Of a DNA stretch of 64,000 nucleotides, positions 1 through 64,000 are shown in pieces. Location of the stretch: positions 2,213 to 66,212 of IMG/VR virus record IMGVR_UViG_3300014205_000227. The stretch is one strand, 5' to 3'. Source of the stretch: a virus (Duplodnaviria > Caudoviricetes). How positions within the stretch are numbered: position 1 is the first letter of the stretch; each line of letters opens with the position of its first letter. Below the pieces are notes generated by a model. That model did no database searches, had not been told where the DNA came from, and saw nothing but the letters and a program-made list of their open reading frames with translations. The position numbers were made by a program, and so were the translations under genes.

Positions 1-267
1 CTATCGAGCCTTGCGCCTAGCTCTGATCCGCTGATCAGAACGACGTTCTTCTTTCTGAACTCTGCACTCTGGGGAATCGTTTCGATTTACGACTATCGAG
101 CGAGCAAGATCGCCCTTCGAGCGATGGTCGACAAAGAGTTCGCCACTATGCCAGTTGCTCGGCGCGTGAAGTGGTTCGCGATCTATTCGATCACTACGAA
201 GTTCTTCGGACTTGCTACCTTTGCTTGGTTGATCGCACTCGCTCTTTTGCGAATATTCGGAAGTTAA
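1..267 (+). CDS. 3' part of a hypothetical membrane protein (truncated by window edge, not in ORF track)
   Basis: Frame +1 open from base 1 to TAA 265-267; two hydrophobic stretches (TTFFFLNSALWGIVSIY; FFGLATFAWLIALALLRIF). Confidence 0.5.
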   Translation, partial: LSSLAPSSDPLIRTTFFFLNSALWGIVSIYDYRASKIALRAMVDKEFATMPVARRVKWFAIYSITTKFFGLATFAWLIALALLRIFGS

Positions 268-270
268 ACT

Positions 271-292
271 TCGGTTACAATGAGCCTGATGG
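271..292 (+). promoter_or_regulatory. Candidate late promoter (TACAAT -10 box in TCGGTTACAATGAGCCTGATGG) followed by a stem-loop
   Basis: Near-identical 22-mer at 3268-3289; core TACAATAAGCC also at 59107-59117. Confidence 0.5.
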
Positions 293-319
293 CATGCAGG
301 GCAAGCCGTCAGGTAACCG

Positions 320-1141
320 ATGAAAGAATTTCGACAACGATTCCACAATCCTTTTCTTGTCATGACTGAGGGCGGCGCTGGCGGTAGTGGCGATGCTGAG
401 AAAGACAATATGCTCAATTCGTACCGCAAAGCTCTCACGCGAGCCAACGAAGATGCAGGCAAACTAGCCCAAGACCTCTTCGCTGAGAACTACCAACTTC
501 GAGAGCAGAAGCGGATTCTCAAGTCTGAGGTCGACACTCTCAAAGGCAGTCAAGCAGAAGGTTCGATCACTCTTACCAAAGAGCAAGCCGCCGACTGGAC
601 CGCTTACCTCGCTCTGGGCAAGCCCAAAGAGATCACTACCAAGCTTGAGAACATGACCGCTCTCGAAGCTAAGCAGAAAGAGACAGAGAAGCGCGATCAG
701 ATCAAAGAAGCGGCTGGGTTCGCTAAGCTCAATGCCGACGTTCTGTTCGATCTCGCTGTTCTTCGAGGGTTCGAGCTTCGAGTCGATAAGGTCAAGACCA
801 AAGACGGCGCAGGTAAGGAAATCGAAGTCGCAGAAGTTGTCGTTCTCAACGCCGACAAAACGACAACGCCGATCGCTGAGTATGTCGACAAGAATCTCGC
901 GAGCTTCAAACCGGCATTGAGCGCGGTCGCTGGAACGAATCAGTCTGTCAACCACGCCGGCGGACATTCGGCAGATTCTAACCCAGGTGTTTGGATCCAA
1001 AACAACGCTGGCGGCGCGTCTGCTACCCAAGGTCAAAACAGCGGCGGACCGCTCGCTGATGAGTTCTTGAAGAAGAGAAACGACGAACGCGAGAAGGCAC
1101 CAAACCCCCTCGCGCCTAAGACTACATCGGCACCCGCTTAA
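320..1141 (+). CDS. Capsid scaffolding protein
   Basis: 273 aa, charged helical/coiled-coil protein with low-complexity C-terminus, upstream of decoration and capsid genes. Confidence 0.7.
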   Translation: MKEFRQRFHNPFLVMTEGGAGGSGDAEKDNMLNSYRKALTRANEDAGKLAQDLFAENYQLREQKRILKSEVDTLKGSQAEGSITLTKEQAADWTAYLALGKPKEITTKLENMTALEAKQKETEKRDQIKEAAGFAKLNADVLFDLAVLRGFELRVDKVKTKDGAGKEIEVAEVVVLNADKTTTPIAEYVDKNLASFKPALSAVAGTNQSVNHAGGHSADSNPGVWIQNNAGGASATQGQNSGGPLADEFLKKRNDEREKAPNPLAPKTTSAPA

Positions 1142-1204
1142 AAATGGGTGCATAATTAGCACAGCCGGGGCAGGGCTTCTAGGCTAAACGCTATAGGAGA
1201 AACA

Positions 1205-2128
1205 ATGCGAACAAACTTTTTTCCAACTCGCCAAGCGTTCGTCGTCGACCCTCAGTCGATTACTCGCTTGCAGGGTCGCCAAGTAGACTGGCCTTCCGTT
1301 CCGGAGCGGTTCAGAAGTACGGCTGTTAAGGTTGCTTTGACAGCACAGGCTAACGCCGCCGCTACTTCGCTCACTGTAACCGCTTTGCTTGCGGCGATTC
1401 CGAAAGGGTCTTTGATCGACTTCGGAACGACTAAGCTGGCGCGAGCCTCGGCTGATGTTGCTGTCGGTGCGACTGCGGTTCCAGTCGACGCGATTCCAAC
1501 CCAGATCAATAGCGGTGATGTCGGCTATTACGCTGGGAGTGGTCCGAAGATCATCCCGGCCGGAACCGTTGTCGCTGAACTTACCAGTGGCAAAGTCATC
1601 CCTCGCGCGGATATTCCAACCGTTCGAGCAGATGCTACGGTCGGAACGACTGTCGGCAATGGCGACGGCGTGATGACTCTCGCTTCGCCAAAGACTGGAC
1701 CAAACGTTCAGGGTGGCATTTACACAGTGCGAATCACTAAGGTTGTCTCGAACCTTGGCGACTTCATTGTTGTGCGACCTGACGGCACAGTCGACGGTTA
1801 TGGAACGGTCGGAACTGCCTACGTGGGCGATATTCGCTTCACCATCGCAGACGGCTCGACCGACTTCGCTCTCAATACCTACATTCCTGTGACAGTGACT
1901 CTCACTCACAAGACGATCGGCATTGGCGAAACGGAAATGACCGAGGGCATGCCCAGTGACGCGAAGTCAGGGTATGGAATCATCATCGGCGGCGCACTCT
2001 GGGAGAACCTTCTGCCAGACGCGACCGGATCGCCCAAGGTTTTGCCATCTGCTTACAAAACAGAACTGCAAACCGCTGGCGTGGGGACTGGCTTCGCCTT
2101 CGACCAATACGGAGATAACAGAAGCTAA
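1205..2128 (+). CDS. Head decoration protein (gpD-like) with inserted beta-rich domains
   Basis: AGGAG RBS; between scaffold and MCP; KIIPAGTVVAELTSGKVIP and GYGIIIGGALWENLLP segments typical of decoration proteins. Confidence 0.6.
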   Translation: MRTNFFPTRQAFVVDPQSITRLQGRQVDWPSVPERFRSTAVKVALTAQANAAATSLTVTALLAAIPKGSLIDFGTTKLARASADVAVGATAVPVDAIPTQINSGDVGYYAGSGPKIIPAGTVVAELTSGKVIPRADIPTVRADATVGTTVGNGDGVMTLASPKTGPNVQGGIYTVRITKVVSNLGDFIVVRPDGTVDGYGTVGTAYVGDIRFTIADGSTDFALNTYIPVTVTLTHKTIGIGETEMTEGMPSDAKSGYGIIIGGALWENLLPDATGSPKVLPSAYKTELQTAGVGTGFAFDQYGDNRS

Positions 2129-2163
2129 GAGCAGGCAGGGACTGTTCCTAAAGAGAGAAAAAA

Positions 2164-3258
2164 ATGATCATCAACCTAGCCGCAATCCTTGCTACTCTTG
2201 ATCCGAACACTGGTTTCCGTCTCGCGAATCAGGCACGAGTTCCAGCGAATTATCTCTGGAATCTCTTCTTGCCCGAGATTCCCCGAGGCGATTACCAGGC
2301 CAAGAGCGGCACAATGACTGTTCGAACGACCATGGCTGGAATGGTCGGTATGGACTCACCCTACCCAGAGGGCGGGTTCGTCGAGCTATCGACATTCAGC
2401 GAAGAGACGACCAAGATCGCAAACCGCGTTCGGTTGTCTGAAAAAGCTCAGCGCGACTTACAGCAATTCCTAAGCGAGATCGCTCTCGCTAGTGGCGATG
2501 TGAGTCGAGCCGCAACTCTCGAGGCTTTGAACTTCTACGATAAGCTAGTCGTTCAAGCTCACCTTGATACGTTCGAGTACCTTCGCTCGCGAGCCATCCA
2601 GGGAACAATCGACTGGACCTTCAATAAGAAGCGTCTCTTGGTCGATTACGGCATTCCGACAGCGAACAAAGGACCCCAGAGAACAGGTAACGATCACTAC
2701 GGTGGCTCGGCTTCCAAGTTCTGGACCGACATTAGCTTCCTTCGCAAGCGTTTGAAGTACAACGTTCGCGCCTTGGTTGCTCACGATGACACTATCGATC
2801 TAGCTCGGAACAATCCGGTGAACTCGATGGCTGTTATCTCTGAGGACAATGGCTCGATCACCTTCAAGAAAGTCAACACTTACGGCGACTGGACGAAGGA
2901 CGCCTCAGATACCGTCACTCTCATCAAGTACGGTATGGAAGGTGAAATCTACGACGAAGTAAATCCTGGCTTGCTCAAGCAGATCAAGATGATGCCAACC
3001 GGCGTTATCACTGGTCTGGGCAACAACTCAGGTACACGGTTCGTCGTAGGCGCTGGCTCGACTCCCCCTCCTGAGAACGCTCTCGGATACACCCATATCG
3101 GACCAACTGTCGAAGGCGGCGGTGCTCGCGGTCGATGGGGCGATGTTCGAGTTCCAGAAGGCGAGCCTTGGGCATTCGAAGGTCGGGGCGTCACAAACGG
3201 TCTGCCCGTTATCGAAGCTCCCGACAAGATCGCTCACGTCTATACCGACATGAGCTAG
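2164..3258 (+). CDS. Major capsid protein (Phage_cap_E-like, HK97 fold)
   Basis: 364 aa; position; AHLDTFEYLRSRAIQGTIDW...LLVDYGIP resembles the lambda gpE family; followed by a terminator. Confidence 0.85.
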   Translation: MIINLAAILATLDPNTGFRLANQARVPANYLWNLFLPEIPRGDYQAKSGTMTVRTTMAGMVGMDSPYPEGGFVELSTFSEETTKIANRVRLSEKAQRDLQQFLSEIALASGDVSRAATLEALNFYDKLVVQAHLDTFEYLRSRAIQGTIDWTFNKKRLLVDYGIPTANKGPQRTGNDHYGGSASKFWTDISFLRKRLKYNVRALVAHDDTIDLARNNPVNSMAVISEDNGSITFKKVNTYGDWTKDASDTVTLIKYGMEGEIYDEVNPGLLKQIKMMPTGVITGLGNNSGTRFVVGAGSTPPPENALGYTHIGPTVEGGGARGRWGDVRVPEGEPWAFEGRGVTNGLPVIEAPDKIAHVYTDMS

Positions 3259-3278
3259 GCTTCGTTCTCGGTTACAAT

Positions 3279-3310
3279 AAGCCCGATGGTCAATCGCCAT
3301 CGGGCTTTTT
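3279..3310 (+). terminator. Rho-independent terminator after the capsid gene
   Basis: AAGCCCGATGG-tcaatcg-CCATCGGGCTT followed by TTT. Confidence 0.75.
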
Positions 3311-3326
3311 AGCTTTAGGAGAACAT

Positions 3327-3749
3327 ATGAAGAAGTTTTGGGTAAAGGTAGCCGCAGGTCAATCCGTAGTCGCTGGCTCACGATCTTTCGGAAGCGGTGA
3401 GTATTCGATTCCGGCTGAGTACGTGAACGACTTCAAGGCATGCGGTCATCAAGTCGTCGAAGCCGAAGAGAATCCTTTCTCGACCGCTCAATCAACGCCG
3501 GCGCCGGTCGCTGTCGAAGCTCCAGTTATCACCACGACGGTTCTCGGTCCAGAAGGTGAGAAGCCTTTCGAGATTCCGGCCAACCTAGTCGGCGACTTGC
3601 CTCAGCTTCTGCCAGGTCGAGAAGCTTTGGTCGAGCAAGGTAATGAAACTTGGGATGATCTGCGCGACTATCGAGACGTCATGAAGTACGTTCCAGAGTC
3701 CGATCATCAGTCGTTCAAGGCATTCGTTACTCAGCTTTCGACGATCTAA
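3327..3749 (+). CDS. Hypothetical virion/head-associated protein
   Basis: AGGAGAACAT-ATG at 3327 (the track start at 3135 overlaps MCP and is unlikely). Confidence 0.6.
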   Translation: MKKFWVKVAAGQSVVAGSRSFGSGEYSIPAEYVNDFKACGHQVVEAEENPFSTAQSTPAPVAVEAPVITTTVLGPEGEKPFEIPANLVGDLPQLLPGREALVEQGNETWDDLRDYRDVMKYVPESDHQSFKAFVTQLSTI

Positions 3750-3758
3750 GGAAAAACA

Positions 3759-4145
3759 GTGACAAGCGAACCGGTAAGTGATTTTCACCCAGACCTTGAT
3801 AGACCGCTCGATCATGTGAGACTGATCATCGGTGATATTGGCAAGGGAGACAACCCCAAGAAGTTCTTGAGGGCTAACCAAACCATAATCGCGCTTCTAG
3901 CGGCCCCTATCTCGTTTAACGGGGTTCTCGTAACCTTGCTTACCGGTCTCATTGGCGAGTTCGCTATCGAGGCGACACGGCTCGACCAAGAGAACGGATT
4001 AAACGTCGAGTGGAAAGATCGCTTGGCGTCTTGGGAAACTCTTCTAAGCAGTGCGAAGAAGGGCGAGATCCCAGACCCAACAGGGAAAACGATCAAAGCT
4101 ACCGAGTTCGCTTCTCAACAGACCTTTGGAGACCCAGTTTTTTGA
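3759..4145 (+). CDS. Head-tail connector/adaptor protein
   Basis: GTG start after AAGGA; 128 aa; LDHVRLIIGD motif; position. Confidence 0.6.
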   Translation: MTSEPVSDFHPDLDRPLDHVRLIIGDIGKGDNPKKFLRANQTIIALLAAPISFNGVLVTLLTGLIGEFAIEATRLDQENGLNVEWKDRLASWETLLSSAKKGEIPDPTGKTIKATEFASQQTFGDPVF

Positions 4146-4159
4146 GAGTCCATCCCGTC

Positions 4160-4504
4160 ATGCTTGCGGCGACACGCGCCCAAGAGATCGAACTGATGAC
4201 AGAAGATGTCGTCTTGCATCGCAGGGTCGGCGCAACGGTTCAAGATCAGCACGGGAACTTTGAGAACACGTCTCCAAAGTTCGTCAAGACCAAAGGTTAT
4301 CGAACATTTATCAAGGGCACTGAGCAAACGTCGGAAGGTCGCTCAACGGCTCGACACTACGAACTCTTGGTTCTGCCTTGGAACGTCGACCTTCGCGAAG
4401 TCGACAAAGTTCAAGTAGGAACCCAGATGTGGGAAGTCGATTCTGTTGGCGACAATTCCTCCGATGCTATCAGTCGAGCAATCACCATCTACCAAACAAG
4501 ATGA
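4160..4504 (+). CDS. Head-closure (stopper) protein
   Basis: beta-rich C-terminus (VDLREVDKVQVGTQMWEVDSV) and position; ATG 4160 preferred to track start. Confidence 0.6.
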   Translation: MLAATRAQEIELMTEDVVLHRRVGATVQDQHGNFENTSPKFVKTKGYRTFIKGTEQTSEGRSTARHYELLVLPWNVDLREVDKVQVGTQMWEVDSVGDNSSDAISRAITIYQTR

Positions 4505-4998
4505 TCGACCTCAAAGTGCGGGTCGACAAAGATTGGCCTAAGCGATACGAGAAACAGCTAATGCGCCGCATCCCGCCGATCATTCGAGCAGGGGCTCAAA
4601 TGGTTCGAGACGAAGCGCGTCGGCTCGCTCCCGTTAAGACCGGTGCTCTCAAAGCATCGATATACGCGATCTGGGGCGGTGCTCAAGGTGGGCTCGGCTA
4701 CGAGAGAGCTTCACTCGCGGCGGCTAAACGCGCGGCGTTTGGTGGATACAAGTATCTGCATATCGGCCCGCCGCCAGTACCTCAAAACGCTTTCGAAGCT
4801 TACGTGGTCGCTGGCGTTCACTATGCAGTTTTTCAAGAGATGGGCTTCCGAACTCGAGGAGGCGGTTTCGTCGCTGGCAAGTATTTTATGAGCAGGGCTT
4901 ATATCAACTGCCTACCGATCATCCGCCGAATGATCCAGAATGCGATCAGAGAAGCCGAACGAACGGCTCGAAAGCCTGGAGGTCTGATCTTTGCCTGA
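4501..4998 (+). CDS. HK97 gp10-like tail completion/neck protein
   Basis: ARRLAPVKTGALKASI, YAVFQEMG and GKYFMSRA motifs; ATGA overlap with previous gene. Confidence 0.8.
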   Translation: MIDLKVRVDKDWPKRYEKQLMRRIPPIIRAGAQMVRDEARRLAPVKTGALKASIYAIWGGAQGGLGYERASLAAAKRAAFGGYKYLHIGPPPVPQNAFEAYVVAGVHYAVFQEMGFRTRGGGFVAGKYFMSRAYINCLPIIRRMIQNAIREAERTARKPGGLIFA

Positions 4999-5431
4999 AC
5001 CTGAACTGATTACCGAAGAAGAAGCGGCGATGCGTTGGGTTTATGACAAGATCAAACCGTTTCTCGACACGAAGAGCATCAGGGCTTTTCCTTCTGGAAT
5101 TCCCCAAGGCGAAGCTCTTCCCGCCGCCTACTACACGCCAGTGACTAGCCAAGATGTCACTCAGGGAGATCAATCGATCGGCGGTACGTGGGTATTCATT
5201 GACGTGATGGTCCAAGCCGAAGGGCTAAACTATCTCGACTCGGTTGCTTATGGCATGAACGATGTTCTGCATAAATCGAAAGGTTCGATAAATGGGCAAT
5301 ACGAGATAAACTGTTTTCGAGGGAGTCCAAGGCGATACCCTCACGCTATGGAAGGTCAACAGTTCAGGGATTCTGGAGGCCGGTATCGAGTGCTCGTAAG
5401 ACCGCTAGACGAGACGAACGGAGAAAACTAA
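4991..5431 (+). CDS. Tail terminator protein
   Basis: 146 aa; PQGEALPAAYY motif; between gp10-like and tail tube genes. Confidence 0.6.
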   Translation: MPEPELITEEEAAMRWVYDKIKPFLDTKSIRAFPSGIPQGEALPAAYYTPVTSQDVTQGDQSIGGTWVFIDVMVQAEGLNYLDSVAYGMNDVLHKSKGSINGQYEINCFRGSPRRYPHAMEGQQFRDSGGRYRVLVRPLDETNGEN

Positions 5432-5866
5432 ATGTCCTCAGCAATCAATTATCTGTACGATGTGACCCTAAGCATCCAGGGAACGACCGGTGGCGACGAT
5501 GGTCAAGAGACAGGCAGAACTCTTGCCGGTTCCCCGTTGACCTTCGAATGCGATTCGTTTGGCTGGAACCTTGGCCGGGATGCCGTCGAGCATGGTCAAG
5601 GTATGAAAGAGGTCGAGTTCTTGCGAACGCGCAAGGTCCGCCAGTCAGCCACTATCGAATGTAAGCTCGAAAAGCTCGAAGCAAACATTCTCTCGAAAGT
5701 GCTCGGATTGACTGGCGAAGTCGTTCGAGTCGTAGGCACAGCCGAAGGCGGGAGCATCGAGATTGAGTATGCACTCGTTACCTCAGTTGAGCCGACTTAC
5801 AACGCGCCGTCGACCTTGCGTATCCAGCTTGGTTCCTACGGTCAGAAGTGGACGGTAACAACCTAA
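5432..5866 (+). CDS. Major tail tube protein
   Basis: 144 aa beta-rich; between terminator and chaperone genes; no sheath gene seen. Confidence 0.6.
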   Translation: MSSAINYLYDVTLSIQGTTGGDDGQETGRTLAGSPLTFECDSFGWNLGRDAVEHGQGMKEVEFLRTRKVRQSATIECKLEKLEANILSKVLGLTGEVVRVVGTAEGGSIEIEYALVTSVEPTYNAPSTLRIQLGSYGQKWTVTT

Positions 5867-5867
5867 G

Positions 5868-6365
5868 ATGTCAAGCCTCAGAAGTCTCGCAGAACAGGAC
5901 GTTCCAGAAGTTACAAAAACTGTCGAATGGACAGACCCGAAAACAAAGAAGGTTCACCGGGCTTTTCTTCGTGGTCGACCTGACGCTACCAAGACAATGA
6001 GGGCTCTGATGGTTCAGCCTCAAATCTTGAAGAACAAAGCCGCTCACTACTCGAAAGTGACCGGCTCTGACTTCACTGAGGACATGGTTCGCCAGATCTT
6101 GATCATTCGCCAAGCTCTTGTCGACCGTGGCGAGACCGACGAAGAGCAAGCAGTCGAGCCAGATGATAACGCGCCAGTGATTCGATACGATGAAAGCGTT
6201 ATCGCCAACATCTGCGCGAAGTACCAGACGTTCTTCTTCATGATCGTGAAAGAGTCGAGCGAGCTTCTTGGCCTTACTGATCTTGTCGAATCGGGCACCC
6301 TGCTTGACGACCCAACGCTTAAAGCCGCAGTGGGAAACTCTACAGAAGGGGAGGCACCTACGTAA
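5868..6365 (+). CDS. Tail assembly chaperone (G-like)
   Basis: Precedes tape measure; carries a slippery heptamer near its 3' end. Confidence 0.75.
   Translation: MSSLRSLAEQDVPEVTKTVEWTDPKTKKVHRAFLRGRPDATKTMRALMVQPQILKNKAAHYSKVTGSDFTEDMVRQILIIRQALVDRGETDEEQAVEPDDNAPVIRYDESVIANICAKYQTFFFMIVKESSELLGLTDLVESGTLLDDPTLKAAVGNSTEGEAPT
6332..6338 (+). other. -1 programmed ribosomal frameshift site G GGA AAC (fusion product 5868-6538)
   Basis: In-frame X XXY YYZ heptamer; -1 frame open (GKLYRRGGTYVSLVLWTVR...PKSRR) to TGA 6536-6538, overlapping the tape measure ATG. Confidence 0.8.
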
Positions 6366-6534
6366 GCTTGGTGCTCTGGACCGTTCGAGCAACGGGCAAG
6401 CATCCCCAAGTTCTTCTTCGCGAAGGATGGCGGTACGACGAAATTGTTGAAGCGATGGCGGCTGGTGCTTTCGAAGAGATCGCCAAGTCCGAAGAAGCCG
6501 CTAAAAGTCGGCCACCACAACCCAAGAGCAGAAG

Positions 6535-7968
6535 ATGAATTTTCAAGAAGTAGTCGCGATCCAAGTCACTCTTCAAGGGATCATGGAGGTCTTAAACGGC
6601 CTCCAGAACTTGACTCGCGAAATGAACAATATCGAAGCCGCCGCGAACCGCATGACCAAAGCGGGCGCGGCGTTTATCGCTGTTGGGCTTGCGATGTCTG
6701 CGGTAGCTCTGAAAGCTTACGATTCATTCGTTCGCTTCCGTATGTCGATTGAAGCGATCTTGGGTCCGAACTTGGGTCTGAAATTCGCGAATCAGTTGCA
6801 AGCGTTCTCGGTTCCTTCTGCTTATGACCCTGTGACTCTTCGTAAGCTCGGCTTGCAACTCGCGGTCAATAATCCGACAGATCGAGCGATGCAGATCATC
6901 AAGTCGTCGACCGATCTCTCGGCGGTGGGTGGCGCGGATAATGACGCCTTTGGTCGAATCGCTTATGCTCTCGGGCAGATCAGCAACGCAGGCAAAGTTC
7001 AAGGCGACGACGTTCGACGTCAGATCATGGATGCTACCGGTGGTGGCTATCTTATCCAAGCAGTCTTGAAGCAACTCGGTCTCAGATCGCCAGATCAGCT
7101 TTATGGCATGAACTCTGAGAAGTTCTTCGACGCGATGATCAAGGCCGGTAATGCTCCAAACAATCTCGGCGCTCAGAATCGTTTGGCTCAGAACTCTCCG
7201 ATCGTCGCGATTGAGAACACTTTCCAAGCGTTCCAAAACTCCTTGATCAAGACTGGCGCGATCATCGCGGTTCTGATCTATTGGTTCAGCCAGATCGTTC
7301 AAGTAGCTATCGGTCTCTTCAATGCCCTCAACAATCTCACCGGAGGGTGGCTAGGAGTCGCGCTGATCGTCTGGAGCATCTATAGGGGCTTCGTATTGCT
7401 CTTACCGTTCTTGAGAGCCGTAGCGACGGGCCTAGGGGTCAAAACGGGGGCATTGGGAAGAGCGACAACGGCTCTCAACCTGTTTACGATAGCTTTGCAA
7501 CGCGCAAGTGGCGCGGCGGTGGTTGGAGGGGCAGGGAGTGGCATTGGTGGCGCGGCTGGTGGCGCGGCGGCTGGCGCACTCGGTCCGAGAATCCTCGGAT
7601 GGCTCAAAGACCTCTGGCTCACGATTCAGACGAAGTTCGTCATGGTGATTGCTTCTATAGCCGATCTTCTGCGAAACGTCTTTGTGGGGCTGATCGGAAA
7701 GATTCTCTTGGTAGCGAGCGTCTTTGCTCTTCTCTATTATCTGATCATCAAGTTGATCGAGCTTGTCGGCGGTGCTCCTGGAGGGAACCCCGACGAAGCG
7801 TTCGGTACTGGTAAGAATTGGAAGAAGCGATTCCACGATTGGTTGCCTGACTGGATGGTCGGACCTCCAGAGACCGCAAAAACGCCTCAAGCCGCAGATC
7901 GACCTCAGCGTCGTTCTTCATGGGAAAACGTCTATGGCCGGCGCATGGGCAACGTCATGAAGGGGTAA
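6535..7968 (+). CDS. Tape measure protein (short, 477 aa)
   Basis: Tape-measure domain (RIAYALGQISNAGKVQGDDVRRQ), hydrophobic Ala/Gly-rich C-half, follows frameshifted chaperone. Confidence 0.8.
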   Translation: MNFQEVVAIQVTLQGIMEVLNGLQNLTREMNNIEAAANRMTKAGAAFIAVGLAMSAVALKAYDSFVRFRMSIEAILGPNLGLKFANQLQAFSVPSAYDPVTLRKLGLQLAVNNPTDRAMQIIKSSTDLSAVGGADNDAFGRIAYALGQISNAGKVQGDDVRRQIMDATGGGYLIQAVLKQLGLRSPDQLYGMNSEKFFDAMIKAGNAPNNLGAQNRLAQNSPIVAIENTFQAFQNSLIKTGAIIAVLIYWFSQIVQVAIGLFNALNNLTGGWLGVALIVWSIYRGFVLLLPFLRAVATGLGVKTGALGRATTALNLFTIALQRASGAAVVGGAGSGIGGAAGGAAAGALGPRILGWLKDLWLTIQTKFVMVIASIADLLRNVFVGLIGKILLVASVFALLYYLIIKLIELVGGAPGGNPDEAFGTGKNWKKRFHDWLPDWMVGPPETAKTPQAADRPQRRSSWENVYGRRMGNVMKG

Positions 7969-7995
7969 GATCGCCCAACCTGTGATACAATGCTC

Positions 7996-8127
7996 ATGAG
8001 CTTACTGAGCATTTGCTTAGCCCCGAAGTCGGTACCTCGTCTAAGGGGCTTGAGGCTTATCTCATTCAGAACCGATCTGTCGTTCTACGGGATGGCAAAA
8101 TCTGAACTGATTGCGTCGGGATTCTAG
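7996..8127 (+). CDS. Possible 43-aa ORF (or structured ncRNA) downstream of TGaTACAAT
   Basis: ATG 7996 to TAG 8125-8127 open; no RBS; two hairpins in the same interval. Confidence 0.2.
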   Translation: MSLLSICLAPKSVPRLRGLRLISFRTDLSFYGMAKSELIASGF

Positions 8128-8283
8128 TCGTCAGGATATTGGAAAAGAACCCAGTCGAAAGAAGGCTCGACCCAGTAAGCTCTCGTTTGATAACGATGGC
8201 GAGCTTAGCTCTCAAATAACGAATCAAGCAGGGGCGGGAGTCAGGATTAGATACCTTGATGGAATCGCCCCATTTTCCCCAAG

Positions 8284-8298
8284 TGATAGAATCAGCGC
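8284..8298 (+). promoter_or_regulatory. Extended -10 promoter (TGaTAGAAT), 6 nt before ATG 8299; probable leaderless mRNA
   Basis: TAGAAT 8287-8292, spacer CAGCGC, no SD. Confidence 0.5.
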
Positions 8299-10776
8299 AT
8301 GCCTCGCGTTGATCTAATCCTAGACTTTCCCAGAACCGAAATGAAGCGGGAAGGGTGGGGCGTTACTCGAACCTGCGCGAACTTCGCTTTTACTGAGTAC
8401 GTCGCTGGCAAGGGATATCAGAAGTCGTCGATACCTGATGGTTTCTGGCAACAACCCGACACTGGCTCGCTGATGCTCAAGCCCCACGTCTTTACCGATG
8501 GTTGGGAGCAAGACCCCGCTTTCGACTATGAGCGAATGACGCTGAGTGAGTTCGATCTAGGGACTCGCGACGACGGTCTCGACCTCTTCAAGCAATCGGC
8601 CGGCGTAAACTTCGGTGGCGCGAGATCGCGTCGAATCGTCGTTCGTCATCATGACAAAACCCAAGACTTCGGTCAGGTGAGTTCGATGATGTCGAGCCTG
8701 ATCTATCTGATCCAGACAGTCAACAACAACAATATGGGCTGGGCGATGCGAACAAAGACGCCTTTGCTCATGAACGAAGGTTTCGGGGTCAATGTCGTTC
8801 CTTCTGGAGTTCAGGTCGACCGGGCTGATCCTTACTTTGGCCTTAACTGGGGTCGACGTTGGTATTTCGAGATCAAGATGACCGGCTTCGGCATTCTCTG
8901 GGAGAACATGGCAGAGAACCCGATGGATGCTCAAGGTCGATGGGTCAAGCGAAAGACGCTCAATCTCTCAGAAGCGGGAATCAACATGACGAACCGTTTC
9001 CAGGTTGCGATCATTCCGTTCGGAGATCGCTACATTCATATCCAGGTTGGCCAGTCATATTCGATGTTCTCTTTTGCGAAGATTCGCTTCGGCAAAGTGG
9101 GAGCTTTCAAGGTGGCTCATTGCACCCACGACATTAGCGAGAACGGTCTGCCGATCGACTATAGCTCTCTCGAAAACCAGTGGATTAAGACCGAGTCGGC
9201 TCATGTTCATATCGCTCTTCGGCTCAGCAATTACACCTATGAGCTAAGACCGTTTCGCATTCGCTACCCTCAGCAACACGAATGCACTCTCAGCATCGAG
9301 GATATGGGCTATCCGAGACCGGTCGACTTTCCAAGCATGGATGCGTTCGGTTACAGGCCTGGCGACTCTGAGATCGATGCTTCTTACTACGATGCGAAGG
9401 GTGGCGTTTTTAACAAGGACGTGAACTCGGCTTTCGTGCCTCGCATGATCATGTATGCGTCGGCAAACAAGGTCTATACGCCTGAGCTTTGGTACTTCAA
9501 CTCTGAGGTCGGCGCTGAGACATACACTCCGCCATGGACGCCTTACTCTGCCCCATGGCAGTACATTCGCATTCCAGAGACTTTGAGGCTCGGCGCGTCG
9601 AATGTCGAAGTGAAAACTCCGGATGAGGATCGATGGCAGAAAATCTATAAGAAGGGCGGACCGTTCCGAATAACCATTGATGGCGATGTCGAATGCGATG
9701 GATACTTCAAGCGTAACAATCCGACCGTAACCGGCATGCCAGAGAGCCACGGCTGGCAAATCGATAACGAGAGCGAGGGCGAAGACTTATGGCACCGGCT
9801 CGATCATACGCCGATTGGCGAAGCCCCTCGTTTCGATGGTGAGAGCTTAGGTCCGACCATCGTCAAGTACATCAAGCGATGCGCCTTTGCTGATGCGGAG
9901 ATCGTGGTCGACGATGCTGAGATCAATGACATCAAGATCGAAGATTTTGTCGACTTGAACGATCTCAAGACGCTCAACGCCGATACGCGATGCGGCGAGC
10001 TTATTCGAGAGCTTTGCAAGAAGCTAGGCGTTCAGAATCGACCTAGCATCTACGTCCGACCAATTCAAGGGGTTTGGCATATTGGCTTCAAGTCGGTTCA
10101 TATCCAAGGAGACCCAGACCCTTACCTGAACTTCTGCTTCGGTGGCGTTGGACCGACTAACCTTCCCGATGCAGATCGATATCGAGACGATCTCGCTCAT
10201 GATGACCTAGACGCTAACAATCAGCGTTGGATATGGATTCACTCGAACATCGAAGTGACAGTAGCTCTCTCTCGATACAACCTTCTTAAAGTGATCTCGA
10301 CGAAGAACAGCGGTGGCGAAGTCGAAGCGACGGGAATCTTTATCGAGCCTCACCCAGACGTTCTCGATAATCCGGCTTCGCAGTTGTTCGAAGGTCGACT
10401 TCGACCTGAGATCATCGGACCTCCTGAGATCACCGCAACGAAAGAAGATGACATGGAGCGTCAAGGTCGACGACTTTATGACATGGAGTCGAGAGACAAT
10501 ATCACGATCTCATTCGATGGAGAATGGCAGAAGCGTATTCGAGCGAATCAGAAGTGTCGGGTGCTTGGCTACGACAATGAAGGAATGCCTTGCCAATTGG
10601 GAATCTTTAGAATCGAGCATATCGACCGCACAATCGACGCAGACACAGAGACCGGCGAGCGAGAACGCTCTCACCTTTGGACCGGCGACTACGTGCTAAC
10701 GTATCTCGGACCTGGCACCGACGAAGAGTGGCCTATGTTCAGCACGTTCCTTCCGCCTGAGATCGTGCCCGGGTAA
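8299..10776 (+). CDS. Large tail-tip/baseplate hub-like protein
   Basis: 825 aa immediately after tape measure; family not recognised. Confidence 0.55.
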   Translation: MPRVDLILDFPRTEMKREGWGVTRTCANFAFTEYVAGKGYQKSSIPDGFWQQPDTGSLMLKPHVFTDGWEQDPAFDYERMTLSEFDLGTRDDGLDLFKQSAGVNFGGARSRRIVVRHHDKTQDFGQVSSMMSSLIYLIQTVNNNNMGWAMRTKTPLLMNEGFGVNVVPSGVQVDRADPYFGLNWGRRWYFEIKMTGFGILWENMAENPMDAQGRWVKRKTLNLSEAGINMTNRFQVAIIPFGDRYIHIQVGQSYSMFSFAKIRFGKVGAFKVAHCTHDISENGLPIDYSSLENQWIKTESAHVHIALRLSNYTYELRPFRIRYPQQHECTLSIEDMGYPRPVDFPSMDAFGYRPGDSEIDASYYDAKGGVFNKDVNSAFVPRMIMYASANKVYTPELWYFNSEVGAETYTPPWTPYSAPWQYIRIPETLRLGASNVEVKTPDEDRWQKIYKKGGPFRITIDGDVECDGYFKRNNPTVTGMPESHGWQIDNESEGEDLWHRLDHTPIGEAPRFDGESLGPTIVKYIKRCAFADAEIVVDDAEINDIKIEDFVDLNDLKTLNADTRCGELIRELCKKLGVQNRPSIYVRPIQGVWHIGFKSVHIQGDPDPYLNFCFGGVGPTNLPDADRYRDDLAHDDLDANNQRWIWIHSNIEVTVALSRYNLLKVISTKNSGGEVEATGIFIEPHPDVLDNPASQLFEGRLRPEIIGPPEITATKEDDMERQGRRLYDMESRDNITISFDGEWQKRIRANQKCRVLGYDNEGMPCQLGIFRIEHIDRTIDADTETGERERSHLWTGDYVLTYLGPGTDEEWPMFSTFLPPEIVPG

Positions 10777-10785
10777 GGTCTAGTC

Positions 10786-11070
10786 ATGGAGAGAAGCGAA
10801 AACCCGGTTCCTGAGATCAAGCTCTTGATCGATGGCTTGCGCGTCCAGCGACGTGCTCAGAGGCTCGACCAAGAGCGAACGGTTTTCTCTCTCTCGAAGC
10901 GAATGGATCACGAAGTCGACCTCTCGGCGGTCCCGGTCACAAAGACGATTCGCTGTCGAATCACTCAAGCAGACGTCGACCTTGGAAACGCTTCGCCTGA
11001 TGATCTCGGTAAATTTTGGTTCTGCCCTGGATACTCAGTATTCGGCGGTGGCGATATCATGAGACCCTAG
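10786..11070 (+). CDS. Small tail-associated hypothetical protein
   Basis: 94 aa between two large tail genes; TAGTG overlap with next gene. Confidence 0.55.
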   Translation: MERSENPVPEIKLLIDGLRVQRRAQRLDQERTVFSLSKRMDHEVDLSAVPVTKTIRCRITQADVDLGNASPDDLGKFWFCPGYSVFGGGDIMRP

Positions 11071-14033
11071 TGGCATTCAAAGAAGTCTGGAAAGTCGTTC
11101 GCACGATTGAGTATTCGGGTCCGAAAGCTCTCGACTATCTCGGTAATCCGATCAAGAACACAGCGATGTACGGACCTCGCCTAACGAGCGACGGTTTCTT
11201 CTACCCTGGAATCGCTTTCCCTGATCTCGACTTTTTCTCAGGAACAGCAACCTATACCGAAACCTGGGAAGCAGACGGCTTGATCGAGACGCCGTCGACT
11301 TTCAGCACGTCGACCCAGGGAACCTTCGGTGGTTCAGCTTATTTCCCGGTCGGTCTGATGACTGGCGCAGGTTGGACGGGAATTCCTTTTCAAGAGTACA
11401 TGATCGCCCCACGAGCACCAACGCTCAGAACGACCATCGTCGCGACTACCCCGGCCGGAACCTACAACTACTCCCATACCCACAATTCACCGTCGAGCTT
11501 GCTCAAAGCTTTACCGATAAGTGGAAAGCTCTTCGGCGCGGCTGAGTGGGTCTCGGTCAATAATGGTGGCGTTCTTGTTCCTGGGACGCCTTACACCTGG
11601 CAAGCTCATACTGTGAACTACAAAGAAGAGTGGTGGGACTGGGGAGTCCAGCCGAACACTCCAGCTTTCAGCGAGCAGATCGACGGCGTAACGAGTGGAC
11701 GTTACGTCAAGATCATCGCTGGCGGCGGTTCTCTTGAGCAAGAGTATTCAACGGGGGATCCAAACGCTGGCGGCGCCGGCTTCGATCCGCTTCGTCTTTG
11801 GTACACCTTCGACTGGCTTGATGCGTGGAAATATCGGTTCCGTTTCGATATGGTCGACCATCTTGGGAATCCCGTCTCGAGGCGAGTTCTCTTCTCGACT
11901 GGCTTTCGATACGATCAAAGCGCAAGCGACCAAAATCATATCGTTGTCAGAAACGGCTCATTCGACGAAACTATCGAGCGCGATACTCAGATGATCGGTC
12001 GAGAGATCATTCGCCTTGGACCCGGTGTCGACATGACAGAAGATGATGGTCCAGAAACCGGATTGCTTTACCCGTCTGCGATCGGCGTTCAGATTCCGCA
12101 CTCGACTTTGAAAGAAGTATCGCCGCCTGCAGACCCTATCAATATCCAGTGGAACGATACCGACCGACACTATAAACAAGTCAGTCCTCCGGCTTTTGCG
12201 AGATACCCGTTCTACGTGCCAGTGAAGGGACCTCCAGTCTGGGACTTCGACTCTTACAAATGGAGTTTGCCTCAGACAAAGATTTGGTCGGTTCAGCCTG
12301 CTTCGTGGTTCACAAGCATTCCCGGGGGGAGCGTGGCCGGAAACACTTTGACCGCGACTGACTCTCAGCCGATTCTCTTTACTGCGATTCTGCCGGTCGG
12401 ACAGAACAACTACGGTTATCTCTACCCGTACCGATACGCTCGCTTTGCTTACACGGCTGAGAAAGATGGCTTCATGGACGTTCAGCTTGGACAGCCGGCC
12501 GGATACATGAAAGAGTACAGGATTCCGATCAAAGCGGGCTCTCATATCGCAGAAGTCGACACTGTGAACCCAAGACGAACGATTCAGGGAACAGGAGCAC
12601 CTTGGACCGATGCCGGATTGCTTCCGAGAGTCGACGGTCAAAACGTGATTGTTTCTCAGCCTTTGCAGTTCTCGAACGGTCGATTCGGCGGAATCGTCGT
12701 CTGCACTACGATCTGGCTTTCGTTCATTGACAACAAGATCACGGTCTCGAACTTCGGCGGCTTTGTGAAGTATTCGGCAAAAGCTCGCCAGATGGTTCCT
12801 AGCTACTCGAACGATCCTTTCGTGCTCTCAGACGCGAACTCAGGAACTAGCGGAATCGGGGGCAACTTTTACAACTTCGTCGGTCATGTCGACGGAAAAG
12901 ACGCGCATCGCTTCTATATCCCTCCAGGCAACATCGCCCCACCGACGACCGGCAACACTCAGAATTACAACTGGCAGACCTTAACCGGTTACATGCCCGG
13001 TCAACAATTCGGAGCAACGCAAAGAGACGGCTCTCTCTACCCTGAGCAAGACGCTTTGACCGAAGTCGTCTATAAGCACGGAACTTACGGAACAGGCGCA
13101 GGAACCTTCCCCAACGTTCAGCACAGTGGCCTTTATGGAAACTTGCCGTTCTTCCATGCTTCAGTGTTTTGGGGAACAGCGATCAGCACCACGACGCTTC
13201 GCAAGGGCAAAGCTGAGATCGTGAATCAAACGGTCGACGACGGCGCGAGCTTCAACGAAGAGATCACGATCAACACTCAGCAAAATCAAGGCTGGGGACT
13301 TATGCCGCTTGATTGGTGGTGGAGTCCGCTCGCGAACGCGCTGAACTGGACCGGTCAAGCTCCGGCCGATTCTCAATGGCACTTCCGCATTCGAGACAAG
13401 AAAGACGAACTGCCTTACGACTGGCGTCGTCGAGTTGGCACTGAATCATTCGGCTCGGTCTATTGGGTCGGGATGCTTGGAAGCTCGATAGGTGGAAACG
13501 ATGTTCACCTTAACCTCACTCGGCGTCACTCCTTCATTTATGAGGTTCGATGCAGTGAAGACGGCTTGACCCTTACTCGATTCAATCTCGAAGGTGACGT
13601 AGAAGAGCACTCGGTTCTCAGCGATCCAGACATCGCCAGAGCACAGGTCGCAGTCCAAAGCGACGATTCGGTTAGAATCGCATATGAGCTTGACTCGAAA
13701 ATCTACTTGATTGAGTCAGACTCGAACGGGGAAACCTGGAAGGAATCGATAGAGATCATGGATGGAGAAAATCCGGCGATTGCCGAAGATGTCGACTGGA
13801 AAATCTCCTACATGGCGGTGAACGTCGACGGCGCTTTCGTCTGCATGCGTCAAGTCGATACCGAACCATGGGAAGAAGCTGGCGAGATCATGGCGATTGC
13901 TGATGGTCGACCTGGGCTCGAAGTGCTGAACGATGCGGCTCATACCTTGGTTTTCTCAGTCGACGATAATGGAACGATGCGACGAACGACTTCGAATAGT
14001 CAGGGTGAGACCTGGCGGGAACTTGTACTCTGA
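11070..14033 (+). CDS. Large tail-tip / receptor-binding protein
   Basis: GTG start overlapping upstream TAG; about 987 aa rich in T/G/P/W/Y; acidic propeller-like C-terminus. Confidence 0.55.
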   Translation: MAFKEVWKVVRTIEYSGPKALDYLGNPIKNTAMYGPRLTSDGFFYPGIAFPDLDFFSGTATYTETWEADGLIETPSTFSTSTQGTFGGSAYFPVGLMTGAGWTGIPFQEYMIAPRAPTLRTTIVATTPAGTYNYSHTHNSPSSLLKALPISGKLFGAAEWVSVNNGGVLVPGTPYTWQAHTVNYKEEWWDWGVQPNTPAFSEQIDGVTSGRYVKIIAGGGSLEQEYSTGDPNAGGAGFDPLRLWYTFDWLDAWKYRFRFDMVDHLGNPVSRRVLFSTGFRYDQSASDQNHIVVRNGSFDETIERDTQMIGREIIRLGPGVDMTEDDGPETGLLYPSAIGVQIPHSTLKEVSPPADPINIQWNDTDRHYKQVSPPAFARYPFYVPVKGPPVWDFDSYKWSLPQTKIWSVQPASWFTSIPGGSVAGNTLTATDSQPILFTAILPVGQNNYGYLYPYRYARFAYTAEKDGFMDVQLGQPAGYMKEYRIPIKAGSHIAEVDTVNPRRTIQGTGAPWTDAGLLPRVDGQNVIVSQPLQFSNGRFGGIVVCTTIWLSFIDNKITVSNFGGFVKYSAKARQMVPSYSNDPFVLSDANSGTSGIGGNFYNFVGHVDGKDAHRFYIPPGNIAPPTTGNTQNYNWQTLTGYMPGQQFGATQRDGSLYPEQDALTEVVYKHGTYGTGAGTFPNVQHSGLYGNLPFFHASVFWGTAISTTTLRKGKAEIVNQTVDDGASFNEEITINTQQNQGWGLMPLDWWWSPLANALNWTGQAPADSQWHFRIRDKKDELPYDWRRRVGTESFGSVYWVGMLGSSIGGNDVHLNLTRRHSFIYEVRCSEDGLTLTRFNLEGDVEEHSVLSDPDIARAQVAVQSDDSVRIAYELDSKIYLIESDSNGETWKESIEIMDGENPAIAEDVDWKISYMAVNVDGAFVCMRQVDTEPWEEAGEIMAIADGRPGLEVLNDAAHTLVFSVDDNGTMRRTTSNSQGETWRELVL

Positions 14034-14995
14034 TGGAAGGACTCTTACCAATTCTGCCGACCTCTTTGGTCACTCCGTTCAACACTAACTTCGAGGCTAT
14101 CGAGCTTGCGACGATCACGCTCGGAAAAGGAATTCTGAGCGGTGGCGCATTGACCGCTGGAACCGGTCTAAAGATCAACATCGCCGCGGCTATGATTCGC
14201 GGTCTGAAAGTCTGCAATATCGCCGGCCTGACGAACGTCGACTTCCCCAACAACTCGACGAAGTACATCTGGCTTAACGAAGATAACAACTACCTGCCGA
14301 CAGACACTCTTACCGATCCAGGTGGAACTTACACCTGCTTTGGTCGAGCCGTTAGCTCTGGCGGCGTTGTCACTGTGTCGACGATCGGCAGGATGCTAGG
14401 GTTTCGAGTCGACTCGAACACTGCATTGAAGTTCGGCCTTAGCCTGACTTATGATGACGTGAACGGTTTGGTAGTTCCTTCTATCGAGCTTTCAGGCAGA
14501 GCGAAAGCCGCTCGATTCGATCTTCCATTTCAAGCCAGTGATCCAAGCGCAGACAGCGGGGTTCTCAAGCTCTATTCGAAGATCGTCTCGGGAAGTCAAG
14601 AACTGTTCGTGATCGATGGCGGCGGAACGGTTCGACAGCTTACGAGAGGCGGTCGACTCAATCCGGTCGACTCGAACACTCAGACCCTGAGCGGAACCAA
14701 GACGGGCTTGGTAAGCGATGCTCAGATACAGATTTTGACTCCTCAGACATCGAACCGGACCTATAAGCTTCCGCCAGCCGATATTCACGTTTGCCGAACT
14801 GTCGTTAATGGCGCGACTTCTGGAGTGCTCTTGATCAACGTCGAGCGATACGAAGATAACACGGTTGTGGCTTCTCTCGACCCTGGAGAGTTCTGCATCG
14901 TCTCGCCTCAACTCAACCCCGCAACGATGGCGGCTAGGTACGGTTCGAGCTATACGGTGCATGCTCCCGGCGACAACCTTTACCCACATGGCTAA
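14033..14995 (+). CDS. Tail fibre/structural protein
   Basis: 320 aa; TGATG overlap; GILSGGALTAGTGLKINIAA N-terminus typical of fibre anchors. Confidence 0.5.
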   Translation: MEGLLPILPTSLVTPFNTNFEAIELATITLGKGILSGGALTAGTGLKINIAAAMIRGLKVCNIAGLTNVDFPNNSTKYIWLNEDNNYLPTDTLTDPGGTYTCFGRAVSSGGVVTVSTIGRMLGFRVDSNTALKFGLSLTYDDVNGLVVPSIELSGRAKAARFDLPFQASDPSADSGVLKLYSKIVSGSQELFVIDGGGTVRQLTRGGRLNPVDSNTQTLSGTKTGLVSDAQIQILTPQTSNRTYKLPPADIHVCRTVVNGATSGVLLINVERYEDNTVVASLDPGEFCIVSPQLNPATMAARYGSSYTVHAPGDNLYPHG

Positions 14996-15000
14996 AACCC

Positions 15001-15010
15001 TGTGTATAAT
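15001..15010 (+). promoter_or_regulatory. Internal promoter TGTG-TATAAT for the accessory fibre operon
   Basis: Perfect TATAAT 15005-15010 in intergenic DNA, followed by an imperfect hairpin and GGAG RBS. Confidence 0.55.
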
Positions 15011-15056
15011 CGGGCAGTAGGCGACGGAGGCCGACGCCAAACGGAGTTAAGAAACT

Positions 15057-15506
15057 ATGCCCGCAAATATGTATGGAAAGGCGTTCGGATCGGTCCTCGG
15101 TGGCTATTCTTCAGGGGACGCATACGCCGTCGATCTTCTGTCGGACACTATGAAGCTGATGCTTTGCACGGCTTCATATACGCCCGATCTCGACGCGCAT
15201 CAATTCAAGTCTGATGTCACAAACGAAATTACTGGCACTGGCTACACTGCTGGCGGTGTCACTCTCGCCGGAAAAACGCTCACTTACAGTTCCGGATCGA
15301 ATAAGACGATCTTTGATTGTAACGATGCAGTTTGGGCGGCGGCGACTATCACGTTCCGATACGCGATTCTCTATAAGTCGACTGGCACAAACTCGACTTC
15401 CCCGCTGATCGGAATCATGGACTTCGGCTCAGACGTTGCGAGCACAGGCGGCGATGCTACTGTCGTCTTCAACGCTGGCGGAGTTTGGGAACTCACGGCT
15501 AACTAA
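15057..15506 (+). CDS. Small virion structural protein (DTxKLMLCTASYTPD...TGYTAGGVTL family), copy 1
   Basis: Motifs common in fibre-associated ~150-aa phage proteins; resembles 18618-19097. Confidence 0.55.
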   Translation: MPANMYGKAFGSVLGGYSSGDAYAVDLLSDTMKLMLCTASYTPDLDAHQFKSDVTNEITGTGYTAGGVTLAGKTLTYSSGSNKTIFDCNDAVWAAATITFRYAILYKSTGTNSTSPLIGIMDFGSDVASTGGDATVVFNAGGVWELTAN

Positions 15507-15514
15507 AAACCTGG

Positions 15515-15967
15515 ATGGAACCCCTCTTTGTCACTCATGAGGACGGCACTCTCAAAACCGTCGACAAACGAGGGGTTCGTGTGGCCACTTTGGACCGGCA
15601 AACTCAGCCGATTCACCACAACCTTTCTCTCGAAGTATCCGGCGCCATCCTCTTGATCGGTCTCGGCGATGCTGATCTAGCAAAGAGATTGCTCAATTCC
15701 CCTTTGGTGACTTACCTTCAAGTCTGGGAATTTGATCCCGACGTCATCGCAGAATTTCACCCTGGCTCTTCGAAGTGCTTTGTCAGAGAGTGCGATGGAA
15801 CGACCGAGATCCCGCACGGTAAATTCGACTACATCATTCTCGATCATGAGTGTGGCGTCGAGCCTCAGCACCTTCTCAAGCACCAACAGAACGCAGAACG
15901 ACTTCGCCCCTATGCTGATCGAATCGTCTCTATCTCGCATCGGCGGATTCAGATACTATTCCTCTGA
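15515..15967 (+). CDS. Class I SAM-dependent methyltransferase-fold protein, spermidine-synthase-like, degenerate
   Basis: ILLIGLGDA, VWEFDPDVI and KFDYIILDH match the motif I/II/IV pattern. Confidence 0.55.
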   Translation: MEPLFVTHEDGTLKTVDKRGVRVATLDRQTQPIHHNLSLEVSGAILLIGLGDADLAKRLLNSPLVTYLQVWEFDPDVIAEFHPGSSKCFVRECDGTTEIPHGKFDYIILDHECGVEPQHLLKHQQNAERLRPYADRIVSISHRRIQILFL

Positions 15968-16503
15968 TGAGGGAACTGAGCCAAACGCAAGCCGATTACG
16001 TTAATCTTCGTCGACGCCAGTTCGCCAACGTCTGGAAAGAGTTCGAGCTCGGCGGTCTAAAGATCACCTTCGCTCGAAACGTTTGGTGCTTGAACATCGA
16101 GGGCTTTGACTGGATGTGTACCAACGATATCGACTTTCTCGATCACGCTTGCATCGACGCATTCGACGGCGATGTGATCTTGACTGGCCTTGGCCTTGGT
16201 CTCGGCGTTCTCTATGCCGCTTGCAATCCTCGCATTCGAAGCGTCGACATTCTCGAAGCAGATCAAAGAGTGATCGACGCTGTTTGGCCTATGCTTCAAG
16301 AGACTGGCCTTTTGTCTGATCGATTCTCTTTGATCAAATGCGATGCCGATCGCTTCGAAGCGTCAAAGCGGTACGACTTCGCTTTTCTCGATCACGCTAA
16401 GAGAAACGTTCCGACGTCGACTTTGCAATACTTCGAGAGCATTAGCTCAGAAACTTTGACTTGGTGGGATGAAATGCAAAAGCTCGAGGGTCTATGTCAG
16501 TAA
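15967..16503 (+). CDS. Class I SAM-dependent methyltransferase, spermidine-synthase-like
   Basis: GDVILTGLGLG, VDILEADQRVI, IKCDA and YDFAFLDH. Confidence 0.7.
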   Translation: MRELSQTQADYVNLRRRQFANVWKEFELGGLKITFARNVWCLNIEGFDWMCTNDIDFLDHACIDAFDGDVILTGLGLGLGVLYAACNPRIRSVDILEADQRVIDAVWPMLQETGLLSDRFSLIKCDADRFEASKRYDFAFLDHAKRNVPTSTLQYFESISSETLTWWDEMQKLEGLCQ

Positions 16504-18611
16504 CGAACTGGATGGTCGCAGATACGTGCGTCAACTTTAACAGTGGCGGCTCTCTTGCTTGGATCAAGGACACTTTTGGTTCGGCTCTCGATGGAAACGA
16601 AGTCCAGAGCGACAACAACGTTTATGCAGGTGTTTTTGGTCAAGGCAGTGATACGACTCACTACCTAATTTGTAAGAACCTCAACTCCATCATGAGCGAG
16701 GTTCCAAGCGGAGCGGTTCCGACCGGCTTCGAGGTCGAACTCATTCACGTCAAGTCAGGCAGTTTGCCGGTAATCGCTACGACGACGATCAAGTTCGTAA
16801 AAGGTGGATCGATTGTCGGAACCTCAATCGGAAACTCTACTGATTGGAGTACGTCTGAGTCGACGGTTACCTACGGAAATTCAGCTTCTCTCGGCGGTGA
16901 GTCCTGGGCTGATACCGATGTTCGAGACGATGAATTCGGATGCGCGATTCAAGTCACTTACGGATCAGCAAGACTCTCGACTGCAGATCGTCATGCTTTG
17001 GTCGACCGAGTTCGCATGCGCGTCAACTACGATGACGGCGTTCCACCGGTCGAAGCCGACTTTGATCTCTTAACAGGATCAGGAACGTTCTTGATGGCTT
17101 CGACCGAACTCATGCAAAACTTCGGCCTGCTTTCTGGATCTGGGGCAATTCTCATGCCCTTCTTCTCAGATGGTGGCAACGTAAGCGCAGATTTCGCACA
17201 GCTTCTCGGCTCGGGCCTCTTGCCGATGCCAACGTTTGAAGGCGATTCGAACTCTGATTTCGGCTTGATCACAGGTTCCGGAGCACTTTTAGAGCCGACC
17301 TTCAATAAGTATTTCTCGTTTGGACTTCTCAGCGGTTCCGGCCTGGTGTTAATGGGAACGACGAACATCGGCGTGACTGTGAACGCTGATATGATCACGG
17401 GCTCGGGAGCTTTGCTTTATCCTGATTCTGTTGGCGAAGGTCGAAGAGCGTTCCAAGATCAGCCACTCAGCGGTTTAGGCTCGCTCTTGATGGGTGCGTT
17501 CAATCCACCGGTAAGTGTGAACGCATCGCTGATCGCTGGATCAGGCGCGATACTCGAGGCAGTCTTCGAAGGAAAAGCGAACGTCGCTGGTCTTTTGATG
17601 ACCGGTTCGGCTCGATTGCTTGAACCGACCGCAACAACCGGAACATCAGTCGAAGCCGACTTGATCACAGGCGAAGGCGAGCTACTTGAGCCCACGTTTA
17701 TGTACGGTGCTCGCGTCAACTTTGGGAAGTTGGCCGGAAGCGGTTCGCTTCTCATGAGCACTTACTCAATGCCAAGGTCGGTCGACTTCGACACTCTCGA
17801 GGGTGAAGGAACAATGCTGATGGCAGTCGGCGGCGTTCATACGAAAGCCTACGCAGACTTGATTCAAGGTTCCGGCGCCATGTTGATGGGCGGTGGCTCA
17901 GTAAGCGTCAATGCCGATAAGTTCGTCGGTTCAGGCTCGCTACTGATGGGCACGATGTTCTATGGCGCGAACGTTACGCCAGACCTGATCACCGGCTCTG
18001 GGGCGTTCTTGATGGGGACTTATCGAGAAGGAACGCGAATTCTTGCCCCTGTGATCGCCGGAGCGGGCTTAGTCTTGATGCCTAGTGTTTCTATCAAGGC
18101 AGAGGCTCAGATGATGGTTCTCGGCGGTTCAGGCCGTATTCTGATGCCATCGGTCTCTTACAACGCTCGACCGGTTGCTGATGTCATCGCTGGGTCGGGT
18201 CAAATGCTGATGGCTCAAGTCGTTCTCTCAGCGACGGTCGACTTCGCGATTCTTTCGTCATCTGCGCGTCTCTTAGAACCTATCGTTCACGTCTCAGGTA
18301 CCAATCCTTTCGTGATCGCTTCGCCTTTCACTGGTGAAGGTCGCATCTTAGAAGCAACGGCTGAGGCAGAGGCGAGAGTGCTCGCTGATGTGATTAGCGG
18401 TTCCGGCAGGCTTCGCATGGGAACCTTCTATGTCAACGGTGGCTTGATCGTCTTTGCTTCTCTCTTCAAAGGTTCAGGTCGACTTCTCATGCCGACGCTC
18501 GCATTCGCTTCCCCGTCGAGCATTCCAAGTGAGTCCTTACTTGAGATCGAGATCGAGAAAGACTTCCTTGATCTTGGCGGATCGAGTTCTTCTGTTCTTC
18601 GGCTAGAATAG
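16494..18611 (+). CDS. Fibre protein 1: N-terminal beta-sandwich plus about 22 xGSGxLLM repeats
   Basis: 705 aa; repeats visible in translation. Confidence 0.6.
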   Translation: MSVTNWMVADTCVNFNSGGSLAWIKDTFGSALDGNEVQSDNNVYAGVFGQGSDTTHYLICKNLNSIMSEVPSGAVPTGFEVELIHVKSGSLPVIATTTIKFVKGGSIVGTSIGNSTDWSTSESTVTYGNSASLGGESWADTDVRDDEFGCAIQVTYGSARLSTADRHALVDRVRMRVNYDDGVPPVEADFDLLTGSGTFLMASTELMQNFGLLSGSGAILMPFFSDGGNVSADFAQLLGSGLLPMPTFEGDSNSDFGLITGSGALLEPTFNKYFSFGLLSGSGLVLMGTTNIGVTVNADMITGSGALLYPDSVGEGRRAFQDQPLSGLGSLLMGAFNPPVSVNASLIAGSGAILEAVFEGKANVAGLLMTGSARLLEPTATTGTSVEADLITGEGELLEPTFMYGARVNFGKLAGSGSLLMSTYSMPRSVDFDTLEGEGTMLMAVGGVHTKAYADLIQGSGAMLMGGGSVSVNADKFVGSGSLLMGTMFYGANVTPDLITGSGAFLMGTYREGTRILAPVIAGAGLVLMPSVSIKAEAQMMVLGGSGRILMPSVSYNARPVADVIAGSGQMLMAQVVLSATVDFAILSSSARLLEPIVHVSGTNPFVIASPFTGEGRILEATAEAEARVLADVISGSGRLRMGTFYVNGGLIVFASLFKGSGRLLMPTLAFASPSSIPSESLLEIEIEKDFLDLGGSSSSVLRLE

Positions 18612-18617
18612 TGCCAA

Positions 18618-19097
18618 ATGGCTAACTTCGTCTTCAACATCGCCAAAGGTCGAGCGGTCGAGCTTTACAACCGAGTAAAGAGCAATGATCCTTCCACGTC
18701 GGCTTTTGTCATTGTGCTCTTAGCCGCATCGGGGCTCGAGTCCGATGCTACGTTGATGGACTACGATTCGCTCGCGGCAATTCTAGCGGCGGCAAATGAT
18801 GAGCTTACGAACGTTGGCTACGCTCGGGTGGTTCTGACAGATACAGAGCTTGCGGCTCTTCCCGCTCCCGATGACGCCAACAATCGCTACGACATCGATA
18901 TTCCTGATCCTTCTTGGCCTTCGATTGCGGCTTCACCTGGCGGAAGTGGGAAGCTTCTTGTTTGCTACGATGCAAACACTGGCTCGGGTAGCGACTCCGA
19001 TATTCTGCCAGTGTCGGCTCATGACTTCGTAGTCACTTTCGACGGTAACACGGTCGATGGAAACGTGAACATCGCTGGATTCTTGAGGGCGGCTTAA
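18618..19097 (+). CDS. Small virion structural protein (MANFVFNIAKGR family), copy 2
   Basis: 159 aa; ELTNVGYARVVL resembles EITGTGYTAGGVTL of 15057-15506. Confidence 0.55.
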   Translation: MANFVFNIAKGRAVELYNRVKSNDPSTSAFVIVLLAASGLESDATLMDYDSLAAILAAANDELTNVGYARVVLTDTELAALPAPDDANNRYDIDIPDPSWPSIAASPGGSGKLLVCYDANTGSGSDSDILPVSAHDFVVTFDGNTVDGNVNIAGFLRAA

Positions 19098-19109
19098 AAG
19101 GATAATAAT

Positions 19110-19442
19110 ATGGCTACAGATTACATTCTTATCAACCACGAAAACTTAAAAGGCCAAGCGGTAAAACAACTGGTTTTAGGCGCAGATCAGCTATTAGTTC
19201 AATTAGAGACGTGGGTTCCTACATTTGGCGGAATGATCGACGGTGGATTCCCTGCAAATAACGACGCATCAAAATACAAAATGTTTTCCGATCTTGTGGG
19301 CGTTCAGGGCGAGACGGTAGATAACTACACTAAGTCAAGAATGATTTTCCAGGCTATTCACGGGTTGTACATAGGTTTCAATGTTGAAACTAGAACCGGG
19401 CTATACAACGATATCAGATCACTTGCTAACAAGTTAAGGTAA
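19110..19442 (+). CDS. Hypothetical protein
   Basis: 110 aa; AAGGA RBS; atypical composition. Confidence 0.6.
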   Translation: MATDYILINHENLKGQAVKQLVLGADQLLVQLETWVPTFGGMIDGGFPANNDASKYKMFSDLVGVQGETVDNYTKSRMIFQAIHGLYIGFNVETRTGLYNDIRSLANKLR

Positions 19443-21044
19443 ATGGCCTACGCCTATCAGCTTCCTTTAGAGGTTGTGGCGTCCGCTGTGGGCGGGTCTA
19501 ATTCTACAGACTTCACCCACTGCCTAAAAATCGTAGGCGATAACAACCTTAAAATCGTTGCACTGGGCGGATTAGTCGAGAACCTAGACGGCTCTTTTCG
19601 TCCATGTGATTTAGTTATCGCTACTGATCTTGCGGGAACCTCTCTTATCGGCGGTTGGGAGATCGGTAGTTACGACGGAACGCTTGGAAACTTAACTCTC
19701 TACCTCAAGCGAAGCACTGACAGTATTTCAAACGATCAACTGTATCTGTGCGTTGGAGACGTAGCTGTTACAACGTACCAAGGCGGTTCATTAGGCGATG
19801 CTTGGGACTCTAACTCCGTAGTTGTTTTGCCATTCCGAAATGGCACTACTCTTGACCTAAGTGATTCCTCTGGTAACGGCACTACATTCACAAACGTTAG
19901 TCTAATTGCCTCAGCAGGTGTACATGGTGACGGTGCGGCTCACGGTAATGGGTCGAGTCGGTTAGCCTATGTATCAGGTTTCTCAGGAATTAGTGCCGCA
20001 CCTGTAACTATCGAATGCTACTTCTACTTCGACGACGTTAATTCTAACCGCGTACTATCGACAATTGGTAATCTTAGCAGTTCTCAGCATCGTTGGCAGT
20101 TGGATGTAGACAGTGGCAACGTTCGTTGGATCAATGCCTATAACGCGCTTGCCTATGCCGCCACAAAAGGCGGATTAAGTAATGGTAACTGGTATCACGT
20201 AGCGGGTGTTGAGGTTTCTTCTTCATCTAGGTATGCATACGTTGATGGAGTACCGGGTTCTCAAGAAACTTCTACCAATGCCGCCAATAGCATCAACGCA
20301 CTCGGTATCTTCGCGAATACACACAATGGCATATACGGGAACGGGCAACACATATCTGGTCACATGGATTTCTATCGTGTCTCTAGTGTGGCTAGATCGA
20401 CAGCGTGGTTAGTAGGCACTAGCAACAACCTTCACGCACCAACGGCACAAGAATCAACCTCAAACGCTTGGTGGATTGCTGGAGCGTGGACGCCAATTGC
20501 TACCGGTCAAACAATCGACATTAACCAATCGTCGGAAACCGACACGGCATTGTCGATCACGCCTAGAAAAAGAGTAGCAATCGGAATCGCTTCGGAGACT
20601 GATTCAGCCTTATCGATCTCTCCAAAGAAGAGAATCGCAATCGGAATCGCACAAGAGCTATCAAGCGCGTTCTCGATCATCGCTCGAAAGAAGGTATCGA
20701 TAGGAATCGCGAGCGAAGTCGACACAGCACTCGCGTTCTCTTCTAAGAAAACCGTTCCTATCGGTCTCGCGTCAGAAACTAACTCCGCGCAGATCATCCG
20801 GCCACTCAAGAGGGTGGCGATCGGAATAGCAAATGAGAGCGACTTCGCTCTCGACTTCGAAAGTTTGAAAGCTGGAACCATCGGTCTAGCGGTCGAGACT
20901 GACTCGGCGCTTTCGATCACGCCAAGAAAGCGAGTTTCTATCGGACTCGCTGTCGAGACAGATACAGCGTTTGGGATTGTCTTTGTGGCAGGCTCAAATA
21001 ATCCGTTCTTCTATCAGCGGTATATTCTCGCCAGAAGGCGATGA
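19443..21044 (+). CDS. Fibre protein 2: DUF2341-like N-terminus, LamG/ConA-like lectin domain, eight 20-aa C-terminal repeats
   Basis: TIECYFY...WYHVAGV...YVDGV LamG pattern; IGIASETDSALSITPRKRVA-type repeats. Confidence 0.7.
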   Translation: MAYAYQLPLEVVASAVGGSNSTDFTHCLKIVGDNNLKIVALGGLVENLDGSFRPCDLVIATDLAGTSLIGGWEIGSYDGTLGNLTLYLKRSTDSISNDQLYLCVGDVAVTTYQGGSLGDAWDSNSVVVLPFRNGTTLDLSDSSGNGTTFTNVSLIASAGVHGDGAAHGNGSSRLAYVSGFSGISAAPVTIECYFYFDDVNSNRVLSTIGNLSSSQHRWQLDVDSGNVRWINAYNALAYAATKGGLSNGNWYHVAGVEVSSSSRYAYVDGVPGSQETSTNAANSINALGIFANTHNGIYGNGQHISGHMDFYRVSSVARSTAWLVGTSNNLHAPTAQESTSNAWWIAGAWTPIATGQTIDINQSSETDTALSITPRKRVAIGIASETDSALSISPKKRIAIGIAQELSSAFSIIARKKVSIGIASEVDTALAFSSKKTVPIGLASETNSAQIIRPLKRVAIGIANESDFALDFESLKAGTIGLAVETDSALSITPRKRVSIGLAVETDTAFGIVFVAGSNNPFFYQRYILARRR

Positions 21045-21850
21045 CATTTATAACGGCTGGACAACTCGACCCGACAAAGAGACGGCTCTACTTCCACATC
21101 GTTGGTCCCGATGGTATTTCCCCTGTCGATACCGAGGATGGCGAACAGCCTCAGATCGCTCTCAACTCGACAGACGTGTTCGACGATGCTGGAATCGGAA
21201 CCTTGGTTCTGATCGGAAGCGGTCGATACTACGCTGTTCTCGATCAGGCTACGGTCGCAGACCCGGGCACTCTGATTCAGTCTCGATATAAGTCTGACAA
21301 TACGGCTGAGATTCCCGGTGATTCAGCGCAGATCACAGGCGTCGACCTTGATCTCGTGGGGCAACTCGGCGCGACTCCGGAACAGCTTTGGACCTATTAT
21401 CAGCGAACTCTCACTGAATCAAACTCTCCGGTCTTAGTTCTTGCTGATGACGACGACGGAGAGCCGGTGGGAATGATCAAGCTAGTGAAAAAGGCAAACT
21501 TCACTCGCAAGGTAACGATTCCAAACGTTCCGGCCGGGATTACGGTCGAGAAAGCTTTCTGGAAGATATCGGTCAATCTCGACACTCCAGACGGCGATCC
21601 TGCTCAGTACGTGCTCAAAGAGATCACTGGCTTGGTTACGGCGTCCGGAACTATCGTTCACGATGGATCAGGCGACAATATCGCAGTTCTTCAATTCGAG
21701 CTCGGCGTCGACGATCTCGACGATGCGCCGGTCGATACTCAGCTTTGGTCATCAGTGAAGATCATTCTCTCGAACGGTAAGGTCCATTCGCCAATCAAGG
21801 GATTCGTGCCGGTTCGCATCTGGAACCCTGGAATAGAAGCCATAAGCTGA
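21041..21850 (+). CDS. Fibre adaptor / BppU-like structural protein
   Basis: RRLYFHIVG...QPQI...IGSGRYYAVL N-terminal domain; last gene of late operon. Confidence 0.45.
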   Translation: MTFITAGQLDPTKRRLYFHIVGPDGISPVDTEDGEQPQIALNSTDVFDDAGIGTLVLIGSGRYYAVLDQATVADPGTLIQSRYKSDNTAEIPGDSAQITGVDLDLVGQLGATPEQLWTYYQRTLTESNSPVLVLADDDDGEPVGMIKLVKKANFTRKVTIPNVPAGITVEKAFWKISVNLDTPDGDPAQYVLKEITGLVTASGTIVHDGSGDNIAVLQFELGVDDLDDAPVDTQLWSSVKIILSNGKVHSPIKGFVPVRIWNPGIEAIS

Positions 21851-21870
21851 GATTAGGCTATAATTCGAAT

Positions 21871-21935
21871 CGAGCCAAGCGACGGGCTTCGATGTTCCTC
21901 AAACATTGGCCCCCGATCAAAACGGGGGCATTAAC
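21871..21935 (+). ncRNA. Candidate small RNA with anti-RBS seed
   Basis: TATAAT 21859-21864; hairpin, then GATGTTCCTCAAACA, then GCCCCCG/CGGGGGC hairpin. Confidence 0.35.
21909..21929. terminator. GC-rich hairpin at convergence of late and leftward operons
   Basis: GCCCCCG-atcaaaa-CGGGGGC; weak U-tracts. Confidence 0.5.
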
Positions 21936-21944
21936 TAGATCGAC

Positions 21945-22736
21945 TTAGCTCTTGCCGCCTTGGGCAACTTGAAGATCTGGAACCTGATCTCCCTCAGCTT
22001 CGGCCTGATCCCCTTCGAACGTAACTTCTTTGGGTTGACCGTCCATCGCATCGGCTACGACATCTTGCATCGTATTGATCGGTGTCGCCTTGAAGACTTT
22101 ATCTCCAACCACGAACTTCTCTTTCTGCGATACGACGCCAAGTCCGACGTAATCGGTATCGCCCGATTCTAGTTTCTTCTTGAACTCTCCCTTCCACTCA
22201 TTGAGCGGGACTAGCTCTCGCATGAAAGCCGCATCCTCCAGTTCATCGGCTGAGATCGTAGCGATCACTACGAAGCGTCGACCGGTGCCATCGTCGAGCG
22301 ATACTGGATTGTTGACCGTTGGTCTGGAAGTTTGAAGCTTCTCTGCATGCACGTTCACGCAAATTTGCGTGTAGGTACCGGCTGAGACCTCAATCAGTTC
22401 TGCTTCTGCGCTCAGCTTCTCATAGATAGACCGAACGACTCCAGCTTTGTTTGCGACCACGGTCTGAGCATTCGAAGATGCTCGCGGCTGAGTGGTCGAC
22501 GTATGCCCTAGGTCCATCGCGGCTTGACTAGGGGTCATCGCTTCGTTGTCGAGAGCGATCTGATCTTTTACGTACTCATTCCAAAGAGCGAGCGACGTCT
22601 GAGACAGGGTCTCAGGCTTGATGTTCTCAGGTTGCAAAGATTCGCGCTTGGTATGCCCTTCTCTTTGCATTTGCTGTTTGAATAGGTTGAATGACTTCTG
22701 AGCGTTGTTCGCCAGCTTAGCCAGTTCTATGTGCAT
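21945..22736 (-). CDS. Hypothetical protein
   Basis: 263 aa; GGAGGAACA RBS. Confidence 0.7.
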   Translation of the reverse strand: MHIELAKLANNAQKSFNLFKQQMQREGHTKRESLQPENIKPETLSQTSLALWNEYVKDQIALDNEAMTPSQAAMDLGHTSTTQPRASSNAQTVVANKAGVVRSIYEKLSAEAELIEVSAGTYTQICVNVHAEKLQTSRPTVNNPVSLDDGTGRRFVVIATISADELEDAAFMRELVPLNEWKGEFKKKLESGDTDYVGLGVVSQKEKFVVGDKVFKATPINTMQDVVADAMDGQPKEVTFEGDQAEAEGDQVPDLQVAQGGKS

Positions 22737-22756
22737 GAATGTTCCTCCAATACCGA

Positions 22757-23065
22757 TTAGCTCGGTGATTTAGTAGTTTGATCGAATTGGCGTCTTTCAA
22801 TCGCGTTTGAGCGAATGCTTTTGCCGTGGTGGGTTAAAGTGAAGTGACGGCGCCGGCCAATAACCGGGCGAATCAAATTGAGATTGCAAGCTTTCACGAA
22901 CAGATTCGTGCATGAAGTTAGCATTCGCATCCTCGCCGGATGGAAGGGCTTCTCACACTCGACGAAAGCCCACTCATCTGGAAAGCACTTCTTCGCGATC
23001 GGCATCCAGTTAATGTCGGTACCTTCTGGATCGTCGAGACCTTCCATCAAAAGGAAAGCCATCAA
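22757..23065 (-). CDS. Hypothetical protein
   Basis: 102 aa ORF packed in the leftward operon; start uncertain. Confidence 0.5.
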   Translation of the reverse strand: MMAFLLMEGLDDPEGTDINWMPIAKKCFPDEWAFVECEKPFHPARMRMLTSCTNLFVKACNLNLIRPVIGRRRHFTLTHHGKSIRSNAIERRQFDQTTKSPS

Positions 23066-23073
23066 CTCTTCGT

Positions 23074-23814
23074 CTAAAGCAACGTCTGTTGGCTTGATGG
23101 GGATTTTCCTTGATTGAGGTCTCTGAGCATGCCGATTATTCCGCCAGCCGTGGCGAGCATGTCGCCTTTGGCAGTATGCCTATCTGCTTCCGGGATCTCG
23201 ACGCCATACCACTCAGCGACGGTATCGAGATTCGATTTATAGCGATTGTGAAAGCCTGCGTCTCTGAGAACCCGAAAGAGGTTCGCTGAACATCGCCAAG
23301 CTCTATTGCAAGGCAAAGCCATGTTCGAGCGAGCACAGGCGGCTTTCAGCATCGAAGAGTCTGCTTCTGAGTTATGCGCCCAAGGTGAGACTCGGTAGTG
23401 CTCAGGATCGATAAACTTCGTGGTGAACTTCTGCATTCCCAAGAGAGCTTTCTCTTCGGGAATTCCTTCAATGTGACAAAGCATCCAAACCGCGTCGGCT
23501 TTGTTTGGCGCGTCCTCTTCGTTCGGGAACTGATCAGCGTCCCAGAGATAGAGATAGTCTTCGTCGTATTGCCACTGGATGGTTAAGCCCTCGTCGTGGG
23601 TGATCAGATTGCTTTCTCGACCGTTATCGATCTTAGTCGACCAAATGCCTTTTAAGCTCCAATTCCAGTTTGATCGGTTGTACTCGACCGCCGCCATTGC
23701 AACCTCAGTAAGCGCGATATCTTGCCATCGAACGCAATCTTCGAGCGGCATGATCGAGTCGGCTTCGCTCGGCAAGGTTCCGAACTCCATGTCGATGATT
23801 AGGAACTCAGGCAT
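23074..23814 (-). CDS. DEDDh 3'-5' exonuclease (DnaQ/epsilon-like)
   Basis: IIDMEFGT (ExoI), HNSEADSSML (ExoII) and HTAKGDMLAT (ExoIII). Confidence 0.8.
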   Translation of the reverse strand: MPEFLIIDMEFGTLPSEADSIMPLEDCVRWQDIALTEVAMAAVEYNRSNWNWSLKGIWSTKIDNGRESNLITHDEGLTIQWQYDEDYLYLWDADQFPNEEDAPNKADAVWMLCHIEGIPEEKALLGMQKFTTKFIDPEHYRVSPWAHNSEADSSMLKAACARSNMALPCNRAWRCSANLFRVLRDAGFHNRYKSNLDTVAEWYGVEIPEADRHTAKGDMLATAGGIIGMLRDLNQGKSPSSQQTLL

Positions 23815-24236
23815 TAAGGCTTCTCCATCTTAGGCATTGGTCCAGCTTTCTTTAGGAACGTTCGAAAAGCGTCGACAACTTCGTCATCGTTGGTCGCTTG
23901 GCTCGAAGCTTCAACGAATTCTTGATTGAGAGCTTCGTAGTTTGTAATGCGATAGCAGACCCAACGTCGAGAATGCTCAGAGAACCGCTCAAGTCTCCAT
24001 CCGTTAGCTTCTAGCCAGAGCTTGAATTCGTCGAGCGGTGCTAAGTATTCGTGGCCTGCGTAGCAAAGGGTCGCTTGTTGCCCTTGGAACGCTTTTCTGA
24101 TTACTAGCTCATTGAGTTCGTAAACAGAGCCGACAGGACAGGACATTAGCTCATTGATCAGGTATTCGCGAGCTTGAATCTCTTCGGGGTGAAGTTCGGT
24201 AGTTCTGCGCCTCACAGAGAGAATAGGCTCACTCAT
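23814..24236 (-). CDS. Hypothetical protein
   Basis: Tightly coupled ORF; ATG 24236. Confidence 0.55.
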   Translation of the reverse strand: MSEPILSVRRRTTELHPEEIQAREYLINELMSCPVGSVYELNELVIRKAFQGQQATLCYAGHEYLAPLDEFKLWLEANGWRLERFSEHSRRWVCYRITNYEALNQEFVEASSQATNDDEVVDAFRTFLKKAGPMPKMEKP

Positions 24237-24525
24237 GATGATCATCCCCTGCTTCCGGCTCTTCCGGCATCATCGCGGTTTTCTCCATCTTCCCGTTAGC
24301 AACCATGCTCTCGACAACCTTGGTAGCGTTCTCGACCGAACCTTGAGGCATGTGAACGCATGAGTAATAGTCACAGACCCAAAGTCCACCTATGCAATCG
24401 ATCCGAAACTCATAGTAAGTCTCGCCATCCCAGTAAGCGATCTCGACGGCGTTGTACTTTGCAACCTTTCGCCAGCCGTCATCGAGGAAAGTTTTTTGCC
24501 AGTCATCAGAAGTGATCAAGCTCAT
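24229..24525 (-). CDS. Hypothetical protein
   Basis: ATG 24525 in TAATG overlap with upstream stop; 98 aa. Confidence 0.55.
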   Translation of the reverse strand: MSLITSDDWQKTFLDDGWRKVAKYNAVEIAYWDGETYYEFRIDCIGGLWVCDYYSCVHMPQGSVENATKVVESMVANGKMEKTAMMPEEPEAGDDHHE

Positions 24526-24929
24526 TAGTCGATTCGAACCCCTCGCAGATCGTTTGGCGAATGCCAGATCATTTCTCGATAGTCGAGAATGTTCGTCATC
24601 AAAGCGAAGCATGCGTAATTCTTCCAAGCCGGTTTAGGATCGATTAGCGCAAGGGGAAAGCGCGTGTCTGCGAGCTTAGGCTCTTCGAAGAGGCGGTCGC
24701 AGACCTTGATGTACTCAATCATCAGTTCGAGCATTGAGTACACGTTCCGGCCAAGGCAGGCCGTATAGATCGAGTCCAGTGAAATGACCTCAGCCATTCG
24801 ACCGGAATCGAGAGCGTAAGACTGGATCAGATGGGGGAAGCGATCAGCCGCGAGAGCGAGCAAAGTTTCTACTCTCTCTTCGCTGTTTAGCGACTGCCAC
24901 TTGTGAATGAGCGCAAGATTTACAGACAT
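24525..24929 (-). CDS. Hypothetical protein (first gene of leftward operon)
   Basis: 134 aa; GAGGAACA RBS. Confidence 0.65.
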   Translation of the reverse strand: MSVNLALIHKWQSLNSEERVETLLALAADRFPHLIQSYALDSGRMAEVISLDSIYTACLGRNVYSMLELMIEYIKVCDRLFEEPKLADTRFPLALIDPKPAWKNYACFALMTNILDYREMIWHSPNDLRGVRID

Positions 24930-24951
24930 ATTCGATTGTTCCTCGCTGACT

Positions 24952-24986
24952 ATTCTATCTCATAAATTCAGAAAATACGATAGAAT
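24952..24986. promoter_or_regulatory. Back-to-back divergent promoters (TAGAAT on each strand)
   Basis: ATTCTATC-N19-GATAGAAT inverted repeat between divergent operons. Confidence 0.55.
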
Positions 24987-24996
24987 GCGATTGCTT

Positions 24997-25326
24997 ATGA
25001 AAAACGCGAGACCGATTGATTCAAAGGTCGACCTTGAAAAAGCGAACGCATTCTCGAAGCTGAAAAACATTCCGCTAGACCTAGTGGTGATGTCTGATGT
25101 GGGTTCTGGAAAACGGGGTGCTCTCCCGCCAGATGTTCGAGACAAGTTCGTCTTTCGAGTGTTCGAAGGAAAGAAGCCAAGAGAACTCAGATCAGAGTTC
25201 GGAAAGCATTTTGAATGCGACCGCTCGATCAGCAACTGGCGAAGCTGGGCTTTGCAGGTGATCGAGCAACGACAAGAAACCGATAAGTCGGGGGAGTGGC
25301 ATAAAGCTTATGGTTCTGATCTTTGA
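24997..25326 (+). CDS. Hypothetical protein, possible DNA-binding regulator
   Basis: First rightward gene; basic; ISNWRSWA resembles an HTH recognition helix. Confidence 0.5.
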   Translation: MKNARPIDSKVDLEKANAFSKLKNIPLDLVVMSDVGSGKRGALPPDVRDKFVFRVFEGKKPRELRSEFGKHFECDRSISNWRSWALQVIEQRQETDKSGEWHKAYGSDL

Positions 25327-25627
25327 AAGCCAACATAGCCCCGACCCAGACCGAAACTCGTTTCTGATCAAGACAGATCAAGGCGAGACCATCGGAACGA
25401 TCAACTGCGAATCAGAAGGGTGGGCGGTCATCCGAAGTCATCTGATCTTCGCCAACGAAATGTCGGCGGTGAACTACTCAGTTCGCAAAGGTCGATTCGC
25501 TGAATTCAACGTAGCCGAAGAGGAAATTTACGGCAACTACAAAGGCGATCTGCCAAAGGACTTGGTGATTCTACGTGGTCCGGAGATCGACACTATCAGG
25601 CCAAGCAGGGGGCACGGACAGATATGA
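25310..25627 (+). CDS. Hypothetical protein
   Basis: 105 aa, overlapping neighbours. Confidence 0.55.
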   Translation: MVLIFESQHSPDPDRNSFLIKTDQGETIGTINCESEGWAVIRSHLIFANEMSAVNYSVRKGRFAEFNVAEEEIYGNYKGDLPKDLVILRGPEIDTIRPSRGHGQI

Positions 25628-26514
25628 GAGGTAGGCAATTCACTCAAAGCGGGGTCATGAACGCCTACCGTAGCGGTCGACGTAAGTATGGCCTAAGAAA
25701 AGACGGCTATTACACTTGGAACTCAAAGCGGTACGTCTCAGTGTCGACCGTTCTCGAACTTCTAGCTAAGCCAGCACTCGTAAACTGGGCGGCTTGGTCG
25801 GTGGCGAACTACATCAAAGAACAGTTCTTTCGAAAAGAGCGCGGAGATATTACTGGTGTAGCTCTCGCTCAGATCATTTGTGACGCATCTGGCAACGCTA
25901 AGATTCCTTGGGAGCTTTCAGACTTAGCGAAGGACATCGGCTCAGCGATTCACAAAGTTGTCGAGAAGTTCGGTCTCGACGGCAAAGAGCCAACGTCGAT
26001 TCACCCAGTCATTCGACCGCATGTCGATTCGGCAATGAAGCTGATCAAAGAATCGGGCATGCAGATTCAGATGGTCGAGTGCTCGGTCATCAGTGAAAAG
26101 CACGGATATGGCGGAACGCTCGACGCGATCTCGCTGATTCAGGTCGAAGAAGAGCCGAAGCTGTTCTTGATGGACTGGAAGAAGGGCAAAGACGCTTATC
26201 GAGAGCAAGCTCTTCAACTGGCGGCCTATCGTCATGCCGACTTTATCGCGATCAACTACGACGATGTTGTTCCAGGTTTTGAGGTTCCCAAGACGTGGCG
26301 GAAAACCGCTGATGGTCTTGAGATTCCAATGCCTCAAGTCGACGGTTCTTTGGTCGCGCTTTTGGATCCAAGCGGACCGAGATTAGTCGAGTGGGATACG
26401 ACCGACGAAACCTTCGAAGCCTTTCTTAACTTACTGGCGCTTTGGCGTTGGACCGACACAAAACCTAAAGCCAAGCTCTGGCTCGATGGTAGGGGATTAG
26501 ACACAGGGAAATGA
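25624..26514 (+). CDS. PD-(D/E)XK exonuclease (YqaJ/Cas4-like phage recombination nuclease)
   Basis: SVSTVL, GSAIH, ECSVISEKHGYGGTLDAI, LMDWKKG and LQLAAY. Confidence 0.8.
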   Translation: MRGRQFTQSGVMNAYRSGRRKYGLRKDGYYTWNSKRYVSVSTVLELLAKPALVNWAAWSVANYIKEQFFRKERGDITGVALAQIICDASGNAKIPWELSDLAKDIGSAIHKVVEKFGLDGKEPTSIHPVIRPHVDSAMKLIKESGMQIQMVECSVISEKHGYGGTLDAISLIQVEEEPKLFLMDWKKGKDAYREQALQLAAYRHADFIAINYDDVVPGFEVPKTWRKTADGLEIPMPQVDGSLVALLDPSGPRLVEWDTTDETFEAFLNLLALWRWTDTKPKAKLWLDGRGLDTGK

Positions 26515-27548
26515 GCGAAACAGAAGTAGTAATTCACCAAGAGAATCCGCTTGCAAGGCGCATGCAAGGTCTCAAGCGAATCAAGAACGTTCAGCAACAA
26601 CTAGCCGAAATTGGCCGGATACGAATGGGCTTCAAGGGAGATCGAAACATTCCTCAGAAGCTCAAAGTCTTTCGCCTGACATCAACTGATCGAGACGTGC
26701 TCGAAGCCGCCGCGAACCTTTACGGTGGCGATGTAGCTGAGTGGAACCCGACCGATACGCGAAGAGAGTTCGAGCTTTTCACTAGGGTTGACAGCTTGCC
26801 GATCATGATCAGTCCGATTCCAATTAGCCAGTACATGGAAGATTGGGGCGGTGCTGAGTGTCGTCGACGTTGCGACAGTGAGACCGAAATGATCAGCGGG
26901 AAGCCTTGCATCTGCGAGTCGACCGGAAAGATCATCTGCAAGCCGACGACGCGCTTCTCTTGCATCATGGAAGAACTGCCAGGCTGGGGAGTTTGGCGTC
27001 TGGAGTCTCACGGCTGGACGGTCGCAACCGAGTTCACTCAGACCGCCGACCTTCTTCTTCAATGGGCTTTCAATCAGAACCGACCGATTCGAGCTCGGCT
27101 GACAATGAAAGAGCAACGCCGAAAAAAAGATGGCAAGTGGAATACCTTCATGGTTCCTATGCTGATGACGTATGAGTCGCCGATGCAACTGATCACGCAA
27201 GCGGCTCAAAACACTCAGATCGAACAGCAAGCTCTCGAAGCTCGACCGGGTGCTCAAGTGCTTCCGGCCAACCCTCGAGGCAGGTACTGGGCTTTGCATC
27301 AAGAACTCGGTTACCCGACCCACGACGACGGCGATCGGAAGTTGATCAACTACCGAGTCTGGACTGCGCTTCTCGGTCGACTGATCGGTTCAGGTGGCGA
27401 AATCAAAGAAGAAGAGTGGGCGAAGCTCAGCAACGTTCTTCAAGACGTGCTCGACGATAAGCATCTAGAACCCGAAGAGTGGGAAGCGTTCCGAATGGGC
27501 GATCACTCGACTCAGTTGAATTTTGGAGGCGACAACCGTGGTAGATAG
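26511..27548 (+). CDS. Gp3-like (recombination directionality factor-like) protein, probable annealing/recombination factor
   Basis: GRIRMG...FRLTS, CRRRCD...CIC...CKPTTRF and GVWRLESHGW; next to exonuclease. Confidence 0.7.
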   Translation: MSETEVVIHQENPLARRMQGLKRIKNVQQQLAEIGRIRMGFKGDRNIPQKLKVFRLTSTDRDVLEAAANLYGGDVAEWNPTDTRREFELFTRVDSLPIMISPIPISQYMEDWGGAECRRRCDSETEMISGKPCICESTGKIICKPTTRFSCIMEELPGWGVWRLESHGWTVATEFTQTADLLLQWAFNQNRPIRARLTMKEQRRKKDGKWNTFMVPMLMTYESPMQLITQAAQNTQIEQQALEARPGAQVLPANPRGRYWALHQELGYPTHDDGDRKLINYRVWTALLGRLIGSGGEIKEEEWAKLSNVLQDVLDDKHLEPEEWEAFRMGDHSTQLNFGGDNRGR

Positions 27549-29205
27549 CATCGTTCTTGGTCGCATCGTGAACACTCACAAGCCGTTCTCTTTGCCGCCA
27601 GAGATTCAGACCCACACAACCGCTATTCTCGCTCAGCGAGGCAAAGGCAAGACTTACACGGCTCGAAAGTGCTTTGAGGGCATGGTTCGAGCCGGACTTC
27701 GAGCCACGGTGCTCGACCCGGTTGGCGTATGGTGGGGAGTTCGATCTGGCGACGAACCGCTCGACGTTATCATCTTGGGCGGCAAGCATGCCGACATCGA
27801 GATCGGGAAAGAAGATGGTGAGATCATCGCTGAGATCATCGCGAACTCGAACCGTTCTTTCTTGATCGATCTATCGCACTTCCGTAAGGGGGAAATGGTT
27901 CGCTTCGTGACAGACTTCGCGGAGAACCTTTACCGGATCAACCGCGTGGGCTTGCATCTGTTCATTGACGAAGCCGACGCATTCGCGCCTCAGAAAGCCT
28001 TCGGCGACGAAAACAGAATGCTTGGAGCGATGGAAGATATCGTTCGAAGAGGCAGAGCTAGGGGACTTGGGGTAACGATGATTACCCAACGGCCGGCAGT
28101 TCTCAATAAGAACGTCTTGACACAGATCGAGCTTCTGATCTTGCTTCGAGTCGTTAGCCCTCAAGATCGAGCGGCGATTAGGGACTGGGTTTCGGTGCAT
28201 GGAACGAAAGACGAACAAGAGCTTCTGTTCTCAGAGCTTCAAGCTCTCCCGATCGGCACAGCGTTCTTTTGGTCTCCAGGTTGGCTTGAGTGCTTCGAGA
28301 AAGTCGCGGTCGACAAGATAACGACCTTCGACTCTTCTGCTACTCCTAAGCCGGGTCAAGTCATCGAGATTCCTGAGCTACTTCAAGCGACAAGCGTCGG
28401 AGATATCCAAGAACGACTTGCCGCTAACAAAGCGCCGGAAGAAGAGAAGCCCGCTTCGAATGGTCCGTGGATTGCTGAACTCACCGGCTTGAGAGACGAA
28501 GTTCGAATGCTCAGAGCTTCCCAAGAAGAAACGAAGCAGAAGATTAGAGAGTGGTATGAGTTCGGTCTCAGGGCTTTTCCTTACCTTACTTCGTCGGACA
28601 TGGAGAACTCAGAGAAGTGGATGGAACGATATCTTGAAGAAAATCGGCCGACGGAACCTCTTCGCGACGAACCTCCTTTGAGCCTCCGGTCACTTCCAGA
28701 GATCACAGCCGAAGAGCAAACTTACAGCGGTCTCACGATCACTCAACCTTTGGTGAGAATTGTGACGGCGGCTTGCATCTTGTCGAAGCTCAAACTACCG
28801 GTCAACAAAGAGACGATTGCGATCATGGCGGGACTCTCAAAGCGTGGCGGAACCTACGGAAAGAATCTAGCCGATCTCACGAAGCATCAAGTTCTCGAAC
28901 GATCGGCAGACGGCTTTGTCGTTCCAAGCTCGACCGCTGAGATTTACACGCCGACAGAGGTTCAAGACCCGGTGACTCTCTGGAAGTCGAAGCTTCCGCT
29001 CGGTCAATGGAAAATCGTGAACTACTTGATGCAGTATCCCGATACGAAGCTCTCGAAGCTCGATATCGGTCATGGAATCGGAACCGTACCGACCGGTGGA
29101 ACGTTCGGGGCAAACATCAGCGAGCTAAAGAAGCTCGGTCTGATCAGCGGAACTAATTCAGGGTTGACTCTCTCTCCGATCTTCAAAGCGAGGTCGAAGA
29201 AGTGA
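27538..29205 (+). CDS. HerA/FtsK-family ATPase (DUF87-like) with C-terminal winged-helix domains
   Basis: Walker A AQRGKGKT, Walker B LFIDEAD, RRGRARG and TQRP; GTG after GGAGG. Confidence 0.8.
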   Translation: MVDSIVLGRIVNTHKPFSLPPEIQTHTTAILAQRGKGKTYTARKCFEGMVRAGLRATVLDPVGVWWGVRSGDEPLDVIILGGKHADIEIGKEDGEIIAEIIANSNRSFLIDLSHFRKGEMVRFVTDFAENLYRINRVGLHLFIDEADAFAPQKAFGDENRMLGAMEDIVRRGRARGLGVTMITQRPAVLNKNVLTQIELLILLRVVSPQDRAAIRDWVSVHGTKDEQELLFSELQALPIGTAFFWSPGWLECFEKVAVDKITTFDSSATPKPGQVIEIPELLQATSVGDIQERLAANKAPEEEKPASNGPWIAELTGLRDEVRMLRASQEETKQKIREWYEFGLRAFPYLTSSDMENSEKWMERYLEENRPTEPLRDEPPLSLRSLPEITAEEQTYSGLTITQPLVRIVTAACILSKLKLPVNKETIAIMAGLSKRGGTYGKNLADLTKHQVLERSADGFVVPSSTAEIYTPTEVQDPVTLWKSKLPLGQWKIVNYLMQYPDTKLSKLDIGHGIGTVPTGGTFGANISELKKLGLISGTNSGLTLSPIFKARSKK

Positions 29206-29597
29206 ACTTCAAAATCCTCTTGATTCCGCTCAATTCTCAACGCGATAACATTCTCTTGCAACTTCCAAATGGAGAGCAAGAGATATGGCTTCGCGTTATT
29301 CCGAAGGCTGGTGAGTATCTTCAATGCGTTGTATGTCCTCCGGGGGAAGTGTTCGATACGTCGAGCATCGAGTCGCATCTTCGCAGGTTCCAAGTCAGAT
29401 CGGTTACTCATAACTTGCTAGGCGATCATGTCGTTCACTTGGTAGTCGAGCAGATTCACGGACGGTACGTCGAACAGCCGAAAAAGGATCAAGAAGCCAT
29501 GAACCTTGAACCCGGTCCACTCAGCGAAGATACACCAGTTCCTATGGCTTTACCACGTCCGATCACTCGACCTGGGCAAAGGCGGCGAAGAGTATGA
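29202..29597 (+). CDS. Hypothetical protein
   Basis: 131 aa; GTGA overlap. Confidence 0.5.
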   Translation: MNFKILLIPLNSQRDNILLQLPNGEQEIWLRVIPKAGEYLQCVVCPPGEVFDTSSIESHLRRFQVRSVTHNLLGDHVVHLVVEQIHGRYVEQPKKDQEAMNLEPGPLSEDTPVPMALPRPITRPGQRRRRV

Positions 29598-30076
29598 AGC
29601 CCATTGAAATCCGGCGCCCTCCGACTGGAAACCATCGAAACGTTCAGTCGGTCAAGATCGAGCCAGCAACCGGTAAACCGAATTGCTGGTGTCCTTACTG
29701 TCGAAGAGGGTTCAGAGGCTGGGTCCATACCAACAGAAAGAGCGAATACTCTGACTGGCTCTTAGAGATCGGTCTGAGAGCTAAGGTCGCGTTTGGCCGG
29801 GGCCACAAGCGAGTGAAGGTTAGCTTCTGGATACTCGGCGGCAAAGCTGATCGATCAGAATCGAGCGATCTCGACAATATGGTCAAAAGCATCGGCGATG
29901 CCCTTGAAGAGCAAGGCGTCATCCACGGTGATAAAATGACCTGTGTCTCTTGGTGGGACGTTCGCTACTTGACTCGCGCTGAGCATATGACGCTTATGGG
30001 AATCAAGAACGTGAGAGAAGATGATCTAGTCGCAACTTATCTTCTTCGAGTAGAGCCAATAGAAACCGTTATCTGA
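29594..30076 (+). CDS. rusA: RusA-like Holliday junction resolvase
   Basis: SDLDNMVKSIGDAL...IHGD catalytic motif. Confidence 0.75.
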   Translation: MKPIEIRRPPTGNHRNVQSVKIEPATGKPNCWCPYCRRGFRGWVHTNRKSEYSDWLLEIGLRAKVAFGRGHKRVKVSFWILGGKADRSESSDLDNMVKSIGDALEEQGVIHGDKMTCVSWWDVRYLTRAEHMTLMGIKNVREDDLVATYLLRVEPIETVI

Positions 30077-30095
30077 ATTCATGGAGGAACATCAT

Positions 30096-30128
30096 ATGAG
30101 CAACCAAACAAGGTTGGTCAACGAATGA
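30096..30128 (+). CDS. 10-codon leader ORF (MSNQTRLVNE) coupled to the replication gene
   Basis: GGAGGAACA RBS precedes ATG 30096; its TGA overlaps ATG 30125. Confidence 0.5.
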   Translation: MSNQTRLVNE

Positions 30129-31120
30129 GCGATTCGAGAGCTTATGCGCTTGTCGCTCAATTCGTTGGTCATCAGTCACAAATCGTCATTCCCAAAGCGT
30201 TCATAAAAGCCTTAGAAGGGGACCTTGGGGCCGCGCTCTTGCTCTGTTTGCTCTATCAAGAGCAAGTAAGAGTAGGGGATGGCGTTACGTGGTCGAGAAA
30301 GATCACTGAGTTCGAAGAGTCAATGATGATGACAGCGAAGAGAATTCGAAGATGTCTCGACGTTCTCGAAAAGACTCAGCTAGTAAAAGCCAAAGTCAAA
30401 TCGGTTAAGGGAACGCCAGTGCTTCACTACTTGGTCTCGCTCGATGGATGCGTCGGCTTATTGCTCGACGAAAGCCAATTTCCCAAACCGGAAATTGATG
30501 CGACACAACCAATTTCCGAATTGGTAAAAAGCGAGACCGTTGAACCTGACGTTCCAATTTCCGAAACGGGAAATTTACACGCGCATGGTATTAGATCTAA
30601 TCTAATACTAGATACTTCTGTTCCGGAAGAGAAGTATGTAGAAGAATACAACTCTCAGGTTTCTATACAAGATGGGATGGGTGTTGGGAAGGGGGTATCG
30701 CTATTCGAAGAAACGATTCAGAGATACGATTGCTCGAAGTCGACCGACTGTCTGATCAGGGAGATTCACGGTCTCTTCGCTTCGATACCGGCTTACGTCG
30801 ACTATCTACCGCCGACTGATGACAAGTACGAAACCTTGATCGGCTGGATTCGAGCGAACGCGCCTCACGAAGAGGGAGTTCGAGCAGAGTTCGCGAGCTT
30901 CAAGGTCTATTTCACCAACAAGAAACAAAGCAAGGGCGAAAAAAGGCCCGTACAGGCGTTGATGAACTGGCTGGGTAAAAGAGCAGGGGCGTGGGCCGTT
31001 CAGCGAGCCAGAAGAGAACCTGAGCCACTTTTCGTCTGTAATATCGGAACCGGTCTAGTGGTCGAGAGTGCGGTCGAGAAAGCTAAGCGATTGATCATAG
31101 ATCGGGAGGATTTATTCTAA
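30125..31120 (+). CDS. Replication initiator (replisome organiser) with N-terminal wHTH
   Basis: IVIPKAFIKAL...AALLL...RIRRCLDVLEKTQLV; linker; C-terminal SFKVYF...ALMNWL. Confidence 0.7.
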   Translation: MSDSRAYALVAQFVGHQSQIVIPKAFIKALEGDLGAALLLCLLYQEQVRVGDGVTWSRKITEFEESMMMTAKRIRRCLDVLEKTQLVKAKVKSVKGTPVLHYLVSLDGCVGLLLDESQFPKPEIDATQPISELVKSETVEPDVPISETGNLHAHGIRSNLILDTSVPEEKYVEEYNSQVSIQDGMGVGKGVSLFEETIQRYDCSKSTDCLIREIHGLFASIPAYVDYLPPTDDKYETLIGWIRANAPHEEGVRAEFASFKVYFTNKKQSKGEKRPVQALMNWLGKRAGAWAVQRARREPEPLFVCNIGTGLVVESAVEKAKRLIIDREDLF

Positions 31121-31887
31121 TGCTAAGTATTGAAGCGGTCGAGAAAGGTTTTCGCTTGATGGAAAGCGAGCTAGTCGTCGAGAAGGATTCTAGGAAACCA
31201 TCGAACGACCCAGAGAAGCTTGCTCGATGGTCATTGCTGTTCAAAGAGATCAGCGATGCGGATTTTCAGGCGGCTTGCCTTCGAGCTTGTCAGACCTTGC
31301 GCTTCTTTCCGAAGATCGTCGACTTTGGAGAATTGCTCTTTGGTGATCTTGAGTCGAGAGCACAGATCGCATTCGAGAAAGCCCGTGAGTGCGTTCGCAA
31401 ACTCGGTCGCTACGGAACTTGGTTCAAGAGCGACTTCGACGGGGACGGGGCGGCTCTCTACGCTTCGAACGCTGTCGGAATCGAAGTGCTTTGCTCGATG
31501 GATGCTGAGAACCGACCGTTTCGTCGGGTCGAGTTCATTAAGATTTACAAAGCCGCAGTGAGTGAAGGTCAATCGATTGACTCAGTAGCTGGAATCTGTG
31601 AGACACAGAACCGGGCTCGAGGAATAGATACCGGGTCGACTTTAGCTTTGTACGGTCGATCTGTTCTGAGTTCGCCGCCTGAACTTGTAGGTATTTGCGC
31701 CGACGCACTGCCCCTCGGCGAAACTCCTAAACTAATCGTCAAGGAAATTCCGGCTACACTAGCACAGCCGAATTCGAGCGATGACGACGACAATGGACAA
31801 AGTGATGAGAAGCCTGTCGAAAAGAGATTCGGCATGTTGCTCTCTAAGTTCCAGAGCACAACAGATGCTCAATCTACTCCAGCCTAA
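31120..31887 (+). CDS. Helicase loader-like protein
   Basis: WSLLFKEISDADFQAACLRACQTLRFFPKIVDF resembles phage loader/inhibitor domains; follows initiator. Confidence 0.55.
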   Translation: MLSIEAVEKGFRLMESELVVEKDSRKPSNDPEKLARWSLLFKEISDADFQAACLRACQTLRFFPKIVDFGELLFGDLESRAQIAFEKARECVRKLGRYGTWFKSDFDGDGAALYASNAVGIEVLCSMDAENRPFRRVEFIKIYKAAVSEGQSIDSVAGICETQNRARGIDTGSTLALYGRSVLSSPPELVGICADALPLGETPKLIVKEIPATLAQPNSSDDDDNGQSDEKPVEKRFGMLLSKFQSTTDAQSTPA

Positions 31888-32035
31888 ACCGAAGGTCAAT
31901 GTCAGGTTCTACATACTGACATTGATCCTGGCTTCGCTCATGCTTGGCTTCGCATCCCGTGTAGAATCCAAGCATGGCACTCAAGATCAAAGATTGCAGT
32001 TGGCGACTCAATCGCATGTCAAGCGCAATCGGTAA
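31865..32035 (+). CDS. Possible 56-aa single-TM protein
   Basis: FYILTLILASLMLGFA hydrophobic helix; overlaps both neighbours. Confidence 0.25.
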   Translation: MLNLLQPKPKVNVRFYILTLILASLMLGFASRVESKHGTQDQRLQLATQSHVKRNR

Positions 32036-32486
32036 GGATATTTCTTACAAGCTTGGTCATGGCGGAACGAACCCGGCCGGCGCTACGCCAGATGTCACTC
32101 TCAGCGGAAAGAGAACCTTCGGATGCGATTGCTCGGGCGGTATCGCTTGGGCTTCATTCCTTCAACGTCGACCTAAGAAGTCGAGACCGTTCTGGATAGA
32201 GACCACGAACATCTATCGAGACGCCACTAGCGGAAATCCAAAGTCGACTTTCGTTAAGATCAGTAAGCCGGTGCCCGGGTGCTATGTCGTCTATGGGGAT
32301 TACCGGGACGCGAGAGGTCGACTTCGACAAGGGCATATTGCAATCTACGGCGGAACTGGCAAGCACGGAAAGGGAATATGGGGCGTCGATTGTTCGGTTG
32401 GTGGAAAAGGATTCAAGGAACGGAATCTTCAATTTTTCCTATCCAAGAAGTCAATCTACTGCGTACTTCGTCAAGACTTAGCATGA
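31974..32486 (+). CDS. Endolysin, NlpC/P60-CHAP-like cysteine peptidase
   Basis: GCDCSG and GHIAIY catalytic Cys/His; very basic; followed by membrane proteins; TAGAAT-N6-ATG. Confidence 0.7.
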   Translation: MALKIKDCSWRLNRMSSAIGKDISYKLGHGGTNPAGATPDVTLSGKRTFGCDCSGGIAWASFLQRRPKKSRPFWIETTNIYRDATSGNPKSTFVKISKPVPGCYVVYGDYRDARGRLRQGHIAIYGGTGKHGKGIWGVDCSVGGKGFKERNLQFFLSKKSIYCVLRQDLA

Positions 32487-32887
32487 GCATCGAGCAAACG
32501 CTTCTGGAAGCCAGAGTTCAGACGCAAGAACGAAATCAGCGACTAATCGAAGCCTTGATCGCTCTTCCGGACTTCTTACTCGGCATTTGGCTGTTCATGA
32601 AGCCCGATGTTTTCAGCTACGTTCCCAATCAACTGCCGATCGTCTTTGAGATTCCTGAGTGGGTAGCCGGGTCGATCTTCTTTTCTCTTGGCCTTAGCCG
32701 CATGTTCTTGTCGTTCAAAGGCAAAGGTAGGCGACTGAGATCGCTCTTGACAGCTTTCAGCATGGCTTACTGGGCGGTGTTTTGTTACGCAGTATTCATG
32801 CAACCACGTCCATACCTATCATTCCCGATCTTTCTTGCGCTCATAATCCAGAACTTTATCGTTTACATTGTCAGGCCGCAACGATAA
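32483..32887 (+). CDS. Multi-pass membrane protein (holin-like)
   Basis: About four hydrophobic helices; ATGA overlap with lysin. Confidence 0.6.
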   Translation: MSIEQTLLEARVQTQERNQRLIEALIALPDFLLGIWLFMKPDVFSYVPNQLPIVFEIPEWVAGSIFFSLGLSRMFLSFKGKGRRLRSLLTAFSMAYWAVFCYAVFMQPRPYLSFPIFLALIIQNFIVYIVRPQR

Positions 32888-32896
32888 GCATCGATC

Positions 32897-33199
32897 ATGG
32901 AAAACGTTGGAAGCACCGCTCTAATCGTCGCCATCGTGGTATCTCTTCTCAAAATTGGAGAGTACGGGGTGGATCGATGGCGAAATCGAACCGCTGAGCA
33001 AAGCAAGGCTTTCGATGACGTCAACGGACGTATGGTTCAGCTTCTCACAGAACAGAACTCAGAGCTTGAGAGACAGCGAAAAGAGAACCGCCAGCTACTC
33101 AGCGACGTTCGAGAGATCAGAAACGAGCATCAGGATTGTGAGAGACGATATGACGCGCTACATGAAGAGGTTCGGCTTCTTCGTGATAAACTCGCTTAA
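32897..33199 (+). CDS. N-terminal TM plus coiled-coil protein (lysis cassette)
   Basis: ALIVAIVVSLL followed by a heptad-rich tail. Confidence 0.6.
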   Translation: MENVGSTALIVAIVVSLLKIGEYGVDRWRNRTAEQSKAFDDVNGRMVQLLTEQNSELERQRKENRQLLSDVREIRNEHQDCERRYDALHEEVRLLRDKLA

Positions 33200-33201
33200 C
33201 T

Positions 33202-33609
33202 ATGCCGGAAACAAAGGTCTCTTACTTCTGGGCCAAGCTCGCTTTCGCGATGCTAGTCCCCTTCACGGCTAACATCTTCGCGGCGAACGCTGTCTACGAA
33301 AAGTTCAATGACGCGGGGAACATGAACGTGTTTGCTTGGATAGTGGTAAGTTGCGTGGCGCTCAACCCAGCATTAGCCGCGGGGTTCGCCTACATTCTCA
33401 AACCGGCTGATCTTGAGGACAAATCGTTCCAAGAGATTCTTGATATCAACCCGCTCGACTTCCAAGAGCTAAACGAACAGGGGCTTCGAGATATCCTCGC
33501 TCAGAACGAAGCACGATTCGACCCTCAGACCGGCGAAGAGTTTCAAGGCAGTAGCGTTCCACCGGAAGTAGAGAACGCGATCAATGACCGCGCTCTCCCT
33601 AGTGCTTGA
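33202..33609 (+). CDS. Two-TM holin-like protein
   Basis: Two hydrophobic helices and an acidic tail. Confidence 0.55.
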   Translation: MPETKVSYFWAKLAFAMLVPFTANIFAANAVYEKFNDAGNMNVFAWIVVSCVALNPALAAGFAYILKPADLEDKSFQEILDINPLDFQELNEQGLRDILAQNEARFDPQTGEEFQGSSVPPEVENAINDRALPSA

Positions 33610-33898
33610 GTTTCTTGGCGGCTCTCTCAGCCTTGCGTCGACTAGCTCGGTCGCGAGGCTCGACCGTCTCAGAAATGACCGGTATCGATCCCAGGCTTCT
33701 AATATCCGCGCCTGTGATCTTTGGTTCTACTAGCATAAATCCCGCTCTCAAGAATTCGAGGCATTGACTGAACGTGTACTCGCTCGATCCTGCCATTTGC
33801 ATGGCGGCTTTCTCAAGTTCGCGATGATCGAGAGCAAGCTTTTTCAGCCACTTGAGATCAGCGAGCGGATCACACGATGCGATGATGCGGCGTTCCAT
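33599..33898 (-). CDS. Hypothetical protein
   Basis: 99 aa in leftward operon. Confidence 0.5.
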   Translation of the reverse strand: MERRIIASCDPLADLKWLKKLALDHRELEKAAMQMAGSSEYTFSQCLEFLRAGFMLVEPKITGADIRSLGSIPVISETVEPRDRASRRKAERAAKKLKH

Positions 33899-33899
33899 C

Positions 33900-34199
33900 T
33901 TAGTGAACCGTTAGAGTGCGACTGAGATCAAGCTCGACAACCATCAGTCGACAGCATTCGCAACCAACGTAAGCGACGACGACAAGCTCTCCGTAGTAAG
34001 AGACCATGCCGTCGTTGCCATGAACCTGAAAGTCGAAATCGCAACCGATCTCATACTCGTTAGCTTTCGACTTGGCAAGCCTAGCAAGCAGAACCGCTTT
34101 CTTGCCTAGAATGACTTGCCAATTCTCAGCGGTCGGACTTGACATTTGAATGCCGTGAATGTCTTGGGCTTCGCCTCTTTCAGCGCGTAGCATATCCAT
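33900..34199 (-). CDS. Hypothetical protein
   Basis: 99 aa; TGATG overlap. Confidence 0.5.
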   Translation of the reverse strand: MDMLRAERGEAQDIHGIQMSSPTAENWQVILGKKAVLLARLAKSKANEYEIGCDFDFQVHGNDGMVSYYGELVVVAYVGCECCRLMVVELDLSRTLTVH

Positions 34200-35470
34200 C
34201 AGGGGTTCTCCAAAATCCTCATGCCTAGTTTGCCACTGATAGCATCCTGAGCATGCTCGAATAGAACGGTCGCATCGCCAGCCTCACTTGTAAAGTGTGC
34301 GAGTTCGTGAAAGTACGTTCTCAGAAGCTCAAGCGTGTTTCCAGCGGCGAATAAGCTCTCGTTAAGCCACATGCGACGATCATTGATCTGAGAGATTCCT
34401 TTCGATGCCTCTTCTCGATTCTGAAAGATCGAGATCTGGAAGTTTGGCGGTTGCAAGATCGAGTCGAAGCTTCGAAGCAAATCGATCTGTGACTGATAGG
34501 GTTCGATCTCGACCGACTCCAGATCATCAATCGCGGTCAAGAAGTGCCCTGCAGTCTTGATACCTCCGCCGATCAAGCAAGTTTTTAGGTTTTCATTGAC
34601 CTTGACTGGAATCTTGCCCTTAGACTGGGCTCTCTCGTTTGTGACGTCCTTGTCGGCCGCGATGCAAGCCTCTTCGCCATGAACTTCGACAAACGCATCT
34701 GCGAGTCTTTGTCGAGCTTCGGCGGCGTGAATCAAACCGCTGATCGTTTCCGACTCATAAGATTGCTCATGAGTGATCATTTCCTTCGCGAGTTCGCCAG
34801 TCATCTTGGCGTCGAAGAAGTTGCTGATCTTGAGCCGGATATCGAAGTTGCTAACCATCGCTCTATCTCGGTTCATTGAGATATCGTTCAGGTTCCAATC
34901 CCAAAGCGACTTATTGTCGACCTGGCAGAGATAGATTCCCTTCGAGTAAATCTTCATGAACTCTTCTTTGGCAGGTCCGACGATTCCATGCTCGCGAGAG
35001 TCGAGAATCTTTCCTTCGTATGCTTTCACGATTCCAGGCATGCGAACTTCGACTAGATAGCCCTCTTTGTGCTTTTTGCATGGAGTGACTTGGGCATGCA
35101 GAACCTTGGTTCCCATGACCTTCTCAAAGCGGAAGGTGATCTCTTTTCCAGGGATTCGCATCATGCAGGTTGCGTTCTTCATGCGGGTGCAGACTAGGGC
35201 CGCCATCTTCATGCCCTCGCCAAATTGACCGATCTTCTCAGAGCCGATACCCTTCGAACCTTTGCCGATGATAAAGATGTCTGCGATCTCCGGAACGGTC
35301 TCGGTCGAGATACGAAGAAGGTTCACTCCCTCATGCTCGATCTTCATACCGTCTGGATCGGCGTCGATTGCGTTGCAAATGAATTCACGGGCAACTTCCC
35401 AAGCTCCCCAGTTGGAAGCGTAGTCAGGTGACAGATTGAGCGAAATTGTTTTCGATACTGAGCTTGCCAT
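34199..35470 (-). CDS. GHKL (Hsp90/MutL-like) ATPase with C-terminal HEXXH metallopeptidase motif
   Basis: AREFICNAIDA (N box), IGQFGEGMK (G box) and HELAH. Confidence 0.75.
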   Translation of the reverse strand: MASSVSKTISLNLSPDYASNWGAWEVAREFICNAIDADPDGMKIEHEGVNLLRISTETVPEIADIFIIGKGSKGIGSEKIGQFGEGMKMAALVCTRMKNATCMMRIPGKEITFRFEKVMGTKVLHAQVTPCKKHKEGYLVEVRMPGIVKAYEGKILDSREHGIVGPAKEEFMKIYSKGIYLCQVDNKSLWDWNLNDISMNRDRAMVSNFDIRLKISNFFDAKMTGELAKEMITHEQSYESETISGLIHAAEARQRLADAFVEVHGEEACIAADKDVTNERAQSKGKIPVKVNENLKTCLIGGGIKTAGHFLTAIDDLESVEIEPYQSQIDLLRSFDSILQPPNFQISIFQNREEASKGISQINDRRMWLNESLFAAGNTLELLRTYFHELAHFTSEAGDATVLFEHAQDAISGKLGMRILENP

Positions 35471-35510
35471 AACGTACACATTGTATCACGTTAGGGGGTT
35501 ATAAATGCAG

Positions 35511-35548
35511 AAAATAAAAAGCGGTCTCTCATTACAAGAGACCGCTTT
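35511..35548 (-). terminator. Rho-independent terminator
   Basis: GCGGTCTCT-cattaca-AGAGACCGC; U-tract TTTTTATTTT on minus strand. Confidence 0.7.
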
Positions 35549-35565
35549 CGCCTACGAGCTAGTTC

Positions 35566-36207
35566 TTAGCCCTGACCGTTCGGATTGACTGGTTCTACCG
35601 GTGGCTCGACCGGTGGCTCGACCGGTGGTTCTACCGGTGGCTCGACCGGAGGCTCGACCGGAGGCTCGACTGGCGGTTCTACCGGAGGCTCGACGGGTGG
35701 CTCGACGGGTGCATCTGGATTGATGTCGTCGATCTTCTTGGTCTCAGTCTCAACCGCAGTAAGAGCGGCTTCAACGGTGCCAAGAGAAGTTGAGATCGCG
35801 TCAAGCTGAGCCGCGTAAGCGTCCCGTTCTGCTTGAGTCGTCGATTGCAACTGAGCCAATCGAAGTCCTTCGTCCTTCGCGGCGGCAAGGTCTCGACGAA
35901 GCTGAGCGATCTCAACCCCATTGAACTCACCTTGAATCTTCACAAGAATGTCTTTGACGCCGATAAGAGCGGCGGCGAGAGCGGCGATACGTTGTACTTG
36001 TTCTGCCATTATTTTCTCCAGAGAGTTTAGTCTGTCCTCAAAACTCTTCGTGGAAGACAGAATCGCTTGAAGCTGTTCCAGAATCCGCCGATCTCGACTT
36101 GCATCTTGATCAGCGAAGGAACCGACAAGAGCTTCGACAGCCCTCATCAAACTTGGCAGATTCTTGTAATCCTCAGCATGCTTTCCGAAGAGAATGACCA
36201 CAGACAT
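35566..36207 (-). CDS. Coiled-coil protein with (PVEP)10 C-terminal tail
   Basis: TATACT-N6-ATG at 36207; own terminators on both sides. Confidence 0.7.
   Translation of the reverse strand: MSVVILFGKHAEDYKNLPSLMRAVEALVGSFADQDASRDRRILEQLQAILSSTKSFEDRLNSLEKIMAEQVQRIAALAAALIGVKDILVKIQGEFNGVEIAQLRRDLAAAKDEGLRLAQLQSTTQAERDAYAAQLDAISTSLGTVEAALTAVETETKKIDDINPDAPVEPPVEPPVEPPVEPPVEPPVEPPVEPPVEPPVEPPVEPVNPNGQG
35591..35710. repeat. 10 x 12-bp degenerate tandem repeat (GGYTCKACNGGN) encoding PVEP on minus strand
   Basis: Units read directly; variation is at synonymous positions. Confidence 0.9.
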
Positions 36208-36232
36208 GATTGCAGTATAGTCGCGATGGATC

Positions 36233-36270
36233 AAAAAAAAGCCCCTAGCGAACGTAAACAGATTCGCTAG
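36233..36270 (-). terminator. Rho-independent terminator after the RNase H operon
   Basis: CCTAGCGAA-N10-TTCGCTAGG with 8 T on minus strand. Confidence 0.65.
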
Positions 36271-36319
36271 GAGGAGAGAGATTTTCGTTTTGCGAGTCTT
36301 TCGCTCGCTTTTGTAAAGT

Positions 36320-36841
36320 CTAGCTCAAGATCGCGTTTTGATCTTGTTTTGAGTGTAAAAGAGTCTTCGCGCTTCGCATCGCATTCCCGGCCAGAATGTC
36401 CGCTCGGTGATTTCCTTTGTGGCCTGAGTGACCTTTCACCTTCATGAACGTGACCATGCGAAATTGAAGAATCATGCGCTGGACCATCGCGACCGCCGCT
36501 AAATTGTCCTTAGCTCGCTTCACTCCGGATAAGACGCCGATCGCATACTCGCTATCGGTATGGATGATGATCGACGTCTTTGGCCGGTAGTCTTTGGGAA
36601 CCGTCGCGAGCGATGCCTTGATCGCGTATAGCTCGGCAAGATTGTTTGTACCGACCTTTGCAATCGGTAGCATTCTCTCGATTCGTTCGAGCGACTGAAC
36701 ATTGATCACGATGGCGCCAACTCCCATAACCTTTGAGATCGTCTGATCGCAAGAGCCATCGCAATAAGCTAGATACTCAAAGTGGGCAGTAGGACCGCCA
36801 GAGTCATGAGCTACCGTTAAGCAAGACGGTTGATCGCTCAT
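36320..36841 (-). CDS. rnhA: Ribonuclease HI
   Basis: YCDGSC, TNNLAELYAI, IHTDSEY and KVKGHSGHKGNHRADILA: all four acidic catalytic motifs. Confidence 0.9.
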   Translation of the reverse strand: MSDQPSCLTVAHDSGGPTAHFEYLAYCDGSCDQTISKVMGVGAIVINVQSLERIERMLPIAKVGTNNLAELYAIKASLATVPKDYRPKTSIIIHTDSEYAIGVLSGVKRAKDNLAAVAMVQRMILQFRMVTFMKVKGHSGHKGNHRADILAGNAMRSAKTLLHSKQDQNAILS

Positions 36842-37623
36842 TAGACCTTGAACCCTGCCAGCGGCTTGGTGATCTTGATGATGCAGGTCTGAACGCCGGT
36901 TCCCGCCTCTTTGAAAGCGCCGGCCTGGTTCATCTGCATTACGTGTTTGTTAGCTTGCAAGAACTTTCGAAGTTCTTTGTACTTGCCGTCTGTTCTGAAA
37001 GTGCAAGCATTCGAGAGAACCGATACGACGATTCCGCCGACCGCGACAAGCTCGCAAGCATGCAAGAAGTGATCGACCTCAGCACCCTTGGCGAAGGGCG
37101 GGTTCATTATGATTCGATCCCAACCGCCGAACTTGAACTGCATAAAGTCGTCGTGGGGAACGTTGAATCCTTTGGCGTCGAGCTTTTTTACGAATCCTTC
37201 GTTCTTCTCGATACAGGTAATCCCAAAGTCGAGATCGTGAGACTTGCGATAGTGCTCGATTCGATCAGCGATATGACCTAGCCCTGCGCTCGGCTCGAGG
37301 ACGTTCGCGACTGAACTGTCGAACTCAGCAAGCTCGCAAAGGTAATCAGCGATATTTGTCGGCGTGTAGAACCACTGATCTTCTTTGATGTCGTTCTTCT
37401 TGCCATCAGACTCAATATAGTTCGCGAGAGTGTCTGTGATATCGAACGGGAAGATATGACCGGTTCCTTTCTTCCACCTGCCTTTCCAGGTCTTGAGAAC
37501 CTTGTCGACCTGATTGTATAGGTCTCTCGGCATGCCGTCGTCGTCTTTGGAGAGCTTGAGAATACAGTCTTCGCCGACGAATGAGATAGTGGCTCTTTTG
37601 AGCACGTTGATTGCTTCTGTCAT
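36841..37623 (-). CDS. N6-adenine-type DNA methyltransferase (gamma order, DarB-like)
   Basis: FYTP, VLEPSAGLG, CIEKN and IIMNPPF. Confidence 0.85.
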   Translation of the reverse strand: MTEAINVLKRATISFVGEDCILKLSKDDDGMPRDLYNQVDKVLKTWKGRWKKGTGHIFPFDITDTLANYIESDGKKNDIKEDQWFYTPTNIADYLCELAEFDSSVANVLEPSAGLGHIADRIEHYRKSHDLDFGITCIEKNEGFVKKLDAKGFNVPHDDFMQFKFGGWDRIIMNPPFAKGAEVDHFLHACELVAVGGIVVSVLSNACTFRTDGKYKELRKFLQANKHVMQMNQAGAFKEAGTGVQTCIIKITKPLAGFKV

Positions 37624-37700
37624 GGTTGTTCCTCAAGTAGCTCGCACTATTCAGAACCTTGCCAGATGACAAACGGTTGATTGAAAAGGCTCGACTACCT

Positions 37701-37770
37701 TGATACATTGTAACATGCACGGGTGTTCAATTCGAGAAAATGCAGAAGATACGAAGGTCTGATGTAGAAT
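37701..37770. promoter_or_regulatory. Divergent promoter region (TACATTGTA bidirectional -10; TAGAAT; operator-like 14-mer)
   Basis: TACATTGTA 37704-37712; AAATGCAGAAGATA 37738-37751; TAGAAT 37765-37770. Confidence 0.45.
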
Positions 37771-37794
37771 CTCAAGTGATACGGAGGAACAGTT

Positions 37795-38232
37795 ATGGAC
37801 CTAAAACTAACAGCTAAAGCAGATGGCTCGATCAAGTTTCGAAACAAAGTGCCCGTCATTCGAAGATGGAAACTCGTATGGGAGTATCGCGAATCCCCTC
37901 CAAAGAGAATCGCTGAATCTCGACAGATCGTTCTACCGATCTTGCGAGACCCGAACGGTGCTCCGATCTTCGTTTCGATTTACACCCTGGATCTTGGCGA
38001 GATCGATGTTCAGATCGCCTTCGAGAAACCAGGCTTCGACGGCGAGTCGCTGATTCTGTCGGTGAACGTCATCGCCTTTGGTGATATGGTGCTCGCTAGA
38101 CAAGAGTTCGACGTAAGCTCGATTCTGGGAGGACTGCCGGCGAGCGGTAAAAAGGTTGTCGAGTGGACAGTTCCGGTCTCTGGACGTGGCGTCGACGTGA
38201 AGTTCGCGTTCACTGCGGAGATCACGAAGTAA
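37795..38232 (+). CDS. Hypothetical beta-rich protein
   Basis: 145 aa; GGAGGAACA RBS. Confidence 0.65.
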   Translation: MDLKLTAKADGSIKFRNKVPVIRRWKLVWEYRESPPKRIAESRQIVLPILRDPNGAPIFVSIYTLDLGEIDVQIAFEKPGFDGESLILSVNVIAFGDMVLARQEFDVSSILGGLPASGKKVVEWTVPVSGRGVDVKFAFTAEITK

Positions 38233-38912
38233 TGAGCGAAGAACTAATTCCCGATATTCAGGGATTTTTACGGGAGGGATTTTTCGAAGCGACTTATCCG
38301 GTCGAGCGTATGGTCCCTTTCCCGGGTAATGCTCGAAAAGGCGACGTCGCAAAGATCGTCGCTTCTATCAAGACAAACGGCTTTTATAAGACCGTCATCA
38401 TCCAAGAGAGCACGAACCATATCCTTGTTGGAAATCACTCGGTTCAAGCGGCGATTGAGTGCGGCTTGCGAGAATTGCCCTGCTACATAATCAACGTAGA
38501 CGATAAGACGGCGAAAGCAATCAACGTGGCAGATAACATCATCGGTGACTCAGGCACCTACGATTACAAGCTCTTACTCAGCCAAGTCGACGAACTCCAT
38601 GCTGAGAACGTCGACCTCAGTGGCCTCGGAATTGGCGAGAGCGAACTCGACACTTTTATCGAGCAAGCCAAGGCTAACGAGATCAATGACCTGAGCTTCT
38701 TGGGCGATAGCTTGAGCTTGACAACGCCCCCACCGAACCCGGCCAAACCTGGGACGGTGACGAACTTTGTCAGGCTGGGCTTTTCTTGCACGTCTGCTGA
38801 TCGTGACGCGATCATCAAGAAGGTGAACGATGCCAAGACTCAGTACGCTCTCAATTCGCAGTTCGAAGCTCTCATGAAGCTTCTCGGTTTAGATATGGCG
38901 GTGCAATCATAA
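38232..38912 (+). CDS. ParB/sulfiredoxin-fold N-terminal domain protein
   Basis: PFPGNARKGDV...SIKTNGF...ILVGNHSVQAA...AINVADN; TAATG overlap. Confidence 0.8.
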   Translation: MSEELIPDIQGFLREGFFEATYPVERMVPFPGNARKGDVAKIVASIKTNGFYKTVIIQESTNHILVGNHSVQAAIECGLRELPCYIINVDDKTAKAINVADNIIGDSGTYDYKLLLSQVDELHAENVDLSGLGIGESELDTFIEQAKANEINDLSFLGDSLSLTTPPPNPAKPGTVTNFVRLGFSCTSADRDAIIKKVNDAKTQYALNSQFEALMKLLGLDMAVQS

Positions 38913-38917
38913 GCGCG

Positions 38918-39703
38918 TTGTTTAAGACTTTCGACCTCAAAGGAACCGGACCCGTTATTGATCTTTCTGATGATCAGTATCCTACCAAGGTTCATATTTG
39001 CCAGCACGTCTTCGAAGGGCATCCGGAGTCGACGTACTACGGAATGATTACTGATGGTCGAGCTAGGCTGATCGACGTCGCTTCTCAAAACGAGTCCATC
39101 CTTCGAGCGGGAATGGTCTTTAGAATGGCTGGACCCATGGTCCTCAATGCTTCTGGCGGAACCGCTATGATCGTTGAGAGAATGCACTTCAAAGGCTATC
39201 CCACAATCGCGGGACCGCTTGAAGAGACAGGTCGACTCAAGTACGTGAACGGATGCACTGATTCTCTGATCATCCCGAATGAGAAGAAGGGCGATCCATG
39301 CTTGAACCATCTGCATATTCCGGCCGGAATTGACCAGACGTTCCATGATCATCCTTCGAGCCGCATTGGAGTGATCTTCAAGGGCGCCGGCGTCTGCTTG
39401 ACTCCTACTGATGGTTTCGATCTCAACGCGATGGTTCCGCTTCCGTTCGCAGACGTCGAAGATCGAGCGATCAACCCTAAGTCGGTTGTTGGCTGGGACC
39501 GTCATGAGCTTGAAGAGGGAATGGGCTGGTATATCCCGACAGGTCTGCTTCACTCATTCCACACAGAAGAGAAAGCTCTCGACGTTCTAGCGTGGCACCC
39601 TGAGACCGAATCAGGTCCAACCGACGAAGATCATCCTATGTCGAATAGAACGATGATCAATGACGTTCCTGCTTCTCAGATCGACTCGATTCGAACTAGA
39701 TGA
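38918..39703 (+). CDS. Cupin-superfamily metalloprotein
   Basis: QTFHDHPSSRIGVIFKGAG and YIPTGLLHSFHT metal-binding motifs. Confidence 0.75.
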   Translation: MFKTFDLKGTGPVIDLSDDQYPTKVHICQHVFEGHPESTYYGMITDGRARLIDVASQNESILRAGMVFRMAGPMVLNASGGTAMIVERMHFKGYPTIAGPLEETGRLKYVNGCTDSLIIPNEKKGDPCLNHLHIPAGIDQTFHDHPSSRIGVIFKGAGVCLTPTDGFDLNAMVPLPFADVEDRAINPKSVVGWDRHELEEGMGWYIPTGLLHSFHTEEKALDVLAWHPETESGPTDEDHPMSNRTMINDVPASQIDSIRTR

Positions 39704-40482
39704 GTCTCGGTCGAAAGCAGACATCAAGTAACGAGCACTTCGTCGAAGTCGCGGCTAACATCGAAAAGTATGTTAGCCGCGTTCATGCTTTTCGCAAGGT
39801 CGAGCAAGCGGTCGAGCGAATCAAACTCACTCAGCTTGACGATGCGGCTTATGCTTGGTCAGGTGGCAAAGACTCAATCGCTCTTCAAGTCGTCTGTCAG
39901 CAAGCCGGAATCAAGCGATGCGTTCTCGCTATTACCCGTCTGGAGTATCCAGCTTTCCTTGAGTGGGTCACAAACAATATGCCGGAAGGATTGACCGTCA
40001 TCAATACCGGCCAAGACTTAGACTGGCTTCGCTCGAACCTGCATATGCTGTTCCCGCAAGATGCTCAGACCGCGGCTAAATGGTTCTCAGCGGTTCAGCA
40101 CAAAGCCCAAGATCAATACTTCAAACAAGAGAAGCTGTCGAAGATTTTCTTAGGTCGACGTCGCGCTGATGGAAACTATATCGGCAAGCCTGGAGAGTTC
40201 TCTTACTACAAGAACGGAATACTCCGGATAAGTCCAATCTGGGACTGGACGCACGAAGAAGTCATCGCAGTGAACCACTATTTCAGCATGCCGGTTCCGC
40301 CGATCTATGCTTGGCCTAACGGGTTCATTGTGGGCACTGGATCATGGGCGGCAAGGCAGTACACCGGATCGATTGAGAACGGCTGGAAGCAGGTCTATTC
40401 AATCGATCCAAGCGTCGTCAGATATGCGGCTACCAAGCTCGCTTCGGCTGAGTCTTTTCTGGCAACGGTCGAAAGCTCATAG
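39700..40482 (+). CDS. PAPS-reductase-family PP-loop ATPase
   Basis: AWSGGKDS, FLGRRRADG and SPIWDWTHEEV. Confidence 0.85.
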   Translation: MSLGRKQTSSNEHFVEVAANIEKYVSRVHAFRKVEQAVERIKLTQLDDAAYAWSGGKDSIALQVVCQQAGIKRCVLAITRLEYPAFLEWVTNNMPEGLTVINTGQDLDWLRSNLHMLFPQDAQTAAKWFSAVQHKAQDQYFKQEKLSKIFLGRRRADGNYIGKPGEFSYYKNGILRISPIWDWTHEEVIAVNHYFSMPVPPIYAWPNGFIVGTGSWAARQYTGSIENGWKQVYSIDPSVVRYAATKLASAESFLATVESS

Positions 40483-41086
40483 CCCACTCGCTCAGAGAAG
40501 CGATTCGAATCCCCGCTTCGAACTGGGTGCAAATGTCGTTCACTCGATACGAACCGAAGTAGAAGCCGTTCTCCATCGCTAGGAACCAGAGAGGTAGCTC
40601 TCGACGTGCGATGATCAAGTGATCTCGAAGCAGAATCGCGCAGGCGATCGGCGCATCGCGGTCAACCATCTGCAAAGCTTCGACGCATCGCTCGACGGTC
40701 GGTTCGTGGCTGATAAACATCGCGAGAGCTTGAGAGTCGGTTCCTTCGAATTCTGGACTAACGAGATCCCGGAAGTTTGGAATCGTTCCGTTGTGAACTA
40801 GGGCGTAGCCGTTACCCCAAATAGGATGCGCTTCGTCGATGTTTTCGTGATCTCCCATGGTGGCAAGTCGAGCGTGGCCTATCACCGCGGCAGGCTCGCC
40901 GACATGCAAAAGCAAGTCGTCGACCGTCAAGCGTCTCGACTTATGGGTCATGATCTTTTGATCTTTGCCGTGGCCTATGTAAGCGATACCGTTTGTATCT
41001 GGCCCACGTCTTGAAGCTTCTTTGCCAAAGATCGAGAGAAGGTCGAGTTCGAGTTCGGTTCCCTTGTAACCGTAAATTCCGCACAT
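40430..41086 (-). CDS. Class II (Ntn) glutamine amidotransferase
   Basis: M-CGIYG N-terminal Cys, RRGPD, GHARLAT, AHPI, HNGTI and TDS. Confidence 0.85.
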   Translation of the reverse strand: MCGIYGYKGTELELDLLSIFGKEASRRGPDTNGIAYIGHGKDQKIMTHKSRRLTVDDLLLHVGEPAAVIGHARLATMGDHENIDEAHPIWGNGYALVHNGTIPNFRDLVSPEFEGTDSQALAMFISHEPTVERCVEALQMVDRDAPIACAILLRDHLIIARRELPLWFLAMENGFYFGSYRVNDICTQFEAGIRIASLSEWAMSFRPLPEKTQPKRAW

Positions 41087-41095
41087 AATCAGATC

Positions 41096-42232
41096 ATGCC
41101 TCAAGCGGAAACGAAATTAGCGGTCTGTTACTCAAAACAGTATGTCGAGAAGAACTGTCTCGAAATGGCGCAGGAACGTATCTCGCATGCGTTCGATATC
41201 TGCGATGACATCAGCGTCATGTTCTCAGGCGGCAAAGACTCGACCGTCGTTCTGAACCTTGCTCTCGAAGAGGCTCGAAAGCGAGGGAAGCTTCCGCTCG
41301 AAGTTGTCTTTTTTGACGAAGAGTGCATAAGCCCAGATACGGTCGACTACGTTCGAAGAGTAAGCGAGCTTCCCGACGTCGACTTCAAATGGCTCTGCCT
41401 GCCGGTCAAGCATCGAAACGGCTGTTCGCGTAAGGTTCCGTTCTGGTATCCCTGGGACCCCGCAAAGCGCGATCTCTGGGTAAGAGAGCTTCCAGACGAA
41501 GCAATCACAGAGCTTGCCGGATTAAATGGACACACGATCCCCGAAAGCAATCATCTGTTCTATATCCCAAACGGCCGCAAGACAGGGGTTCTCTTTGGCA
41601 TTCGAGCAGACGAGAGTATCACTCGACTTCGAAGCGTTACCAAGAAAGCCGAAGACAACTATATCACCTATGACGAAGCCGATCACTGGATCAAGATCAA
41701 GCCGATTTACGACTGGACTTCTCAAGACGTATGGCTCGCGCCTCATGAATTCGGATGGGACTACAACCGAACATACGATCTCTATAATCAGCTAGGCATT
41801 CCTATTCAAGCTCAGCGAGTCGCGCCTCCGTTTGGCGAAGAGCCGATGCAGTTGCTTTGGATGTGGCAGAAGTCTTACCCTGATCTTTGGGACAAGATGT
41901 CTCTCAGGGTCGAGGGAGCGAGAGCCGGTGCTCGCTACTCAAAGACTGAGGCTTTCGGGTTCGGTCGACGTGGCTGTCTGCCTGGTATGGACTGGAAAGA
42001 CATGGCGATGATGTACTATTCGCGCTGGGGCAAAGAAGGTCAAGCGATCATCGCGGAACGCTTTACGCAAGAGGTAGCTCTTCACACTAAGAGAACCAAA
42101 GGTCGAGCGGTTCCGATGGAAGAACCCGACCCTATCAGCGGTCTTTCGTGGAAGTTTCTTTGCCAGATCGCTCAACGTGGCGACTTCAAAGGTCGCAAGC
42201 AACTTCCAAAGGGAGTAAACCGAGGAACATGA
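41096..42232 (+). CDS. PAPS-reductase-family / DUF3440 protein (IbrA/YbdN-like)
   Basis: MFSGGKDS, FFDEE, GIRADES, KPIYDW, QRVAPPFGEEP and RVEGA. Confidence 0.85.
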   Translation: MPQAETKLAVCYSKQYVEKNCLEMAQERISHAFDICDDISVMFSGGKDSTVVLNLALEEARKRGKLPLEVVFFDEECISPDTVDYVRRVSELPDVDFKWLCLPVKHRNGCSRKVPFWYPWDPAKRDLWVRELPDEAITELAGLNGHTIPESNHLFYIPNGRKTGVLFGIRADESITRLRSVTKKAEDNYITYDEADHWIKIKPIYDWTSQDVWLAPHEFGWDYNRTYDLYNQLGIPIQAQRVAPPFGEEPMQLLWMWQKSYPDLWDKMSLRVEGARAGARYSKTEAFGFGRRGCLPGMDWKDMAMMYYSRWGKEGQAIIAERFTQEVALHTKRTKGRAVPMEEPDPISGLSWKFLCQIAQRGDFKGRKQLPKGVNRGT

Positions 42233-42813
42233 TTGAAGTAAATCTCGAAACCGTACCGGCAAACATCAAGGAATCGATTGAGAATGCCCCTATCTCTCGC
42301 GTCGTATGGCTCGACCGCTCGCAACTCTTCGCCAACGATTACAACCCAAACCATCAAGCGCCGACCGAGAGCAACCTGCTTACTCAGTCGATCTTCGAGG
42401 ACCTTTGGACACAGCCGATCGTCATTCGAACGACAGGCGAAATCGTCGACGGCTTCCACCGGTTCAATATCTCGACCCGTCCAGAGATACAAGCTCTCTT
42501 TGGTGAATTCGTGCCCTGCGTCGTCTTGCCAGACGCGAAAGACCGGGCTTCTCAGATGCTCTCGACCATCAGACATAACCGGGCTCGAGGCGTTCACGCA
42601 ATCCGGCCAATGGCGGCGATTGTGAAAGACCTGATGGACAATCACGAAATCACAGAAGAGGACTTGAAGGTTCGATGCGGAATGGACGAAGAAGAGATCG
42701 AGCGACTGTATGACACGATGGGTCATCCAGAGCGTGTCGGCGGTTCTCACGGTAGCTTCTCGAAGGGCTGGAAACCTGGCGAGCGGCAAGAGTTCAGAAT
42801 CGACGATAAATAA
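42229..42813 (+). CDS. ParB-like protein (IbrB/YbdM-like)
   Basis: ANDYNPN, WTQPIV, IVDGFHR and STIRHNRARGVH. Confidence 0.85.
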   Translation: MIEVNLETVPANIKESIENAPISRVVWLDRSQLFANDYNPNHQAPTESNLLTQSIFEDLWTQPIVIRTTGEIVDGFHRFNISTRPEIQALFGEFVPCVVLPDAKDRASQMLSTIRHNRARGVHAIRPMAAIVKDLMDNHEITEEDLKVRCGMDEEEIERLYDTMGHPERVGGSHGSFSKGWKPGERQEFRIDDK

Positions 42814-42829
42814 ATTCTGAAAATATAAC

Positions 42830-42858
42830 TTGCGTTGTTCTCCCAAGCATGGTACATT
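42830..42858 (+). promoter_or_regulatory. Sigma70-type early promoter TTGCGT-N17-TACATT (with TG)
   Basis: Exact 17-bp spacing, AT-rich upstream element, GAGGAACA RBS downstream. Confidence 0.7.
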
Positions 42859-42877
42859 GTGTAAGAGGAACAACGAA

Positions 42878-43132
42878 ATGAGTATAAGCTTCAAGCGAAA
42901 TTGGTCTCACAGATTCTTTCAAGATCGACCGTCTGTCTCATGTAGAAAAGAGAATGGCGAATCTTGCGGACGTGGGGCCTTTCTTGTCAACCATCTAAGC
43001 CACATTCAAGGACCGATCTGGGAATGCCAATGTTGCGGAAGCATCGAGAGAGCAACCCAGGAAGAGATCGCTTGGTTTAAGAAGGTCGGTCCATCTGTGA
43101 ATTGCTTCGGCGAAGGGGCGATTCCAGCATGA
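42878..43132 (+). CDS. Small Cys-rich (zinc-binding) early protein
   Basis: 84 aa; WECQCCG. Confidence 0.6.
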   Translation: MSISFKRNWSHRFFQDRPSVSCRKENGESCGRGAFLVNHLSHIQGPIWECQCCGSIERATQEEIAWFKKVGPSVNCFGEGAIPA

Positions 43133-43224
43133 GAATCAACCGCCTCGACGTAGTGACAGCTTTGGCGATCTTCGGAGTCGCCATTTTCATTCTTGGGATG
43201 ATCAAGTACGGGTGGTTCTTGTGA
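43129..43224 (+). CDS. 31-aa single-TM peptide (not in ORF track)
   Basis: MRINRLDVVTALAIFGVAIFILGMIKYGWFL; ATGA and GTGA overlaps on both sides. Confidence 0.6.
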   Translation: MRINRLDVVTALAIFGVAIFILGMIKYGWFL

Positions 43225-43535
43225 ACAAAGCCAAGATCATTCTCAACAATTTGACCGGCTATAAGCCCTTCCTCGCTTATCAGCCTCTTCGAGCTTTCGT
43301 TCTTTACGCTTTCTACCGACAAGGTAAGCGCGTCGTCGCTACCCGGTGGTACGCGGGAGATCGCTACTTTCTTCTTGAGCACGTCGACCCGGCAGGATGG
43401 CAATCGGGACTGGTCTATTTTCGTTGGTTCAATGAGAATGGTCGAGCGGTTTCGAAGATGTATAGCCCTCGCGATGCGGCTGAGAGATCGTTCGGTGTTT
43501 GGCTTCCGGAGGAAAACTATGCAACTCAATCTTGA
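43221..43535 (+). CDS. Hypothetical protein
   Basis: GTG coupled to upstream stop. Confidence 0.55.
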   Translation: MNKAKIILNNLTGYKPFLAYQPLRAFVLYAFYRQGKRVVATRWYAGDRYFLLEHVDPAGWQSGLVYFRWFNENGRAVSKMYSPRDAAERSFGVWLPEENYATQS

Positions 43536-43917
43536 TGACTACACTCCCCGCAAAGAGCAAAGGATAAGGTTGCTCGAAGATTTGTTTTACGGCGATCCAT
43601 CTATTCCAGGTCATGAGAAAAACGTGGTCCGAAAGGGTCGAGTGTTTGGCGTTGAAAAGCGTGGCGAACATTTTGTAGTTCCAGGTTGGGGATACATGAG
43701 TAAGCCGATCATCGTTGATTGTGCTTTCGAGCTTTTCGAGATTGAATACGATCCGCTTATTGAGCTAGTCGACGACTTCGATATCATCAGCTTTATCGAG
43801 TACGACGAAGATGGAGCTTCTTTGTCATCAGAGGTAAAAGCTGAGATCGCTTCAAGCATTCGAGAACTGATTACTCAAGCAGAAGCAAGAGGCCAATCCA
43901 AGGGTTCGGGTTCTTGA
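43519..43917 (+). CDS. Hypothetical acidic protein
   Basis: GGAGG RBS before ATG 43519. Confidence 0.6.
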   Translation: MQLNLDDYTPRKEQRIRLLEDLFYGDPSIPGHEKNVVRKGRVFGVEKRGEHFVVPGWGYMSKPIIVDCAFELFEIEYDPLIELVDDFDIISFIEYDEDGASLSSEVKAEIASSIRELITQAEARGQSKGSGS

Positions 43918-44207
43918 TGGAATACTTTTACGTAACTCCAGAGCGAATGGGCGAACTCTGTGAGATCGGCTTCGGTTGCCAGTGCGCTCGCTTAGGTAAC
44001 GCGGCGCCATGTGGCTTTTGCACGACGCTCACAGAAGAAGAGATCGACGCTTACACCGCTGGAAAGATGTTTCTCGGTGGCGAGCCGCATCCATTTTCTA
44101 AGCAGGGCTGGGACCGAATTCTATCGAGTCTCCCCAAGTTCGAGAGAACAAATACTGTCGCTTGCCGAGGCGTTAAGGTTGATCGGCTAAGAGTAATAGA
44201 TGGGTAA
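43917..44207 (+). CDS. Hypothetical Cys-containing protein
   Basis: TGATG overlap; CQC...PCGFC. Confidence 0.55.
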   Translation: MEYFYVTPERMGELCEIGFGCQCARLGNAAPCGFCTTLTEEEIDAYTAGKMFLGGEPHPFSKQGWDRILSSLPKFERTNTVACRGVKVDRLRVIDG

Positions 44208-44517
44208 ATACAAAGGAAATCCCGAAGCAGTTCGTCGCGAGATCGACGCTCTCAAGAAAGCTTGCGATCAAGCCAAATTGAGCTACTGGGTTCTCGTTTT
44301 CAAAGCAGAAGCAGACGGTAACGATATGCGGCTGATCATGGATATTGAAGAGCCACACAAAGCACTAGGGCTTGCTGTCGGAAAGTTCTGTCATAGGCAC
44401 CGAGTCAACGTGAACGCTTTTCTAACGAGCTTCTGCGCTCACGCTTTGGCTACTTACGAGGGTGAAGTCAAAGAGAAAGCTCAAGAGTCGAAAGACGCTT
44501 CAATCCATAACAACTGA
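44200..44517 (+). CDS. Hypothetical protein
   Basis: 105 aa in operon. Confidence 0.55.
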   Translation: MGKYKGNPEAVRREIDALKKACDQAKLSYWVLVFKAEADGNDMRLIMDIEEPHKALGLAVGKFCHRHRVNVNAFLTSFCAHALATYEGEVKEKAQESKDASIHNN

Positions 44518-44524
44518 GGAACAT

Positions 44525-44767
44525 ATGAACCAAGAAACAATCGACGCGGCTGTCAAGTGCGCGGCTTCAATCATCAGCGCGAGAACGGCTTGCGCTCTCG
44601 CTGATATCGAGGCTATGAAAGCTGAGAACCACAATCGAGCAAACAACGGCTATTCGCTCGCCTACGGTGAAGAGGCTTTTCAGAAAGTCGTCATCGAGCA
44701 TCGGATCGGAAACAACGATATCCAAGAGTTACTGAACGAAGCCGCATGCGGGAGAGTGTTCGCATGA
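44525..44767 (+). CDS. Conserved small phage protein
   Basis: GAGGAACA RBS; EAMKAENHNR...SLAYGEEAF motif. Confidence 0.65.
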   Translation: MNQETIDAAVKCAASIISARTACALADIEAMKAENHNRANNGYSLAYGEEAFQKVVIEHRIGNNDIQELLNEAACGRVFA

Positions 44768-45738
44768 AGCAAAACTCAGCTAAGAAAGAACTGATCTATA
44801 AGCTCGGGTCTATCTTCGTTTGGCGAAGTCCAGGGGTCGGCTATTACGAGATCAATGGCAAGTTCAATGTTTCGGTCGGATACGACGAAAAAAGCGTCTC
44901 ACTCTCGATCAAGCCCGAAACCATTGTCGCAGTATCTTCTAGGCGTCCGCTGATCGGCTACCGCAACTCAGCCGTCGAAGGACCGCCTACGGTTACAGTC
45001 GAAGAGTATCAAGCGAAAAAGACCGAAGCATACGAATGGGATGAGGTCAACGAAGAGGATCGATTCAAGAGTCTCGATCATGAGTTCGCTTGGAAGAAGT
45101 TCATTCAGGATTTGGTTTCTGTCTACGGCGAAGAAGAGACTCGAAACGATGTCGAGTTCGAGATTCAAGAGCTTGACGGTAATGAGACGGTTCCGCCTTA
45201 CTGCACTCCCGACCGCTTGATCGATTACAAACCCGGCCAAACCAATCTAACGACTTGGACCTACATTCCAAACAGGCTTGAGCTTTGTATCGAAATCGGC
45301 AAGATGTACGACTTTGAGTACACGCCGACCGTAAGCGATCATGCCTTGAGAGAACGATGCTGGAACATTCCAAAGCACGGAATCGCAAAGCTCGACTTTA
45401 TCAAGATCGGTCTCGGCGGTAACTTTGCCAGTTACAGCATGCTCGACGCTGTTGGATCAGCCTTCGGAACGATTGAAGAGTGTCGAGCCAAGCACGATAG
45501 GAACATCGACCTGATTCATGAGTTCTGGCGGCATGAGAGCGTCAAGCGAGTTCAGGTCACTCCGGATGCGATAACTCTCGGTGAGATTCAAACCCGACTG
45601 CAATCTTTGAAGTCCGAGATCAGCGCCATCAGATCAAAAGCCAATACCGAAGGGTCACTCTTTAGCAGTAAGCAGATGGTTTCTGAACTCTTGAGGGACA
45701 TCGCAAAGACGGCGAAGCTCATCGAGGCAACTCAATGA
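44764..45738 (+). CDS. Hypothetical protein
   Basis: 324 aa; ATGA overlap. Confidence 0.65.
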   Translation: MKQNSAKKELIYKLGSIFVWRSPGVGYYEINGKFNVSVGYDEKSVSLSIKPETIVAVSSRRPLIGYRNSAVEGPPTVTVEEYQAKKTEAYEWDEVNEEDRFKSLDHEFAWKKFIQDLVSVYGEEETRNDVEFEIQELDGNETVPPYCTPDRLIDYKPGQTNLTTWTYIPNRLELCIEIGKMYDFEYTPTVSDHALRERCWNIPKHGIAKLDFIKIGLGGNFASYSMLDAVGSAFGTIEECRAKHDRNIDLIHEFWRHESVKRVQVTPDAITLGEIQTRLQSLKSEISAIRSKANTEGSLFSSKQMVSELLRDIAKTAKLIEATQ

Positions 45739-46214
45739 ATCCGGCTGATCTTGTCGCTGGTAAGGTCTATTCCTACAACGACATTTACCACACTGGGAAG
45801 ATTATCGCCATCGAGTTCGTCGAAGTCTGGCGGTCGCAAGATCGACCCGACGTCGACATTTATCAGTTTATCGCCGACCGTACCTTTTGCCATTGCTCGA
45901 TGCTTTACCGAGACGTTCAAGAGCTAGTCGAAGATGACGGTCGATTCAAGAGACAAGGAGCTTGCTACGTCGAGACTGGCGAAGCTGTCGAGCGAAAGAA
46001 CTTCTTGCACGTCGACTTTGTTGGTCGGGGAAAGGTGCTCGGAACGATTATCACCTACGAAGGTCGAGAGATCAACGTCGCTGAGAGCGGAGAAGGGTCG
46101 GCTAAGTGGGCTGGCGACATGGGCTATCGCGTGATCAAAGAAGATGGTCCGATTATCACTTATGGTTTCCAAGGTCCTGATCCTTTCCAGGTCCGAATGT
46201 GGGGAGGTTTCTGA
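45735..46214 (+). CDS. Hypothetical protein
   Basis: 159 aa; ATGA overlap. Confidence 0.55.
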   Translation: MNPADLVAGKVYSYNDIYHTGKIIAIEFVEVWRSQDRPDVDIYQFIADRTFCHCSMLYRDVQELVEDDGRFKRQGACYVETGEAVERKNFLHVDFVGRGKVLGTIITYEGREINVAESGEGSAKWAGDMGYRVIKEDGPIITYGFQGPDPFQVRMWGGF

Positions 46215-46215
46215 A

Positions 46216-46752
46216 TTGAAGATCATTTTCTTAGACATCGATGGAGTTCTCAACGATCATCATCACTACGGAAACAGCTATTGCCGGTTGAAGCATGAGT
46301 GCGTCATGGAGCTTGCTCGAATACTCGAGGCAGTTCCAGAAGCGAAGATCATCGTAACTTCGGCCTGGAGGTATCTGCTTCACCAAGAGGTCTTTCGCTC
46401 GACCGGTCTCGAATATATGTTCTGCATGTTCGGGATGCCATATGCGACAGCGTATAGCTCGGTCATCGGTTTCACAGCTACCGACGAAGACACTTGTATT
46501 TATCTCGGGCTTTCAGAACCTGGCGCTGAGCTTGATTACGAATGGCTCAAAGAGAACGGAGAGCTAGTTCGTCGAGAGCAAGTCTATTCAGTCTTGAAAG
46601 ACTTGACTCAACTCGACGAAAAGCCATCGCCTATCACCTTCGTAGTGCTCGACGATCTTGATCTTCAACTCGACGAACTGATTCAGACAGACGGAAATGT
46701 CGGCCTTACTCGCGAGCTTGCCGACCTCGCAATTCAAAAACTGAGGAACTAA
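46216..46752 (+). CDS. HAD-superfamily phosphatase (RNA-repair-associated HAD-like)
   Basis: IIFLDIDGVLN, IIVTSAWR and FVVLDD; TTG after GGGAGG. Confidence 0.8.
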   Translation: MKIIFLDIDGVLNDHHHYGNSYCRLKHECVMELARILEAVPEAKIIVTSAWRYLLHQEVFRSTGLEYMFCMFGMPYATAYSSVIGFTATDEDTCIYLGLSEPGAELDYEWLKENGELVRREQVYSVLKDLTQLDEKPSPITFVVLDDLDLQLDELIQTDGNVGLTRELADLAIQKLRN

Positions 46753-47714
46753 TGGGAAAAGACACAAAGATAAGCTGGGCAAACCACACTTTCAACCCCT
46801 GGATGGGATGCGACGAAGTATCGCCCGGATGCGATAACTGTTACGCGAAAGTCCAAGTCGAGCGTTGGAAGAAGTCGACCTGGGGTCATGAGAAAGAAGG
46901 GGGAAGCCGGACACTCACTAGCCCTCAATACTGGAGTGCTCCAATTCAATGGAATCAGCAAGCCGCCAGAGACAAGATTCGACGTCGAGTCTTTGTCGCT
47001 TCACTCGCTGATATCTTCGAGAACTGGCAGGGACCGATGCGGTTCGGCTTCGGACCGTTCAAAGATCACGTCATCAGATTCTCTCACGAACGGGGAATGT
47101 ACGCCGCCGAAGATGGACTTCCAGAGATCGAGTCGCGAGAGCCTATGCTCACGATGGATCAAGTGAGATCGAGCCTCTTCGAAATGATCAATCAAACGCC
47201 TTGGCTCGACTGGCTTCTCTTGACGAAGAGACCTCACAACGTCATGACGATGACCGACGCGGCTTTCTGGGAATCCGACAATCGCTGGTTAGGTATCACC
47301 GCTGAGAATCAGGAAATGTGGGAGAAGCGGTATCTGCATGCCGCTAAGGTTCCGGCCAAGGTTCGCTTCGTCTCAGCCGAACCGCTTCTCGGTCGGATCA
47401 ATTTCGATGCTCCGTCGACCGACGAATTAACCGGGTGCGCTGATGACGATCTGTTCGAGCTCGGGTTCTTTCACTGGGTCATATGCGGCGGTGAGAGTGG
47501 CCCCAAAGCTCGCGAGTTCGATCCTCAAAATGCTCATAAGATCATGAAGCGATGCGAAGGTTCGAACGTGGCCTTTTGGATGAAGCAATTTGGATCCAAC
47601 CCGCTTGATCGATTCAATGACTTCAAGCCGGTCACTCTTGATAGCCACGGTACCGACTGGCATGGGTACAGCGATTTGAAAGTTCGACAACTGCCGGCCG
47701 GGAGGGAGCTTTGA
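46752..47714 (+). CDS. DUF5131 / Gp37Gp68 family protein (radical-SAM-like Fe-S motif)
   Basis: TKISW...TFNPWMGCDEVSPGCDNCYA, LLLTKRP, FVSAEPLL and WVICGGESG. Confidence 0.85.
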   Translation: MGKDTKISWANHTFNPWMGCDEVSPGCDNCYAKVQVERWKKSTWGHEKEGGSRTLTSPQYWSAPIQWNQQAARDKIRRRVFVASLADIFENWQGPMRFGFGPFKDHVIRFSHERGMYAAEDGLPEIESREPMLTMDQVRSSLFEMINQTPWLDWLLLTKRPHNVMTMTDAAFWESDNRWLGITAENQEMWEKRYLHAAKVPAKVRFVSAEPLLGRINFDAPSTDELTGCADDDLFELGFFHWVICGGESGPKAREFDPQNAHKIMKRCEGSNVAFWMKQFGSNPLDRFNDFKPVTLDSHGTDWHGYSDLKVRQLPAGREL

Positions 47715-48382
47715 AAGAGACCGGCATTCTCTTTACTGGCTTGATGATGAACGCCATCAGGAAAAACACGAAGAGCGAGACAAGGCGCGTTCGTGGTCTC
47801 GCTGAGATTAACGCCAACCCAGATGACTGGGAGCTTGATCACTTCGACGAAGACTTCGGTTGGTGCTTCTGGCAGAAGTCCGAATCGAATCCTGAGAAGG
47901 GCGAAAAGTCGGGAGTATCGATCAAGTGCCCTTATGGAGTGAAAGACGATCGGCTATGGTGCCGAGAGAACTTCAAAAAGGTCGCTGAGTTCGAATACTC
48001 CTATCAAGCCGACTATGATAGCGATCAGATCAAAGCTCGCAAACCGTGGAAGCCATCAATCCATATGCCCCGCGTGGCTTGCCGAGAGAACCTAGTCGTT
48101 CTTGAGACCTACCCTCAAAGAATCCACTCGATGACAGAAGGTCAAGCCATGAACGAAGGAATCATGTCGCTCTCTCATGATTGGGTTATGAGCAATATGC
48201 CCGACTACGCCGCCGAATACCGAGAGTGCATGCGGCTAAGAGAGCAGGGGATAGTGAGAAAGCCCCCGCTCGGTCCTTTGCCGACTGTGCGGTTCAAGAT
48301 GCTCTGGGAAGAGATCAACGGCAAAGACTCATACGATTCGAATCCATGGGTCTGGGTCGTTCGTTTTAGAAGGTTCGCCTAA
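47711..48382 (+). CDS. ASCH/PUA-like domain protein, copy 1
   Basis: AIRKNTKSETRR, LWCRE, WKPSIHMPR and NPWVWVVRF. Confidence 0.7.
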   Translation: MKETGILFTGLMMNAIRKNTKSETRRVRGLAEINANPDDWELDHFDEDFGWCFWQKSESNPEKGEKSGVSIKCPYGVKDDRLWCRENFKKVAEFEYSYQADYDSDQIKARKPWKPSIHMPRVACRENLVVLETYPQRIHSMTEGQAMNEGIMSLSHDWVMSNMPDYAAEYRECMRLREQGIVRKPPLGPLPTVRFKMLWEEINGKDSYDSNPWVWVVRFRRFA

Positions 48383-48427
48383 GCACGTCGCAAGCTCGGT
48401 AAGCCTTATCTGTTTGAGGAACAAAAA

Positions 48428-50245
48428 TTGAAAACACTTTCACGTATTGAAGAGATTGTCGCGGCAGATTTATTCTGCGGCGCCGGGGGTTCGTCGGCTG
48501 GCATTCACGCCGCATGCAAAGAGAAAGAGCTTGGCTTGAACCTTGTTGCGGTCAACCACTGGGACCTAGCGATATCGAGCCACACGGTCAACCATCCCGC
48601 CGCCGCTCACTACTGCGCGAACATCGAAGCGATCAACCCTCGCGACGTCGTACCGAGTGGCTACCTCAATCTTCTTTGGGGTTCTCCAGAATGCACTCAC
48701 CACTCGAACGCGGCTGGCGGTCGACCTAAGAACGATCAATCCCGCGCATCTGCTTGGCTCATTCTCAAGTGGCTTCAAGAGCTATACGTCGAGAACCTTG
48801 TCTTAGAGAACGTTCGAGAGTTCGTCGGCTGGGGACCGCTCGACAAGCACGGTCGACCGATCAAGAAACTCAAAGGGCAGACGTTCATGGCGTTCTTAGA
48901 AGCCATACGGTCTTTGAACTTCTCGGTCGAGTACAAGATTCTGAACGCCGCGGATTATGGCGATCCTCAAACCCGCATTCGCTGTTACGTGATCGCTCGC
49001 AACAACAACAAACCTATCCGGTGGCCAGAACCCACTCACTGCGACCGAAAGCTGATCGACAAGAAGAACTCAGGCATGTTCGGTCAAGTGCTTAAACCTT
49101 GGGTTCCAGCGCGAGAGATCATCGACTGGACCATCAAGGGTAAATCGATCTTCGGTCGAAAGAAGCCCCTCGCCAAAACGACTCTGCATCGAATCTACGC
49201 AGGATTCGAAAAGCACGGTGGCCCGAATGCCGAACCGTTCTTGATCATCTTGAGAAACCATATGGAATCGCAAGGTATCGACTCGCCAGTTCCGACCGTG
49301 ACGGCTGGCGGGAATCATATCGGTCTTTGCGTCCCTCAGATCATCAGGTACACGAAGGGCAACTCAGTACCGGTCGACGAACCTTTGCCGACTCAAACTC
49401 AGAACGAATGCTTTGGCCTGGCAGAATCGATAATCGTCGGGGCTGGCGGAACAGAAGGGAGCGGAAAGCCGAAGTCGACAAACGATCCGCTCGGAACCGT
49501 TCTGACTCATGATCGAAGAGCACTCGCTCAGACCGAGATATGCAAAGTCGACTTTATCCTGCCTCACCAAGTCTTCGACCTTACGTCGGCCGATTCTGTC
49601 GACGAACCGATGCGAACGATCAGGGCAAATAGTGGCGAAGAGAATAAAGTCGTCGAAGGAACGATCATTCCGTTCTTCGGAGAGAGACCCGGGCAAGAGC
49701 CGCGCTGTCACTCAATCGACGAACCGATTCCGACAGTTACTAGCCATGGCGCAGGAGCTTTGTCGGAAGGGTTTATCTTGCCTCATGACATTCGCAACCG
49801 TGGCATAGTCGACTCGCTCGACGAACCGTTTAGAACGATGGTCGGAGAGAACTCAAGACAGTTTAAAGTCGCAGAAGCGTTTATCGTCGAGACCGCTCAC
49901 GGTGTAGATGCCACAGAAACCGAGTCTCAGGCGGCTCAGCGTCGTTCGAGCAGTATCGACGACCCAATACGTACTGTAACGGCTTCTAGCGCGACACAGG
50001 GCATTGTCGAGGCATATCTGATCATGCCGAACGGTGATCAAGTTTTACCGATGATCGTTACCCCTCACGGAACGTTCAATCTCGACATTACTTTGAGGAT
50101 GCTCAAGCCTCACGAATTGGCCGGCGCTTTCTCTATTCCAGACTTCACTTTTAACGGCACCCTAGAAGAGAAGGTCAAGCAGATCGGAAACGCGGTCTGT
50201 CGAGAAGTGGCGAAAGCTCTTTGTCTGTCGGTGCTAGGAGATTAA
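48428..50245 (+). CDS. C5-cytosine DNA methyltransferase with seven internal (D/E)PhxT repeats
   Basis: DLFCGAGG, GSPEC, ENVREF, PQTRIR and KQIGNAV. Confidence 0.9.
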   Translation: MKTLSRIEEIVAADLFCGAGGSSAGIHAACKEKELGLNLVAVNHWDLAISSHTVNHPAAAHYCANIEAINPRDVVPSGYLNLLWGSPECTHHSNAAGGRPKNDQSRASAWLILKWLQELYVENLVLENVREFVGWGPLDKHGRPIKKLKGQTFMAFLEAIRSLNFSVEYKILNAADYGDPQTRIRCYVIARNNNKPIRWPEPTHCDRKLIDKKNSGMFGQVLKPWVPAREIIDWTIKGKSIFGRKKPLAKTTLHRIYAGFEKHGGPNAEPFLIILRNHMESQGIDSPVPTVTAGGNHIGLCVPQIIRYTKGNSVPVDEPLPTQTQNECFGLAESIIVGAGGTEGSGKPKSTNDPLGTVLTHDRRALAQTEICKVDFILPHQVFDLTSADSVDEPMRTIRANSGEENKVVEGTIIPFFGERPGQEPRCHSIDEPIPTVTSHGAGALSEGFILPHDIRNRGIVDSLDEPFRTMVGENSRQFKVAEAFIVETAHGVDATETESQAAQRRSSSIDDPIRTVTASSATQGIVEAYLIMPNGDQVLPMIVTPHGTFNLDITLRMLKPHELAGAFSIPDFTFNGTLEEKVKQIGNAVCREVAKALCLSVLGD

Positions 50246-50246
50246 C

Positions 50247-50477
50247 TTGAAATACGTAAAGATCGGTAGCGTCGTCGATGCGAGCCTAGTCGCTCGCCAA
50301 GCTGTTCTTTCGATAGCTCGGGAATACAAACTCTCGCTGATCGAGAAGAGGCTCGAAGAGATCGATGATCAGAACCTTTGGGTGGTAAGTCGTGGCGATA
50401 GCTTTTCAGTGTTCACGATGTCTGAGTTCACCAGCGAATATCAGCCTCTTTCGATGTACTCAGGTGATCAAGAATGA
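50247..50477 (+). CDS. Hypothetical protein
   Basis: TTG after AGGAG; 76 aa. Confidence 0.5.
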   Translation: MKYVKIGSVVDASLVARQAVLSIAREYKLSLIEKRLEEIDDQNLWVVSRGDSFSVFTMSEFTSEYQPLSMYSGDQE

Positions 50478-50710
50478 ATACAGTTCGCACGATGTATCTC
50501 TACCCTGGCGGAAGTGTCTCAGGACCGGCTAATGTCACTTTCACCTGGATAACGAGTGCTCAGACGTTTGGGATTCATTGTCTCTCGAACGATCCTCTCG
50601 TTTGTGCCTATCGAGTCGTAACAGCAAACGATCAGATCAACCCCGACGAAACCCTGATCGCTTCCGCTGAGGGACCGCATGGAGTGCTCTGCCATCTGGT
50701 GAGATTTTGA
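50474..50710 (+). CDS. Hypothetical protein
   Basis: ATGA overlap; 78 aa. Confidence 0.5.
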   Translation: MNTVRTMYLYPGGSVSGPANVTFTWITSAQTFGIHCLSNDPLVCAYRVVTANDQINPDETLIASAEGPHGVLCHLVRF

Positions 50711-50907
50711 ACCTGACCGAATATCCTCCATGCCCTCTTTGTGGTCAAAGGTTCGGCATGGATCATCGAGACCCTAAGAAGCTTTGCTTAGATTGCGAGT
50801 GTTGCGGCGATTGCGTGAATAACGATGTTTGCATCGTTCGAGGGTGCATCAATAAGCTCTCGACGATGCCCGGTCCAGCTTGGAAAGAACAATGGCAGAA
50901 GAAGTAA
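50707..50907 (+). CDS. Small Cys-rich protein
   Basis: CPLC, CLDCECCGDC; 66 aa. Confidence 0.5.
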   Translation: MNLTEYPPCPLCGQRFGMDHRDPKKLCLDCECCGDCVNNDVCIVRGCINKLSTMPGPAWKEQWQKK

Positions 50908-51932
50908 ACGAACAGTTCTGGCGACTGATGGAAGGTGACACTCTCGCAAAGCTCAAAGAGCTACCGGCGAAGAGCGTCGACTGCATTATCACGTCGCCGC
51001 CGTATTGGCAGATCAGAGACTACGGATTCAAAGGTCAATATGGGCTTGAGCCGACCATCGGTCTCTATACGGCGAACATGGTCAAGGTCTTTGAAGAGTG
51101 TCGAAGGGTGCTCAAGACTCGCGGAGTCATGTGGCTGAACATGGGAGATTGCTACTCTGAGCGCGGCGGCAAGCCATCAAATCACAACCTCGGAAACAAC
51201 GCCTGCCGATCGTATCTCAAAGCCAAGGGGTTCAAGCGCAAAGAGCTAATCGGTCAACCTTGGCGACTCGCGTTCGCTCTTAGCGATGCTGGATGGTACT
51301 TGAGGCTCGACGTCGTTTGGAATAAGCCTAACGCGATGCCTGAAAGTGCGAGAGATCGACCGTCTCGCTCTCATGAGTACATCTTCTTGCTCTCAAAGTC
51401 CGCGAAATACCTCTTCGACAAAGACGCGATCAAAGAGAAGGTGACAGGTAACGCTCACAGTCGTGGCGAGGGGATAAATCCGAAAGCGCAGAAGCAAGTA
51501 ACAGGCTGGGATTTAGAACCCGGTCGACACGGTTCTCGACATCGAGGAAAGTCGGGAGGTCCCAACAGCCGAATACACGTTACTCGCGACGTCGCTCAGC
51601 GTCCGCCTCAAGCTAGACAGAACGAAAGCATGAGCGCGGCTCTCAGTGGCCTAGTCGACTATCGGTCATGTCGCTCGGTCTGGGATATCGCAACGAAGGG
51701 AACCTCAGAAGATCACTATGCGACCTTCCCCGAAGAACTCGCGAGACGGTGCATCTTGTCAGGCTGTCCGCTCGGCGGAGTAGTGCTCGATCCGTTCATC
51801 GGATCTGGAACGACTATGAAGGTTGCGCTCGAACTCGGTCGCTCTTGCATCGGCATAGACCTTGATCCGAAGTGCATCCAGATGTCGACCGCGAAAGCTC
51901 AGAACGTAAACCTTCCCCTGATTCACTTCTGA
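50892..51932 (+). CDS. N4-cytosine/N6-adenine DNA methyltransferase (beta class)
   Basis: ITSPPYW, WNKPN, HEYIFLL, HYATFP and VLDPFIGSGTT. Confidence 0.9.
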   Translation: MAEEVNEQFWRLMEGDTLAKLKELPAKSVDCIITSPPYWQIRDYGFKGQYGLEPTIGLYTANMVKVFEECRRVLKTRGVMWLNMGDCYSERGGKPSNHNLGNNACRSYLKAKGFKRKELIGQPWRLAFALSDAGWYLRLDVVWNKPNAMPESARDRPSRSHEYIFLLSKSAKYLFDKDAIKEKVTGNAHSRGEGINPKAQKQVTGWDLEPGRHGSRHRGKSGGPNSRIHVTRDVAQRPPQARQNESMSAALSGLVDYRSCRSVWDIATKGTSEDHYATFPEELARRCILSGCPLGGVVLDPFIGSGTTMKVALELGRSCIGIDLDPKCIQMSTAKAQNVNLPLIHF

Positions 51933-51957
51933 CGGGTCAGGTTTCTTGAGAAACGTA

Positions 51958-51969
51958 TGATACATTGTA
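51958..51969 (+). promoter_or_regulatory. Extended -10 promoter TGaTACATT
   Basis: Intergenic; followed by TTGAGGAACATC RBS. Confidence 0.5.
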
Positions 51970-51993
51970 TACTTTGAAGTTGAGGAACATCAA

Positions 51994-52314
51994 ATGAAAT
52001 CGATCAAACAACTATTGATTCAGTCGTCTATTCCGCTCCATCTTTGCGACAGCTTAGAGAAGTACATCGTTGAGAAAGTCCCTCCTGGAGGTTTTCTCCA
52101 GCATGTCTTGATCAACGATCTCAAAGGGGCGATCACTCGCGCAGACCATACGTCGACGAACCGACTCAAAGACATCGTGATCACTCTCGATCAGATCGCG
52201 CCTCGGGATTGTTGGGGCTCGAAAGAGAGCGTCTGTCGCTGGATCAGTCCAGAGTATGCGGGTCGGCTCGAATTCGTAAACGAAGCCGAATATAAGCAAT
52301 TTACAAATCGGTAA
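51994..52314 (+). CDS. Conserved small phage protein
   Basis: YIVEKVPPGGFLQHVLINDL...APRDCWGS motif. Confidence 0.7.
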   Translation: MKSIKQLLIQSSIPLHLCDSLEKYIVEKVPPGGFLQHVLINDLKGAITRADHTSTNRLKDIVITLDQIAPRDCWGSKESVCRWISPEYAGRLEFVNEAEYKQFTNR

Positions 52315-52324
52315 CGAGGAACAT

Positions 52325-52690
52325 ATGAACGAACAGAAACTAAGACAGATCATGGGCGATTACAAGGTATCGCTTCAAGAGATCGCGGACTACCTTGGAT
52401 GCTCGAAGAACTCGGTCATCGCGTGGCTAAGGCCAGTCGGGAATGCGGCTCGGCGTGAAGTCCCAACCATGGCGATACTTGCACTTGAGGCGAAGTATTG
52501 CCCTAAGCCAAGCACCGGCCAAATCGTGGCGGCTTCCGTAGTCGTTCACCTGATCGAATACGGTTCGCCTGATGGTCAACCTATCGACCTTCAAGCCGCT
52601 CAATCTTTGCTCGGAAATGCAGACCTGAGAGGCTGGCTCAAATCATTCAACAAAGCACTTTTGCCAAACATGAGGAAATCGAAACTATGA
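52325..52690 (+). CDS. XRE/Cro-like HTH protein
   Basis: VSLQEIADYLGCSKNSVIAWL. Confidence 0.75.
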   Translation: MNEQKLRQIMGDYKVSLQEIADYLGCSKNSVIAWLRPVGNAARREVPTMAILALEAKYCPKPSTGQIVAASVVVHLIEYGSPDGQPIDLQAAQSLLGNADLRGWLKSFNKALLPNMRKSKL

Positions 52691-53145
52691 AGCTTCTAAA
52701 CCTATTCACCAACAGCCTGAGAGAGAATGAGATCGACGGCGTGATCTTCGAGAGCGACGAAGAGAAAGCCATCGTCGAAGCTGGACTTATCATTCTGTCG
52801 AGTCGGCTACCAGGTAACGAACTGATCAATACGATGGTCGGAAACTTTATCGACGGTATCGGAACCACCGACCCGAATCTCTATCCGGTCGACTTCAAGA
52901 CGATGGACTCTGAGAACGTAGCAGACGTGCGTTCGAAGAGCATGATCGAAGGTCTTACTCGCTCGATCGGCAGGGTTCTTGAACATACCGACTTTAGCAA
53001 GCTGGAACTGAGCAACTGTCATGCTGGGACCGACAATTCCAAGTGCGACAAGTGCAACGCGCTAAAGGCAATGTACGAAATGTACGTGAGTTCTCTCCAC
53101 GAGTTTGATCTCGACGATAACAAGATCGTGGCGGCTCATGAGTAG
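52687..53145 (+). CDS. Hypothetical protein
   Basis: 152 aa; ATGA overlap. Confidence 0.55.
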   Translation: MKLLNLFTNSLRENEIDGVIFESDEEKAIVEAGLIILSSRLPGNELINTMVGNFIDGIGTTDPNLYPVDFKTMDSENVADVRSKSMIEGLTRSIGRVLEHTDFSKLELSNCHAGTDNSKCDKCNALKAMYEMYVSSLHEFDLDDNKIVAAHE

Positions 53146-53515
53146 CGAGCAAGTATCGGAACGCCAGAGACGCCATGACCTAGTAATGAGACTTCGAGCA
53201 CTCTTTCTCGCTTATGGCTGGACTGAGGACTATGACGACGGCGAATCGGTTAGCTTCTCGCGAGCCGACGTGCTCGACCCTTGCGAAGTGACGATCTATG
53301 TCGAAGACTTGCTCTCAGATGAGGTAGTCGCGACGATCCTCAAAATGATGGTAGCTCCCGACCGTGAAATACACGTCAAGTTCAGATCAGACGGGATGAT
53401 CTGTTCATACGACTGGCGCGATATCGTCGAGACGACTTACTCGGCGGAATACGGAGTCGCGGCTATAGAACTGGCTGAGAAGCTTTTCGAGAAAATGCAC
53501 AGGAGGAAAATATGA
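53138..53515 (+). CDS. Hypothetical protein
   Basis: ATG 53138 overlapping upstream end. Confidence 0.55.
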   Translation: MSSEQVSERQRRHDLVMRLRALFLAYGWTEDYDDGESVSFSRADVLDPCEVTIYVEDLLSDEVVATILKMMVAPDREIHVKFRSDGMICSYDWRDIVETTYSAEYGVAAIELAEKLFEKMHRRKI

Positions 53516-53724
53516 ACGCCGACTACCTGATCACGCTCAAAGTTCGAGTCAAGTCGAATGAGAAGATCGGTCTCAAGTTCGCCGCCGAAGAAGCTCTTCG
53601 AGAACTTCGAATCGAAGGGAGTGGAATTGAGTTCAGACCAGATGGCGGTTTCGAATACTCGTGGAAAGTTATGAGCGGTCGGAAGATGAAGGTCGACCTA
53701 GCTTTGGAGGAAAAGAATGGCTGA
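53512..53724 (+). CDS. Hypothetical protein
   Basis: AGGAGG RBS; 70 aa. Confidence 0.55.
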   Translation: MNADYLITLKVRVKSNEKIGLKFAAEEALRELRIEGSGIEFRPDGGFEYSWKVMSGRKMKVDLALEEKNG

Positions 53725-53920
53725 GGACGTACTTGTTAAAGGAGAACAAATGTGGTTCTCCATATTCGACCCGATAACAGGAACCTATAAAGACCCTACT
53801 AACGGCAAAGACCATTTCATTCCGCAAGCCGTTTTTGATCATGGGGGATACATGGTCTACGACATAACTGCGCCAAACGCGATCATGCCAGTAACTGATA
53901 GGGAAGTTAAGAATGGCTGA
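53717..53920 (+). CDS. Hypothetical protein
   Basis: GGAGG RBS; 67 aa. Confidence 0.5.
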   Translation: MAEDVLVKGEQMWFSIFDPITGTYKDPTNGKDHFIPQAVFDHGGYMVYDITAPNAIMPVTDREVKNG

Positions 53921-54575
53921 TCGAATCGCCTATGCAAGTTCACAGGAGCTTTGGGGAATCGCCGGCGCCATTGAGGGGCTTTCTGTTTTGCACCACGTCG
54001 TCGAGCGGTCGATCAAGGGAAAGAAAGATCAGATTCGTCGACCTGCTCGAAACTGCCCTAAGTGGCCTCAGTTGCCGATCAAGAAAGCATCGAACGTGCA
54101 AACCGGTCAAGTGCTCTTCTATACGGGGCAAAACGTTCCTATCAAGGTGAATAAGGTAGCTCAGTGGCTCTACGAATCCGCATGGAAGAAGGGAGCGATT
54201 TACTACTTTCGCGAGCCATACGTCCATACGATTCACGGCTCGAACGTTCCGGCCGGATACAAGGGACCGGCCGGGAACGCGACTGATGTCTATTGCGCTC
54301 GCGCCTACTTGAAGATCACAGATATAAGGCTTCAAAAGCTCTGGGACGTGACAGAAGAAGAGGTCTATCGCGAGGGATTCACCGGCAAGGATTTAGAGAC
54401 AATGAACCTAGGAATACAGGCGACTCGAATCGCTGATATGATGGGGCACTCTAAGACCGATCTTCGCCATTGCTTTTGGTGGCTCTGGAATGATCTCTAC
54501 GGAACGACGCCTTACAACGTGATCGAGAACCCGACCGTGGAAGTCCTGACATACGAGACGGTGATCAGGGAGTAG
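53913..54575 (+). CDS. ASCH/PUA-like domain protein, copy 2
   Basis: YFREP, ARAYLKITDIRLQKLWDVTEEEVYREG and ENPTVEV. Confidence 0.6.
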   Translation: MADRIAYASSQELWGIAGAIEGLSVLHHVVERSIKGKKDQIRRPARNCPKWPQLPIKKASNVQTGQVLFYTGQNVPIKVNKVAQWLYESAWKKGAIYYFREPYVHTIHGSNVPAGYKGPAGNATDVYCARAYLKITDIRLQKLWDVTEEEVYREGFTGKDLETMNLGIQATRIADMMGHSKTDLRHCFWWLWNDLYGTTPYNVIENPTVEVLTYETVIRE

Positions 54576-54585
54576 CGAGATCCCG

Positions 54586-54655
54586 GAATACAGACTCTCC
54601 AGAATACAGACTCTCCAGAATACAGACCTTCCAAAATACAGACTCTCCAGAATAC
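54586..54655. repeat. About 4.4 copies of a 16-bp direct tandem repeat GAATACAGACTCTCCA
   Basis: Units at 54586, 54602, 54618 and 54634, partial at 54650; non-coding. Confidence 0.9.
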
Positions 54656-54656
54656 G

Positions 54657-54687
54657 AAACCCGCTCACTTTGAGCGGGTTTCTTTTT
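54657..54687 (+). terminator. Rho-independent terminator of the rightward early operon
   Basis: AAACCCGCTC-acttt-GAGCGGGTTT followed by CTTTTTT. Confidence 0.75.
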
Positions 54688-54835
54688 TGATACCTTCGTC
54701 GATCAAGCCCCTGAGCCACTTCGCGCCTCGCAGTTTGACCGCATCGGCTTGAGTAGGCGTGAGAGCGAAAGACTTCTTAACGAGTGGAACTGGGACCGTA
54801 GGTCGACCCCTTCCCTTCTTAGCTTGCTCGCTCAT
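54665..54835 (-). CDS. 56-aa basic DNA-binding protein with AT-hook-like GRGRP (not in ORF track)
   Basis: MSEQAKKGRGRPTVPVPLVKKSFALT...AKWLRGLIDEG; ATGA overlap with upstream gene. Confidence 0.6.
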   Translation of the reverse strand: MSEQAKKGRGRPTVPVPLVKKSFALTPTQADAVKLRGAKWLRGLIDEGIKKETRSK

Positions 54836-55377
54836 GCTTTCACCTGATCAGCTTTCCAAGCCTTATACGCTTGCAGAAACTCGGCGGTAGTCGCGTGAGT
54901 AGCGATCTCTGAGTATTTCCAGTTGGTACCGCTCTCAGACGTGACAGACTTCGCGTTCACCTTCTTAACGCTCAAGGGACTATTACCACCGATGTAGAAA
55001 AGGTCCCCAGGTTTCAAGGTCGAGCGTAAGAAGTCATCGATCGAGGCGTTCACCATCGCTTTCACTGCGGCTTTATTCGCTCTCTCTGCGATCTTTACCG
55101 GATCATCGCGATCAGCGCGAGAGACCCACTTCGCCGCGCTCTCTCGAAGCTTAACGGCTTGAGCGTGGGCGTTTTCGTATGAACTCACGTTTCGGTCATT
55201 CTGCTTGCCGAAGTTCTTTCGATAGTTCGAGCTTCCCGTCGTCATCGGTGAGGGGACCGAAGTCATTCGCCGCCATGCCCGATCTTCTAGCGCGTCGGCT
55301 CTCTCGAAGAGCTTTCGAGCATGCTCGCGCATATCTTCCACGGTTCGGGGTCTCACGAAGTTAGTTCTTCTTCTCAT
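54832..55377 (-). CDS. Hypothetical early protein
   Basis: 181 aa; PSPMTTGSSNY and VKKVNAKSV segments. Confidence 0.6.
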   Translation of the reverse strand: MRRRTNFVRPRTVEDMREHARKLFERADALEDRAWRRMTSVPSPMTTGSSNYRKNFGKQNDRNVSSYENAHAQAVKLRESAAKWVSRADRDDPVKIAERANKAAVKAMVNASIDDFLRSTLKPGDLFYIGGNSPLSVKKVNAKSVTSESGTNWKYSEIATHATTAEFLQAYKAWKADQVKA

Positions 55378-55601
55378 TTTCTTAGTTCCTTGCCATACCG
55401 ACCGTTGAACGCTCGAAGCTGAGCGAATGCCCGGTCATATTGGTTCTTGGCGTCGATAAATTCTTGGGATTGCTTCACGGAATCCGGAGTCAAGCCCATA
55501 AGACCGCTTCCAACGCCTTTGATACTTCGAAGAGCGTTCGAAGCCGAATCAAGCTCGGCTTCTAGTTGCTTCTTTGCCGCTCTCAAAACGTCCCGATTCA
55601 T
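55374..55601 (-). CDS. Small conserved phage protein
   Basis: GSGLMGLTPDSVK...AFAQLRAFN motif. Confidence 0.65.
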   Translation of the reverse strand: MNRDVLRAAKKQLEAELDSASNALRSIKGVGSGLMGLTPDSVKQSQEFIDAKNQYDRAFAQLRAFNGRYGKELRK

Positions 55602-56293
55602 ACGATGCCCAAGAGAATCATATGCTTTGGCGTCTGGAAGATCGCGTCGTCGGGGTCGACTACATCGAAGTGAACGCCTCTGACTCCGTAGTTTCGACAG
55701 TGATCTTCGATACCAGACTTCTCAGCGCATGCCGGACAGATACCGAATCCGATGTCTTGGTTGTGCCACTGTCGACCGACCGTCGAGCCGCCGCACTGAG
55801 CGCAGTACAAACCGATAGGGTTCGGTCGCTCGGAATACGTACCGATGATCTGATCGTCTTTGAGAGCATGCCCACGATGATGCGGCTGAGAATCCGTACC
55901 ATAACAGCAACCCATAACCCCGATTGCTGAGAGTGCTTGAGCGGCGAATTTGTTGAGAATAGTATCCTCGCGATCACAGCGATACTTACCGCCGCCATGT
56001 CCTAAGCCGGTTCTCATGCCGACTTGAAGCGGGAGAAGTCCAAGCCTATACAGAACGTCGCGAGCTACTTCGAGATCGCGAAAGCCATCTTCGAATTCAA
56101 TACCGATGCAGGTCTGCAGAACTTCGCCATCTTTGTGATCAGGGTTGAATTGCGTTCCGACGAAATACTCGAAAGTCTCTCGCTCGCTTACTGAGCCGTT
56201 GACCGATGTCGAGTAGTTGTAGCGGGAATCCTTGAAGAGAACTTTTACAGTTCTAAGAGCCGACGAGGTAGATTGATTGTGAGAGTTTGACAT
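55598..56293 (-). CDS. Hypothetical early protein with Cys-rich C-terminus
   Basis: Start probably ATG 56293 (MSNS); CAQCGG and CPACAEK. Confidence 0.6.
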   Translation of the reverse strand: MSNSHNQSTSSALRTVKVLFKDSRYNYSTSVNGSVSERETFEYFVGTQFNPDHKDGEVLQTCIGIEFEDGFRDLEVARDVLYRLGLLPLQVGMRTGLGHGGGKYRCDREDTILNKFAAQALSAIGVMGCCYGTDSQPHHRGHALKDDQIIGTYSERPNPIGLYCAQCGGSTVGRQWHNQDIGFGICPACAEKSGIEDHCRNYGVRGVHFDVVDPDDAIFQTPKHMILLGIV

Positions 56294-56342
56294 TTGACTT
56301 TCCATGCCAGAAGAGATTGCACTCTCTGTCTGGCACTTTTTA

Positions 56343-56386
56343 TTATCGCACTAAAAATCAAGAAAAGTAGGTTTTTAGTGCGATAA
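56343..56386. promoter_or_regulatory. 15-bp perfect inverted repeat (TTATCGCACTAAAAA-N14-TTTTTAGTGCGATAA) containing an extended -10
   Basis: Read directly; AT-rich intergenic region. Confidence 0.6.
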
Positions 56387-56398
56387 ATAAAAAAAATC

Positions 56399-56749
56399 TC
56401 AGTCGACCTTCTCGAACAGGCTAGGAGCTTCTTTCGGAATACCGAATACCGTTCGAGTTCTTCTCACCAGATCGATGCCGAAGATGGTCGTCGAGCATCG
56501 ATCAAAGTCGGCGCTGTTCCCTATCCCAAACTTGAGAGACGGTCCAGATACCTTGATCACGTAGGTATTCGGCTCGATATGACCGCCGAAGTTCGGGACG
56601 TGCTTTCTGATCAGGCTTTCGATCTGGTTATCAGTTGCTCCAGACTCTCGAAGCTCGCGCCAGAACTGCCTCGAGGGGTACTTGCTCAGCGTAGCCACAA
56701 GATGCGCTGAGACCATATCCTGATCAACGTCGTGGCGGTAGCGACTCAT
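56399..56749 (-). CDS. Hypothetical protein
   Basis: ATG 56749 in ATGA overlap. Confidence 0.55.
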   Translation of the reverse strand: MSRYRHDVDQDMVSAHLVATLSKYPSRQFWRELRESGATDNQIESLIRKHVPNFGGHIEPNTYVIKVSGPSLKFGIGNSADFDRCSTTIFGIDLVRRTRTVFGIPKEAPSLFEKVD

Positions 56750-57168
56750 GAGAGAAGCCTCGCGAGCAAAGCAACCGACTCGACCCGATTCATACACTCT
56801 GGACCGATGCCATTGAACTTTGACACAGGGTCGGTAAGGTTCGCTCCGCACATGACACAGATACACTTTTCGTCTCGATAGGCTTGGAGTGCTTTATTTA
56901 GCCCCTCGCGATTGATTCGATCAGCAAGCGCGGTTATCGCGTCTCTGATCATTTGACCGCCTCTGACCGGCTTTTTGAGCTTGCCATCTTCGAGCCAAGA
57001 GTCGCACGTATCCCAAGAGTTCGAACCGGTCATCGCTCGAAGCAATACGACGGTTTCTCCGACTTGAAATATCCGAATCTTGCGCGATGCCTTGACCGAT
57101 ATTTCGAACCAAGTCCAGCCGGCCGGGATTGTGAAGCTGTTTTCCATGTAGATTCGTTGGGCGTCCAT
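56746..57168 (-). CDS. DUF6011-like zinc-finger protein
   Basis: CVMCGANLTDPVSKFNGIGPEC; TAATG overlap. Confidence 0.7.
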   Translation of the reverse strand: MDAQRIYMENSFTIPAGWTWFEISVKASRKIRIFQVGETVVLLRAMTGSNSWDTCDSWLEDGKLKKPVRGGQMIRDAITALADRINREGLNKALQAYRDEKCICVMCGANLTDPVSKFNGIGPECMNRVESVALLARLLS

Positions 57169-57326
57169 TATGATGCTCTCCTTGCTCGAAGCTCTTTGAT
57201 CATCTGGCATTCGATGATATCGTGCGCGTCGTCGTGGGTTAAATCGGGTTCTTCTGTGAGTAGTGCCGAAACTCGCTGTTCGAGCTCGGCGGCTTGGTTG
57301 ATGAGAATGTAAGCGAGATCGTTCAT
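57168..57326 (-). CDS. 52-aa hypothetical protein (not in ORF track)
   Basis: MNDLAYILINQAAELEQRV...; fills the gap with overlaps at both ends. Confidence 0.55.
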   Translation of the reverse strand: MNDLAYILINQAAELEQRVSALLTEEPDLTHDDAHDIIECQMIKELRARRAS

Positions 57327-57592
57327 TTTGGTTCAGTCACTACCATGTAGGATTTGGGACCATCTTCGGTTGAATCCCACGAATCGGTTCGAACTAGATT
57401 CAGAGACTGAACGTGCTTTTTCAAGACTCGCTTGATGATGCTAAGACCGGCTTTCGAATCAGCATAAAAGAGAATCTGTCCGTCTGAACTCATTTCGACG
57501 TCGACGTTTTCGCCTGATAGTGAGAGAATGCCGGAGAGAATTTTCGCAACGGCTTGAGCTTTTTTGAGTTTCTGTTCGAGAACTAGCGACAT
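57323..57592 (-). CDS. Hypothetical protein
   Basis: 89 aa. Confidence 0.55.
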   Translation of the reverse strand: MSLVLEQKLKKAQAVAKILSGILSLSGENVDVEMSSDGQILFYADSKAGLSIIKRVLKKHVQSLNLVRTDSWDSTEDGPKSYMVVTEPK

Positions 57593-57615
57593 GAGAAATA
57601 CCTACCATTGAGAAA

Positions 57616-57643
57616 GCTCTCGCTAGTGAGTTCTAGCGAGAGC
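57616..57643. other. 11-bp stem-loop in intergenic spacer (attenuator or processing site)
   Basis: GCTCTCGCTAG-tgagtt-CTAGCGAGAGC. Confidence 0.5.
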
Positions 57644-57656
57644 GAGTGAGTGACAA

Positions 57657-58421
57657 TTACTTGCCTGCGGCGGCTTCTGAGATCGCTTTCTTATCGATCT
57701 TCGTTCGCTTCGTGCTAGTCGTCTTGGGTGCCGGTCTGACAGCGTTCTTCTTAGCCGGTCGAGTATTCGACGTTGTCGCTGGCTTCTCAGCTTTAGGAGC
57801 TTTCTCGACCTTTGGAGTCGGAACCTTGATCGCTGAGAGCTTCACAGACTCAGCGAGCGTTACGTTCAAAGGCCAACCTTCTGTTTGGCTGATGATTCGC
57901 CAGGTTCGCTCGGTATCGTTCTTGCGAAGAAACTCGACTCGCTTACCGTAGCCGTGAACAATGAACTTTACAATCGGCTTCTTAGTCGAGAAGTGAGTCG
58001 CGGCGTCGAGAACTGCGGCTTCGATTGTGTCACCTTCGAAAGTGATACCAGAGCCAGATCGAATTCGAGCTTTCCCTTCTGGACCTTTAGCTTTGACGCC
58101 ATCGGTCGTCGTCTTTGGCTTGGGAGTCGACTTCTTAGCGGTCGCCGGTGCTTTCACGAATCCAAGAGCAACTGCTCGATTTACTGCGGCTTCGCCACCT
58201 AAGCCAGAGAGTTCGTCTGTGAGACTCCACTTGGTTGCTTGCCAGTCGTCTTTCGTTCCACCTTCTGAGAGAACGATCTTTCCTTCGATCTCTCGAAGAG
58301 CTTGCTGAACCTCATGAATCTTGATTCCCTTTGGAAGCTTGACCGTGAGTTCGTGAGTCGTTTGGCCGGAAGTCGAAGCGATTGAAAGAATGAGTGTAGA
58401 AAGGTTGATTGAGTTTGACAT
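57657..58421 (-). CDS. Immediate-early protein with Lys/Ala/Pro/Thr-rich histone-H1-like segments
   Basis: 254 aa; AGGAG RBS; first gene after the leftward sigma70 promoter. Confidence 0.7.
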   Translation of the reverse strand: MSNSINLSTLILSIASTSGQTTHELTVKLPKGIKIHEVQQALREIEGKIVLSEGGTKDDWQATKWSLTDELSGLGGEAAVNRAVALGFVKAPATAKKSTPKPKTTTDGVKAKGPEGKARIRSGSGITFEGDTIEAAVLDAATHFSTKKPIVKFIVHGYGKRVEFLRKNDTERTWRIISQTEGWPLNVTLAESVKLSAIKVPTPKVEKAPKAEKPATTSNTRPAKKNAVRPAPKTTSTKRTKIDKKAISEAAAGK

Positions 58422-58579
58422 TTGATTTTCTCCTACGAGAAGAAAGATCAGCTTTCCAAGTGAATCGTCAGGCCTTCTAGGAGCTTCTTTCGCTTAGTGA
58501 CTTTTCAGTGCTTTAGCTACTTGCTTAGGGGTTTCTGTTCGCTTTGCTTTTCGTTCTGTCTTTCTTTGCTCGTGGATAC

Positions 58580-58608
58580 AATGTACCATACCAAGAAGAG
58601 AATGCCAA
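58580..58608 (-). promoter_or_regulatory. Sigma70-type early promoter TTGGCA-N17-TACATT (with TG)
   Basis: Exact 17-bp spacing; AT-rich upstream element. Confidence 0.7.
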
Positions 58609-58724
58609 GTGTTTTCGAATATTTTCTGAAAATTCTTTTCTTTGAACCTGAAAAAGATCGCCAGTAGACAGATATGAGCCTATCGAGCACGTCGACGACT
58701 GTCGTATGATAGGCGTCGAGGAAC

Positions 58725-59114
58725 ATGCAAGGTATATCTATCTCAACCCGACCGCTACTTCGTCTTAACTCCCGACCCAAACTCCCTGCCGATCGAGTTC
58801 TATCAGCGAGACGCGATGCGTACTTCCGCTCTCACGCTGAACTCATGTTTCCAGCTTACGATTCACCGCCTGCCAGAGAGATCATCCGCTCGGTATGGTC
58901 TGACTGGCTAGGCTTTCAAGTCGAGCGAGCGCGTGATCTCGATACAAAGCACTGGGAGCAATTAAAACGTTCTGCCGATCGCGTGAGATTCGGTCGAGCC
59001 GACTACCCTCAAGCCATCGTCGACTTTAAGAAGTGCGAACGACAGATAAAAGCCATCGCATTGATCGATCCGAAAGCCGCCAGAGAGTTCTATCGAGAGC
59101 CTGAGCTACAATAA
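58725..59114 (+). CDS. Hypothetical protein upstream of terminase (possible late regulator)
   Basis: 129 aa; GAGGAAC-ATG. Confidence 0.55.
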   Translation: MQGISISTRPLLRLNSRPKLPADRVLSARRDAYFRSHAELMFPAYDSPPAREIIRSVWSDWLGFQVERARDLDTKHWEQLKRSADRVRFGRADYPQAIVDFKKCERQIKAIALIDPKAAREFYREPELQ

Positions 59115-59177
59115 GCCGTTAAGCCTCCCGGGAGAGTTCCCGACACAAAGAGAACCGCAAGAACTCTGAACTCTCCC
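59107..59177 (+). promoter_or_regulatory. Candidate late promoter (TACAATAAGCC) plus 10-bp stem-loop
   Basis: Motif shared with 271 and 3268; GGGAGAGTTC (59130-59139) / GAACTCTCCC (59168-59177). Confidence 0.45.
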
Positions 59178-59233
59178 AATCAACCCCTCGTTACGTGCTA
59201 TAAACTGATGTCTGAGGCAGGGACCTCCAAGGT

Positions 59234-59794
59234 ATGACAGAAGAGAAACCGCTCTGGGAGCAACTAGAAGAAGAGTCAGACGAAAATTACATTCTCTTCT
59301 GCGCGTATCGCGACCTTGGTCCAGATCGAACTGTTCCTAAACTTCTAGCCAAGCGGGGGAAGGGTAACGAGAATTACACGTATGAACTCTCGCGCAAATG
59401 GAACTGGGTTCAGCGATGCAATAAGTGGGATATACACCTAGCCACGCTCAGTGCTGAATCTCAAGAGAATTCTCACAAAGGCAAGATCGATAACTATCGG
59501 TCTCGGAACGAAGAGTTCGCCAAAGATGCCCAACAGACAGCGCGAATCATGCTCGCGGTAGCCAAGACGAAATTATCGGCCGCCGTAACGAAGTTCAAGG
59601 GAACTGAGGGCATGAACGAAGAAGAGAGAGCCGCGCATATCGAGAACGTGCCGATTGATCGAGCGATCGGACCTTTGGTTCGCTCAGCGGTTCTAGTGTT
59701 TAACTCCGGATCGATGGCAGAAGCTCAGGCTCTCGGTATCGATCAGATGCTCAACATGCTCGAACCCGGGGACGTCGACGAAGATGAGGAGTAA
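59234..59794 (+). CDS. Terminase small subunit
   Basis: LWEQLEEES...FCAYRDLGPDRT...WNWVQRCNKWD; precedes TerL. Confidence 0.75.
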   Translation: MTEEKPLWEQLEEESDENYILFCAYRDLGPDRTVPKLLAKRGKGNENYTYELSRKWNWVQRCNKWDIHLATLSAESQENSHKGKIDNYRSRNEEFAKDAQQTARIMLAVAKTKLSAAVTKFKGTEGMNEEERAAHIENVPIDRAIGPLVRSAVLVFNSGSMAEAQALGIDQMLNMLEPGDVDEDEE

Positions 59795-61583
59795 GCTCCA
59801 GCGACTTCTCGATAAGTCGTCGATCATGCGCCTCCCCATGGTCAAGAAGGTTCGGCGCCATCGACAGCGCCTGATCAGCCTTTCGCCAGATCGAGCCATC
59901 GATATCATCAATGAGTGCTTGCGAGCCTCTTGGCCTACCGAAGAGATCAGGGCTAATCTTGAGTATCGACGCGCAGTATACGAACGCTGTCAGCTAGACG
60001 CCAATGAGCAAGAGAAAGAGAATGAGAAGTGCTCGAAAGACTGTCGGTACTGGATCGAAACCTGGGCTTGGACATTCGACCCACGTCTTAGCGAAGGTAA
60101 GTTTCGACCGTTCTTGCTGTTCCCGGTTCAGGTCGACTATATCGACTGGCTGAACCTTCGATACAAGAACCAAGAAGATGGCATAGTCGAGAAGAGCCGC
60201 GATATGGGCTTCTCTTGGCTCTCGGTTGCTTGGGCAACTTGGAAGTTCCTGTTCGAAGATGGTTTTACTTGCGTCTTCGGCTCGAACCTTATTCGCAACG
60301 TCGACACGCTCGGCAACCATAAGAGCCTGTTCGAGAAGATTCGGATGATCTTGCGAGCACTGCCGGTCTGGATGCTTCCGAAGGGGTTCTCGAAGCGAGC
60401 GCATCTAAACACTAAGCTCAGAATCATCAACCCTGAGAGAAACGGCATTATCACAGGTGAGGGAGGTCATAACATCGGCAGATCAGACCGCGCCTCAATC
60501 GTCTTTATCGACGAAGCCGCGCACGTCGAGCGAGCTGAAGAGGTCGAGCAAGCACTATCTCAGACGACCGACTGTCGCATCTGGGGATCAACGCCGAAAG
60601 GTTCTGGCAACCTCTTTTACACCAAGGTTAAGTCTGATCAGTTCCCGGTCTTTCGTTTTCACTGGCAACAAGACCCGAGAAAGAATCGCTGGATACTTCG
60701 CAACCCAGACGGCTCGGTCTTTGCAGAAGGTCATGGCGAATGCTCAGCCCCGGCCGGCATGGTCCCGTTTTATCCTTGGTATGAAGATGCCAAGAAACGA
60801 TTCACGCCGCTCACGGTCGCTCAAGAGATCGATATCGATTACGCAGGTTCAATCGATGACGTCGTATTTCCCTCGCACTGGGTTCAGGCATGCGTTACGA
60901 TCAGTCTCACCCCCGGCGACTATCGAGAAGCAGGTCTGGACGTCGGCGGTAGTGGTAGCGATGGAGCGGAGAGCGTTTATACCCTTGTCGCCATGCCGGT
61001 CGCTCTCAAGATAAAGCGATGGTCTGGGCTTTCACCGGTTAAGACAGCGCGTCGAGCTATCCGGTACGCGAGAGAAGATCAGGTGCATTCGTTCAAGTGG
61101 GACCACACTGGCGTAGGCGAGGGCGTCTCTGGTGAGATTCAAGACTCAGCAACCGCCGAAGATGTCACTTTCAAGATGCAGATGGTCAAGTGGGGCGGCA
61201 AGCCATCGAAACGAATGTGGCCTAGTGGTCGACGCTCGAATCAAATGTTCATGAGTGCCAAAGCCGAAGATCACTGGATATTGCGCGAGCGCATGCGAAA
61301 GACTTACGAGCACGTTCTCTTTCTCCAAGGTCATCCCGAGGGAGTCGAGCACCCACTCGACGAACTGCTATCGATTCCGAAAGACAATAAGCTGATCAGC
61401 CAACTCTCGACCATCAGGTTCGAAGAGCGAGACAACGGCAAAATTACGATAGAATCAAAACTCAAGATGAAGAAGCGGAACGTAGCATCGCCCGATATTG
61501 CGGAGTCGCTGATCATCGCCTGTTCGCCTGATCATCCTGAGCTTGAAGTAACTGGCTCGCACTCAGAAGAAGTCTATGCTTAA
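59784..61583 (+). CDS. Terminase large subunit
   Basis: EKSRDMGFSW (Walker A-like), FIDEAA (Walker B), GLDVGG and SPDIAESL nuclease motifs. Confidence 0.9.
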   Translation: MRSKLQRLLDKSSIMRLPMVKKVRRHRQRLISLSPDRAIDIINECLRASWPTEEIRANLEYRRAVYERCQLDANEQEKENEKCSKDCRYWIETWAWTFDPRLSEGKFRPFLLFPVQVDYIDWLNLRYKNQEDGIVEKSRDMGFSWLSVAWATWKFLFEDGFTCVFGSNLIRNVDTLGNHKSLFEKIRMILRALPVWMLPKGFSKRAHLNTKLRIINPERNGIITGEGGHNIGRSDRASIVFIDEAAHVERAEEVEQALSQTTDCRIWGSTPKGSGNLFYTKVKSDQFPVFRFHWQQDPRKNRWILRNPDGSVFAEGHGECSAPAGMVPFYPWYEDAKKRFTPLTVAQEIDIDYAGSIDDVVFPSHWVQACVTISLTPGDYREAGLDVGGSGSDGAESVYTLVAMPVALKIKRWSGLSPVKTARRAIRYAREDQVHSFKWDHTGVGEGVSGEIQDSATAEDVTFKMQMVKWGGKPSKRMWPSGRRSNQMFMSAKAEDHWILRERMRKTYEHVLFLQGHPEGVEHPLDELLSIPKDNKLISQLSTIRFEERDNGKITIESKLKMKKRNVASPDIAESLIIACSPDHPELEVTGSHSEEVYA

Positions 61584-63243
61584 ACTGCCCAACAAATCAC
61601 TCGACACTCTCAACCGCGAAGAGGCTCAGCAAGCGATCATGTCGACGCTGAGACCGGGCTGGAAAGAGAACAAGCAGTTTCTCGACGGAGATCACTGGCA
61701 GAACGGCTTGGCATGGGTCGGACCTATGCCGGTTCAAAAGACACGCGACGCCGCGCAGATCATCGAGACGATCAAGCGAAACTTCGTCAGTAAGAACACT
61801 ATCCTAGAAGTCGTCAATCGGCGTTCGGATGGTCTGCTAGGGCGTGAACCTGTTTGGTCTGTCGCGCTAAAGCGCAAGCTCAAAGACGACGAACAACCAA
61901 CCGACGAAGAGAAGAAGCTCCTGATCGAAGCGACTGATAAGGTCAAGCAGTGGTGGAACTCGCGCCAAGTGAATCAGGTTCTCAAAGAGGCTCTTTACAA
62001 TTCCCTGACTACCGATCATGGCGTTATGAGAGCGTTCATACCTCGCGGTCTTAGTGACGAATCAGGCAAGGTCAAGGGTAAGTCGATCACCGACGCGGTT
62101 TATCTCGAAGTGCTCAGCCCTGATCTCGGCGCAGTGGTCAAAGACCCCGACGACATGAAAGACTATTCTTTCGCGGTTTGGGAGATCAAAGACAAACGCT
62201 ACATGGAGTCGAGCTTCGTCGTCGATCAACTAGCCGAAGAGAAGCTAACCAAGGTTCGCTTCACTGATGGCACTGGCGCGGAAGTTACCGCAGAGTTCAA
62301 GCTCGGCGGTCGGATTCTCATGTTTGATCTCGAAGCCCCTCGCATGATCACTCAGCAAGTTCGAGAGAATCAAATGAGCCTCAATAAGACTTTCACGATG
62401 CTGGGTCGGAACACAGACCTAGCGGGGTTCATTGAGCGAACGATTCTCAACGGTCAACAGATGGGTAAGTTCATGCCAGATCCAGACCGACCCGGCGAGC
62501 GCGTTTTCGTGCCGTCCGAGGATAGCGTCAAGTTCGGTCCCAACGTTACAAGCTGGGTAGCCGGTATCAAGTATCAAGACGCTGAGGGCAACGAACAGAT
62601 CGCCAACCCCTCAGTCGTCTATCGCGACCCGGTTCCGGCCACGACCTTCAAAGAGACAGCCGATATCTACCGCTCGAACATTCTCGAGGATGTCAGGCAG
62701 TCTCATATCTTGATTAACTCGGATGCGACGACATCAGGCGTCTCACGCATCCAAGCTCGCGCCGACTACCTCGCGTCCCTTAAAGACCTAAAGCCTAACG
62801 TCGACCGCGCTATCGAGTGGCTTCTGAATCTGCTTCTGAGCTTTGAGGACTTACTCAGCGGTGAGACGAAGTTCAAAGAGCTTGAAGTCGTCGCGGACAT
62901 TCGAGTGACTGCAGGACCGATGACCGCCGAAGAGATCGACGCTCTGGTCAACCTAGTTGAGAAGGAACTGATGGCGCGTGAAACCGCGATGACGATTCTT
63001 GAGACCGCCGACGTCGACGAAGAGTCGGCTCGCATTGTTAGAGAGCGATTGAACCGACCAATCCCGATGACCGATCTGGCTTCTGTCGGATGGTCTCCGA
63101 CTGATAAGCAACTAATCGAAATGGACAGTCGAGCCGGATTCACTGCGCGAACCGTAGCAGAGATCGAAGCCACTCGCAAGCGAGAGCAAGAAGAACAGCT
63201 AACGATGATTCAGACCAAAGCTCAAGGGTTCGGCGGAGAATAA
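61576..63243 (+). CDS. Portal protein (SPP1 gp6-like)
   Basis: 555 aa after TerL; FLDGDHW and NTILEVVNR; RETAMTIL C-terminus. Confidence 0.85.
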   Translation: MLKLPNKSLDTLNREEAQQAIMSTLRPGWKENKQFLDGDHWQNGLAWVGPMPVQKTRDAAQIIETIKRNFVSKNTILEVVNRRSDGLLGREPVWSVALKRKLKDDEQPTDEEKKLLIEATDKVKQWWNSRQVNQVLKEALYNSLTTDHGVMRAFIPRGLSDESGKVKGKSITDAVYLEVLSPDLGAVVKDPDDMKDYSFAVWEIKDKRYMESSFVVDQLAEEKLTKVRFTDGTGAEVTAEFKLGGRILMFDLEAPRMITQQVRENQMSLNKTFTMLGRNTDLAGFIERTILNGQQMGKFMPDPDRPGERVFVPSEDSVKFGPNVTSWVAGIKYQDAEGNEQIANPSVVYRDPVPATTFKETADIYRSNILEDVRQSHILINSDATTSGVSRIQARADYLASLKDLKPNVDRAIEWLLNLLLSFEDLLSGETKFKELEVVADIRVTAGPMTAEEIDALVNLVEKELMARETAMTILETADVDEESARIVRERLNRPIPMTDLASVGWSPTDKQLIEMDSRAGFTARTVAEIEATRKREQEEQLTMIQTKAQGFGGE

Positions 63244-63280
63244 GGGCGTTTAGGGACTCTCGAGGATTCAAAGGCGAATA

Positions 63281-64000
63281 ATGGGATCAACGGAACGCAA
63301 AGTTCGCGAGGCTCGATCGGCAGGAATCGGTCGAGATCAAGCCGCAGTCAAAGACCTTGTAAGCTATTTCAAGCTGGCTCGCTCTCGTATCCGACCTGCT
63401 TATCAAGCCTCACTCAGACAGATCGCGAAAGCTCGCTCAGAGGGAAAGGCGATTACAACGGCCTTGATCTTCAACGAAGCCAAGCTCTCGAACGTGCTGA
63501 ACATCATCGAGGCTGAGATCACGTTCTTCGGCATGCTCGCTTCTAACCGGGTCTCGGTGCTTATGCTCGCTGAGGCTGAACAGGCTCTCGCAGAAGCGAA
63601 CGCGATTCTGTTCGAAGCGACAGGGACTCGGCATATACCGCCGACTCTGCCTAGCTCTCTCGGTCGATTCATGACAGACGGTCGAGCCACGTCGACCTAC
63701 TTCTCTCAGTTTCCAGCCAAGATCAAAGATCGAGCTCGGCGGTCTTTCGTGTCGGGAGTGCTCGCGAATAAGCCGCAACGCTCGATAGCCAAAGACTTGA
63801 GGCAGATCACGGGGGTTCCGCTCTGGAAAGCGGTTCAGGTTGCCAAAACTGAGACGAACCGCATTCGACGATTCGCCAAGGTCGAGAGCTATAAGCAAGA
63901 CTCGAAGATCGTCGGGTATCGCCGCGTCTGTCGCAAGACTCCGAGAACGTGCGCGGCTTGCCTTGCTCTCGATGGTCGCTATTACACTCTTGGCGAAGAG
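63281..64000 (+). CDS. Head morphogenesis / minor capsid protein (SPP1 gp7 / Mu F-like), truncated by window end
   Basis: Open frame from ATG 63281 to window end; VAKTETNR and RTCAACLALDGRYY motifs. Confidence 0.85.
   Translation, partial: MGSTERKVREARSAGIGRDQAAVKDLVSYFKLARSRIRPAYQASLRQIAKARSEGKAITTALIFNEAKLSNVLNIIEAEITFFGMLASNRVSVLMLAEAEQALAEANAILFEATGTRHIPPTLPSSLGRFMTDGRATSTYFSQFPAKIKDRARRSFVSGVLANKPQRSIAKDLRQITGVPLWKAVQVAKTETNRIRRFAKVESYKQDSKIVGYRRVCRKTPRTCAACLALDGRYYTLGEE

Follow-up and report, generated by a model that had tools for sequence, protein, structure and literature searches.

A convergent operon boundary with a probable shared 3'-end hairpin and an orphan ribosome-binding word in the genome of an uncultured virus of the Caudoviricetes

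We analyzed the short spacer at which a rightward and a leftward gene cluster of an uncultured virus (Duplodnaviria; Caudoviricetes) converge. Most likely it is an ordinary operon boundary, and its closest likeness is to the hairpin-bearing spacers between convergent phage genes. In the reading that we favor, and hold to be probable, the segment is the 3' boundary of both operons; it has a shared 3'-end hairpin and one copy of a ribosome-binding site (RBS) word, GAGGAACA, that is a relic or a chance occurrence and has no function. The original prediction had proposed that a late small RNA or 3'UTR fragment from this spacer, complementary to the RBSs of about a dozen early and middle genes, could block their translation. 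The tests run gave little support, and none that is independent, for a stand-alone sRNA gene, and nothing beyond the complementarity itself supports an RNA switch in the spacer. Two by-products of the analysis are more solid: a private RBS word on the non-structural genes, often placed 6-15 nt after a -10 element, and a convergent junction without a canonical terminator.

Genomic setting

The source record is a 66,212-bp virus contig from IMG/VR (51.6% GC) that is classed as linear and is estimated to be 75% complete. The window, by which we mean the whole 64,000-nt stretch of DNA that was analyzed, covers nearly the whole of this record, and about 5% of it is non-coding. The TerL gene is at 59784-61583.

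The rightward genes up to position 21850 are of virion type. The last of these late genes in the ORF list (21041-21850, plus strand) encodes a protein of 269 aa. Its N-terminal ~100 aa are common to tail/fibre-type proteins, and its homologues span only the N-terminal 32-52%; Pfam and PHROG searches with this protein returned no match. The leftward early/middle operon occupies 21945-24929 and begins downstream of a TAGAAT -10 element, with a GAGGAACA RBS. This word is the RBS of both the first (24944) and the last (22747) gene of the operon. The last gene (21945-22736, minus strand; own GAGGAACA RBS at 22740-22747) encodes a protein of 263 aa that is a complete orphan, as its sole match among 5.8 billion protein clusters is itself, and Pfam and PHROG searches were again without a match. 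Upstream of it in the same operon is a gene identified by PHROG as exonuclease-like. The spacer between the end of the plus-strand gene at 21850 and the end of the minus-strand gene at 21945 is 94 nt long (21851-21944). Thus, a rightward late (tail-fibre) operon would meet a leftward early/middle DNA-metabolism operon at a common 3' boundary.

Hairpins and the shared 3' end

The TATAAT hexamer, the hairpins and the anti-RBS segment that the original prediction described are all present where it had placed them. The first hairpin, H1 (21869-21893), can form on both strands. It is an imperfect hairpin, ATCGAGCC/GGCTTCGAT, with 8 pairs and a 1-nt bulge (plus strand, -8.7 kcal/mol; minus strand, -8.1 kcal/mol). 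The second, H2 (21890-21908, plus strand), is formed by CGAUGUU/AACAUUG, with 7 pairs including one G-U, and holds the anti-RBS word UGUUCCUC (21893-21900). The CCUCA loop (21897-21901) in an ATGTT/AACAT-type stem, as had been claimed, is present in H2, but the stem is weak: H2 alone is worth only -1.9 kcal/mol, and its 5' arm shares 4 nt with the 3' arm of H1. The third hairpin, H3 (21909-21929), is a perfect 7-bp all-GC structure on both strands (GCCCCCG/CGGGGGC; -14.1 and -14.6 kcal/mol). The window has only four perfect GC-rich hairpins with a stem of at least 6, and H3 is the strongest among them. When the 94 nt were folded as a whole, the plus strand folded better than shuffled sequences (z -2.85; 1 of 200 shuffles was as good), whereas the minus strand did not (z -1.16). 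The difference between the strands is due largely to G-U pairs.

H3 lies 16 nt past the stop of the minus-strand gene and 58 nt past that of the plus-strand gene, which makes it the obvious candidate for a shared 3'-end hairpin. We consider it the probable shared 3'-end hairpin of both convergent operons, with a role as a weak terminator or a stabilizer. Like an intrinsic terminator, it is a GC-rich stem-loop (7 GC pairs, -14 kcal/mol) just past the stop codons, but a U-tract is lacking. The tails ATTAACTAGA and CAATGTTTGA carry only 3 and 4 T in 10 nt, compared with 6-8 T in 10 nt for the four canonical terminators of this phage (3279, plus strand; 35549, minus; 36273, minus; 54656, plus), in which stems of 12-15 bp are followed by T-runs. 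There is no T-run on either side of H3, and a terminator scan does not flag it. With no U-tract, H3 probably terminates transcription incompletely and/or blocks 3' exonucleases, and some convergent read-through would be expected. We infer the transcript ends: H3, probably aided by H1, would serve as the common 3'-end structure for both sets of transcripts, as a weak terminator without a U-tract, as a block to exonucleases, or as both.

Boundaries of this kind have been mapped in other phages. Bidirectional terminator regions between convergent genes of phiKZ and PAK_P3 were detected by ONT-cappable-seq, and 3'UTRs shorter than 100 nt are the majority in those data (PMC10914365). As in these regions, a stable hairpin is central between two convergent stop codons in the genome studied here. 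H3 differs from them in that it lacks the pair of A-tract and U-tract, and its stem is only 7 bp.

An RBS word without a start codon

The word GAGGAACA occurs 13 times in the window, where 2.43 copies are expected, and none of 100 shuffles reached 13. Twelve of the copies have a start codon 0-6 nt downstream, and all of these are sense-strand RBSs inside the non-structural region 22740-58725. They include the copy at 42222, which serves the ATG at 42229 within the frame 42148-42813. RBSs of the late genes are unlike the early word (AGGAGAAACA, GGAGAACAT, GGAGAAAAC), and those that had been quoted as evidence that the virion genes use other RBSs were found. A literature search for the octamer GAGGAACA returned only primer noise.

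The copy in the spacer (21893-21900, minus strand) is, as originally proposed, the only one of the 13 without a start codon. No ATG, GTG or TTG was found within 17 nt downstream. The minus-strand sequence that follows the word is TCGAAGCCCGTCGCTTGG, and the first canonical start, a TTG 17 nt away, opens a frame of 6 codons. A functional RBS should be followed, 3-9 nt after the Shine-Dalgarno (SD) sequence, by the start codon of a plausible ORF; the orphan copy is not.

The surroundings of the orphan word resemble those of genuine RBSs. Its flanks, TT..TC, equal those of real RBS copies, so that the reported 13-nt match at 48411 is real (48411-48423), and the match at 51980, given as 12 nt, extends to 14 of 15 positions. 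The UGUU/UGAGG/AACA mini-hairpin at the orphan word is also found at the genuine RBS at 48411. In a test with random flanks, an extension of at least 5 nt to one real RBS had p = 0.056, and at least 5 nt to one RBS plus at least 4 nt to a second had p = 0.008, although the latter test was picked after seeing the data. Genuine RBS copies also seldom match each other as well as the orphan matches those at 48411 and 51980. When 15 nt of flank on each side were scored with position weights, the orphan did not exceed random flanks (p = 0.17).

A single copy outside of RBS positions is fewer than the window-wide chance expectation of 2.4. Away from RBS positions, however, GAGGAACA and the words that differ from it by one mismatch are depleted (45 found in the window, 63 expected), and the exact word is absent from gene interiors, where about 2.3 copies are expected. 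Given this depletion and the small non-coding fraction of the window, a stray intergenic copy is expected about 0.1 times or fewer, which is below the raw shuffle figure. Overall, the orphan resembles an RBS somewhat more than a random match would, but it may have arisen by chance.

In the favored reading, the minus-strand GAGGAACA would have no present function and would be either the surviving RBS module of a lost or rearranged minus-strand gene or a chance copy. These two origins are about equally likely. The other 12 copies are all RBSs, and the minus-strand operon just upstream of the orphan has the word at 22747 and 24944, so that the orphan is most simply explained as derived from an RBS. 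The simplest origin is therefore an RBS module whose gene was lost at a fast-changing module junction, with chance nearly equal to it. No relative was found that could show the supposed lost gene. We infer the lack of function and, if this is correct, the complement of the word is carried passively in the 3'UTR of the late mRNA. Several observations count against the favored reading: the depletion of the word outside of RBSs, the double flank match (p ~0.008), the plus-strand fold (z -2.85) and the rarity of TATAAT, described below. As this case shows, an over-represented RBS word can mimic a regulator through a single stray copy.

Two candidate coding features of the spacer were weighed and rejected. 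Read-through at the stop codon of the 263-aa gene would add a frame of 28 codons that is open past the TAA, and such a frame has a chance probability of ~0.26. An 18-codon plus-strand ORF that begins at ATG 21891 has no RBS and overlaps the stop codon of the convergent gene. The open 28-codon frame (21858-21944, minus strand) crosses H3, the orphan RBS word and H1 and ends at a TAG; it is probably meaningless.

We noted a word similar to the complement of the RBS elsewhere. TGTTCCTA, which agrees with the anti-RBS word at 7 of 8 positions, is present at 2143-2150 (plus strand), in a spacer of 35 nt upstream of the late gene at 2164. This occurrence is probably due to chance.

A TATAAT hexamer in the spacer

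A perfect TATAAT hexamer is present at 21859-21864 (plus strand), with neither a -35 element nor an upstream TG. A sigma-70 scan calls no promoter in the spacer region. Only 3 copies of TATAAT were found in the window (8.1 expected), and TANAAT is similarly scarce (39 found, 66 expected). This depletion of -10-like hexamers fits selection against spurious promoters of the sigma-70 type. Since words of this kind are depleted genome-wide, a perfect TATAAT in the spacer is not trivial. Most other promoter-like -10 elements before genes have (G)TG one or two bases upstream, for example in TGTGATACAAT, GTGATAGAAT, TGTGTATAAT, GTGCATAAT, TGTTAGAAT, TGGTACATT and TGATACATT. The hexamer at 21859 has AGGC in front, in place of (G)TG.

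Alternative readings

A late RNA from the plus strand (~21851-21932) could occlude about 12 early/middle RBSs and so help to switch translation from early to late genes. We consider this unlikely. Such an RNA could come from the late operon as its 3'UTR, from which processing might leave a stable fragment that comprises H1, H2 and H3, or it could be a transcript that starts from the bare TATAAT. If there is an anti-RBS function, it is most plausibly exerted by the 3'UTR as part of the late mRNA. The word lies before H3 for rightward transcripts and after it for leftward transcripts; it is thus likelier to be transcribed as anti-RBS, and the anti-RBS sequence should sit on the late 3'UTR, whatever the TATAAT does. 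In the proposed sequence of steps, CCUC in the loop of H2 would nucleate on GAGG of early/middle mRNAs, and pairing would then extend to the complete UGUUCCUC:GAGGAACA duplex. The accumulating late mRNA, or a 3' fragment processed from it that ends at H3, could titrate the RBS tag on ~12 genes and shut off early translation, an outcome to which we would give little credence.

The complementarity is exact over 8 nt to 12 RBSs, all of them of non-structural genes, and reaches 12-13 nt for two of these. CCUC is wholly unpaired in the predicted fold (unpaired probability 1.0), while UGUU is paired, so that 4 of the 8 nt of the seed are free. The favorable fold of the plus strand (z -2.85; minus strand, -1.16) is consistent with an RNA of this kind. 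The duplex of the UGUUCCUC 8-mer is worth -10.8 kcal/mol, but opening all 8 nt of the seed costs 3.9 kcal/mol, which leaves a net energy of only about -7 kcal/mol, before the opening of the mRNA. There is one seed, in one weak hairpin (-1.9 kcal/mol), and no second copy of the anti-RBS seed was found in the window. The TATAAT is without -35 or TG, and H3 is without a U-tract. The late-gene RBSs GGAGAAACA and GGAGAACA would pair less well than the early word, yet the CCUC loop would also contact late RBSs of the GGAG type, and selectivity thus depends on only 4 further nucleotides, which are buried in the stem. When RNAduplex was applied to the seed region and all 101 translation start regions, 78 sites reached -10 kcal/mol or lower, versus 72.5 with shuffled seeds, and there was no discrimination.

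There is precedent for some of the parts. Late phage ncRNAs derived from 3'UTRs are documented in PAK_P3: ncRNA1 and ncRNA2 are structured fragments that accumulate late and lack a transcription start site of their own; RNA-seq and Northern blots detected both, and no function is known for them (PMC10914365). Unlike these, the RNA considered here is only predicted. In phages P1 and P7, the antisense RNA c4 displays sequences in loops that pair around an RBS and block translation; it has a single target (icd-ant) and two complementary segments, is processed, and has been demonstrated experimentally (PMC12197685). The candidate shares with c4 that a phage RNA would display an RBS complement in a loop, but here one 8-nt word would serve ~12 putative targets, and the RNA is a prediction. 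In T4, the endoribonuclease RegB and the repressor RegA shut off many early mRNAs in a coordinated way at their RBSs (PMC3014915). These effectors are proteins, unlike the anti-RBS candidate. A homologue of RegB (PF10715) was not found in this genome. If the anti-RBS reading were true, the 3'UTR of a late mRNA would contain a compact RNA-level switch from early to late translation, an RNA-only counterpart of RegB and RegA.

Bacterial sRNAs with C-rich loops that bind Shine-Dalgarno sites include RNAIII and RsaE of S. aureus and RoxS of B. subtilis. These are conserved RNAs with several C-rich loops, promoters of their own and terminators with a U tail. The candidate resembles them in its CCUC-type loop, which is complementary to GAGG/GGAG SD cores, and differs in that there is a single seed, in one weak hairpin, and no U-tract at H3.

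It is more doubtful still that the word is a functional RBS-like element on minus-strand read-through transcripts, either as a 30S-binding stand-by site or stabilizer (of the STAB-SD type) or as the RBS of an AUC-led mini-ORF of 11 codons. The RBS-like flanks are as expected for such an element, and read-through is plausible since H3 has no U-tract. GAGGAACAUC is in the same register as GAGGAACAUG (with AUG) at 58718 and 42222, and the AUC frame is open for 11 codons up to the TAG (frame 21858-21944). However, AUC is a very rare start codon, and so short a frame can be open by chance. GAGGAACATC is also present at 30084 and 51982, but the start used at both is an ATG downstream of it, and the fold of the minus strand is not above that of shuffles.

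A DNA-level or protein-binding role for the hairpins (a hotspot of recombination or module exchange, or a regulator site), with the RBS word incidental, is very unlikely: the spacer does lie exactly at the junction of the late and early modules, and its two flanking genes are both orphans, consistent with recent gene turnover, but the spacer and the hairpin arms are not repeated in the window, against which a BLAST search of the spacer gave no significant repeat and only matches at chance level.

Searches for relatives and known RNAs

No relative close enough for a test of conservation was found. Megablast of 19000-25000 against 50,697 phage records gave no match, nor did tblastn of both flanking proteins against the same records. 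Scans of IMG/VR with both flanking proteins, a Gp3-like protein and TerL returned no relative usable for comparison, and an exact-pattern DNA scan for the seed plus H3 found no match. In a search of 5.8 billion protein clusters, the nearest TerL was 51% identical and is encoded on a 6-kb contig; identity to TerL of cultured phages is at most 35%. One locus (L001) was rejected as a relative, as it has only an N-terminal domain in common and is not syntenic. In two others (L003 and L004), with TerL 41-44% identical, GAGGAACA is not used as an RBS.

Searches for known RNAs gave no match to Rfam 15 in the window at the gathering threshold. A permissive Rfam search gave a single match at chance level (E = 3.8), and a tRNA scan of the window was empty.

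Some of the distant TerL relatives bear cyanobacterial or Chloroflexota names. The cyanobacterial palindrome HIP1, GCGATCGC, which was counted as a clue to the host, has 0 copies in the window, where 3.5 are expected.

Further features of the RBS word and of transcript starts

The A-A-C-A tail that follows the SD core in the 12 RBS copies (22740-58725) resembles the S1-dependent consensus of T4 RegB targets, GGAGRAYARAA, whose A-A-Y-A tail GAGGAACA thus shares (PMC3014915). This consensus is matched even better by GGAGAACA and GGAGAAACA of the late genes than by the early word. In the host of this phage, the tail may act as an S1 or enhancer feature.

In front of at least five copies of GAGGAACA, at a distance of only 6-15 nt, ends a -10-like hexamer, often with TG upstream. 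The hexamers are at 24952-24957 (minus strand), 37765-37770, 42853-42858, 51961-51973 and 58705-58710. With a -10 element so near, the mRNAs would begin almost at the SD sequence and have 5'UTRs of roughly 10-20 nt. GAGGAACA may therefore combine an initial transcribed sequence with an RBS.

Two extended -10 elements are even closer to genes. TGATAGAAT (8284-8301) and TGATACAAT (35477-35488, minus strand) end 6 nt and 0 nt, respectively, before annotated starts (ATG at 8299, and the minus-strand GTG at 35479), which points either to mRNAs without leaders or to start codons that were set wrongly.

Follow-up and report, generated by a model that had tools for sequence, protein, structure and literature searches.

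According to its first description, the IbrAB pair activates the expression of Eib proteins, and eib expression in E. coli reportedly requires it. Among phage systems that modify DNA, a ParB homologue is needed by a post-replicative thymine dioxygenase that acts on dsDNA, and the clusters often hold glutamine amidotransferases (GATases; PMC13229309). CmoY, an asparagine-synthetase homologue, joins glycine to 5-carboxymethylcytosine in DNA, and contigs with CmoX and CmoY commonly carry ParBc proteins and a ligase cluster that includes a GATase (PMC12783734). Hallmarks of the Dnd, Dpd and CmoX systems were sought in the phage studied here and none is present; a search for a thymidylate-synthase homologue also found none. 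The phage encodes three DNA methyltransferases, and its C5-methyltransferase is not CmoX-like, having GSPEC and GNAV in place of SPPC and Arg.

The window (the whole stretch analysed, 64,000 nucleotides) comes from a linear IMG/VR record with a completeness of ~75% according to CheckV. Six ORFs lie at 38232–42813, and profile searches and ORF coordinates confirmed the position and domain that a preliminary description had given for each of them, as well as their packing with overlaps or near-zero spacers. Five genes are on the plus strand and only the GATase is on the minus strand, an orientation that the description does not mention. ParB1 (38232–38912, plus strand) joins an upstream 145-residue ORF in a TAATG overlap and is separated by 5 bp from the cupin gene (38918–39703, plus strand, TTG start). 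ATGA overlaps link the cupin gene to the PP-loop gene PP2 (39700–40482, plus strand) and the IbrA-like gene (41096–42232, plus strand) to the IbrB-like ParB gene (42229–42813, plus strand). Between PP2 and IbrA there are 613 bp without any plus-strand gene; this is the slot of the class II Ntn GATase (40430–41086, minus strand), the 3' end of which converges on that of PP2 with an overlap of 53 bp and the start codon of which lies 9 bp from the divergent start codon of IbrA. The antisense GATase is intact and fills the slot where relatives have a sense-strand copy. The 9 bp spacer leaves no room for a GATase promoter of its own, so that expression of the GATase is putative, and we count this against the reading preferred below.

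ParB1 matches ParB_N (E = 1.7e-5) and phrog_723 (E = 1e-32), and also phrog_498 (ParB-MTase; E = 8e-26) and the N-terminal region of PADLOC MTase_II (E = 4e-17). Judging from these matches, it belongs to a ParB-fold type that also occurs fused to phage DNA methyltransferases, which points to DNA as the target. Motif conservation analysis showed that the Box II Arg is replaced in the ParB1 of this phage (GNHS). The IbrB-like protein (phrog_2159, E = 1e-52; ParB_N weak) keeps a Box II-like DGxHR motif, with conservation of 85% for D74, 97% for G75 and 98% for R78. The IbrA-like protein matches PF01507 (46 bits), PF11922 (DUF3440; 42 bits) and phrog_2302 (E = 4e-85), and the earlier assignment of these two genes as an IbrA/IbrB pair is correct. 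In an alignment of 72 IbrA sequences the PP-loop residues S44, G46, K47, D48 and S49 are invariant and there is no invariant Cys; the IbrA of this phage has Ser where 88% of the sequences have Cys.

PP2, in which SGGKDS is intact as it is in IbrA, matches PAPS_reduct (E = 4e-6, above the cut-off) and phrog_424 (E = 5e-20) and is classified on this basis as a stand-alone PAPS-reductase-fold PP-loop ATP pyrophosphatase. Its alignment has invariant S54, G56, K57, D58 and S59, a GRR motif (G152, R153, R154) and N159, with G55 conserved in at least 90%; a conserved Cys was looked for in this alignment and none was seen. The PDB profile matches are CysD, TtuA, PAPS reductase and GMP synthase subunit B. 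The family comprises 177 representative clusters at E ≤ 1e-30, each of ~260 residues, and no GATase–PP2 fusion occurs among the best 150 representatives. The GATase (N-terminus MCGIYG; GATase_6, E = 4e-8) matches the N-terminal domains of GlmS, PurF and AsnB and has the Ntn Cys2 with the R/N-G/D set, the invariant residues being C2, R27, G28, R73, T76, H98-N99-G100 and D117. PP2 is presumed to be its synthetase partner. The earlier view of the two as asparagine-synthetase/GMP-synthase-type chemistry is reasonable, and we liken it to asparagine synthetase and to the CmoY-type ligases of phage-DNA 5-carboxymethylcytosine.

Cupin_2 matches the phage's own cupin protein weakly, yet it matches 26 of 26 aligned relatives (best E = 8e-15). 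The cupin domain of the preliminary description stands, but the AF2 model (pLDDT 89.9) is a bicupin with two barrels; the alignment places canonical cupin motifs and a three-His site (H143, H145 and H212) in the C-terminal barrel. His131, His133, His227, His239, Cys113 and Cys160 are also invariant and Cys128 is nearly so (≥90%). By comparison of the model, the structural neighbours are DUF861/ureidoglycine aminohydrolase bicupins (VIA-align Z of 19.4–18.1), with salicylate/gentisate dioxygenases and BacB at Z ≃ 17. Hydrolases, isomerases and ring-cleaving dioxygenases are among the folds closest to it; the structure comparison found no TET/JBP-type enzymes among them and no kinship to AlkB-type 2-oxoglutarate oxygenases. 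A search for homologues found 186; the family occurs on 285 IMG/VR viral contigs, and bacterial genomes gave 362 matches.

From the 285 viral contigs, 80 bicupin loci were fetched, and their near-universal gene order is ParB1–bicupin–(PP2–GATase)–IbrA–IbrB. IbrA adjoins the bicupin in 77 of the 80 loci and IbrB is present in 73; most have a second ParB-fold gene upstream, the ParB1-type gene preceding the cupin or IbrA. The conserved core is ParB1, bicupin, IbrA and IbrB, while PP2 and GATase are absent from most cassettes. Dozens of unrelated viral contigs share this gene set and its order at only 25–55% protein identity, so that the clustering is far beyond chance. The proposal of one functional module is right. 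The GATase accompanies IbrA and IbrB in 11 fetched loci and in the window, with the long-form PP2 in all of them, so that the expected co-occurrence of cupin and GATase with IbrAB in related phages is found. The GATase-bearing loci are spread over at least six positions on the cupin tree, and the complete six-gene set was found again in several other lineages. The cassette is common in uncultured phages, and the long form that the window holds is rare: no characterised system with the full set was found in the literature searched, as had been claimed, but rather than being singular the set is one version of a cassette that is very common and uncharacterised. The GATase is sense-oriented in the 11 other fetched loci and antisense, as in the window, in the nearest relative (L170, a 13th GATase case). 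L170 has lost the cupin and the PP-loop part of PP2 by deletion but keeps the GATase and a C-terminal remnant of PP2, which weakens an obligate PP2–GATase pairing. A terminase gene lies at most three genes downstream of the cassette in 59 of 64 informative loci, and these terminases belong to three different large-terminase families; the distance in the window is ~17 kb, which counts against the preferred reading.

We give a probability of about 0.5 to a role of the cassette in the covalent modification of phage DNA before packaging, through an ATP-dependent, ParB-guided pathway for ligation or amidation. Its domains, catalytic motifs, conserved synteny and place beside the terminase genes are observed, whereas we infer its substrate, its product and each step as follows. 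The two ParB-fold proteins would recruit the enzymes to double-stranded DNA or activate them on it, a role that we liken to that of ParB176, which activates a phage thymine dioxygenase. IbrA would use ATP to adenylate a target oxygen (a base carboxyl or carbonyl, possibly a backbone phosphate), and an amine would then displace AMP from the adenylated target. The bicupin would make or tailor the donor or the appended group; its bacterial relatives accompany enzymes for the activation of amino acids or carboxylates. PP2 and the GATase would convert a carboxylate or oxo group to an amide or amine with ammonia from glutamine. The three phage DNA methyltransferases are a further pointer to DNA. In favour of this reading we also count the conserved synteny and position, the intact catalytic motifs, the occurrence of the GATase with the long-form PP2, and the thymine dioxygenase and CmoX/CmoY systems as published precedents. 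Against it, none of the cassette enzymes is known to act on DNA, and the set lacks a transglycosylase, a glycosyltransferase and any methyltransferase-like enzyme of the base-flipping kind. The earlier argument that the phage has no DNA polymerase, and hence that the pathway is post-replicative, is not supported, as its premise was drawn from the incomplete linear record.

The bacterial bicupins (40–47% identity, with every invariant residue kept) adjoin an AsnB-like PP-loop enzyme in 41 of 80 bacterial species genomes, a parallel architecture that favours the preferred reading; some of these partners lack the N-terminal Cys, which weighs against it. Other neighbours are NRPS, AMP-binding and ATP-grasp ligases and a class II aaRS-like gene, and there are fusions to an aromatic amino-acid hydroxylase and to a trypsin-like protease, contexts in which the substrate would be an amino acid or a peptide and not DNA. 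The cassette might accordingly make or alter a small molecule, such as an amino-acid- or nucleotide-derived metabolite, with the bicupin tailoring it, the PP-loop enzymes forming amides, the GATase giving ammonia and the ParB-fold proteins acting as regulators or as kinases that depend on NTP. Among the structural neighbours of the bicupin, BacB, AerE and ureidoglycine aminohydrolase have small-molecule substrates; CysD and FAD synthetase, both of the PAPS-reductase fold, adenylylate acceptors that are small; and SerK and SbnI, kinases of free serine, share the ParB fold with protein kinases and sulfiredoxin (PMC12704722), which counts against a DNA target. We nevertheless consider such a pathway rather unlikely, because each cassette has two ParB-fold proteins, one of the DNA-methyltransferase-fused type, the pre-terminase position is held across three terminase families, and the cassette has no transporter or obvious metabolite use. 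In bacteria, moreover, a zinc-ribbon protein lies next to the AsnB-like enzyme, its C-terminal domain best matching the Topo VI-A/Spo11/MksG Toprim fold (a weak assignment, which tells against the preferred reading: Foldseek E = 5e-3, TM ≃ 0.3; Pfam E = 0.0025–0.012), and in Competibacteraceae an HNH nuclease adjoins this trio.

The nearest non-phage relatives of PP2 and IbrA are archaeal PUA–PAPS-reductase fusions, a kinship that we counted among the pointers to DNA. PUA is an RNA-binding domain, and the two proteins match these fusions weakly, as they do the PP-loop regions in TtuA and TilS; the nucleobase-acting PP-loop enzymes so far are all RNA enzymes, except DndC, SspD and CmoY. IbrA and PP2 might then adenylate a tRNA base carbonyl, like TilS, TtcA and TtuA, and retune host or phage tRNA. 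This is improbable: PUA, THUMP and TRAM domains are absent from every cassette protein, the partners are ParB-fold proteins, the cassette adjoins the terminase, and neither PP2 nor IbrA has a conserved Cys for thiolation.

Quite improbable too is the scheme of the preliminary description, in which the cupin oxidises a (perhaps methylated) base to a carboxylate, a PP-loop enzyme adenylates it and GATase ammonia yields a carboxamide base. A three-His site is typical of O2-activating, cosubstrate-free dioxygenases, salicylate/gentisate dioxygenases are among the structural matches, the phage has its methyltransferases, and for one CmoY-type cluster a PP-loop enzyme and a GATase have been predicted to amidate a carboxylate carried on a base (PMC12783734). 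The bicupin, however, shows no kinship to the TET/JBP and AlkB-type oxygenases, no methyltransferase lies near it in the bacterial loci examined, the phage C5-methyltransferase is not of the CmoX kind, and with PP2 and GATase lacking from most cassettes the core function cannot be oxidation with subsequent amidation. We give equally little credence to ParB-like proteins working at pac/cos sites or as transcription regulators, with the enzymes in an unrelated accessory role; the terminase adjacency and the reported activation of Eib expression would fit, but four enzymes show strong conservation of their catalytic residues at 25–55% identity, which argues that catalysis is the selected function. 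Least credible is Dnd/Ssp-like phosphorothioation with a host cysteine desulfurase, IbrA acting as DndC/SspD and IbrB as DndB: the weak partial matches of IbrA to DndC and BrxP models, the resemblance of the ParB-fold and PP-loop partners to DndB/DndC and the ability of host IscS to replace DndA (PMC10853773) are set against an IbrA score of 17.7 bits for the DndC equivalog (cut-off 290), the cysteine patterns of IbrA and PP2 described above, the absence of a cysteine desulfurase from the record and of DndD/E-like or SspB/C-like genes from the cassette, and the lack of any role for a GATase or bicupin in that chemistry.

The 145-residue ORF upstream of ParB1 (37795–38232, plus strand) belongs to no known family: it has no match in Pfam, PHROG or NCBIfam, and none of 83 viral loci holds a cluster mate of it. 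Its translation is coupled to that of ParB1. With the ribosome-binding site GGAGGAACA in front of it, the ORF may open the operon of this phage, but it stands outside the conserved cassette.

The cassette is of a kind that is already known but uncharacterized. Its six open reading frames are present as the preliminary description had reported, each with the domain that had been named for it. On the plus strand are ParB1, a ParB-fold protein (38232-38912; phrog_723, E = 1e-32), the bicupin (38918-39703; cupin motifs and an AF2 model), PP2, a second PP-loop enzyme of the PAPS-reductase fold (39700-40482; PAPS_reduct, SGGKDS), IbrA (41096-42232; PAPS_reduct and DUF3440; phrog_2302, E = 4e-85) and IbrB (42229-42813; phrog_2159, E = 1.1e-52). 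The class II Ntn glutamine amidotransferase (GATase, 40430-41086; N-terminus MCGIYG) is encoded on the minus strand, antisense to the other five genes, a point that had been left unstated when the gene content was correctly given. The overlapping or near-zero spacers described earlier were also seen on inspection of the junctions: those of the plus strand are, in order, TAATG, a 5 bp spacer, ATGA and ATGA, the 3' ends of PP2 and GATase overlap convergently by 53 bp, and the start codons of GATase and IbrA are divergent and 9 bp apart. The ATGA overlap of IbrA and IbrB (42229-42232) implies translational coupling. Megablast of the cluster against GenBank phages gave no match, and PADLOC returned no family for the bicupin, PP2, GATase or IbrB.

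IbrA and IbrB are like the pairs known from the E. coli ECOR-9 island, from K-12 (YbdN/YbdM) and from many cultured phages (PHROG 2302 and 2159), in that a PAPS_reduct plus DUF3440 protein with an intact PP-loop is coupled to the ParB-fold IbrB; unlike these pairs, the window cassette adds the bicupin, a second ParB-fold protein, a second PP-loop enzyme and the GATase. Both IbrA domains score well above their cut-offs (PF01507, 46 bits against 22.5; PF11922, 42.1 bits against 25), and the PP-loop residues Ser44, Gly46, Lys47, Asp48 and Ser49 are invariant in an alignment of 72 sequences. The same alignment has no invariant Cys, and the window IbrA has Ser at a position where 88% of the sequences have Cys. 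IbrB retains the conserved DGxHR motif; in ParB1 of the window a Ser (GNHS) replaces the Box II Arg that is present in 87% of ParB1-type proteins. PDB sequence searches with IbrA and IbrB gave nothing useful. Few phage and prophage genes without known biochemistry are as common as IbrA/IbrB-type pairs. A literature search on IbrA/IbrB, YbdN/YbdM, DUF3440 and PAPS reductase plus ParB found no biochemical study, no reaction for IbrA/IbrB and no description of the cassette.

For the bicupin, 186 homologues (35-53% identity) were retrieved from 5.8 billion proteins, and their alignment is unusually strongly conserved, with 36 invariant columns. The motifs are H143-x-H145...G156 and G201-x5-P207-x-G209-x2-H212, giving three His ligands (His143, His145 and His212), with Arg occupying the usual cupin Glu position; His131, His133, His227, His239, Cys113 and Cys160 are also invariant and Cys128 is nearly so (at least 90%). 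The AF2 model (pLDDT 89.9) has two jelly-roll barrels, and its top structural matches are bicupins of the DUF861/(S)-ureidoglycine aminohydrolase type (Z = 19.4-18.1, r.m.s.d. of ~3.0 over ~199 residues), led by PDB entry 1sfn (Z = 19.4, r.m.s.d. of 3.0 over 199 residues); salicylate and gentisate 1,2-dioxygenases, BacB, KduI and quercetinase follow (Z = 15-17). Pfam recognizes only generic cupin families and a PDB sequence search gave nothing useful. Taken together, the alignment motifs, the model, the structural matches and the generic Pfam families make the bicupin fold certain but not the reaction: the three-His site leans towards O2 chemistry, with hydrolases and isomerases among the nearest folds. 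That site had also prompted the idea of a thiol dioxygenase acting with a sulfiredoxin-like IbrB and a sulfonucleotide enzyme, which was dropped as the leading idea because the bicupin matches no CDO/ADO family and no Cys is conserved in IbrA, PP2 or IbrB.

An alignment-based scan of IMG/VR found the bicupin on 285 viral contigs; single-sequence peptide-pattern scans of IMG/VR found nothing with the bicupin and gave no matches with the GATase. The bicupin is adjoined by IbrA in 77 and by IbrB in 73 of 80 fetched viral loci, and all-against-all clustering of their ORFs gives two recurrent orders, ParB1 - bicupin - (PP2) - (GATase) - IbrA - IbrB and ParB1 - IbrA - IbrB - bicupin - (PP2 - GATase). 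In the second order the 211-residue protein upstream of IbrA is also of the ParB1 type; as both orders carry two ParB-fold proteins, we count these as part of the core, which thus comprises ParB1, bicupin, IbrA and IbrB. The core gene order is present in most of the 80 loci, and the four core genes are adjacent in the window too. Three loci (L022, L064 and L087) have the six-gene set in the window order and all on one strand, and another three (L066, L073 and L025) have it in part. A terminase gene lies within three genes downstream of the cassette in 59 of 64 informative loci, and these terminases belong to three different large-terminase families and one small-terminase family; the window departs from this arrangement, its large terminase gene being ~17 kb downstream. 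By tblastn the bicupin is absent from 50,697 GenBank phage records, 223 of which have an IbrA homologue.

PP2 and the GATase form an optional addition to this core. In ~24 loci the bicupin gene is followed by a second PP-loop gene, which has a long form of ~260 residues (38-51% identity to PP2 of the window) and a shorter, more distant form, both of which retain SGGKDS and neither of which has a conserved Cys. The GATase is found in 11 fetched loci and in the window, with long-form PP2 in all 12; loci without long-form PP2 never carry the GATase, the exception being L170, the nearest relative of the cassette, which has only a C-terminal remnant of PP2. On the bicupin tree, loci with a GATase occupy at least six separate positions, so that the link between PP2 and GATase is not a single inherited accident, although the lineages are not fully independent. 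The catalytic set of the GATase, comprising the MCG start, Arg27, Gly28, Arg73, Thr76, His98-Asn99-Gly100 and Asp117, is invariant in nine sequences and kept in L170. Judged from sequence, PP2 and the GATase would follow the logic of AsnB and of two-subunit GMP synthase, which combine a class II or I GATase with a PP-loop synthetase and in which an oxygen is adenylated before ammonia from glutamine attacks. Unlike these enzymes, PP2 has the PAPS-reductase fold and the two activities are encoded by separate genes, on opposite strands in the window; no fused GATase-PP2 protein was found among the best 150 of 489 PP2 relatives, and the one longer protein among these has a membrane-like N-terminus. 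A related Ntn GATase was seen on another phage contig (L171:7121-8675), directly after Amidoligase_2 and HARE-HTH genes and near terminase and portal genes, which is a different pairing of GATase and ligase.

All other fetched loci have the GATase in the direction of the rest of the cassette; in the window it keeps the slot but is inverted. Its nearest homologue (33% identity) is that of L170, an independent 38.5 kb JGI contig, where it also occupies the antisense slot, 24 bp from a divergent IbrA (54% identity to IbrA of the window) that is followed by IbrB and then a terminase gene. As an independent contig has the same arrangement, the inversion is a stable feature of a sub-lineage and not an assembly error. 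Only short and imperfect pairs of inverted repeats flank the GATase gene, and a promoter and terminator scan around it gave no signal above shuffled controls. L170 has in addition suffered a deletion, by which an N-terminal piece of ParB1 has become fused to 70-odd C-terminal residues of PP2; the bicupin and the PP-loop are gone, and the antisense GATase, IbrA and IbrB are intact (L170:8632-9279 on the minus strand, L170:8001-8723). Because the L170 GATase keeps all of its catalytic motifs despite this loss, an obligate pairing with PP2 is weakened, and IbrA is a possible partner for it.

The bicupin family also occurs in 362 species-level bacterial genomes. The partners were counted by tblastn, as ORF clustering of these high-GC loci was too noisy beyond that. 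In 41 of 80 fetched bacterial loci (L005:6295-11504; also within L090-L163) the bicupin is beside an AsnB-like protein and a protein of ~340 residues, in phyla and families that include Gemmatimonadota, Armatimonadota, Competibacteraceae, Planctomycetota, Acidobacteriota and Myxococcota. The AsnB-like partner has GATase_7 and Asn_synthase domains with an SGGxDS motif, so that a true AsnB-like fusion stands beside the same bicupin; some members lack the N-terminal Cys and therefore not all can use glutamine. The ~340-residue protein has an N-terminal four-Cys zinc ribbon and a C-terminal domain for which the best match is the Toprim domain of Topo VI-A/Spo11, MksG and JetD; although weak, this match recurs with each of the methods used (Pfam E = 0.0025 and 0.012 for two members, PDB profile E = 0.027, and Foldseek E = 5e-3 with a probability of 1.0 and a TM score of ~0.3). 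The trio loci contain neither IbrA nor IbrB, and the trio proteins have no PADLOC family and no specific Pfam name. Most of the 41 trio loci come from metagenome-assembled genomes; in Maricaulis, which can be cultured, the bicupin has other neighbours. In Competibacteraceae the trio, an HNH nuclease gene and the gene of a 342-residue protein together make up a small island between pntAB and glyQS.

The most likely reading of these data, to which we assign a probability of roughly one half, is that the cassette encodes a DNA-directed, ParB-guided and ATP-dependent pathway of ligation or amidation, the substrate and product of which we infer; PP2 and the GATase would act within it as an AsnB-like amidating add-on. 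We prefer a role directed at DNA because ParB1 is related to a domain that is fused to DNA methyltransferases, because the cassette is found beside terminase genes, because PP2 and IbrA resemble archaeal PUA-PAPS-reductase fusions, because the bacterial counterpart has a Toprim-like partner and because the phage itself has three DNA methyltransferases. The latter are a C5-type enzyme of 605 residues (48428-50245) that carries a long insertion and an unusual motif IV, GSPEC, and for which a PDB sequence search gave nothing useful, an SPPY-type enzyme (50880-51932) and an NPPF-type enzyme on the minus strand (36841-37623), beside an RNase H gene. Two experimental precedents add to the plausibility: a post-replicative thymine dioxygenase needs a phage ParB homologue in order to act on double-stranded DNA (5mYOX176/ParB176; PMC13229309), and CmoY, an asparagine-synthetase homologue, ligates glycine to 5-carboxymethylcytosine in DNA (PMC12783734). 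As a caution on the DNA-directed reading, the ParB fold, which binds CTP, ATP or GTP, is also used as the module of small-molecule and protein kinases (PMC12704722).

The main rival, which we regard as unlikely, is that the cassette yields a small-molecule product. It draws on the peptide and amino-acid contexts of bacterial bicupins. Outside the trio the bacterial contexts vary. In cyanobacteria (L140:7734-9512, L150:7941-9500 and L133:3255-7724) the bicupin stands in divergent orientation to a ~1,489-residue protein with many WD40 repeats, and two genomes have it in fusion with a trypsin-like protease; elsewhere it is found with an NRPS, or with an AMP-binding-methyltransferase gene and a class II aminoacyl-tRNA synthetase-like gene. 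At L175:8001-13725 a 607-residue fusion of Biopterin_H (aromatic amino-acid hydroxylase) and bicupin is preceded by a JmjC gene and followed by AMP-binding and ATP-grasp_4 genes, a cluster that looks like small-molecule or peptide tailoring. The theme shared by these contexts is one of carboxylate-activating, amide-bond-forming enzymes.

Within the DNA-directed reading we tentatively put forward a more specific scheme, that of a so far undescribed post-replicative DNA modification in which IbrA adenylates DNA, an amine is attached and the two ParB-fold proteins guide the reaction as activators. The adenylation site could be a base carbonyl or carboxyl or a backbone phosphate, and candidates for the amine are ammonia derived from glutamine, for the long form, and an amino-acid-like compound made by the bicupin. 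If this were true, it would be a DNA counterpart of lysidine- or CmoY-type chemistry or a nitrogen analogue of phosphorothioation, and IbrA/IbrB would at last have a biochemical function; the extra parts of the long form (bicupin, PP2 and glutaminase) narrow the chemistry by pointing to ATP-dependent adenylation and then nitrogen transfer. A new modification of this sort would matter both for phages evading restriction and for tools in sequencing and biotechnology, and would give a function to a very large family annotated as 'PAPS reductase', an annotation that is almost certainly wrong. The survey offers handles on the problem in the four-gene core, which hundreds of contigs of uncultured phages carry immediately ahead of their packaging genes, in the optional PP2 and GATase add-on and in the parallel bacterial trio of bicupin, AsnB-like and zinc-ribbon-Toprim-like proteins. 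The census of the bicupin core, the PP2-GATase linkage, the conserved antisense GATase and the bacterial trio are new here, as are the negative tests for Dnd, Dpd and CmoX and the link to the two precedents, which date from 2025-2026.

The known systems that come closest differ from the cassette in their parts. In CmoA/CmoX/CmoY of Synechococcus phage S-B43 an ATP-dependent, AMP-forming PP-loop ligase acts on a DNA-base carboxylate, a glutaminase domain is found in a second CmoY-type ligase cluster, and Cmo contigs often encode ParBc proteins (PMC12783734). CmoX is recognized by SPPC and by an Arg in place of Asn304 of HhaI (PMC12783734), whereas the C5 methyltransferase of the window has GSPEC and QIGNAV, and GSPEC/GNAV in place of SPPC/Arg rules against a CmoX/CmoY pathway. 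Unlike CmoY, the PP-loop enzymes of the window are PAPS_reduct and not Asn_synthase proteins, the latter domain being found only in the bacterial counterpart, and unlike CmoY-type clusters the GATase is a separate protein and a bicupin is present. The 5mYOX/ParB clusters are reported to be associated with GATases, kinases and amino-acid:DNA transferases (PMC13229309); the window differs from 5mYOX176/ParB176 in that its metal enzyme is a bicupin, as are its structural matches, and in having two ParB-fold proteins rather than one, and from 5mYOX clusters in that the record has no thymidylate-synthase homologue.

The source record is linear, 66,212 bp in length (64 kb of it in the window) and ~75% complete according to CheckV. 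Within it we found no family A or B DNA polymerase, no thymidylate-synthase homologue, no match to cysteine desulfurase (PF00266, across the 66 kb), no match to TGT/DpdA (PF01702; controls were positive in 14 of 14 genomes) and no match to TET/JBP (PF12851), the last of which also matched none of the control genomes; as the record is incomplete, these absences are weak evidence. DndABCDE and SspABCD resemble the cassette in pairing a PAPS-reductase-fold PP-loop ATP pyrophosphatase with a ParB-superfamily protein. They are rejected on several grounds: IbrA scores 17.7 bits against TIGR03183 (DndC; cut-off 290.4), PADLOC matched neither DndD nor DndE among the six cassette proteins, no SspB- or SspC-like gene was seen in the cassette, IbrA and PP2 have no invariant Cys and so lack the triad or dyad of DndC and any Fe-S or persulfide Cys, and the record has no desulfurase, for which a host IscS could substitute. 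The comparison with Dpd and Gat-QueC rests in part on established knowledge. In Dpd and phage 7-deazaguanine systems (DpdA/DpdB; Gat-QueC; PMC12839542) a ParB-like ATPase likewise assists DNA base modification, and in some of these phages a GATase is joined to the PP-loop enzyme QueC; Dpd is ruled against by the absence of TGT/DpdA from the record, and the QueC match is below the cut-off at 16.4 bits. Neither PP-loop protein of the cassette is a true PAPS reductase, as both retain a perfect ATP-pyrophosphatase motif, which real PAPS reductases lack.

Relative to base composition, TCGA is 4.0-fold and GATC 2.6-fold over-represented (whole record, window 1-64000); among viral loci, such an excess is seen only in the high-GC, GATase-bearing ones. 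The fourfold excess of TCGA was considered as a target site of the cassette and rejected, as Planctomycetota chromosomal loci (L158 and L163) carry this signature as well (TCGA 4.2 times and GATC 3.0-3.4 times expected). Because of this match the signature looks host-like, and it hints at a planctomycete host for the phage. The window also encodes an exonuclease and the large terminase (59784-61583); distant from the latter, an ORF of 560 residues (27523-29205) partially matches the large terminase subunit family phrog_2666 (E = 2e-20).
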